Both the position numbers and the translations under genes were made by a program. A DNA stretch of 32,858 bases. Source: a virus (Duplodnaviria; Caudoviricetes). The stretch's first letter is position 1. Every line of letters begins with the position of its first letter. Of the stretch, positions 1 through 32,858 are shown in pieces. The notes under the pieces were generated by a model. It searched no databases, was not told where the DNA came from, and saw only the letters and a list, made by a program, of their open reading frames with translations. The DNA is taken from the IMG/VR virus record IMGVR_UViG_3300027769_000089, positions 1-32,858 of that record. The stretch is one strand, 5' to 3'.

Positions 1-147
1 TGTCTTCGGTTCTACATTTATTACAAGCGACACCTTTTGCATTTAGGGATGCTGCCAGTGTTTCCCTATGGCTCCCACATTTAACACATTCAACCTTAAA
101 ATTTCTGTATACGTATTTACCGTTTTTGCTGATGACCCTTGGTAATT
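1..147. repeat. Terminal direct repeat, left copy (circularity overlap)
   Basis: 1-147 matches 32712-32858 except G29 versus T32740. Confidence 0.97.
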
Positions 148-568
148 CTTCTATGACCAGGAATGTATCATATACACATTCAATAGTTTTACCAACAAAA
201 TCAATCTTGGGTTTGTTAATGTATCTGCTATCAACCGTCCCATCTTTTTTTAATTTTGGTTTCCAACTTTCTTCATTGAACTTGTTTAGTTTTGTTTTTG
301 GAAGTTTTTCATTTTTTACTTTATCAATCTGTTTGCATTTCATGCATATGCAGTTCTTCTTACCAAATATGCTACCATACATTACAACCTTGGTGTCCTT
401 GCATGTCTGACACTCAACCTCAAACTTTCTTATAATTTGTCTTGGGTTGTCATAGCCATTGTTTCTGTCACGCGTCCATCCACGTTCAGTTTCACGAATT
501 ACTTTGAATACGTAACCATTAACCTGTTCGACAACAAGCCCAACCTTATCTTCTTTTTCTTTTGGCAT
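1..568 (-). CDS. 5' part of a 285-aa double zinc-ribbon protein that crosses the genome junction (not in ORF track)
   Basis: ATG at 568 overlaps the upstream TAA (TAATG). Reads MPKEKEDKVG...CQTC...CMKC...CVKC...CNKC with no stop to base 1, then continues in frame from 32711 into MHEINQ... to the stop at 32422. Confidence 0.88.
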   Translation of the reverse strand, partial: MPKEKEDKVGLVVEQVNGYVFKVIRETERGWTRDRNNGYDNPRQIIRKFEVECQTCKDTKVVMYGSIFGKKNCICMKCKQIDKVKNEKLPKTKLNKFNEESWKPKLKKDGTVDSRYINKPKIDFVGKTIECVYDTFLVIEELPRVISKNGKYVYRNFKVECVKCGSHRETLAASLNAKGVACNKCRTED

Positions 569-813
569 TATTCCTCTTCACCATTTATTATAATACGTTC
601 ATATTCGTGTACATAACCTTTAATTTGAGTTAAAGCTCTTCTATTGCATGCAGCACATCCACCAGGTCTTGATGGGTAACCCAATCTGGTTGACATTTGG
701 TGTAATCTCATCATTTGGTCATGTGACAATTCGTAAGCACCCTCAATTTCTTTTAGGTATTCTTTACCAGCCTTGTAATCTTCTTCGTTTAAATTGTATC
801 TAGCAACTGCCAT
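568..813 (-). CDS. Small CxxC protein, function unknown
   Basis: 81-aa ORF with CAAC, overlapping the sigma gene end and coupled to the next gene. Confidence 0.8.
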   Translation of the reverse strand: MAVARYNLNEEDYKAGKEYLKEIEGAYELSHDQMMRLHQMSTRLGYPSRPGGCAACNRRALTQIKGYVHEYERIIINGEEE

Positions 814-1315
814 CGTATTTATTTTTAATTAACTTTTCTATGTTTTTTATTGTGTTGAAACAACTTGTTTTTGGGATGCCTGTTAAATCAGATATTTTTT
901 GATATGATAATCCCTCTTCAAAATGTAATTCTATCATCTTCTTTTCGTACCAGGTTAAATGTTTGATACATTCCTCGATAAAGTCAATTTTAGCCTCTCT
1001 CTCGTAATCAAAACCCTCATCCAATACTTCGACATTATAAACGTCATTTGGTGCCATTAAATCGCTTCCTTTGCGATATATGTAATGGAACCTTGATGTG
1101 GATGAATTATAATTGCGAATTAATATTGCTGTGAAATAATAATGCAGTTGGTTTGTTTCAACCATTCTTTGCATTTTATCCTGGTCCTTATCTGTGATAA
1201 GCACTTCGATGCAGTGTTGAAATAAATCATCAGTAAGAGCATGACCCTTTGTGATATTCTTAGCAGCTGTATAAAGTTTTTTATAATTTACCGTGATATA
1301 ATCGTTCAAATTCAA
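800..1315 (-). CDS. Phage sigma70/ECF-like RNA polymerase sigma factor
   Basis: Region-2-like 'DDLFQHCIEVL' and region-4 HTH 'LTWYEKKMIELHFEEGLSYQKISDLTGIPKTSCFNTIK'; TTG start. Confidence 0.85.
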   Translation of the reverse strand: MNLNDYITVNYKKLYTAAKNITKGHALTDDLFQHCIEVLITDKDQDKMQRMVETNQLHYYFTAILIRNYNSSTSRFHYIYRKGSDLMAPNDVYNVEVLDEGFDYEREAKIDFIEECIKHLTWYEKKMIELHFEEGLSYQKISDLTGIPKTSCFNTIKNIEKLIKNKYDGSC

Positions 1316-1371
1316 ATTGTTTCCCGTTTAAATATAAATAGTTTTGTTTTTTTGAAAAGACCAAATTGGAT

Positions 1372-1405
1372 AAAAAAAAAATGGGCCCCCGTTGTGGGAA
1401 CCCAT
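1372..1405 (-). terminator. Intrinsic terminator of the capsid/tail-tube operon
   Basis: Minus-strand AUGGGUUCCC-ACAAC-GGGGGCCCAU followed by a U-run. The two G-U pairs form only on this strand. Confidence 0.85.
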
Positions 1406-1431
1406 TCTCATGTTGTTTTGACCTAATTTAA

Positions 1432-2004
1432 TTATTGGTAATCAGCAAGGTTTAACATTTGTGTTACAGCAGTAGATGATAACTTAGCCATTGGCAATGG
1501 TTCAGCACCAGTCAAAGTAACGGTTGCACCGTTTCTGTCACCCAACGCGGTACCTGTACTAGCTTCAACAGCAGTCACGTCAAGACCTTTTTTGAAACCA
1601 GCCATCCAATATGCACCGTTATTGTCCTTAACAACACCAACCAATACACCTGTAGCCATCATGTGGATAAGGTTTCTTTTTTCTGTTGTAAGTTTATTCA
1701 TCACCAAAGTAATTGTTGGTACGAATGATAATGTACCGTTCTGTACGTTTACGTTAATCGCTTCAGACAAGCTTGAAGTTTCTTTAACTGTGTCAAAAGT
1801 GTAGAAAGTTGTACCAGTCAAACCAGTGATAGCAGTAATCTCACCAGTAGTAGTAGCATCATATACTACATTAGATACTGATGGTGAAGGAACCAATTCC
1901 TTGTAGTTAGCTAAATAAATAGCTTCAACACCCGCAACATTGTCTTTTGTACAGCCCACTAATTCAAGACCAGCAGTTAAAAAGCAGTCGTTATTTAAAG
2001 GCAT
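1432..2004 (-). CDS. Putative major tail (tube) protein
   Basis: N-terminal 'C-x-LTAG...C-x-KDNVAGV-x-AIY' and C-terminal 'GTALGDRNG-x-TVTL-x-G-x-E' pattern recalled from Bacteroidota siphophage structural proteins; directly follows the capsid gene. Confidence 0.7.
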   Translation of the reverse strand: MPLNNDCFLTAGLELVGCTKDNVAGVEAIYLANYKELVPSPSVSNVVYDATTTGEITAITGLTGTTFYTFDTVKETSSLSEAINVNVQNGTLSFVPTITLVMNKLTTEKRNLIHMMATGVLVGVVKDNNGAYWMAGFKKGLDVTAVEASTGTALGDRNGATVTLTGAEPLPMAKLSSTAVTQMLNLADYQ

Positions 2005-2049
2005 AATTTATAGTTTTAAATTTAATTTATTTTATTCTTTTTTTAACTA

Positions 2050-2940
2050 TTAGCAAGCTTTCTTGAAGATAGTTTTTGAAACACCTGTACCAGCGTAGAA
2101 TTGTGAACGTAAGTAGATGTTGTTGGTAATTTGGTCATGGTAAACATTCAAACCTTCAGTTTCGCTCAATAAAGAGGTACCGATGTGAAGGTGAGCGGTG
2201 TCAGCCAAGTACAAGAAAGAGTGACCAGCTAAACCTTCAGTTGGGATAATCTTAATCTTGGTCCCAGGGAACAAAATTTCCATGTTACCAGCTTCATAAG
2301 CACCAGGTCCAAAATGATACAGGTTTTTCGCTACCAACTCTTTTTGCAAAGTTCTGTATTTCGCGTAATTAAGGAAAATAGCCACAGTGTCGCTAGTTTC
2401 GAAAGTACTGTCAGCAGCTACAGCAGTGTCGATAGCTAAATCGATAGCATCGTAAACGTTACTTGTAGAACCAGTGATAGTAGTTAATTTAGAAGCAGCG
2501 GTTGCTTGAGCAACGAAACCGTTAAATACGTCACCAGAACCTGTAGCACCTAACCAGTAAAGGTTATCCAATTTCTTAGAAATTTGGTCAGCTTTGTCTT
2601 GTAAGAATTGCTGAGTGTAAGGGATAGCATCGTAACCAGCTACTTCATACATCATAGCTTTACCTTCCAATGCGCCAACACATACAGCTTCAGTAAATTC
2701 TACGGGTTTAACCGCAATTTCTACTTCGCTGAAAGTTGATGTACCGTTATTTGTGAATGAACATGAACCACCAGCGGCCAATGTTACACTTGAAGAAAGA
2801 AATGGAACCAAGCCAGTACCTTTCAAACCGCTAACGATGTTAGCGTAGTTTGCTGTATTACCACGTGTTACAGCTGACACGATAAGTGGGAAACCTTCCT
2901 GTTTTGCATAGTCGGTTAATCCTGTTACTACTAAACTCAT
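2050..2940 (-). CDS. Major capsid protein
   Basis: 296 aa, downstream of a scaffold-like gene; 'LTDY' start, 'C-x-F...G' motif and 'W-x-G...FNGF' pattern typical of this phage group. Confidence 0.75.
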   Translation of the reverse strand: MSLVVTGLTDYAKQEGFPLIVSAVTRGNTANYANIVSGLKGTGLVPFLSSSVTLAAGGSCSFTNNGTSTFSEVEIAVKPVEFTEAVCVGALEGKAMMYEVAGYDAIPYTQQFLQDKADQISKKLDNLYWLGATGSGDVFNGFVAQATAASKLTTITGSTSNVYDAIDLAIDTAVAADSTFETSDTVAIFLNYAKYRTLQKELVAKNLYHFGPGAYEAGNMEILFPGTKIKIIPTEGLAGHSFLYLADTAHLHIGTSLLSETEGLNVYHDQITNNIYLRSQFYAGTGVSKTIFKKAC

Positions 2941-2976
2941 GTTTGTAAATTTTATTAGTTTTTAATTTTATTATTA

Positions 2977-3540
2977 TTAATTTCTTTTTGGCAGTTTCAA
3001 GCCAGCCAAGGCATTTTCTTCTTTAACAGGTTTTCTGGTCTTAACAGGGGCAGCAGCAGGCTGTGCGCTTAATGTTTCAACTTTTTCAACCAATTCTTTG
3101 TTAGTGTTGCTTAACGCTTCAACTGAAGCTAACAATACTTCTTCCAATTTTTGGATACGCTCCATCATCTCGTCATAGTCTTTTTTGCCGAAAGAAAATT
3201 TCTCTTCTTCAACAACTTCTTCCTCTTCAGCCAATTCTTCCTCTTCAACTGGTTCCTCAGGTGCTTCTTCAGCTTCAGGTGCTTTCACTTCAACAATAAC
3301 GCCAGCTTCATCAACAACGATGATGTTTCCGTCTTCCATTGTGTGTTCACCAGCTGGTGCCAACACCATGCCTTCTTCAGTTTCAACTTGAACAATAACA
3401 CCAACTTCGAAAGCATCGCTTTCAGTATAAATCTTGGTGCCATCAACCAAATTTGCTTCAGCGGCAAAAGTTTGTTCGACTACTTCAGATGAAGATAAAG
3501 TGATGCCTAAAATTGACGCAATCTTTTCTAATTTATTCAT
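2977..3540 (-). CDS. Capsid scaffolding protein
   Basis: Very acidic; 'L-x-DGT...AP-x-GEH-x-x-EDG' motif plus C-terminal coiled coil; immediately upstream of the capsid gene. Confidence 0.72.
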   Translation of the reverse strand: MNKLEKIASILGITLSSSEVVEQTFAAEANLVDGTKIYTESDAFEVGVIVQVETEEGMVLAPAGEHTMEDGNIIVVDEAGVIVEVKAPEAEEAPEEPVEEEELAEEEEVVEEEKFSFGKKDYDEMMERIQKLEEVLLASVEALSNTNKELVEKVETLSAQPAAAPVKTRKPVKEENALAGLKLPKRN

Positions 3541-3574
3541 CTTAAATAATTTTATTATAAGCTTATTTTACTGG

Positions 3575-3601
3575 TAAATATATACTTAGATATATCGTTC
3601 C
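3575..3601 (-). promoter_or_regulatory. Putative phage late promoter GGAACG-N13-TATATTTA
   Basis: Same two boxes and same 13-nt spacer as at 12187-12213; lies in the gap upstream of scaffold/capsid. Confidence 0.7.
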
Positions 3602-3606
3602 ATTTG

Positions 3607-3750
3607 TTAGCCTTGACCAACGTTTCTTTTAAGATAGTTCTTGCTTCGTTTGCTTCTTGAAGCTTTTGTTTTAGCGTGAACACCTGGGCGTTTCTTAGCT
3701 GGTTTAGCCACCCATCGTTTTACTTCTTTGGTTTGTTTTGCTTTAGCCAT
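3607..3750 (-). CDS. 47-aa highly basic protein (not in ORF track)
   Basis: MAKAKQTKEVKRWVAKPAKKRPGVHAKTKASRSKRSKNYLKRNVGQG; TAATG-coupled to the holin-like gene and fills the gap. Confidence 0.8.
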   Translation of the reverse strand: MAKAKQTKEVKRWVAKPAKKRPGVHAKTKASRSKRSKNYLKRNVGQG

Positions 3751-4031
3751 TATTTCTTCTTGGTTAATTTTTCCATGGTATATTCTAACATATGTTTTCC
3801 GCTATAACCAGCGATAAATCCAACACCAGCTAAGGTGTTTTGACCCATACCAAATAAATCAACAATAACAGGTGCGGTATAATTCGCGATGAACGCTGCA
3901 ACAAGAACTGATAATAGTTGTTTCCACCATGGTAAACCAGGTTTCATCCCAATTAAACTTCCTATCACACCACCAATTATTAGACTAGTGTTTATTCCCA
4001 GTGCTTGTAACGTTTCGCTTAGTAATTTCAT
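3750..4031 (-). CDS. Putative holin / small membrane protein
   Basis: 93 aa, 2-3 hydrophobic segments, basic C-terminus (TKKK). Confidence 0.55.
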   Translation of the reverse strand: MKLLSETLQALGINTSLIIGGVIGSLIGMKPGLPWWKQLLSVLVAAFIANYTAPVIVDLFGMGQNTLAGVGFIAGYSGKHMLEYTMEKLTKKK

Positions 4032-4107
4032 CCTGTTTAATCTGTTTAATTTTTTGTAATTTTAAGATGGCCTCTTCCATCTTTTTTATATTCTTTTTGT
4101 ATGCCAT
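3985..4107 (-). CDS. 40-aa basic hypothetical protein (not in ORF track)
   Basis: MAYKKNIKKMEEAILKLQKIKQIKQDEITKRNVTSTGNKH; ATG 2 nt after the previous stop; overlaps the holin start. Confidence 0.5.
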   Translation of the reverse strand: MAYKKNIKKMEEAILKLQKIKQIKQDEITKRNVTSTGNKH

Positions 4108-4109
4108 AG

Positions 4110-4286
4110 TTAAATTGGGTATCTTTTTTTATGTTTGGGTCTGAACAAATTATTTAACCACACCTTTCTTCTATCGCATCCACAATCTTCATATCCAAAT
4201 AAGCGTGCTATAGCGGTTGCAATACGTTTACCTTGTCCAAGTGTCAAGACCTTAATTATAAGCTCTGTAATGTCACCTAAACCCAT
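4110..4286 (-). CDS. 58-aa 'GLGD...DCGC' protein (not in ORF track)
   Basis: MGLGDITELIIKVLTLGQGKRIATAIARLFGYEDCGCDRRKVWLNNLFRPKHKKRYPI; TAATG-coupled to the upstream gene. Confidence 0.8.
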   Translation of the reverse strand: MGLGDITELIIKVLTLGQGKRIATAIARLFGYEDCGCDRRKVWLNNLFRPKHKKRYPI

Positions 4287-4873
4287 TAAAAAGTATATTT
4301 TTCGTAATCATCTTTGTCAGGGAAGAAGTTGTTATGTACAATTCTTCTCTTCTTGAAGTAGATACCAGAATTATAACCACCAGCTTTTGTGGATGGATAT
4401 AAATCGTTTGCGCTGTAATCAGAATATTCTGGGAATAAACCTGTGTTGTTGCATAGGTAGTTTGTTAATCTCTGAGTTGACCATTCAGCTTCATCCCTTG
4501 CATCATTTCTAATATAGCGAAGTGTCTCTAAATCAATGCCTTCCGTGTAACTATCTTGTGCACGGCTGATACCTTTGTTGGTGAACTTCAATGTGAGTGG
4601 TACGATGCTTTCATATAAGGCCCATCCTGTTAAAGCTGGGATAACATAATCTGATAACAATATTGCATAGTTACCAGTTACACCTGTAATTGAACCACCA
4701 GCGTTATAAATGTCATCCACTAATTTATCGTAAAGGGCTTTACCCAATACGCTTTGTATTTTAATTGTTTGTGCTTTGCGAATTGCTGATGTAAGAACGT
4801 TGTTCTGTACATTGCCACCAATCATGGACATGTCCCTTAGGTAACTTTCGCTTATGAATAATACGTCTGCCAT
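4286..4873 (-). CDS. Putative head-tail connector/adaptor
   Basis: Coupled to portal; helical 195-aa protein with an 'LFIS...AQ...LG-x-x-LY-x-KL...FPEY' pattern recalled next to portals in this group. Confidence 0.6.
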   Translation of the reverse strand: MADVLFISESYLRDMSMIGGNVQNNVLTSAIRKAQTIKIQSVLGKALYDKLVDDIYNAGGSITGVTGNYAILLSDYVIPALTGWALYESIVPLTLKFTNKGISRAQDSYTEGIDLETLRYIRNDARDEAEWSTQRLTNYLCNNTGLFPEYSDYSANDLYPSTKAGGYNSGIYFKKRRIVHNNFFPDKDDYEKYTF

Positions 4874-6108
4874 TATGCTGTTGGTTGTTCTGGGTTATTT
4901 TGAATTTCAATTGGTTCCAAGTTTACCATATCTCTCACCTCATTCTTGGTTGCAACTTGCAACAATGCTTGTTCAGTTAAGTTGAATGGTAGTGGTTCAG
5001 CTTTGATAAAGTCTAATTTAGCTGATGTGCCATTGATGGTTAATATTTTGTGATAAACTTTTAATACGTGTTTTTGCAACTTGTTTATAACTGTTGCATA
5101 GTATAAATCATATGCGTCAACAAGCTCAGCGCGTCCACCTAATTGACCAGGTGTTTTAACACCCAATAACATTGGTGATGTTACTTTGTTAGCTGTACAT
5201 AATGCTTGCAATACAGCTTCGTTTAACACCAAGAATTGCTTATCGCTGTCAGTGGTTTGAATTGGGATAAATGTAGGTGCGCTATCGGCCCCTGTACCAA
5301 ATGTCAACATGAACTTATGTCCTTTGTGACCAGTTAATTCTCTTTTAACTTGTCTGAATAACTCATCCTGTTCTTCCTCTTCTGGGATGCCTGTATTTAT
5401 CTGTAAAAGGTAGTTTGGTGATAACTGGTTTTGGATGTTGTTTAGGTGATACATTCCTATCTCAAAATCAATCTCAACATATGGGATGCTTGCGCTGTAT
5501 TGTGGTATTGCATAATATCTTGCAGCTGGGTTGTATTCTTTGCAAATGTAAATTTGTGATGGGTCTTTTCTTTCATCCATTGAGAATGCTGTAATCTTTT
5601 CTGGTGCATACTCATCTTTTTTATATTGTGACCAATCGTTTGAATAATAATAGTGTGTAATTTTACCTTCAGCATCTGGTTTACCAACTCTTAATTTACC
5701 GTAATCAATGTGATAAATTTCAGCAATGCTTTGTCTGTCTTTTGACCAGATAATATTTAACGCGTATGCACCATAAACGATAAGGTCCATTAATATTTTA
5801 TAGCTTATATCATCCAAATTTTCATTTGGGTTTGGCATGTTCATAAACTTGCTAACAATCGCTTGTTGCTCTGCTGGTAAATTCTCTGTGGCAACTTTTA
5901 AACCATCACCCATTGCCATATCTTGCTTACCTGTTTGAATGCTTTTGTGTATAGCACTTTTTTCAAGCAAACTAATTAAGTAATCTGGGAATAAATTTTC
6001 TTCACCATAATTTATCCAGTCTTCACGTCTGCTTGCAACTTCAATGAGTTGTGGCACGTATAACTTTTCTTCTGAAATTATGTTAATCTTATTGGTCATA
6101 TTTGACAT
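4873..6108 (-). CDS. Portal protein
   Basis: 411 aa; 'W-x-x-YG-x-x-N-x-FP-x-YL', 'YY-x-x-P-x-Y' and 'TSPML-x-G' motifs of Bacteroidota phage portals. Confidence 0.85.
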   Translation of the reverse strand: MSNMTNKINIISEEKLYVPQLIEVASRREDWINYGEENLFPDYLISLLEKSAIHKSIQTGKQDMAMGDGLKVATENLPAEQQAIVSKFMNMPNPNENLDDISYKILMDLIVYGAYALNIIWSKDRQSIAEIYHIDYGKLRVGKPDAEGKITHYYYSNDWSQYKKDEYAPEKITAFSMDERKDPSQIYICKEYNPAARYYAIPQYSASIPYVEIDFEIGMYHLNNIQNQLSPNYLLQINTGIPEEEEQDELFRQVKRELTGHKGHKFMLTFGTGADSAPTFIPIQTTDSDKQFLVLNEAVLQALCTANKVTSPMLLGVKTPGQLGGRAELVDAYDLYYATVINKLQKHVLKVYHKILTINGTSAKLDFIKAEPLPFNLTEQALLQVATKNEVRDMVNLEPIEIQNNPEQPTA

Positions 6109-6115
6109 TTGTATT

Positions 6116-6142
6116 TAAATATATTTTATTGCGTTTTGGTCA
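6116..6142 (-). promoter_or_regulatory. Possible late promoter upstream of portal
   Basis: TATATTTA box in the intergenic gap; the upstream box at the 13-nt spacing is degenerate (TGACCA). Confidence 0.45.
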
Positions 6143-6144
6143 TT

Positions 6145-7254
6145 TTAATAATGGTTCCACTTATTAACTAGGTATTCTTCAACAGCTGTTATTTGCTCAG
6201 TTGTTAACAAATCAGAGTAAATCAATATCTCAGCAATTGCTTTCTTACCTGGTCTACCACTATCACCATAGAACAATGTTAATACATCAGGAGCTGAACC
6301 AGCGTTTTGTGGAAAGTCAGAGCCAGATATTGTACCATTTAAAGTTACACGTGAGTTGGTGCCATCACCTGTTAATCTTATTGTATAGAATGTGCTATCA
6401 GATGCGCTAACAACCGATACATATGGAGCTTCATTTGAATTGTCAATTGAACCAGCTATTTCTTGACTACCACTATTTCTTGCTATAAGAATACCGTTTA
6501 ACTGGCTTGTTTCCAAGAAATAATTATAGAACGTTTCACCAGCATATTGTGCACCAACAATGAATATTGTACCTGTGGGACCAACATCTGGCAATTGCGC
6601 TGATGTGTCCATTCTTCTTGTGTTATCAGTTGTCCAACCACTTACAGTATTTGGTACATTAATACCATTCAATTGTATATCACCATACCATGGTTCATTA
6701 CCTTCAGTTGTATATAAATGATAACCATTACCACTTTGGTCATTCCATTGTGTTATGACACCACTACCAGATGTTACACCAGCATCAGCTTTGTAATGTG
6801 CAACTAAAGAACCTATAACAGGTAAACCACCAGTTCCACTTGTGCCACTTGTGCCGCTGGTTCCACTTGTAGGTATACTAGGTGTTGTAAATGTGGTTGT
6901 ACCAATTGATAACCCACCTTGAATGTCAACCGTACCAGTGCAATTAAATAAATCACCAGCAACCGCGACATGACCAGCATACTCAATTGTTTCGCTACCA
7001 ATTGTGATACCTGTAGTTGCTTCAATTGTTAAATTACCATCAATGTGATAGTCACTTGGAATTACTTTGTAATGACCAGGCGATACCAACACATTACCAA
7101 TTACAATATGCCTGTCTGGTGCAATTGTGTTTACAGTACCACCAGTGGTAACAACTTGTAACTCACCACCAGGTGTGGTAGATATTACGTTCATGTAGCC
7201 AGTTGTATCACCAGTGGTGGCTATCGATGGTGATATGTATTGTTGTTTAGCCAT
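6145..7254 (-). CDS. Virion fibre/spike protein with short GTS repeats and a C-terminal LamG/ConA-like domain
   Basis: GTSGTSGTSGTGG linker, then 'WNDQSGNG-x-H' and 'IAEILIY...L...VE-x-YL-x-x-KW', a pattern typical of phage lectin-fold domains. Confidence 0.7.
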   Translation of the reverse strand: MAKQQYISPSIATTGDTTGYMNVISTTPGGELQVVTTGGTVNTIAPDRHIVIGNVLVSPGHYKVIPSDYHIDGNLTIEATTGITIGSETIEYAGHVAVAGDLFNCTGTVDIQGGLSIGTTTFTTPSIPTSGTSGTSGTSGTGGLPVIGSLVAHYKADAGVTSGSGVITQWNDQSGNGYHLYTTEGNEPWYGDIQLNGINVPNTVSGWTTDNTRRMDTSAQLPDVGPTGTIFIVGAQYAGETFYNYFLETSQLNGILIARNSGSQEIAGSIDNSNEAPYVSVVSASDSTFYTIRLTGDGTNSRVTLNGTISGSDFPQNAGSAPDVLTLFYGDSGRPGKKAIAEILIYSDLLTTEQITAVEEYLVNKWNHY

Positions 7255-7420
7255 TAAGTAATGCTTCTAATTTTGCTTCTAATTCTGCTATTCTTTCTTT
7301 ATCAGTTTTAGGTGAAACAGGTCTTTCAATTTGTGCAACCTCTTCGCTTGCTAATACGTATTCACCATTCTCATCTTTTGAATAGTGCTGTATTTTTGTG
7401 TTAACTAATTGTGTTTGCAT
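7247..7420 (-). CDS. 57-aa fibre-associated protein with C-terminal coiled coil (start corrected to 7420)
   Basis: ATG 1 nt after the fibre stop; MQTQLV...TDKERIAELEAKLEALLNG; resembles 9070-9243. Confidence 0.75.
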   Translation of the reverse strand: MQTQLVNTKIQHYSKDENGEYVLASEEVAQIERPVSPKTDKERIAELEAKLEALLNG

Positions 7421-7421
7421 A

Positions 7422-9068
7422 TTATGTTCTTGATGTTTGGTAGTACATGTGTGCACCACGTTGGTTATTATAAAAGAAATATGATGATATTATACCTTCC
7501 ATTGTAGCTGGTAAACTGCTATAAATATTATGATAGCCTGTGTACCAGTGACTATTACCATCAAACCTGTTACTAGATGTAATTAAACGTGTATCTTGTG
7601 TTAAATATTCTGGGTTTTGGATGGTTCTACATATCTCAAATGTTCTGGTTTCTTCAGAAGCAAAAAGGACATACACAAAGTATGTGTTTCTTGTTGAACC
7701 TGTGTTTGTAAAATCATAATCCCAGCTGATAAATTTATTATCCGCATCATCATGTGTAAATGTCAATGTTTCCGAATGTAATAAATTCCATGGTAAATAT
7801 GCATTTGGGTGTTTATCGCATATAATAACTTTAAATGCAGCTGTACCAGATGAGGTATAATCCATCATATAAAAACCAACCTTTTCGATGGTTTCACCAG
7901 CTTCCAAAAACAATGGTTGAATAAATCCAAATTCCTGGTTATCATATTGACCACCCGAACCTTGGTCAAGGTCATTAGCATCGCCATAGATAGCACGCCA
8001 TTGAGTAGCACTGCCATAGATAGTTGGTTGTGATGCCGCAATACCAACTTGTTGTGTTTGTAGCGTATCACCACCGCCACCACCAGCGGATGTACCACTT
8101 GTACCAGCACCACCAGCAGGGCCGACAGGGCCAGATGCACCGAATGATACATTGCTAAATCCAGCACCTTGGGTGTAAATAGCTGCATCCATAAACAATG
8201 TACCTAACTCTGAACGCGATGTTGTATGTACCAATGTACCATCGATGTAATATCTTACGTTTTGAATGTCATAATTAATTAAATAACGTGTTGTTGATAT
8301 AGGAGCTGAACCATGTGTGTAAACCACGGTACCACTTTCAATAACAACTATGTTCGTACTACCAGAATATACACCGATACCATAATCAATAAATGTCGGG
8401 TCATTTGTTGTGATAGAGCCACTTGACATACCAATCAAAGCAAGACCAGTTGTTGATAAAGGTGTGCCACCAACATATGCGCTTCTGAAGCCTTGTAATG
8501 AATAAAAACCACTATTCCAGCTATCACCACCACTTGTTTTGGTAAAGATGTTACCAGATGTTTTTGTAATGTTTGCTGTTGTGGTTACAGTATAACTTGC
8601 CAATCCTTCTTGACCACTTGAACCAGAACTACCAGCAGCACCTGGTGCGCCAGATGAACCGCTTGAACCTGTTGCTCCAGATGAACCACTTGTTCCATAT
8701 GTTTGTCCACTTGAACCAGAACTACCATTAGCACCAGAACTACCAGCAGCGCCATCAACACCGTTTATACCAGACGTACCAGATGAGCCATTGGTACCAT
8801 TTGAGCCAGCCGCACCTATATCACCTGGTGCACCATCTTGTCCACTAGTTCCACTCACACCACTGCTACCAGATGAACCTTTGCTACCGTTTAAGCCAGA
8901 GCTACCAGACGAACCTGTGAACGCGCTACCACTTGTTGAAAACACAATGGTTTGTGAACCACTTTTAACGGCTGGTAATCCATTTTCGTTTATAAAGAAG
9001 GCATGCTGCCCTTCGTTTGTTGTTACACCTGTGGTGGCACCTGTGTACATTAATATTTTTGATGACAT
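7422..9068 (-). CDS. Gly-X-Y (GSS/GTS) repeat fibre protein, 548 aa
   Basis: Long Gly-X-Y tract, a beta-rich domain shared with 9247-12168, and a distinct C-terminal domain. Confidence 0.8.
   Translation of the reverse strand: MSSKILMYTGATTGVTTNEGQHAFFINENGLPAVKSGSQTIVFSTSGSAFTGSSGSSGLNGSKGSSGSSGVSGTSGQDGAPGDIGAAGSNGTNGSSGTSGINGVDGAAGSSGANGSSGSSGQTYGTSGSSGATGSSGSSGAPGAAGSSGSSGQEGLASYTVTTTANITKTSGNIFTKTSGGDSWNSGFYSLQGFRSAYVGGTPLSTTGLALIGMSSGSITTNDPTFIDYGIGVYSGSTNIVVIESGTVVYTHGSAPISTTRYLINYDIQNVRYYIDGTLVHTTSRSELGTLFMDAAIYTQGAGFSNVSFGASGPVGPAGGAGTSGTSAGGGGGDTLQTQQVGIAASQPTIYGSATQWRAIYGDANDLDQGSGGQYDNQEFGFIQPLFLEAGETIEKVGFYMMDYTSSGTAAFKVIICDKHPNAYLPWNLLHSETLTFTHDDADNKFISWDYDFTNTGSTRNTYFVYVLFASEETRTFEICRTIQNPEYLTQDTRLITSSNRFDGNSHWYTGYHNIYSSLPATMEGIISSYFFYNNQRGAHMYYQTSRT
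8139..8579 (-). repeat. Duplicated 147-codon domain, copy 2
   Basis: Ungapped match to 10207-10647; 110/147 aa identical by my manual count. Confidence 0.92.
8604..8915 (-). repeat. Gly-X-Y coding repeat tract
   Basis: GSSGSSGLNG...GSSGQEG with one register break (GQTYG). Confidence 0.9.
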
Positions 9069-9069
9069 A

Positions 9070-9243
9070 TTATAACTGTTCTTTTAATTTATTTAATTCT
9101 TCTTCAAGCTTCGCAATTTTTTCAGCTGGGCTTTCTTCAGTTGGGATATCCTCAATCTCAACTTGTTCATAGCCGATAACCACGTTATGTGGTACACCAA
9201 ATTCGTTTATTTGTGTTTCGTAAATCTCTCTTTGTGCTATCAT
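9070..9243 (-). CDS. 57-aa fibre-associated protein with C-terminal coiled coil (not in ORF track)
   Basis: MIAQREIYETQINEFGVPHNVVIGYEQVEIEDIPTEESPAEKIAKLEEELNKLKEQL; fills the gap between the two fibre genes. Confidence 0.85.
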   Translation of the reverse strand: MIAQREIYETQINEFGVPHNVVIGYEQVEIEDIPTEESPAEKIAKLEEELNKLKEQL

Positions 9244-9246
9244 AAT

Positions 9247-12168
9247 TTATGCGAATGTTACCATGGTTGATAAAGGTGCGTAAGCAGCACCACTACCATA
9301 AAGTGTGTTAGTACCACCGAATATCGCTGCCAATTCAGCCGTTGTTATTGTTTGTGGTGGTAAATTACCTGACATGCCACCTTGTGCAACCGTCTTAAAG
9401 CCACCACCTTGTAAACAATGTAGTTTACTTGTATATAAACCTTGTGTTGAAAGCGTTGCATTTGACCAGTTTGGTGAACAGTTAAGCACATCATAGGTTA
9501 CCAAAGTAGGTGTTTTACTTAATCTACCCCATGTACCAGTTGTTGAGTTTGTGCTTTCAAACTCAACTATCATCATAAGCATTCCATCTGGTAAATAGAA
9601 ACCAGCATTACCATCAGCATCATACATTTGTGTATGACCAATTGTTGATAAACCACCACCAGCTGGTATTGTTATCACAGCTGAATAACCTATCAATGTT
9701 TCTGGTAATGGTAAATATGTTGACTGAGCTGCGTTTGCAGCTGAATAACTTATAGTACCACCACCGTTATTTGTGTAACTATTTACAGATGGGTATCCAA
9801 ATTGAAAATAGTTGTTCGCTACGTATGTACCATAGTAAGTATTCAAGTCCGTAAATGAATTTGTTGTACGACATTGATAGAACATTATTCTTAACTTGGT
9901 TTCAGCTGTTACAGTTGCGTTTTTGTATGGTAATATCGTATTAATTTTATTACCACCAATTCCACCTAAAAATGGGAAATAACCACATTGTAAAGTACCG
10001 TGGGTTGTATCCAATTGTGCTAAAGTTACCTGTGAACCAGGTGATAAATTATCGTTTAAGAACATTCTATTATTTTGAACAGGTACGCGTCCAAACAAGT
10101 TCTTTTTAACATTAATTAAGGATATTGTACCTGGTGTTGTTACCATTGAACCAGTTAATCTATCACCGAATAAGTCATTAAAAGCTACGCTAGGTGCAGC
10201 CAATGGGCCAAATGCCACGCTTGTAAATCCAGCACCTTGGGTGTAGATAGATGCATCCATAAACAAGTTACCAAACATCGGTCTTGGTGTTACATATACT
10301 TGAACACCATCAATGCTATATCTTACATTTTGTGTATCATAGTTGATGCTATATCTTGTTGATGATGTTGGTGCAGCACTATGTGTATAAACCACCGTAC
10401 CACTTTCAATAACAACTATGTTTGTTGACCCAGAATAAACACCGATACCATAGTCAATGAATGTTGGGTCTGTTGTTACAGCACTACCAGATGACATACC
10501 AATTAAAGCAAGGCCAGTGGTTGATGAAGGTACAGCCGATACATAAGCACCAGGGAAACCTTGTTGTGCATAAAAACCTGCATTCCAACTATCACCACCG
10601 CTTGATTTGGTAAATTCGTTACCAGATATTTTATCAACGTTTGCTGTTTCAACAGTTGTGATATTACCAAAACCATCTATACCACTTGTACCAGATGCAC
10701 CGCTAGAACCACTTGTACCGTAAGCAATTCCACCAGTACCTGTATTATATTCAACAGCCATCCATTCAACTGTATCAGAACCAGTATTATCTGTTTGGAA
10801 TGTAAAACCTGTTACGCTTTTGCTAACAATTCTTAAATAATCTTGGTTAACGTTTGCATAACTCTCCATTGTAACCGCATAATTGGTTGATGGCATAGGT
10901 GCACCGAATGAAACTGTGTATGATGTGTTTGTTGTTGTTGCTTGTTGACCAGCACGCGTCTGAACAAAACCAGCGGCGTAACTTGTACCACTTGAACCAC
11001 TAATACCGCTTGTACCTGTTAAACCGCTTGAACCACTAGAACCTGTTATACCGCTGCTTCCAGAACTACCTGTTGCACCACTAGTACCGTTCACACCACT
11101 TGTACCAGCAATACCAACTGACTGAACAATTACTAATATATCATGTCCATTGTTGAATGAATGCCCACCACTAACATATGTAACACCAAAGGTAACATAA
11201 GCAGTTGTGGTTGCTGAAACACTATTTACTGTCCAAATTTGATAGTTTTCACTATCATTTCTGTCTTGTATAATAAGACGTGACCCAATACCTGTTCCAG
11301 CTAATATTACTTCAATGTCATTGCCATCTTGTGTAAGATGGGATAAGTAAACTTCTGTTGAACCTGTTTGTGTTGCGTTATTCCATTCCAAGTTACCGTT
11401 ATTAACTGGGGGTGCTTGACTAGTTGTATGTGCGTTATATCTGTAATATGTTGCGCTAAGACCATTCTGTCCACTGCTTCCAGATGATGCTGATGAACCA
11501 GATGAAGCTGAAGAACCAGACGAACCACTAACACCACTGGTGCCGTTTTGTCCGCTAGAACCGCTTGAACCATTTACACCACTTGTTCCGTTAACACCAG
11601 ACGTACCATTTGCACCAGCTGTCCCAGAAGATGCTGATGAACCACTAGAACCGTTTTCACCAGAGGAACCACTAGTACCGTTAGAGCCACTAGTACCACT
11701 CGAACCAAAAAATGCACCATCAACACCACTAGTACCAGACTGACCACTCGAACCGTTCTGACCAGAGGAACCAGCTGTCGCGTTTCTACCAGACGTACCA
11801 CTTGAACCAGCATATGGGTTTGTAATCACAGTGGTTTGTGCAATATCGTTCTCAATAACTATATTTGCTGGGCCTTGAACGAACACCTGTGAGCTTTCAA
11901 CAACCGCGTTATTTATCTTTAAATCATAGTCATAATAACCACCACCATATTGAAGGAATATAGTACCACCAGTCAGGTTCTCCATTGTTGACCCAGTTAC
12001 TGTGGTAAATTGACATTTGAACCAAGTATCAGTTATTGTTTGAACTATTGGGTCAACTGTCTTGGGTATGTTATAAGTGATATTTGTTAATGTTAATTCA
12101 ACAGTATCACCTGTGGTAACCTGGTGATAAAAAACTACTTCATTAACTGCGAACTGTTCAATCTTCAT
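9247..12168 (-). CDS. Multidomain Gly-X-Y repeat fibre protein, 973 aa
   Basis: Three GSS/GTS tracts separate globular beta-rich domains, including a 'TVSF-x-x-PM-x-x-x-NY-x-V...TGF...W-x-A' fibre module. Confidence 0.82.
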   Translation of the reverse strand: MKIEQFAVNEVVFYHQVTTGDTVELTLTNITYNIPKTVDPIVQTITDTWFKCQFTTVTGSTMENLTGGTIFLQYGGGYYDYDLKINNAVVESSQVFVQGPANIVIENDIAQTTVITNPYAGSSGTSGRNATAGSSGQNGSSGQSGTSGVDGAFFGSSGTSGSNGTSGSSGENGSSGSSASSGTAGANGTSGVNGTSGVNGSSGSSGQNGTSGVSGSSGSSASSGSSASSGSSGQNGLSATYYRYNAHTTSQAPPVNNGNLEWNNATQTGSTEVYLSHLTQDGNDIEVILAGTGIGSRLIIQDRNDSENYQIWTVNSVSATTTAYVTFGVTYVSGGHSFNNGHDILVIVQSVGIAGTSGVNGTSGATGSSGSSGITGSSGSSGLTGTSGISGSSGTSYAAGFVQTRAGQQATTTNTSYTVSFGAPMPSTNYAVTMESYANVNQDYLRIVSKSVTGFTFQTDNTGSDTVEWMAVEYNTGTGGIAYGTSGSSGASGTSGIDGFGNITTVETANVDKISGNEFTKSSGGDSWNAGFYAQQGFPGAYVSAVPSSTTGLALIGMSSGSAVTTDPTFIDYGIGVYSGSTNIVVIESGTVVYTHSAAPTSSTRYSINYDTQNVRYSIDGVQVYVTPRPMFGNLFMDASIYTQGAGFTSVAFGPLAAPSVAFNDLFGDRLTGSMVTTPGTISLINVKKNLFGRVPVQNNRMFLNDNLSPGSQVTLAQLDTTHGTLQCGYFPFLGGIGGNKINTILPYKNATVTAETKLRIMFYQCRTTNSFTDLNTYYGTYVANNYFQFGYPSVNSYTNNGGGTISYSAANAAQSTYLPLPETLIGYSAVITIPAGGGLSTIGHTQMYDADGNAGFYLPDGMLMMIVEFESTNSTTGTWGRLSKTPTLVTYDVLNCSPNWSNATLSTQGLYTSKLHCLQGGGFKTVAQGGMSGNLPPQTITTAELAAIFGGTNTLYGSGAAYAPLSTMVTFA
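10207..10647 (-). repeat. Duplicated 147-codon domain, copy 1
   Basis: Matches 8139-8579 at a constant offset of 2068 bp. Confidence 0.92.
10981..11115 (-). repeat. Gly-X-Y coding repeat tract
   Basis: GIAGTSGVNG...GSSGTS. Confidence 0.9.
11461..11808 (-). repeat. Gly-X-Y coding repeat tract
   Basis: GSSGTSG...GSSGQNG, about 116 codons, with occasional Ala for Gly and one register break (GAFFG). Confidence 0.9.
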
Positions 12169-12186
12169 CTTAATTTGTTATGTTAA

Positions 12187-12213
12187 TAAATATAATAACA
12201 TCAAATACGTTCC
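12187..12213 (-). promoter_or_regulatory. Putative phage late promoter GGAACG-N13-TATATTTA
   Basis: Directly upstream of the fibre operon; same geometry as 3575-3601. Confidence 0.7.
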
Positions 12214-12221
12214 TTATCAAT

Positions 12222-12326
12222 AAAAAAGGCCTAGAGAGAATGGGAGTACAAACTTCTAGGCCTATCTATGGAAACACGCAGTGGAACATGGCAAATGTAG
12301 TTTAATCTAAAAAATAACCACTGCTG
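12222..12326 (-). ncRNA. Candidate small RNA B (about 105 nt)
   Basis: Upstream CTTG-N19-TATATTTA, a 5' stem GCAGTGG/CCACTGC, and a 3' terminator AGGCCTAGA/TCTAGGCCT plus U-run; contains complements of early-gene starts. Confidence 0.55.
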
Positions 12327-12329
12327 TAT

Positions 12330-12360
12330 TAAATATATAAAAACAAAACGTATATTCAAG
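12330..12360 (-). promoter_or_regulatory. Putative promoter for candidate sRNA B
   Basis: CTTG-N19-TATATTTA, a variant of the Bacteroidota -33/-7 consensus TTTG-N19-21-TAnnTTTG. Confidence 0.5.
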
Positions 12361-12379
12361 TATAATTAAAGTTTATTAC

Positions 12380-12450
12380 AAAAAAAAACCACCCTATGAG
12401 GTAAGGTGGTAATTTCTATGTTCTCATACTATGGATATACGTTTCGAACA
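12380..12450 (-). ncRNA. Candidate small RNA A (about 70 nt)
   Basis: Terminator ACCACCUUA-CCUCA-UAGGGUGGU plus U-run, with a G-U pair only on the minus strand and no minus-strand gene upstream. Possible promoter TTTG-N20-TACTATTA at 12485-12454. Confidence 0.45.
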
Positions 12451-12512
12451 TTATAATAGTAGGAACTTCACAAGGTTATTCCAAACTATTTTCAAATTTT
12501 TTTTAAAAATAC

Positions 12513-12543
12513 TTGCTTTAGATGTTCCTTTTGCTTATCTTTG
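12513..12543 (+). promoter_or_regulatory. Bacteroidota housekeeping-type promoter for the early operon
   Basis: TTG-N20-TATCTTTG upstream of ATG 12570. Confidence 0.7.
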
Positions 12544-12569
12544 TGATATATATATTTAAAAACATTATT

Positions 12570-12782
12570 ATGGAAACAAAAAAATGTTGCAGATGCAACC
12601 AACAAAAGCCACTTGAAATGTTTGTGGCTAACAACAAATCAGCGGATGGCCGCAAAGGTTATTGCAAACAATGCCACGCATCTAGGGTCCAGCAATGGCG
12701 CGATAACAACCTAAGTTTGAACAGGGCAGTCCAACGAGCACATTATTATAAACGTAAAGCAAACGCATTACAAGAAAACTAA
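12570..12782 (+). CDS. Small zinc-finger protein (start corrected to 12570)
   Basis: K-x-C-x-x-C...K-x-L-x-x-F...DG...YCK-x-C; resembles the N-terminal Zn module of phage endonuclease VII/HNH proteins without the nuclease domain. Confidence 0.8.
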   Translation: METKKCCRCNQQKPLEMFVANNKSADGRKGYCKQCHASRVQQWRDNNLSLNRAVQRAHYYKRKANALQEN

Positions 12783-12794
12783 AAACTACATACT

Positions 12795-13469
12795 ATGGAA
12801 ACAAAAACAAGCTTTTATCTACACAACGACATGTTGAACGTGTTGGATAAATTAACAGACGAACAAGCTGGAAAGCTATTCAAAGCAATTAGAAATTATC
12901 AATATGGCATCGAAGATGAGTTGGACCTATTGCTTGAAATTACATTTATGCCATTTAAAAATCAATTTGATAGAGACAACCTCAAATATCAAAGTGTTGT
13001 TGAACGCAATAAGGAAAATGGTAAAAAAGGTGGTAGACCAAAAAAAACCCAGGATAACCCAAAAAACCCAAGTGGTTTTCTGAATAACCCAGAGAAACCC
13101 AAAGAAACCCTAAAAGAGAAAGAGAAAGAGAAAGATAATAATAAGGGTAATAATACTGTTAGTGAAACTGATATTGATGGAATTAATTTCTTTAAATCTA
13201 TTAAAGATGAAGAAGAGTTTAATGATGAATTAGGTTGGGATGCTTATCCAGAGGTTTATATACCAAATGTATTTAAAATTGTTTATAACAAACTTGGTTG
13301 TACTAAATCAGATATAAATGATATAAAAAATATGGATGGATACACCAACGGTTCAAATGAAGATAAGTATATTTGTGTATCACAATACATCAATTTAAAT
13401 TATGGTGATAATATAATACCATTTGACATTGCTCAAGATAAATTAAATAAAATTGAATATAATTTCTAA
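12795..13469 (+). CDS. Putative replication initiator (DUF6291-like N-terminus)
   Basis: 'SF-x-L...LTDEQAG-x-LFKAI-x-x-Y', 'NGKKGGRP', then a low-complexity linker carrying DNA repeats. Confidence 0.75.
   Translation: METKTSFYLHNDMLNVLDKLTDEQAGKLFKAIRNYQYGIEDELDLLLEITFMPFKNQFDRDNLKYQSVVERNKENGKKGGRPKKTQDNPKNPSGFLNNPEKPKETLKEKEKEKDNNKGNNTVSETDIDGINFFKSIKDEEEFNDELGWDAYPEVYIPNVFKIVYNKLGCTKSDINDIKNMDGYTNGSNEDKYICVSQYINLNYGDNIIPFDIAQDKLNKIEYNF
13046..13134 (+). repeat. Putative origin: six AACCC iteron cores plus AAAGAG repeats
   Basis: AACCC at 13046, 13056, 13065, 13086, 13096 and 13106 (about 10-bp phase), followed by a purine tract. Confidence 0.6.
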
Positions 13470-13482
13470 ATAAATTAATACC

Positions 13483-13911
13483 ATGGCAAATACATTAACA
13501 CCTCAACAGCAGTTCAAATTAAAAGAACTAAACAACAGACTTTACACAGGTATCAATGGTACCACTAGGGAAGAATTAATTGAAAACTTTGATACATTCC
13601 TTCAACAGTATGAAAAACACATCCAATTTTATGAAGAATTAAACTTTTTCAAGAATAGCGTCAAAGAACGCTTCTACATGAAGCAAATGGAGCTAAGTGT
13701 GGGTAAGACACCAAAGAACCAATTAGAAGCCATTAAAGGGTGGTTAGAACAAGGGAAAACGATAAACTGGATACAAGCAGCTGAATTTTTTGGATGTGGT
13801 AGGCTTGCACCTGTAATTTATGTCTTACGACATAAGCACCAAATGAACATCAAAGATGTGGGTACAAGCCGTTGGGCTGAATATAAATTCATAGATGATG
13901 CGAACGCATAG
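13483..13911 (+). CDS. Protein with C-terminal winged-helix domain (HTH_39-like)
   Basis: 'Q-x-x-x-I-x-x-x-L-x-x-G-x-TI...A...FG-x-x-RLA-x-x-I-x-x-LR' motif. Confidence 0.72.
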   Translation: MANTLTPQQQFKLKELNNRLYTGINGTTREELIENFDTFLQQYEKHIQFYEELNFFKNSVKERFYMKQMELSVGKTPKNQLEAIKGWLEQGKTINWIQAAEFFGCGRLAPVIYVLRHKHQMNIKDVGTSRWAEYKFIDDANA

Positions 13912-13962
13912 CGATGGCAATGCTATAAAGGAAAAGAAATAAAAGAAAGGAAAAGAAAAGAA

Positions 13963-14547
13963 ATGGAAACAAAAGAAAAAATTAGTACCCTATTGGATGA
14001 ATTAATATCATTACTTGACCAAGGTAATGACATTATTGAAGAACTACGTAATCTTGGTCATGACTTTAATAGAAAGGATGGTAAATATGACTTTAAACTT
14101 GACCCAAAGAATATACATGGTCAACTCATAGAAGTTAGATATTCAAAACATATCACATCTGATGATATTGAAAGATACATAGCATATGAAATTAAATCAG
14201 AGAACCCAAACTCATGGATAAAAAGTGGTAACATATACATCGAATTTGAGCAATTTAAAAATGGTGAGTGGGTTGATAGTGGTATATCAATAACAGAAGC
14301 TGATATGTGGGTCCACGTCTTAAAGGATGAGAATGGAAATATATTACATCCAATAGAATTATCAACTAGTTGGTTGAAGCATAGAATAGATGAATTAAAT
14401 TGCCCAATCACAACTAAACCAAGAACAAGTGATGGTACACCAACCAAAGGTTATTTGGTTCCATTAAAAGACCTGTATCACACCCCTAGGGACTACGCAA
14501 AATTCAAACAAAAGATAAACGCTAAAAAAATATTAAAAAACAAATGA
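13963..14547 (+). CDS. Putative PD-(D/E)XK nuclease-fold protein
   Basis: 'YD...EIKSE...SGNIYIE...SGI-x-x-T-x-AD-x-W' pattern common in phage nuclease-like proteins. Confidence 0.62.
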   Translation: METKEKISTLLDELISLLDQGNDIIEELRNLGHDFNRKDGKYDFKLDPKNIHGQLIEVRYSKHITSDDIERYIAYEIKSENPNSWIKSGNIYIEFEQFKNGEWVDSGISITEADMWVHVLKDENGNILHPIELSTSWLKHRIDELNCPITTKPRTSDGTPTKGYLVPLKDLYHTPRDYAKFKQKINAKKILKNK

Positions 14548-14816
14548 AGACAATAACAACCCAATGTGGTGAAGTGGTACTAGAGTTACCCAACGTCTTA
14601 AACCTAAGACATAACATCATCTGTAAAAAATTTGATGGTACAATAGTGTTACTGCATAAACCAACCAACAGACTAAACCTGGTGTTTATGCCAGACGTGA
14701 GCGACTGGACCATCCAATCTTGTTGCTTCGCGGTTGAGAGAATTGTTGAGCCGTTGCCAATAGCATTGACCATTTCAAACCACATCCCAGCGATAGATGA
14801 AAATTTTTCAAAATAA
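14544..14816 (+). CDS. Hypothetical protein
   Basis: ATGA overlap with the upstream gene; fills the operon. Confidence 0.65.
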   Translation: MKTITTQCGEVVLELPNVLNLRHNIICKKFDGTIVLLHKPTNRLNLVFMPDVSDWTIQSCCFAVERIVEPLPIALTISNHIPAIDENFSK

Positions 14817-14817
14817 A

Positions 14818-14849
14818 TTTGGTTGGTAAAAAAATAAGAATTACATTTG
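14818..14849 (+). promoter_or_regulatory. Bacteroidota-type promoter, near-leaderless, for HNH gene
   Basis: TTTG-N20-TACATTTG-N4-ATG. Confidence 0.75.
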
Positions 14850-14853
14850 TGGT

Positions 14854-15378
14854 ATGGAAAAAATATGGAAAGCTATCCCTTCTTATGAAGGGTTATATGA
14901 AGTAAGCAATTATGGTGAAGTTAAAAGCCTTGGTAATAACGCAACACGTAAAGAAAAAATATTAAAAACATCTGATAATGGTAATGGTTATTTAATACTT
15001 TCTTTAAATAAAAATAGTAAGCGTAAACTATTTCAAGTACATCAATTAGTTGCAATAGCTTTTTTAGGTCATCAACCAAATGGTTATGAAACAGTTGTTA
15101 ACCATATTGATAATAATCCGTTAAATAATTATGTTGGTAATTTAGAATTAGTATCGCAAAGATATAATTTATCTTGTCATAAAAAAGATGTTGGCGTTAG
15201 CTTCCAAACTAATAGAAACAAATTTAGAACTATGATACGCATTGGTTATAACCAGGTTCATTTAGGTTTGTTTACCAATAAACAAGATGCCCTTAACATA
15301 TATCAAAAAGCATTAGATAATATGCATCTATACAATGGTGATAATAAAGAATTTAGAAACACTTTAAATAAATTATAA
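14854..15378 (+). CDS. NUMOD4-HNH endonuclease with AP2-like C-terminus
   Basis: 'W-x-x-IP-x-YEG-x-YEVSN-x-G-x-VKS' (NUMOD4), 'VHQLVA-x-AF...VNHID-x-N-x-x-NN-x-x-x-NL' (HNH_3) and 'HLG-x-F...A'. Confidence 0.9.
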   Translation: MEKIWKAIPSYEGLYEVSNYGEVKSLGNNATRKEKILKTSDNGNGYLILSLNKNSKRKLFQVHQLVAIAFLGHQPNGYETVVNHIDNNPLNNYVGNLELVSQRYNLSCHKKDVGVSFQTNRNKFRTMIRIGYNQVHLGLFTNKQDALNIYQKALDNMHLYNGDNKEFRNTLNKL

Positions 15379-15395
15379 GACAAAAGAAAAATACT

Positions 15396-15830
15396 ATGGA
15401 AAAAACAATTTCGAAAATGGAAGCAATGGCCGATGTTATCGCCCACTTCCCAAAGTATCGTGAAGCTGCGGCTATCTACGGTCATTCATTATTCACCTTG
15501 GTGGATGCATTTCAAATTCAAGCCGCTTATTCAAATCTAACTGAATACGATGCTGACAATGTTTGTATGATACTTGCTGCTAATGGTATTAGCCAAGCAA
15601 TGAACAAGCATGACATGTTCAAAATTAATTTGGATGGTGATAAAGTTCAATATGAAGGCTTTGACTGCTGGAACAACAGCTGTGGTATGTTCACAGAAAG
15701 GGAAGCATTGGCTTGCGCAATTATCATGGTCCACGGCAACTTGGGTATGATGCAATTAACCATGACTGATGGTATGGTTATCACCAACTTCAAATACACT
15801 GATAACAAATTCGTTAAACTTTTAGACTAA
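15396..15830 (+). CDS. Hypothetical protein
   Basis: 144-aa ORF with A-rich leader in the early operon. Confidence 0.8.
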   Translation: MEKTISKMEAMADVIAHFPKYREAAAIYGHSLFTLVDAFQIQAAYSNLTEYDADNVCMILAANGISQAMNKHDMFKINLDGDKVQYEGFDCWNNSCGMFTEREALACAIIMVHGNLGMMQLTMTDGMVITNFKYTDNKFVKLLD

Positions 15831-15835
15831 TAAAC

Positions 15836-16033
15836 ATGTCAGAACACATCATTTTTACAAATATCGCTTCAATAGACAATGTCTATATGACAGACGATAG
15901 CACAAACGTTCACATCGTTTGCAATGACTTTACAGGAAGAAACCATGTGTTGGTGCTTCATCCAGCCCACGTATTCAAAATCAAACAATTGATGATGGAT
16001 GCTATTGTCGGACCACAAGAAAACGCTGAGTAA
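15836..16033 (+). CDS. Hypothetical protein
   Basis: 65-aa ORF tightly packed between neighbours. Confidence 0.7.
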   Translation: MSEHIIFTNIASIDNVYMTDDSTNVHIVCNDFTGRNHVLVLHPAHVFKIKQLMMDAIVGPQENAE

Positions 16034-16140
16034 TGGCTGTTAAGAAAAACTATTCGGTGGTTAGAAAAGCACTTGGTTTAAAGCAACGTGCCACCCCTAC
16101 TCAGAAGAAAAGTAAACCAACCAAAAGAAAGAAGTGGTAA
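16033..16140 (+). CDS. 35-aa basic peptide (not in ORF track)
   Basis: MAVKKNYSVVRKALGLKQRATPTQKKSKPTKRKKW; TAATG-coupled, and stops 1 nt before the next ATG. Confidence 0.65.
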   Translation: MAVKKNYSVVRKALGLKQRATPTQKKSKPTKRKKW

Positions 16141-16141
16141 T

Positions 16142-16489
16142 ATGGGAAGAAACCGACCAGCCTTCACAGGGCACACAGAACTAAGAAAGACCTTTCAACG
16201 CAAAGGTGTAATGACCAAGAATGAAAAGGGTATTGAGGTTAGAGCGTGGTTGATATTCACCCAGCTCGAACACAAAGAAGGGACAGGCTACATTTACTCT
16301 ATTGACTACGATGGCCACTTATTTTTTCAAGTTTTCAAAGAACGTTACATTGAGAATGATGATGGTGCCACAATCGTAACATACCCAAACGATGATGCGT
16401 TCAGAGAGAATGAATGGCAGTGGGCCTGGACCACCAGGACACTAGAAGAAGCAAAGGAAGTATTGGAAACCTTTGAATGTGTTTATTAA
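16142..16489 (+). CDS. Hypothetical protein (start corrected to 16142)
   Basis: The ATG start removes the overlap with the 35-aa ORF; ends just before the terminator. Confidence 0.75.
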   Translation: MGRNRPAFTGHTELRKTFQRKGVMTKNEKGIEVRAWLIFTQLEHKEGTGYIYSIDYDGHLFFQVFKERYIENDDGATIVTYPNDDAFRENEWQWAWTTRTLEEAKEVLETFECVY

Positions 16490-16490
16490 T

Positions 16491-16518
16491 AAGAAAGGGG
16501 CTCTAGGCCCCTTTTTTT
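16491..16518. terminator. Bidirectional terminator at the strand convergence point
   Basis: AAGAAAGGGGC-TCTAG-GCCCCTTTTTTT. Confidence 0.85.
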
Positions 16519-16648
16519 ATATCCCTAGATGCTCATCATACATCAAAGGGGTTTCTTCTTCTTTAAGTTCTTTTTTGGCCCTAAGAATAATATAGGCGAC
16601 AAACAAACAAAGTTCAACACCAATAGTAATAAGTACTCCACCTATCAT
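16517..16648 (-). CDS. 43-aa single-pass membrane protein (not in ORF track)
   Basis: MIGGVLITIGVELCLFVAYIILRAKKELKEEETPLMYDEHLGI; ATGA-coupled to the protease gene and ends in the terminator. Confidence 0.65.
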   Translation of the reverse strand: MIGGVLITIGVELCLFVAYIILRAKKELKEEETPLMYDEHLGI

Positions 16649-17994
16649 GCTTCTAAAATACCTTTAATTAAAATCTCAGCTTCTTGTGCTGATAAGGTGA
16701 AGTTAACACCCACACCTTTTGGTAATAGTCTACGCACCATACGGTTGTTATCGTAGTGTGTATCGATACCAAGTTCTTTTATCTTTTCAGCTTTCTTCAA
16801 GTTTGAACCAGTGGCAATAACACGTTCATGTGGAATACCCAATTCATCAGCAACAGCATACATACCAGATGCGTTTGAACGTGCTGATATAATATAAACG
16901 GTTGAACCACTTTGAATTTCTTTCTTAGCCAACATCTTACCAAGTCTGGTTGATATTGTGCCATCGTAATCAAACGATACCTTTTCACCAACTCTCAGTC
17001 TTTGAATTTCATCCAACTTACGTTGTGCCCAGGCAACACCTTCATCACCACCCCATGCAAGCCACATAAGTCTACCACATCCATCACCCAATTCCTTTTG
17101 TGAGTTTTGACGGTGTCTTTCAAACGCGGCCATTCTGGCAATAGTTTCCTCACTGATAGGTTCACGGTTAGCCAGTTGGTTTGCACGTTGTTTACCGACA
17201 GGTGTACCACATTCACCCCATCCATTTTCTTCAGCCCATCTTAAAGCTGTCTTTGCATTATCACTTGCAGCTTGTGGATAGTCGGTGTAGCTTTCAGCCA
17301 ACTCAACTTCAGAGCCTTCAAATTTACTGTAACAGATAGCTGCCGCCTGTTCTGGGTCCATGTTTTCAACATCAACATGATATGCTATGCAACGTGGAAT
17401 AAATTCATCTTTGCTTTCACCTGGTTTGGGTTCAACCAACTCAACACTCGACATTGCTTCAGCAAGGTTCTGGGCAAAGGCACCTTCAACACTAAAGCCG
17501 CGAACGCGCCCAGTTTTTACGTACTCATCCCAGAATTGTTTATCTTCAACTTTAACACTTACCATCCAGGTGCCTTTCTGAAGGTTTTTAAAGCCCATAG
17601 AGACACTTTGGTCCATGTTAGGGTCCTTGACTATCCAGCTCTCCAAAATAACGCCTTGTACGTCATCTTTTTTATTATGCTCCAGGTTGAAGTGAATTTG
17701 ACGGTTTTGCGTAAAATATCTTTGAACGATGGCTTGGATGGTTTCCTCAGAAAATCTAATATAATACTCAGCCCCTGTCTTTGGATGAATACGATAGATG
17801 AGTTTATTTGGAACGAGTGCAGGGCCTGTAACTATCATTTTATCATCTTCAGATAATAATAGTTTTGTTATCTCATTGGCCATAGCCACCCACATCTCTT
17901 GAATTGCGGGGTCGTGGACAAAGGCCACCTCATCAACACCAAGGTGTAATGCCTCATCAATTGATATATCGTAAATTGGTAATTTATATTCCAT
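16645..17994 (-). CDS. Prohead serine protease (XkdF-like) fused to accessory domains and a HAD-like domain
   Basis: N-terminal 'FV-x-x-PAI...N-x-EH...ESW...GTW...GFSVEG'; C-terminal 'SFDYDGT...IISAR...K...HYDNN'. Confidence 0.8.
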   Translation of the reverse strand: MEYKLPIYDISIDEALHLGVDEVAFVHDPAIQEMWVAMANEITKLLLSEDDKMIVTGPALVPNKLIYRIHPKTGAEYYIRFSEETIQAIVQRYFTQNRQIHFNLEHNKKDDVQGVILESWIVKDPNMDQSVSMGFKNLQKGTWMVSVKVEDKQFWDEYVKTGRVRGFSVEGAFAQNLAEAMSSVELVEPKPGESKDEFIPRCIAYHVDVENMDPEQAAAICYSKFEGSEVELAESYTDYPQAASDNAKTALRWAEENGWGECGTPVGKQRANQLANREPISEETIARMAAFERHRQNSQKELGDGCGRLMWLAWGGDEGVAWAQRKLDEIQRLRVGEKVSFDYDGTISTRLGKMLAKKEIQSGSTVYIISARSNASGMYAVADELGIPHERVIATGSNLKKAEKIKELGIDTHYDNNRMVRRLLPKGVGVNFTLSAQEAEILIKGILEA

Positions 17995-18008
17995 TGTTAT
18001 AATATTAG

Positions 18009-21000
18009 TTATTTAATTCTTGAAAGTCTTTGTATTCTCGCATTTTTTGCTGACTGTGAACTAACATCAGCATCCAGGATGTATGCACGTACAGCTGTTT
18101 GACCAGCAACCGCTGCAATGTCTTGAATGTTGGTTACAGATACTTCACCTGGGTTTGCGGTCACAACACCACCAGCAGCAAATTTGGGGATAATTGGGTC
18201 ACCACCAGTTGACTGGTTGATGGCTGATAACAACGGTGCAAATCTATCAACAGCGGCCGCGTTAATAACAGCCTCACCGTTTGAAAGCATTGCTGGTACC
18301 ATGTCATCCAAAGGACCACCAGGACCACTAATAAATCCACCACGTTTCAAAGCCTTAACCTTTTGTCTTTGTACGTTAGCTGTTATACCAGCGGCAACAC
18401 CAGCTGCCAAGTTAAGACCAGCCAAGATAAGACCCAAAGGTGGTTTCTCTTTTAATGCTGAGATAACGGCCAAAGCTGTTTGTGCAGCGATGTTGGCTAT
18501 GGTGATAGCAAAATCAATATCCGCTTGCTTTTTCTTTAGCTCCTTTTCTTTAGCCAATCTTTCAGCTTCAATAGCTTCCAATTCCAAAGCTTGTTGTCTT
18601 TCAAGCTCCAAACGTTGTGCATTGGTTAATTCAAGGTTTGATAATTCTTGTTCGTTCTCTCTTTCCTTTATTTTAACTATCTCTTCATATTGGTTATTAA
18701 GTGCTTCCAATTCCTTTTCAAGAATTGCTTGAGCCAAATCAGCCAGGTTATTCGCCAACTCAACAGACTTATCAAATACCTGTTGTCTTAACTCCTTCTT
18801 TTTATCAGCCTCTTCTTTGGTTATTTCGGTGCTTTTATCACTGGCTTCTTTATCAACAATTAAACCTTTATCAGTATATTCTTTATTGATGGCTAAGATG
18901 TTTTCGGCTGACTGTTTTTCCTCATCCTCAATCTGTTTTTTATACTCACCCTTAATTTCTTTTTGCTTTTCCTCATTGCCTTCATACAATTTTAATTCAG
19001 CATCCAAAGCTTTTTGTAATTCAGCGATGATACCACCAGACCTAGCGGTTTCAGCATCAATAGCTTTTTGTTTTTCAATTGCTAAAAGTTGTAACCTTAA
19101 TTCCTTGGCTTTTGCAATTTGTTCAGCGTTGCTTTCGTCAATTAAGGATAACTCATTTTCAATTTTCTTCTGTAGGTTATCTAAATCCTGTGCGGTTGCA
19201 TCAGCAACCAGTTGTGCAAATTTTTCTTGACGCTCTTTTTCAGCTTCAGTTCTTTGGTCATTTAATTCCTTAAGTTGGTCATCAAGCTCACCAATGTTTT
19301 TTACATATTCGGTTTGGATGTTTGTTAATTCAGCGGTCTTTTCCTTTTCCTGTGCGGCATCAAGTTTGTTACCTTTTTGCAATTGCGCTAACGCGTCAAA
19401 TTTACCTGTAACCAGGTTCTCATCCAACGTCTTAATAGCAGCCGCATATTCTTTTTGAAGCCTAACCTTTTCATCCAAACTTTTGGCTTCAGCTAAATCA
19501 CTTTGCAACTTGGCATCCAATGTTGCCTTTTCCTTGTTATAGGTTGCCTCTAAGTTCTTAACACTTTCATCGTAGATAGCCTTTTCCTTATCATTAAGCG
19601 CTTTTAATCTATTCGCCCTATCAGAGGCAGCTTTTTGTTTAATCTGCGTTCTAAGGGCTTCTATTTCGGTTTCTTTAGCAAAGGTGCTTTGACCATTGTT
19701 TTGCAACAATTTTAATTCAAGTTGAGCTTGCTTTAATTGTGCATCCAAATAGTTTTTACCTTGGGCTTTTAAAGTTTCAACTCTTCTTTTCTGAGCTTCA
19801 ATTTCACCCTTGATGGTGTTAGCCGTTCTTTCTTTAGTAATTTGTTCAGCTGTCTTTGCAACTGGTGCTTCGATGGCACCAATTTCTTCAGCGAATTTAC
19901 CTAACTCTTTTCTACCCCTGTTAATCTCACCTTGAACCTCATCAATTCTTTTTTGAATATCAGCTTTGCTAGGAATTGAAACCACGGTACTACCACCACC
20001 ACCTGCGCCATAATATGTTTCAACTCTACTACCTCTTTGTTCTGGGGCATTCTTTTGTTGTTCTCTAAGTCTTTGAATTTCTGCTAATTTATCAGCTTCC
20101 TCTTCAGCAAGTTCGGCAGCTTTAGCATCAATCTGTGCTTGCTTAGCTTTTGCCAAAGCGGTGGCAACAATTTCATTTCTTAAATTTTGATATGCGGTTG
20201 AAGCCTTACCAGCAAGAATTTCTTCTTGGGTGAAGTTAGCAAATGTTTCTGGGTATGTATTTTGTAATTCAATAGCTGCTGCTCTACGGTCATCAATTGA
20301 CTTTGTTAAATCCTGTGATGATGCGTATAAAGCATCCAAACTAGCAATTTCAGCTGCGCTGCTTGCGATGGTTTCCTTCATCACATCATTGTAAGCTTGT
20401 TGCTGTTTTGTTGTACCACTTAAAGCCGCTGTAATCTTATCAAAGTTGGCAACCAATTCACCTATTGCAACAACCAATAAACCAATACCAGTTGCAGCGA
20501 TAGCACCCTTAAGAACTTTAAACGATGTTGATGTGGTGTTAACTGACTTGCTGAATAAACCCATTGTAAGGGCCGCAACTTTGCCAGCGGCAGCATTAGC
20601 CTTAAGAACCACATTGCTGGTTGTAAGGGATGTTATAAAAGCCTTAACATCTGGGATGGACTGTCTGAATGCTGATATACCTTGAACCAATGCCAAAGCA
20701 CTTTGAACTTTCAACAAAGCTTTCTCAACATTTTCATTTTCCTCACCGAATAAACCAGCTGCACCCTGTGCAATTGCAAAACCAGCGGCAACCCCTTGTA
20801 GAGCACCACCAAGTTTATCAGCAAAGGTTTTTGCAGCAGCATCAACCGCTAAGTCAGTTTGAATTTGTGCTTGTCTGTAACGACCAGCTTCAGCCGTTAA
20901 CGCGGCAAACTCATCGGTGTTTTCTTTCCCAGCTAATCTTAAAGCATATAACCTATCTTCAAGTTCACCTAACTGCGCTGTAAGTGGTTTAATATCACCA

Positions 21001-21248
21001 TTAATATCTTCAAACGATGCACCTAAATCAACAGCCGTTTTTGATAACTTGGTGTATTCATTATTTAATGCCGCCAAGTTTTTTCTGGCAGCATCAGCTT
21101 CTTTTGAATTTTCACCAAATTGACTGGCTAATCTATCAATTTCCTTTTCAGTTTCTTTAATTGAATTTCTTAAACTTTCAAATTGGTTTTGAACTTCAGC
21201 TGAATTGGTGGTAACCTTAATATTTATGTTCTTATTAATATCGGCCAT
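18009..21248 (-). CDS. Tape measure protein
   Basis: 1079 aa of Ala/Lys/Glu-rich helices and coiled coils with hydrophobic segments, and C-terminal 'GG-x-I-x-GPG...D-x-VPAMLSNGE-x-VINA'. Confidence 0.85.
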   Translation of the reverse strand: MADINKNINIKVTTNSAEVQNQFESLRNSIKETEKEIDRLASQFGENSKEADAARKNLAALNNEYTKLSKTAVDLGASFEDINGDIKPLTAQLGELEDRLYALRLAGKENTDEFAALTAEAGRYRQAQIQTDLAVDAAAKTFADKLGGALQGVAAGFAIAQGAAGLFGEENENVEKALLKVQSALALVQGISAFRQSIPDVKAFITSLTTSNVVLKANAAAGKVAALTMGLFSKSVNTTSTSFKVLKGAIAATGIGLLVVAIGELVANFDKITAALSGTTKQQQAYNDVMKETIASSAAEIASLDALYASSQDLTKSIDDRRAAAIELQNTYPETFANFTQEEILAGKASTAYQNLRNEIVATALAKAKQAQIDAKAAELAEEEADKLAEIQRLREQQKNAPEQRGSRVETYYGAGGGGSTVVSIPSKADIQKRIDEVQGEINRGRKELGKFAEEIGAIEAPVAKTAEQITKERTANTIKGEIEAQKRRVETLKAQGKNYLDAQLKQAQLELKLLQNNGQSTFAKETEIEALRTQIKQKAASDRANRLKALNDKEKAIYDESVKNLEATYNKEKATLDAKLQSDLAEAKSLDEKVRLQKEYAAAIKTLDENLVTGKFDALAQLQKGNKLDAAQEKEKTAELTNIQTEYVKNIGELDDQLKELNDQRTEAEKERQEKFAQLVADATAQDLDNLQKKIENELSLIDESNAEQIAKAKELRLQLLAIEKQKAIDAETARSGGIIAELQKALDAELKLYEGNEEKQKEIKGEYKKQIEDEEKQSAENILAINKEYTDKGLIVDKEASDKSTEITKEEADKKKELRQQVFDKSVELANNLADLAQAILEKELEALNNQYEEIVKIKERENEQELSNLELTNAQRLELERQQALELEAIEAERLAKEKELKKKQADIDFAITIANIAAQTALAVISALKEKPPLGLILAGLNLAAGVAAGITANVQRQKVKALKRGGFISGPGGPLDDMVPAMLSNGEAVINAAAVDRFAPLLSAINQSTGGDPIIPKFAAGGVVTANPGEVSVTNIQDIAAVAGQTAVRAYILDADVSSQSAKNARIQRLSRIK

Positions 21249-21262
21249 TGTGGTCTTTTAGT

Positions 21263-21289
21263 TAAATATAATTTTATCTTTTTTGTTTA
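21263..21289 (-). promoter_or_regulatory. Putative late promoter TAAACA-N13-TATATTTA
   Basis: Same spacing as the other copies; upstream of tape measure. Confidence 0.55.
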
Positions 21290-24200
21290 TGCTTTTGATA
21301 TAATCCATAATTCTTTGGCCGCATCATATTTTGCAACAACGCTACTATCTTCGTTTATAACGAATATCTCATTGGTGGTGGCATTACCATTCTCTATTTG
21401 CATAAAAGTCGTTGTAGTGGCATTTAATGCATCAAAATGAACGGTGAAACCATCGACAGCCGCAACATCTTGAAGGGTGATGACAAACAAAATGTTTCTG
21501 GCCACAACATCAAAGTAAACCTGTGAGTATCTACCATCCAATGTTTGAGCACCAGCATTCTCATCTGTATAGGTAATGCTTTCACCAATTGGTTTTGTAT
21601 CAGCAATTTCCCTAACAAAATTAAGGTCATTACTTATCTTAACAACGGTATCTTGTAAATCCTGTGTACCAGTGTAAACAGTAACTTCTTTGTTAAAAAA
21701 TGTTGGTATTAAACCTTCAGCATCTTGAACAATTGAATTGCGATATGAGTTTAACTGACTTGGTGTATCTTGGGTGTACTGACTTTGTGTACCAGCTGGG
21801 CCTAATTGAACCACACCTGGGGTTGTTCCCACGCCAGTTCCTGTACCAGTGGTTGTTGTACCACCACCTGTACCACCCTGTATACCAAGGTAACCACCAA
21901 CAATGTAATCAATAAGCTTATTGGTATCAGCGCGCAATATCTTAATTAACTCAATTTTAGTGGTTTGGTTAATATCACTTGAAGTATCAAAGTCAATAAT
22001 TTTGTTTACTCTCCAATATTCACCATGTGCATACACAATGTCATTAAAGCGGAAATTCGCAATATCAACAGGTGTCAAATACATACTGCATGACATTAAT
22101 CTGGCTGACTGGTCAGTCAACTCAATCATCTGGTTCTTATAAAATACATTGAATAGGTTGTATTTCATCTGAACATCAATCAAAGTAATTTTCCAATAGC
22201 TCACCGATGCGGTGCCATAGATATTGGTAATCTTTAATGTCAATGTTGATGATGTTGCCGATACAATCAATGCATCAAAATAAGTGTTTGGTGTTGTTTG
22301 GCTATACAACCTAACATACTTATTAACATTCGCGTTAACTGTAAAATAGTTTGTACCTGTATAAGTTATGGCAACGTTCTGACCAACGCTAACAGTTGAT
22401 AAATCCACAGTTGTGGTTGAGAAAGTTGGGGTTGCTGTGTTGTTAGCTATACCAAAACTATTCTGCCAATAAGTGGTTCTCAAATATTGTGTATCTGTAA
22501 AAAAGTTTATATCCACCGTTGGTTGAACTGGTTTATCATAATGACCAGCATATGGGTAGTAAGGAAAGTCAATTTCATACTCATCTCCATCTGGCTCATT
22601 ACCAGTTAAGAAAAATCTGTAATTTCTATAGTCAATAGGTGGCAAATTAATTTTACCCCCATAGATAAGAATACGTGGGTCCTTTTTCCAATCAGATGGT
22701 TTACCTTCATATCCAGGCTTCTGACTATCTGGGTCAATTATCTTTGTGATAACCATTGGGTTTGCATCCGTACCAGTGTAATTGCTTGATGGGTCTGTTC
22801 CACTTATTTTTTGTAAATAAGATGCTGCAAACATCGGCACCAAGTCAGTTGTTTCTGTAACATATTCATCGTTTGATACAAACTGATATGAACCGAATGT
22901 TAAACCATTTGGAGTGAACTTTTTAAATTGTTCGGTGTAATAGTCATTGCTATCATCCTCATATTTGAATATAAAGTTTTTAGCTTGGTCATGTGGCAAA
23001 ATTGTTATATCAATTGGTTTGCTGTAATCCAATTTCTTTTCCCAGTTTAATACACGGCCATCTTCGTAATACGTATCACGCGGTTCAACGTAAATTGTCC
23101 TTGGGTCTTGCTTATCTGGCTCAAAGTAAAGGTTGAACATTTTTGAGATGCTTAACACAAAGTCGCTTTGTTTCATCGACCTAGGAAGCATGTTCGTAAG
23201 CGAGGTTGCTTCATAACCAACCCATGAACCTAACCTATAATATTTAACATAACAAGTACCATCCACAAGTAAGTTGGTTCTTGACTTATAAGCTGTGCTA
23301 TCTGTGTTGTTAGGGTCCCATTGTGCTTCAGCTGAAGCGTATAATACAACCCTAGCCATATCGCCTTGTTCAAGTTCAATTGTTTCATCGAATGTTAAAA
23401 TAAAATCTTGGTTTGAAGTATTTTCCAAACGTTTAAATGTAACTACCTTTTCCTCTTCCCATTTGCTTTTCGCTGGGGCTTGGAATAACACAGGGTCATT
23501 GTTATATGAACCACCTTTAATGGTTTCAATTTTAAGACGATAGATGATACCCTGTTTATTAAGTGGGGCGTTGTTAGTACCATATAACACAGGTAAGGAT
23601 GTTCCTTTAATCTGTGCTTGTATTTTGTATCTACCAGCAACCAAAGCTTTTAATACATCACCGTACTCAGCACCAGAGAAACCATGAGCTGCGTTGTTAC
23701 GGTTTGCATCGGTATACTTAGATAATAAGTTTTCTGTGTAAGATGCTCTTTTAAGCTTCTTATTCCAATAATTTGTTGGGGATGCGTTTGGTACCTTACC
23801 ACCCAATAAAAACGCTTTATAGTCATAAACATAACTCGCAACACCAGGGTTTGTTTCAACGTCTTGAACTGGTTCTTCCAAAAGATATTGGGTTGAACCT
23901 GTCAATACATTATCATATTGCAATGACTGAACCTCATCCTCTTCCATACCACCAATTACAATTAACTTCTTAAATAAATCAGCGTTGGTGTCCAAGAATT
24001 TTGACTTGTATTTAAAGCCAGCTTGTTGGAATATTGCATCCCATACACGCTTAACGAAAATGGCTGGTCTTAGGTCCTCAAATTTAACACGAACACCTGG
24101 TTTCTCATATTCTGTTAATTGGCTATTCTTTTTGTTGGTAGCTGAATAAGGGAATGTCTGGTTGTAGTCAATAAGTGGGAAACAAATGTCTGTGGCATCT

Positions 24201-25252
24201 GAATTGACAGCCGCGTTAATATTGGTCAATATAAAGTTCTCATCTATTAACAAGTTATTAACAGGTGAGCTTAACAACGGTTGAACTGTACCTGTAATTT
24301 GTGATGATGTTGAAATACCAATAGGTGGTGCTGGCGCAAGTGAGGTTGTATTACTAACAACCGTGTAATCGGCTATTAATAGGTAAATACCTTCACCAGC
24401 TTCTAAGTCGACACCAGCTGCTGGAGTAGGGGTTGTAATTGAAGATGATAAGAATGGTCCACCACCATTGGCACCAGCAATCTGTGTATGTAAATAAGTT
24501 GAGCCGTTTGGTGTTATCTTATACCAAGCCCACCCCAATGTTCTTGATGGTGATATTGTAATCGCTGGTGTTAATTTAACTCTACATTTTTGTAACGCAA
24601 CAAACGCGTTAATTGTGGTTGTACTTTGTTGTGATAAAGTACCAGTCCATGGGTTGTTTGGTACGTTTTTATCAATTGCTTGTAACGAACCATATATCGC
24701 ACCAGTGGTCACCAAGTTATTGTAGTTTGCATTATATCTTCTGGCCGCTAATGTTCCAGGGGAAGGTGGTAAAAATCTATAATCGGTTCCAGTAATCTGG
24801 TCAATAACAATTGAAGCTGTTGTACCTGTTGCTGGCACCGCTGTGGTTCCTGTGAGTGGTAATACCAAGTTGGATAATTCAAGGTCACCCAATGCTTGAA
24901 CAAAGTTTACGCTATCTTCATAGATAACCCCATGGTAGGTCACATATTCGTTATCAATAACGGTGATACCATTTAACTTGAAGAAACCTTTCATTACACA
25001 AACACCATCCACATACACCTCAGATGTTTTCTTTGATATTGGGTTAAAGTGGCCCTCAGAACTAACATTAAAAAGGTGGCTAAACGTTTTGTTGTTTTCT
25101 TTTGTAGCTGGTATATCAACCTCTTTTGAATACGATGCAGCTTTGGCCGATATATCACTAATATCAGCCACGTTAAAGTTTAACAAGAACGCCTCATCAC
25201 CAAATAGGTCAATTTGTTTTTCTTCAATATAAAGTTCGGTCTTTTTAATCAT
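21287..25252 (-). CDS. Large tail tip/hub protein
   Basis: 'DL...N...DI-x-D...YSK...IP-x-T-x-x-N-x-x-x-F-x-H', 'PLIDY', 'RPA' and 'KQ-x-DF...KMFNLY' motifs of Bacteroidota siphophage tail proteins. Confidence 0.75.
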   Translation of the reverse strand: MIKKTELYIEEKQIDLFGDEAFLLNFNVADISDISAKAASYSKEVDIPATKENNKTFSHLFNVSSEGHFNPISKKTSEVYVDGVCVMKGFFKLNGITVIDNEYVTYHGVIYEDSVNFVQALGDLELSNLVLPLTGTTAVPATGTTASIVIDQITGTDYRFLPPSPGTLAARRYNANYNNLVTTGAIYGSLQAIDKNVPNNPWTGTLSQQSTTTINAFVALQKCRVKLTPAITISPSRTLGWAWYKITPNGSTYLHTQIAGANGGGPFLSSSITTPTPAAGVDLEAGEGIYLLIADYTVVSNTTSLAPAPPIGISTSSQITGTVQPLLSSPVNNLLIDENFILTNINAAVNSDATDICFPLIDYNQTFPYSATNKKNSQLTEYEKPGVRVKFEDLRPAIFVKRVWDAIFQQAGFKYKSKFLDTNADLFKKLIVIGGMEEDEVQSLQYDNVLTGSTQYLLEEPVQDVETNPGVASYVYDYKAFLLGGKVPNASPTNYWNKKLKRASYTENLLSKYTDANRNNAAHGFSGAEYGDVLKALVAGRYKIQAQIKGTSLPVLYGTNNAPLNKQGIIYRLKIETIKGGSYNNDPVLFQAPAKSKWEEEKVVTFKRLENTSNQDFILTFDETIELEQGDMARVVLYASAEAQWDPNNTDSTAYKSRTNLLVDGTCYVKYYRLGSWVGYEATSLTNMLPRSMKQSDFVLSISKMFNLYFEPDKQDPRTIYVEPRDTYYEDGRVLNWEKKLDYSKPIDITILPHDQAKNFIFKYEDDSNDYYTEQFKKFTPNGLTFGSYQFVSNDEYVTETTDLVPMFAASYLQKISGTDPSSNYTGTDANPMVITKIIDPDSQKPGYEGKPSDWKKDPRILIYGGKINLPPIDYRNYRFFLTGNEPDGDEYEIDFPYYPYAGHYDKPVQPTVDINFFTDTQYLRTTYWQNSFGIANNTATPTFSTTTVDLSTVSVGQNVAITYTGTNYFTVNANVNKYVRLYSQTTPNTYFDALIVSATSSTLTLKITNIYGTASVSYWKITLIDVQMKYNLFNVFYKNQMIELTDQSARLMSCSMYLTPVDIANFRFNDIVYAHGEYWRVNKIIDFDTSSDINQTTKIELIKILRADTNKLIDYIVGGYLGIQGGTGGGTTTTGTGTGVGTTPGVVQLGPAGTQSQYTQDTPSQLNSYRNSIVQDAEGLIPTFFNKEVTVYTGTQDLQDTVVKISNDLNFVREIADTKPIGESITYTDENAGAQTLDGRYSQVYFDVVARNILFVITLQDVAAVDGFTVHFDALNATTTTFMQIENGNATTNEIFVINEDSSVVAKYDAAKELWIISKA

Positions 25253-25253
25253 T

Positions 25254-27140
25254 TTAGTTAGTTGTGTTTTCGTCCCAACGGATAGCTGGTGTTATATCAA
25301 TTACGTAGTTTTTAAGTTTGGCCTCACCGCTATTGTTCATAAACTCAACATCTGTTTGTTGAACGAACACAGGGTATTCCAAATCATATTCATTGGTGGT
25401 AACATATCTTTGGAACGGTTCTGGGTTCAAGATATAAACCTCATCGCTGGTGAATAAATCCAACATCCATTTTGCTGTACCATCACCAATCCAATCAGAG
25501 ATAACCGTATAGGTATCTTCAAGTTTAATGTTCAATGACTGATAACCACGGTCAGTTGATAATTCTTGGTATGCTGTAGCTGAAATAAGACCCCTAGAAC
25601 GCTTAAAGTTCTCGCGTTCAATACTAGTCTTAGCTTTGCTTACTTTGGTGAATGTAAAGTAGTCCCAGCCACCTAGGCTGTTCTTCCACTTCAATCTAAA
25701 CTTATCGTATATTTCACAGTTGTTGGACTTTTGATATATCTTTTCGCTGATACCCATAACGGTGCCAGATGTGTTTCTAATACGTAGTTGGAACCAATCA
25801 GCAACCGAACCACCACTGTTTAACCAGAACCCAGTTGTTGCGTCTTGACCAGCTGAATAATAAATTTTATATGGACCAACAGGTGTGTCAAATCTTGACT
25901 GCCATGTATCATTCAATGGTAAGATATTAGCTGTATAACCACTTGGCATGGTGTGAACAGTACCAGCATCTGTTACAACTTGAATATCACCGATGGCCGT
26001 TGCTGAAGATGGGTTTATTTCAAACATCGATGCGCTATCATAGTGAATTTCAATGTTATTCAGTGAACCCAATGATGATAGAGATGAGCTTGATACATAT
26101 CTTATCTGAACCTCAATGTCACCAGTGACAAATAAAGTTGTGGTTGAGAATTGTACCGTAATTGGTAACCAACCACCTTGTAATGCTGATATTATTTGGC
26201 TTGTACCAGCAAATGCAGTAAAGTTTGTACCAACAATTGCTGGGGTTAAAGTATAAGCTGATGACGCTGGAACAGTTTGACCAGGGAAAATTCTGGCCCA
26301 TATTCTGAATTGATATGATGTTGATGGTGATAAATCTATACCAGTGAATTTAAACACCATAATGTTTGTGTTACCACCAGCGGTGATACCAGTCATCTTA
26401 GCTTTAATTGAATTGGCTCCACCGTATGATACGTTGGCTGCTGGTAATATCGTTGTTAACGCGTTCTTGGTGATGCCAGAATAAACATTCAATACGTTGT
26501 TTGTTGATGCTGTGCCCACCGTTGGTGAGTTATCAAATGTACCATAACTACCATGGATATATTCAAGCTCATTAACACCCAGGTCATTCTTTGATAACCA
26601 CGATAATGTTAATGGTTCGTTTTCTGATACAACCAATTCTTCTGGGTCCACCAAGAAGTGGTGATGCAATGGTTTCTTTGAAGTTACGTTATCTAACAAG
26701 TATGGTGATATACCCTCATTACCAGCCCCATCAATTGCATAATATTCACCCAAAGATGTTTTGCTTCCAGATGTGAAGTTTCCGTTGGTATCAAGGTATC
26801 TTTCTGTACAGAATACTCTAAACTTTACTATACTATTTGGGCATGCTGATGCGTATGTTTGTTTTTGGGTTGCAAGGTCAAATGTGAGTGCATCCAACAC
26901 CAAAGGTGCGGCATCAAAGAATGCGAAATAATTATCTGGTCTTGGGGGAATTGCAACTGATGCATAAGTCTTGTATTGTCCAGTTGAATATTGGACCAAT
27001 ACGTCAAAGACAAATCTAAAAGCTTTTTCAATGGGGTCGATACCACCTGGTACACCAACAAGCGATGACCTTACCAAAAATGGTATGGTTTGTTTTGCAT
27101 AGTTAAATTCGTTTGGTTGTTCTATAGTTACTACAGCCAT
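25254..27140 (-). CDS. Tail structural protein (distal-tail-like) with an inserted carbohydrate-binding-like module
   Basis: C-terminal 'W-x-N-x-LGGWDY-x-x-F...SDW...L-x-x-S-x-x-VY'; central beta-sandwich-like insert. Confidence 0.65.
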   Translation of the reverse strand: MAVVTIEQPNEFNYAKQTIPFLVRSSLVGVPGGIDPIEKAFRFVFDVLVQYSTGQYKTYASVAIPPRPDNYFAFFDAAPLVLDALTFDLATQKQTYASACPNSIVKFRVFCTERYLDTNGNFTSGSKTSLGEYYAIDGAGNEGISPYLLDNVTSKKPLHHHFLVDPEELVVSENEPLTLSWLSKNDLGVNELEYIHGSYGTFDNSPTVGTASTNNVLNVYSGITKNALTTILPAANVSYGGANSIKAKMTGITAGGNTNIMVFKFTGIDLSPSTSYQFRIWARIFPGQTVPASSAYTLTPAIVGTNFTAFAGTSQIISALQGGWLPITVQFSTTTLFVTGDIEVQIRYVSSSSLSSLGSLNNIEIHYDSASMFEINPSSATAIGDIQVVTDAGTVHTMPSGYTANILPLNDTWQSRFDTPVGPYKIYYSAGQDATTGFWLNSGGSVADWFQLRIRNTSGTVMGISEKIYQKSNNCEIYDKFRLKWKNSLGGWDYFTFTKVSKAKTSIERENFKRSRGLISATAYQELSTDRGYQSLNIKLEDTYTVISDWIGDGTAKWMLDLFTSDEVYILNPEPFQRYVTTNEYDLEYPVFVQQTDVEFMNNSGEAKLKNYVIDITPAIRWDENTTN

Positions 27141-27142
27141 GG

Positions 27143-27601
27143 TTATACATTATTTAATTTTTCTTGAATGAATTTATTAAGGTCCTTATCCAAAACGGTG
27201 TCAATTATTTTATCATACATTGGCAACCCATTTGCATATGCGTTTTCAAGTATTGGTCTTGGTTTAATACCCTCTTTTTTAATTTTATTATTTATAGCAA
27301 AAGCTATCGCGGTAACTTTCTTTTTATCATTTGCTAACCCCTTCGCCATTACCCACTTTTCAAGTGGTTTAATCGGTGCGTATTTGCCCCTCTTACGGCC
27401 TTTCTCAATGAAGGTGATATATTCGTTACCACCTATAGATATAATTGCACCATCATCGGTTTTCTCAACATCAATTTTTAATGAATTAATTAAGTCACCT
27501 GTGGCAATTGCTTTGGTGCGTCTTAGTTCTTGAATTAAATTCTTTTTTAATTCATCCCCCAAGGCCTTGCTTAATTCTGGTGATATTACAAATTCTTCCA
27601 T
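27143..27601 (-). CDS. Putative neck/tail-completion protein (HK97 gp10-like)
   Basis: 'ATG-x-L-x-NSL...Y-x-x-FIE-x-GR...GIKPRP'. Confidence 0.7.
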   Translation of the reverse strand: MEEFVISPELSKALGDELKKNLIQELRRTKAIATGDLINSLKIDVEKTDDGAIISIGGNEYITFIEKGRKRGKYAPIKPLEKWVMAKGLANDKKKVTAIAFAINNKIKKEGIKPRPILENAYANGLPMYDKIIDTVLDKDLNKFIQEKLNNV

Positions 27602-28047
27602 TAGTTACCTGTTGCGAATGGTAAGTCACAGTTGTTTATATTTAACACCTCAATCACAAAATCAAATTGGAACCCAGTACAAAGGTCTGGTAGGTTATCT
27701 GTGAATGGGGTGAACACCACGCTGTCTTCAATTAAACTAAAGGTTGAAGTGGCTGGTTGGCTATCCAATAAAATCTGGTTGATAATATCGCGGCCAATAT
27801 CGAACATATTACTTTGTTTGGTAATTTGTTGCAACACCTGGTCATCCATAACATCGGCCACAATCATGGTCATGTTATATCTTATTTTGTTAATATCAAA
27901 CGTACCTGGTTGACAAACAAACATCACCATTGGATAGTTGTTATCACCCCAGTTAAGGTCTTCAACATAACCAGCCTCAGCATATACCACGTTGTAGTGG
28001 TTGCCAGCGGTGGTCTTTAAATAGGTTGTTAATTGACTGTAGTTCAT
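27601..28047 (-). CDS. Putative tail terminator
   Basis: 148-aa acidic protein with 'YP', 'TPF-x-D...G' and a terminal 'C-x-x-P'; next to the neck gene. Confidence 0.55.
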   Translation of the reverse strand: MNYSQLTTYLKTTAGNHYNVVYAEAGYVEDLNWGDNNYPMVMFVCQPGTFDINKIRYNMTMIVADVMDDQVLQQITKQSNMFDIGRDIINQILLDSQPATSTFSLIEDSVVFTPFTDNLPDLCTGFQFDFVIEVLNINNCDLPFATGN

Positions 28048-28322
28048 TATCTTCTATATTTGCTTTTCATTTCTTCTTCTTTTCTGATAGCTTCTATCAT
28101 ATTATTCTTTGATGTTTTGTATGCTAGGAATGTAAGGGTCTGCCTAAACGGTTTGGCAATTGCTTCATCCATTTTATCCAGTTTTTCATCACAGGCATCC
28201 ATAAGCCATATGTAATATGACCAGCCAGCCCCAAATACGCTTGCATGCGTGTTCGTCTGGCCACCTTCACCAAATAAGACGCTGTATTGCGACCTAACTG
28301 ACTTTGACCACGCAAAAAAAAA
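28047..28322 (-). other. -1 frame extension of the tail assembly chaperone via a T9 slippery site
   Basis: AGT TTT TTT TTG at 28314-28322. The -1 frame is open to TAA 28047, which overlaps the next gene's ATG. Confidence 0.75.
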
Positions 28323-28849
28323 CTATGAAGACCAGCTAATTTTGTTATTGGAATATCACCGATGAACTTTTCTTTTTGGTCCAAACTCAAATCCAATTTC
28401 TTATCCTTAAATTTAAGCTTCCAAATATTTTTTGGTTTATAAATATCAACCAATAACGCGTATGTTCTGGCCATGTTAACTTCCTCTTTGTTCAAAAGGT
28501 GTTGGCTATCAATATATTCACCAAAGCTAAACTCTTCAAAGTCCTTTAATTTAAATCTATACCCACCATGCGTAAAATCCCTCTCAAATGTTTTTGAGTT
28601 AAATGGTTTTAATAAAAATTGTACAGATAATTTGAAGGTGTTAATATTATCAATTGACAGTGCATAATATTCTGGTTGTTTCAACCCAGTTACTATTTTA
28701 AATAAATTGGAATAAACATATTCATCATCATAGCCTTGTTCTTTTGACTTATCCATAAATAAAGCCATATCGTAAAATTTGGCTATAGATAAATCTTCCC
28801 ACTTTGTGGGGATGTTATATGTAATTTCTTTATGTTGTATTGTAACCAT
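28124..28849 (-). CDS. Putative tail assembly chaperone (zero-frame product)
   Basis: 'P-x-x-W-x-D-x-S' and 'SFGEYID' motifs plus an internal slippery site. Confidence 0.65.
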   Translation of the reverse strand: MVTIQHKEITYNIPTKWEDLSIAKFYDMALFMDKSKEQGYDDEYVYSNLFKIVTGLKQPEYYALSIDNINTFKLSVQFLLKPFNSKTFERDFTHGGYRFKLKDFEEFSFGEYIDSQHLLNKEEVNMARTYALLVDIYKPKNIWKLKFKDKKLDLSLDQKEKFIGDIPITKLAGLHSFFLRGQSQLGRNTASYLVKVARRTRMQAYLGLAGHITYGLWMPVMKNWIKWMKQLPNRLGRPLHS

Positions 28850-28857
28850 CTTTGTTA

Positions 28858-28884
28858 TAAATATAATTTTTGTTATTCCGTTTT
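28858..28884 (-). promoter_or_regulatory. Putative late promoter AAAACG-N13-TATATTTA
   Basis: Same boxes and spacer as the other copies; between TerL and the tail operon. Confidence 0.65.
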
Positions 28885-30121
28885 ATCCAAACATCAGTCG
28901 GACCTTCGGTTTAATTTTATGGTGTGCTTCTGTATACACCTTGTTGACAAGGGCCAAGCTTATGACAATATCGTCAAAATGACCAGGCAATCCCCCATAG
29001 ATAATAGCTTTGCTTTTTTCACTATAGGTGAATGAATAGTTAACCAACTCACTGTATACCTCATCCATCAATTCTCTGGATGGTAATTTAATTCGCTTAT
29101 CCTCAATGCTATTCTGTAGTTGGTTAATTAAATCTGGTTTGCTTATAGCGGTTGTTTTAAAGCCTTCAACCCCTTTCATTCTGGGGTGCAAATGTTCAAA
29201 CACTGAGATACCTTGGTTATTTAATTCCACCAGGGTCTTAACTGGTCTCCATCTTTTAAGGAATGTTTCCAATTCGGTGTTCAACTTATTTATACTTCCT
29301 GTCTTTGCTCGGTAAATATCAACAATATTACCGTCTGTGTCCATTATGGATGCAACGGTGTAGTCATGGAATAAACCAACGTCAATACCAGCGTAAACAT
29401 TCCCACCTGGGGCTTTCCAGTCATTTAGGATGCATACATCCCTTAAGTTGTTGAACACCGAACCATTATCGCTAAACTCACCCAAAAACTCGGCCCTAAA
29501 TATCGCATCTGGTAATTGCTTCCTAATGCTTTCAATTTCTATTGGGTTGAAGTTTGGGTTTGCTGTGTAATCAAACTTGAATGCTGTTATCGTTTTGTCA
29601 TCTGGGTCAATACCCCTCATGAACATATCATAGAAATAATTGGTTCCCCTAGGGGTGGATGCAAGCACAACCTTTCTACCCCTGGCCAATGTGGTTGGTA
29701 ATAAGACCTTATCATAAACACCAGGTGGGTAATAAGCCGCTTCATCCGCGAACAAGTAATCAAAGGTGTGACCACGAATTGCATCATAGTTCTGGATGGA
29801 CAAGAATTTGATGGATGAACCATTCACCAACTTTATTTCAAGTTCTGACTTGTTATCGCTTAATAATATGGGTGTTTTTTGTAGTATGTCACTGATACTA
29901 TTGTAGATAAGTTTGGTTTGTTTGTATGTCAAACTGACCACCCCTACGATGACTTTTGAATTATTAATTGAAGTGTCTAGTACTAACTGGCTGATAAGCA
30001 AAGACTTACCTATCTGTCTGGACGTGTTCAAAACATACGTCTTGTAATCATCGTTTTTATAGGACTGATACACCTGCAACTGCCAATCAAATAAGTCGGC
30101 ACCCTCTAATTTTACAACCAT
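28883..30121 (-). CDS. terL: Terminase large subunit
   Basis: Walker A 'SRQIGKS', Walker B 'LFADEAA', coupling motif 'ASTP', RNase H-like 'GIDVG...D' and 'DDIVISLAL'. Confidence 0.93.
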   Translation of the reverse strand: MVVKLEGADLFDWQLQVYQSYKNDDYKTYVLNTSRQIGKSLLISQLVLDTSINNSKVIVGVVSLTYKQTKLIYNSISDILQKTPILLSDNKSELEIKLVNGSSIKFLSIQNYDAIRGHTFDYLFADEAAYYPPGVYDKVLLPTTLARGRKVVLASTPRGTNYFYDMFMRGIDPDDKTITAFKFDYTANPNFNPIEIESIRKQLPDAIFRAEFLGEFSDNGSVFNNLRDVCILNDWKAPGGNVYAGIDVGLFHDYTVASIMDTDGNIVDIYRAKTGSINKLNTELETFLKRWRPVKTLVELNNQGISVFEHLHPRMKGVEGFKTTAISKPDLINQLQNSIEDKRIKLPSRELMDEVYSELVNYSFTYSEKSKAIIYGGLPGHFDDIVISLALVNKVYTEAHHKIKPKVRLMFG

Positions 30122-30700
30122 TTATTTGCTAATTTTTATACCATAACTCACACACCCATCCATTCCTTTCATGGATATTTCCTGGTTGTATTCTCGGCAA
30201 AATTCATCCACAGCTTTCTTCACACCAAAGTTGTAACTGTTGTTTGTTTTGTCCATGTTATGTTCGTAATCGTGGCCCATGATATAACCACCGTTCTTAA
30301 TTTTGTTATACGCGTTTATAAGGTCTTTTAAGACACCTTCATAGCTGTGGTCAGCATCAATGTATATCATGTCAAATGTATCGTTGGAAAAGCTACCCAA
30401 AATGTCTGTGGTAAGTCTTATGATGCTTGCTGGGTTTTTAAATTTGTTTACATTTTCAACTGTGATGTTATACAGTTCCTCACCTGTGTAATATTGTCTT
30501 ACACCGTTCTTATGGTTTCCGTTTACATCACCGCTATAAATATGCGTACCAGACCAGCTATCAATCAGTATTAATTCTTTTGGTTGACATATCTCATCTA
30601 TCTTAAGGCTAAATTCACCTTTGAACACACCCAATTCTGCTATCATACCACCTTTGGGTATTGCAGCAATCATCTCATCTCTGGTATCAAAAATCTCCAT
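30122..30700 (-). CDS. Class I SAM-dependent methyltransferase (Methyltransf_24-like; start corrected to 30700)
   Basis: 'ELGVFKG', 'D-x-IYIDADHSY' and 'GG-x-I-x-GHDY'; no DNA-MTase DPPY/NPPY or PC motif seen. Confidence 0.88.
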   Translation of the reverse strand: MEIFDTRDEMIAAIPKGGMIAELGVFKGEFSLKIDEICQPKELILIDSWSGTHIYSGDVNGNHKNGVRQYYTGEELYNITVENVNKFKNPASIIRLTTDILGSFSNDTFDMIYIDADHSYEGVLKDLINAYNKIKNGGYIMGHDYEHNMDKTNNSYNFGVKKAVDEFCREYNQEISMKGMDGCVSYGIKISK

Positions 30701-30701
30701 C

Positions 30702-31421
30702 TTACTTATGTTGTATCCATGCTTGGTCAGCACCGTTATCTTCACCGTTGAATGCGAATGCACCACCTCTGTATTTTGTGTTTAATGGTAAACCAGATAC
30801 AAATTTATCCGCGTAATTGGTGTACACAACATGGTTTGCTGCCGCCATATCAACTGTGGTCTTTGTTACATTACCTTTTTCAAGGATGTTTGCAATCGCT
30901 TCAGTTACTTCCAACATCATCTCTCTGTTGCCACCCATTACACCACAGTTCAATACCTTTTTATCCACGTATTCTGTTGGGTTCAAGCCAAGCATTCTGT
31001 ATCTGTCCATCATCCACCAATTTTCTTTGTTTGTGCATTCTTCATCACCGATATAAAGCGTTTCTTTCTTCATTGACTTGAATGGGTTCTTTAGGATAAC
31101 AACATCGCTTATATCCAAACAATAAACGTTTTTAATTTCTGGCATTTCATTTAATAAATTATGATATAAATTCCATCTGTAATCTACCATATTTAATTTA
31201 ATGTCATCGACCCTAACGAATTTAATTTTATCTGTTGAATATTGTTCAATAAATTCTGGTGAACAGTGGTCATGCAAAATCACACAATTCAATTTATTTT
31301 TGGTTACAGAATTGTAAAATTCTTTCATGATGTTAAAATCATTCTGAGGCCATGAGCCGCTTCTTTGTGGGTCAACCCCAGTTGTAAAGTAAGTTGTAAA
31401 AATGTAGTTCATATTATTCAA
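30702..31421 (-). CDS. Putative GT-A fold glycosyltransferase
   Basis: 'LDISDV-x-x-x-x-NPF', 'LNCG-x-x-GG', 'DM-x-x-x-N' and terminal 'HK'. Confidence 0.6.
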   Translation of the reverse strand: MNNMNYIFTTYFTTGVDPQRSGSWPQNDFNIMKEFYNSVTKNKLNCVILHDHCSPEFIEQYSTDKIKFVRVDDIKLNMVDYRWNLYHNLLNEMPEIKNVYCLDISDVVILKNPFKSMKKETLYIGDEECTNKENWWMMDRYRMLGLNPTEYVDKKVLNCGVMGGNREMMLEVTEAIANILEKGNVTKTTVDMAAANHVVYTNYADKFVSGLPLNTKYRGGAFAFNGEDNGADQAWIQHK

Positions 31422-31929
31422 TTATTTCTGTGTCTTGAATATCCTGTGGCTTTGCTTTTATCGCGTTAGGTAATTCAAATTTTATTGTTACGTCCGTGAC
31501 GCTTATTGTTCCATCTAAGCTTGTTACAATTTTACTCATTTCTTTGAGAACGTCAAGTGCAAGTCGTTTCTCATCATCGTAAATTGCCTCTGAATACATT
31601 AATTCAAGTCGCATCAATATCGCGTTTGCATCCACGATGGCTTTATGCTTTAGGTTTTCCCTAAAGACTGTAATCATATCTTGTAGCTTTGGGTTACCAA
31701 GTAGTTCCCTGGCTTTTCTTTTTATCTGGGCCCTATCATCCCCCAATTCATACAATTCGCTTACCACGGTCATTGCATCTTCACCAGCTGCCAAACGCAT
31801 GCAAAAATCAATTGAGTGTGGTGATAACCTGTAACTGTCAAACTTTTCTTTGATGTATTGTGGCAACCTTTCTATGGTGATAAACTCATGCACCTTGGTT
31901 GGTTGTTTATTACTTCCTTTTCTTGCCAT
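31414..31929 (-). CDS. terS: Terminase small subunit
   Basis: 'L-S...F...A-x-x-LL-x-NP-x-L...I...AL-x-x-L' helical pattern like Terminase_2; upstream of TerL. Confidence 0.65.
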   Translation of the reverse strand: MARKGSNKQPTKVHEFITIERLPQYIKEKFDSYRLSPHSIDFCMRLAAGEDAMTVVSELYELGDDRAQIKRKARELLGNPKLQDMITVFRENLKHKAIVDANAILMRLELMYSEAIYDDEKRLALDVLKEMSKIVTSLDGTISVTDVTIKFELPNAIKAKPQDIQDTEIIE

Positions 31930-32401
31930 CTAATTCTTTCAATGCTTTTTGGTATGCATCTAATGCATCTTGTTTATTTTTGAAGCGACCTAGGTTAATA
32001 TTTTTACCTTTTATCATTATCGCAGCTTTCCATTTAGACCTACTTGCTTCCCAGGTTATACCAACATCAGTTTTATGGCATGAGGTATTATACCTTTGAG
32101 ATACTAATTGTAAATTATCAACACAATTATTTAAATTATTATTATCAATATGATTTACAATAATATTCATACCATCTGGTATATGGTTTAAAAAAGCCAT
32201 CGCTACTAATTGGTGTATCTTGTAATTTTTTCGTTTACCGTATTTAACCAAACTAACTTTTAAATAACCACCTTTACATGGGTGTTGTTTTAATAACGCT
32301 TCGTTATTAGTATGGTTGTAATTTAAACTTTTAACATTACCCATGTTTGATACCTGGTAATCACCTTCGTAACCAGGTATGTCTTTGTATATTTCTTCCA
32401 T
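31910..32401 (-). CDS. NUMOD4-HNH endonuclease with AP2-like C-terminus
   Basis: 'DIPGYEG-x-YQVSN-x-G', 'IHQLVA-x-AF' and 'VNHID...NL'; paralogue of 14854-15378. Confidence 0.9.
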   Translation of the reverse strand: MEEIYKDIPGYEGDYQVSNMGNVKSLNYNHTNNEALLKQHPCKGGYLKVSLVKYGKRKNYKIHQLVAMAFLNHIPDGMNIIVNHIDNNNLNNCVDNLQLVSQRYNTSCHKTDVGITWEASRSKWKAAIMIKGKNINLGRFKNKQDALDAYQKALKELDGKKRK

Positions 32402-32405
32402 CCTA

Positions 32406-32437
32406 CAAATTTAATTTATTTTTAATAGTCATCCAAA
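32406..32437 (-). promoter_or_regulatory. Bacteroidota-type promoter, near-leaderless, for HNH gene
   Basis: TTTG-N20-TAAATTTG-N4-ATG on the minus strand. Confidence 0.75.
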
Positions 32438-32858
32438 TAGTCGTTAATTCTTTTTTCCCAGTCCACATCAATACCATCAAAATCCAAATCATCGCTATTA
32501 TCCATATAACTATCTCTTTCAATATGTTGTGTTTCATCTTCTCGGTCCAATAACCAATCGTTAACTTCAAATTTATCCACCAGGTATGGTACCAATTTTC
32601 CCTCTCTTTGCATCTTTTTCATTTGGTCCCATATCTGGTTTATTTCATGCATAACCTCAATCTTTCTTTCAATATCAATTGGGCCCAGGGATAAATCAAA
32701 TTTAACATTCCTGTCTTCGGTTCTACATTTATTACAAGCTACACCTTTTGCATTTAGGGATGCTGCCAGTGTTTCCCTATGGCTCCCACATTTAACACAT
32801 TCAACCTTAAAATTTCTGTATACGTATTTACCGTTTTTGCTGATGACCCTTGGTAATT
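32422..32858 (-). CDS. 3' part of the junction-spanning zinc-ribbon protein (acidic tail)
   Basis: The frame is open from the window end through MHEINQ... to TAA 32422; the 76-aa track ORF is only its C-terminus. Confidence 0.88.
   Translation of the reverse strand, partial: LPRVISKNGKYVYRNFKVECVKCGSHRETLAASLNAKGVACNKCRTEDRNVKFDLSLGPIDIERKIEVMHEINQIWDQMKKMQREGKLVPYLVDKFEVNDWLLDREDETQHIERDSYMDNSDDLDFDGIDVDWEKRINDYLDDY
32712..32858. repeat. Terminal direct repeat, right copy
   Basis: Matches 1-147 with one substitution. Confidence 0.97.

Follow-up and report, generated by a model that had tools for sequence, protein, structure and literature searches.

A conserved tandem element in a Bacteroidota-type phage: probable antisense RNAs to early start codons of the same phage

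Described systems closest to the element

The plasmid antisense RNAs CopA, Inc RNA and ColE2 RNAI limit the synthesis of a replication initiator; such copy-number RNAs are encoded across their target in cis and are perfectly complementary to it over a long stretch. The P4 CI RNA, which is grouped with C4, is a phage small RNA that uses short loop seeds on the phage's own lytic-control genes. How phages of Bacteroidota time or restrain their early genes is little known, though fresh water and guts abound in such phages.

Shine-Dalgarno sites are missing from Bacteroidota mRNAs, which make use of adenines at −3 and −6 (PMC6847099, PMC7366714). The small RNAs GibS and FopS of Bacteroides thetaiotaomicron repress by pairing at start regions, and FopS blocks translation, with compensatory rescue for FopS-10 (PMC7366714, PMC11697453). 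We compared these systems with a real, conserved and uncatalogued phage element made up of two tandem units, A and B. GibS and FopS resemble the predicted A and B RNAs as short terminated RNAs with single-stranded seeds at or beside start codons, GibS having two seeds; start-codon complementarity is likewise present in the seeds of A and B. The promoters of GibS and FopS are of the TAnnTTTG type, to which the sites of the phage units show one or two mismatches. In contrast, GibS and FopS are host RNAs that act on metabolic genes through unstructured 5' seeds, whereas A and B are phage-encoded, hold their seeds in loops and are predicted to act on the phage's own early genes. Rfam gave no match at the gathering score in the window (the whole stretch of DNA analyzed, 32,858 nucleotides), and the eight weak matches at E≤10 within 12100–12650 included none to the GibS/FopS family.

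C4 of P1 and P7 is also a phage RNA with short loop seeds that pairs in trans near the starts of its own lytic-control genes (PMC5320573, PMC8198154); pairing of short loop seeds in trans with the phage's own genes is predicted for A and B. C4, however, has three stems, is cut by RNase P from the strand that also encodes its target operon, and under a C1 repressor blocks icd/ant, whereas A and B are divergent, tandem and self-terminated, lie on the strand opposite the early operon and would target an initiator and a winged-helix gene. Neither the three-stem C4 fold nor the Rfam C4 model was matched. An antirepressor or CI-like gene was not found: the icd/ant family was absent among 32 scanned window proteins, and integrase, partition and CI-like families were absent among these and two more, many of the proteins being without any match. 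P22 sar, lambda OOP and aQ (PMC12197685) resemble A and B in repressing a developmental gene of the same phage and differ from them in being cis-encoded with a single target.

Set against the plasmid RNAs, A and B are separated from the initiator by one gene, at a distance of 350–550 nt on its upstream side, and carry seeds of 9–13 nt; both end upstream of the early promoter (12512–12543) and do not overlap the initiator leader. Common to both is the initiator start as target, which for A is a predicted one, of rank 1 or 2 in four loci. The element is thus like GibS and FopS in its chemistry, like C4 as a loop-seed phage RNA and like the plasmid RNAs in its initiator target, and membership of all three fails because there is no Rfam match, no co-transcription with the target and no overlap. 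The first-pass annotation knew of no described system of this form; GibS/FopS (start-codon pairing) and C4 (a phage antisense repressor) are close precedents. We found no description of the element in the literature; motif terms gave 0 matches in the searched part of the supplements of PMC10690425, which could list the motif without a function.

The phage genome and the layout of A and B

The window holds a complete, circular phage genome of 32.7 kb with a 147-nt terminal repeat. The sequence points to a Bacteroidota-type phage with a Bacteroidota host, since Nonlabens phages are nearest by portal (P12024S/L, the nearest cultured records, at 28% identity) and the early promoter has a perfect TAnnTTTG box. 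Most of the sequencing runs that contain the region are freshwater metagenomes. The portal, terminase, tape-measure and tail-fibre-like genes all lie on the minus strand, nine small plus-strand genes (12570–16489) form the early block, and A and B occupy the gap between these divergent operons. The early-operon promoter (12512–12543, plus strand; CTTG, 20 nt, TATCTTTG) is of the consensus Bacteroidota primary-sigma type, and its −7 box is perfect in all four loci compared. Methyltransferase and glycosyltransferase genes (30122–31412) lie between the terminase subunit genes here and in the relative G001, and are missing there in G002. Two NUMOD4-HNH endonuclease genes, 14854–15378 and 31910–32401, are related, lie on opposite strands and are 70% alike over 253 nt.

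Three early genes on the plus strand are the main predicted targets: a zinc-finger-like first gene (start 12570; matched at 12569–12578), the gene in the initiator slot (12795–13469; matched by A and B at 12789–12803) and a 142-aa winged-helix gene (13483–13911; matched by B at 13482–13491). The starts of a 194-aa gene (13963–13971) and of a 144-aa gene (15391–15402; A 10 nt, B 9 nt) are secondary. What had been called the initiator gene encodes a DUF6291 protein with a weak primosomal PHROG match, and O-like or DnaD-like initiators fill the same slot in relatives. As for the HTH gene, the window protein has no Pfam match, its predicted fold has a pLDDT of 68, and Foldseek gave weak winged-helix matches with nothing at E≤0.001, but the homolog in L185 passes the HTH_39 cut-off and PF14090 is listed for 8 of 18 homologs.

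B is the second of the conserved tandem pair. A lies upstream of it on the same minus strand and likewise has a promoter-like site, a terminator and a stem-loop at its 5' end. Both would be transcribed leftward and end at their terminators. Predicted RNA A (12381–12449) is about 70 nt long and folds with a z of −3.4, a value reached by 2 of 200 shuffles. Its promoter-like site (12454–12485; TTTG, 20 nt, TACTATTA), a block conserved in three lineages, stands back to back with the early promoter. The A seed (12425–12437) is antisense to the initiator start, by 11 nt to the window allele and 13 nt to the L183 allele, and the A terminator (12380–12410) bears at its tip an invariant UUA-CCUCA-UAG hairpin (12404–12394).

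Predicted RNA B (12220–12325) is about 105 nt long, with homologs in G001 and L185; its 5' end is placed by the G-5 rule for transcript starts (PMC6847099). The first-pass annotation had described a promoter-like CTTG-N19-TATATTTA, a 7-bp stem and a terminator with a U-run. The promoter-like site was located at 12330–12360 on the minus strand (CTTG, 19 nt, TATATTTA; one mismatch to TAnnTTTG), and both hairpins appear in the minimum free energy fold (z −4.4, 0 of 200 shuffles as good). The 5' stem (12324–12318 with 12284–12278; feature 12278–12324) closes a 33-nt loop and has a different sequence in each lineage. Its loop starts with a conserved UUUUUAG (12307–12313) and holds seed 1 (12287–12296), antisense to the winged-helix start, whose UUUGCCA core is kept in all three lineages. 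Seed 2 (12266–12276), antisense to the initiator and other early ATGGAAA starts, is present in the window and L185 and absent from the B of G001. The intrinsic-terminator-like hairpin (12263–12227; 12220–12263 together with its U tract) has a 9-bp stem and is missed by a simple terminator scan, its loop exceeding 8 nt. An invariant UACUCCCAU (12240–12248) is part of the terminator loop in two lineages, the window and L185, whereas G001 has it in the loop of a middle hairpin.

Protein searches led to G001 (L002/L059) and L185, diverged relatives that carry the entire region, and to the close strains L182 and L183; comparisons were made among three independent lineages (window, G001 and L185). 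The order is the same in all: late gene, B, A, early promoter, zinc-finger gene, initiator and winged-helix gene, with one additional gene ahead of the initiator in G001. Across lineages the units are 55–67% identical. Each of the six has a more stable fold than its shuffles (z from −2.7 to −4.4), has U tracts after its hairpins on the minus strand and shows a promoter-like site with one or two mismatches to TAnnTTTG. Stem sequences differ between lineages and pairing is retained; RNAalifold on A found double changes in 5 of 20 pairs, a count without statistical weight for three sequences. The conserved sequences are held by loops: UCCAUA in the A 5' loop, UUACCUCAUAG at the A terminator tip, UUUUUAG and UUUGCCA in the B 5' loop, and UACUCCCAU.

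Between L182 and L183 there were no changes in A and B, compared with eight in the adjacent gene and seven in promoters. A and B of L183 are letter for letter those of the window, yet the initiator is different. Three families fill the slot: DUF6291 (window, 12795–13469; also G001), O-like (L183, 4240–4998) and DnaD-like (L185, 1432–2148). The swap in L183 starts directly after the gene's first five bases. Run X7 represents a mosaic strain over 11700–13614, with 58 changes in 11700–12348 and none in 12152–12348, and, like G001, carries about 200 additional nt ahead of the initiator. In L184 and L186 the winged-helix gene starts MKT, and the genes for the zinc-finger protein and the initiator are oriented away from it; neither unit was found in these fragments, and the fragments G002, G003 and G004 do not show the motif.

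Pattern searches for more homologs gave at least 119 viral loci, none passing the layout filter; in further searches (22 and 4 viral loci) the layout appeared only in the two known lineages, and 17 loci from genomes included none with it. Portal alignment against genome contigs revealed no prophage, and BLASTN of the region against phage records returned short chance matches only. Models R1 and R2, built from three sequences each with imperfect alignments, gave no match beyond their training loci in 100 sources (953 kb), and R1 matched 0 of 141 Bacteroidota genomes in a search that had no positive control.

Complementarity to early start codons

The first-pass annotation had reported that the unpaired parts of B are reverse complements of early start regions, and these matches proved exact: 12266–12276 equals 12793–12803 at the initiator start (11 nt), the same seed shares 10 nt with the 12570 start and 9 nt with the 13963 start, and 12287–12296 equals 13482–13491 (10 nt). 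We found two further matches, at the 15396 start (9 nt) and the 14854 start (8 nt). With 9 early and 26 late starts defined from the window's ORF calls, B covers the AUG by at least 9 nt at 5 of 9 early starts versus 0 of 26 late starts (6 of 9 early at ≥8 nt), and none of 1000 dinucleotide shuffles equalled the observed count. One B seed supplies four of the five matches because the early starts share ATGGAAA, and part of the match signal is this shared ATGGAAA/ATGGCAAA start consensus. When all early starts were counted, G001 (1/10; 188 of 1000 shuffles) and L185 (1/8; 119 of 1000) were not significant alone.

In an unrelated Bacteroidota genome (400 kb of 3.2 Mb, one stand-in genome), B matched 2 of 348 starts at ≥9 nt and six at ≥8 nt; at 75 distant phage loci, 21 of 1002 and 0 of 56 starts on the two strands were matched at ≥9 nt, about 2%. 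These rates make the complementarity a specific trait of the early block in this phage. The earlier suggestion that B shuts off host mRNAs through common AUGGAA/AUGGCA starts finds no backing in these counts. Across 140 loci, 22 start-to-intergenic matches of at least 11 nt stood against 9 in one shuffle, with known-locus repeats and A-rich matches included.

We ranked all ungapped helices of at least 7 bp that a unit can form with either strand of the sequence it comes from (6 kb for L185, 5 kb for L183), opening costs included. For A, the initiator start ranked 1 of 4810 in the window, 2 of 4922 in G001, 1 of 1003 in L185 and 1 of 748 in L183, and the match was reached by 4, 11, 82 and 0 of 10000 shuffles, respectively. 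B's conserved partner is the winged-helix start, with weaker ranks than A's for the initiator: 3 of 5455, 59 of 9271, 7 of 1245 and 1 of 795, reached by 24, 213, 519 and 21 of 10000 shuffles. The two helices ahead of it in the window are terminator-stem matches. The early-operon terminator (16495–16520) has a 9-nt arm in common with the B terminator and forms B's top-scoring helix; this pairing is not in the top list of the B of G001.

The best-conserved anti-initiator seed sits in A rather than B. The B linker seed ranked 35 (window) and 43 (L185) against the initiator, and the B of G001 lacks an anti-initiator seed (rank 3480). G001 B and its own winged-helix start are predicted to form a 9+9-bp duplex; in L185 B, no base lies opposite the A of the AUG. 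A 12-nt match of G001 B surrounds an ATG inside the zinc-finger gene, close to where that gene ends (C1 16306–16317), and is longer than its contiguous winged-helix match. All of these seeds are short and AU-rich, at −6 to −12 kcal/mol.

Self-specificity was partial. For three of the four initiators, the unit from the same genome gives the best match; that of G001 is matched over 12 nt by its own A and over at most 8 nt by the five other units. The window's initiator is better matched by the A of L185 (12 nt, versus 11 nt to its own initiator), and the winged-helix starts of G001 and L185 are better matched by a foreign B than by their own (10 vs 8 and 9 vs 8). The seeds therefore follow a start consensus common to the whole family, with a degree of tuning by lineage. 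Crossover or cassette exchange at the start codon could partly keep the upstream match passively, without selection.

Conserved layout, folding, exposed seeds and complementarity characterize the element. The comparative tests (shuffles, ranks and cross matches) support, at the level of sequence, the earlier proposal of a multi-seed RNA acting in trans on the phage's own early starts, and A and B are probably an antisense RNA pair directed against them.

Alternative readings and the proposed mode of action

A different assignment of function takes A and B as real RNAs whose main job is done by the invariant C-rich loops, the CCUCA hairpin and UACUCCCAU, whose partner would be a protein or RNA of the host or the mRNA of another phage; the matches to early starts would then be secondary. 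The CCUCA tip of A and UACUCCCAU of B are indeed the most invariant sequences in all three lineages; both are unpaired at a tip, and one moves between loops. Neither, however, has a start-codon target in the window or G001 phage records, even with G-U pairs allowed, and searches of Bacteroidota genomes with CTATGAGGTAA and ATGGGAGTAYAA brought up no consistent gene, though the phage's own host may hold a specific target. In samples of 61 Bacteroidota genomes, CTATGAGGTAA occurred in 31, with 50 matches versus 88 for the reversed control and no gene common to 30 loci except one near-identical pair; ATGGGAGTAYAA occurred in 21, and 0 of 30 loci lay at an ORF start. We consider this reading unlikely. 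The CCCAU of the terminator loop, listed in the first-pass annotation as exposed, is part of the invariant UACUCCCAU, but the start-codon target implied for it was not found.

The UUA-CCUCA-UAG tip of A resembles the 16S anti-Shine-Dalgarno end. Two specific targets for the invariant loops were rejected: 16S rRNA (of two 16S genes, neither has TGAGGTAA and one has GGGAGTA) and rpsU leaders (neither motif in any of three; one 6-nt overlap).

The hairpins might instead be only terminators that shield the late operon from leftward transcription, or a terminated leader like that of lambda pR', with the AUG matches as relics or AT-rich by-products. Both terminators face the first late gene, and promoter-like sites are common in this AT-rich region. 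Against this, that gene, the tail-fibre-like gene (12168–9247, minus strand), has its own TATATTTA promoter-like site (12187–12194) downstream of the B terminator, as in all three lineages; 5' stem-loops and conserved loop motifs are needless for insulators; and the initiator start is A's rank 1 or 2 in 4 of 4 loci. This reading is, in our judgment, quite improbable.

A further reading is action of the motifs on the plus strand or as DNA, as micro-ORFs, as an RNA decoy drawing off some start-region-binding protein, or as operator copies. An ATG-AGG-TAA is invariant in the three lineages, and MANVV, MANL... and LANV begin alike; but the micro-ORFs are conserved in neither length nor sequence (the MGV ORF has 21, 3 and 25 codons), no common plus-strand promoter lies upstream, and it is the minus strand that carries the U tracts and has the better fold in four of six units, with a slightly worse one in two, all of which makes this reading very improbable. 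Broad shut-off of host translation by B through common AUGGAA/AUGGCA starts is scarcely credible: such starts occur in Bacteroidota and seeds of 6–10 nt can suffice (PMC7366714), but B reached 2 of 348 starts at ≥9 nt and six at ≥8 nt in the one stand-in genome versus 5 of 9 early starts of its own phage.

If A and B are an antisense pair, they would pair with start codons of the phage's own early mRNA, B blocking translation of the winged-helix gene and both together that of the replication initiator. The seeds would cover the AUG and the −3/−6 adenines or the first codons; since Bacteroidota mRNAs lack Shine-Dalgarno sites, this may stop initiation on the early polycistron, as FopS does on its targets. 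The host-like promoter of A, backing onto the early promoter, suggests dose-dependent feedback on the initiator: A would accumulate with genome copy number and so cap initiator synthesis. B, from its octamer promoter, may add shut-off later in infection, timing being the most tentative step of the scheme.

B may be late because TATATTTA precedes structural genes: 5 of 7 minus-strand copies in the window lie within 40 nt of a structural-gene ATG, and the total of 9 copies was equalled in 2 of 100 shuffles. Late timing is nonetheless put forward with caution, because the B promoters of the relatives have only inexact forms of this octamer and the early leader (12551) contains it as well. Among B promoters it is exact only in the window; those of the relatives keep TTG and the spacing, with one or two mismatches in the octamer. 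Of 22 runs, one was RNA (X20, share 0.07), and its single contig covers 11790–12043 in the late gene, outside the two units; contigs cannot show small RNAs.

A wider role as a protein-free control and immunity module is conceivable, though we think it doubtful: the seeds would hold replication down for a carrier state and silence the initiator alleles of competing kin, with the invariant loops aimed at further phages or host genes. Silencing of kin would fit the finding that the one A/B pair of L183 matches its own O-like allele over 13 nt (A) and the DUF6291 allele of the window over 11 nt (B). Were the antisense reading true, two short RNAs with modular seeds would address the initiator slot whichever of three families fills it, and antisense control of initiators would extend from cis-overlapping plasmid RNAs to short-seed control in trans in a phage. 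The element could then also serve as a compact scaffold for gene silencing in Bacteroidota.

Minus-strand copies of TATATTTA lie at 1329–1336, 3575–3582, 6116–6123, 12187–12194, 21263–21270 and 28858–28865. In the window, G001 and G002 alike, the octamer precedes structural genes at corresponding positions; it is a candidate phage late-promoter box, for which a sigma-70 region-4 protein (803–1174) is a candidate activator.
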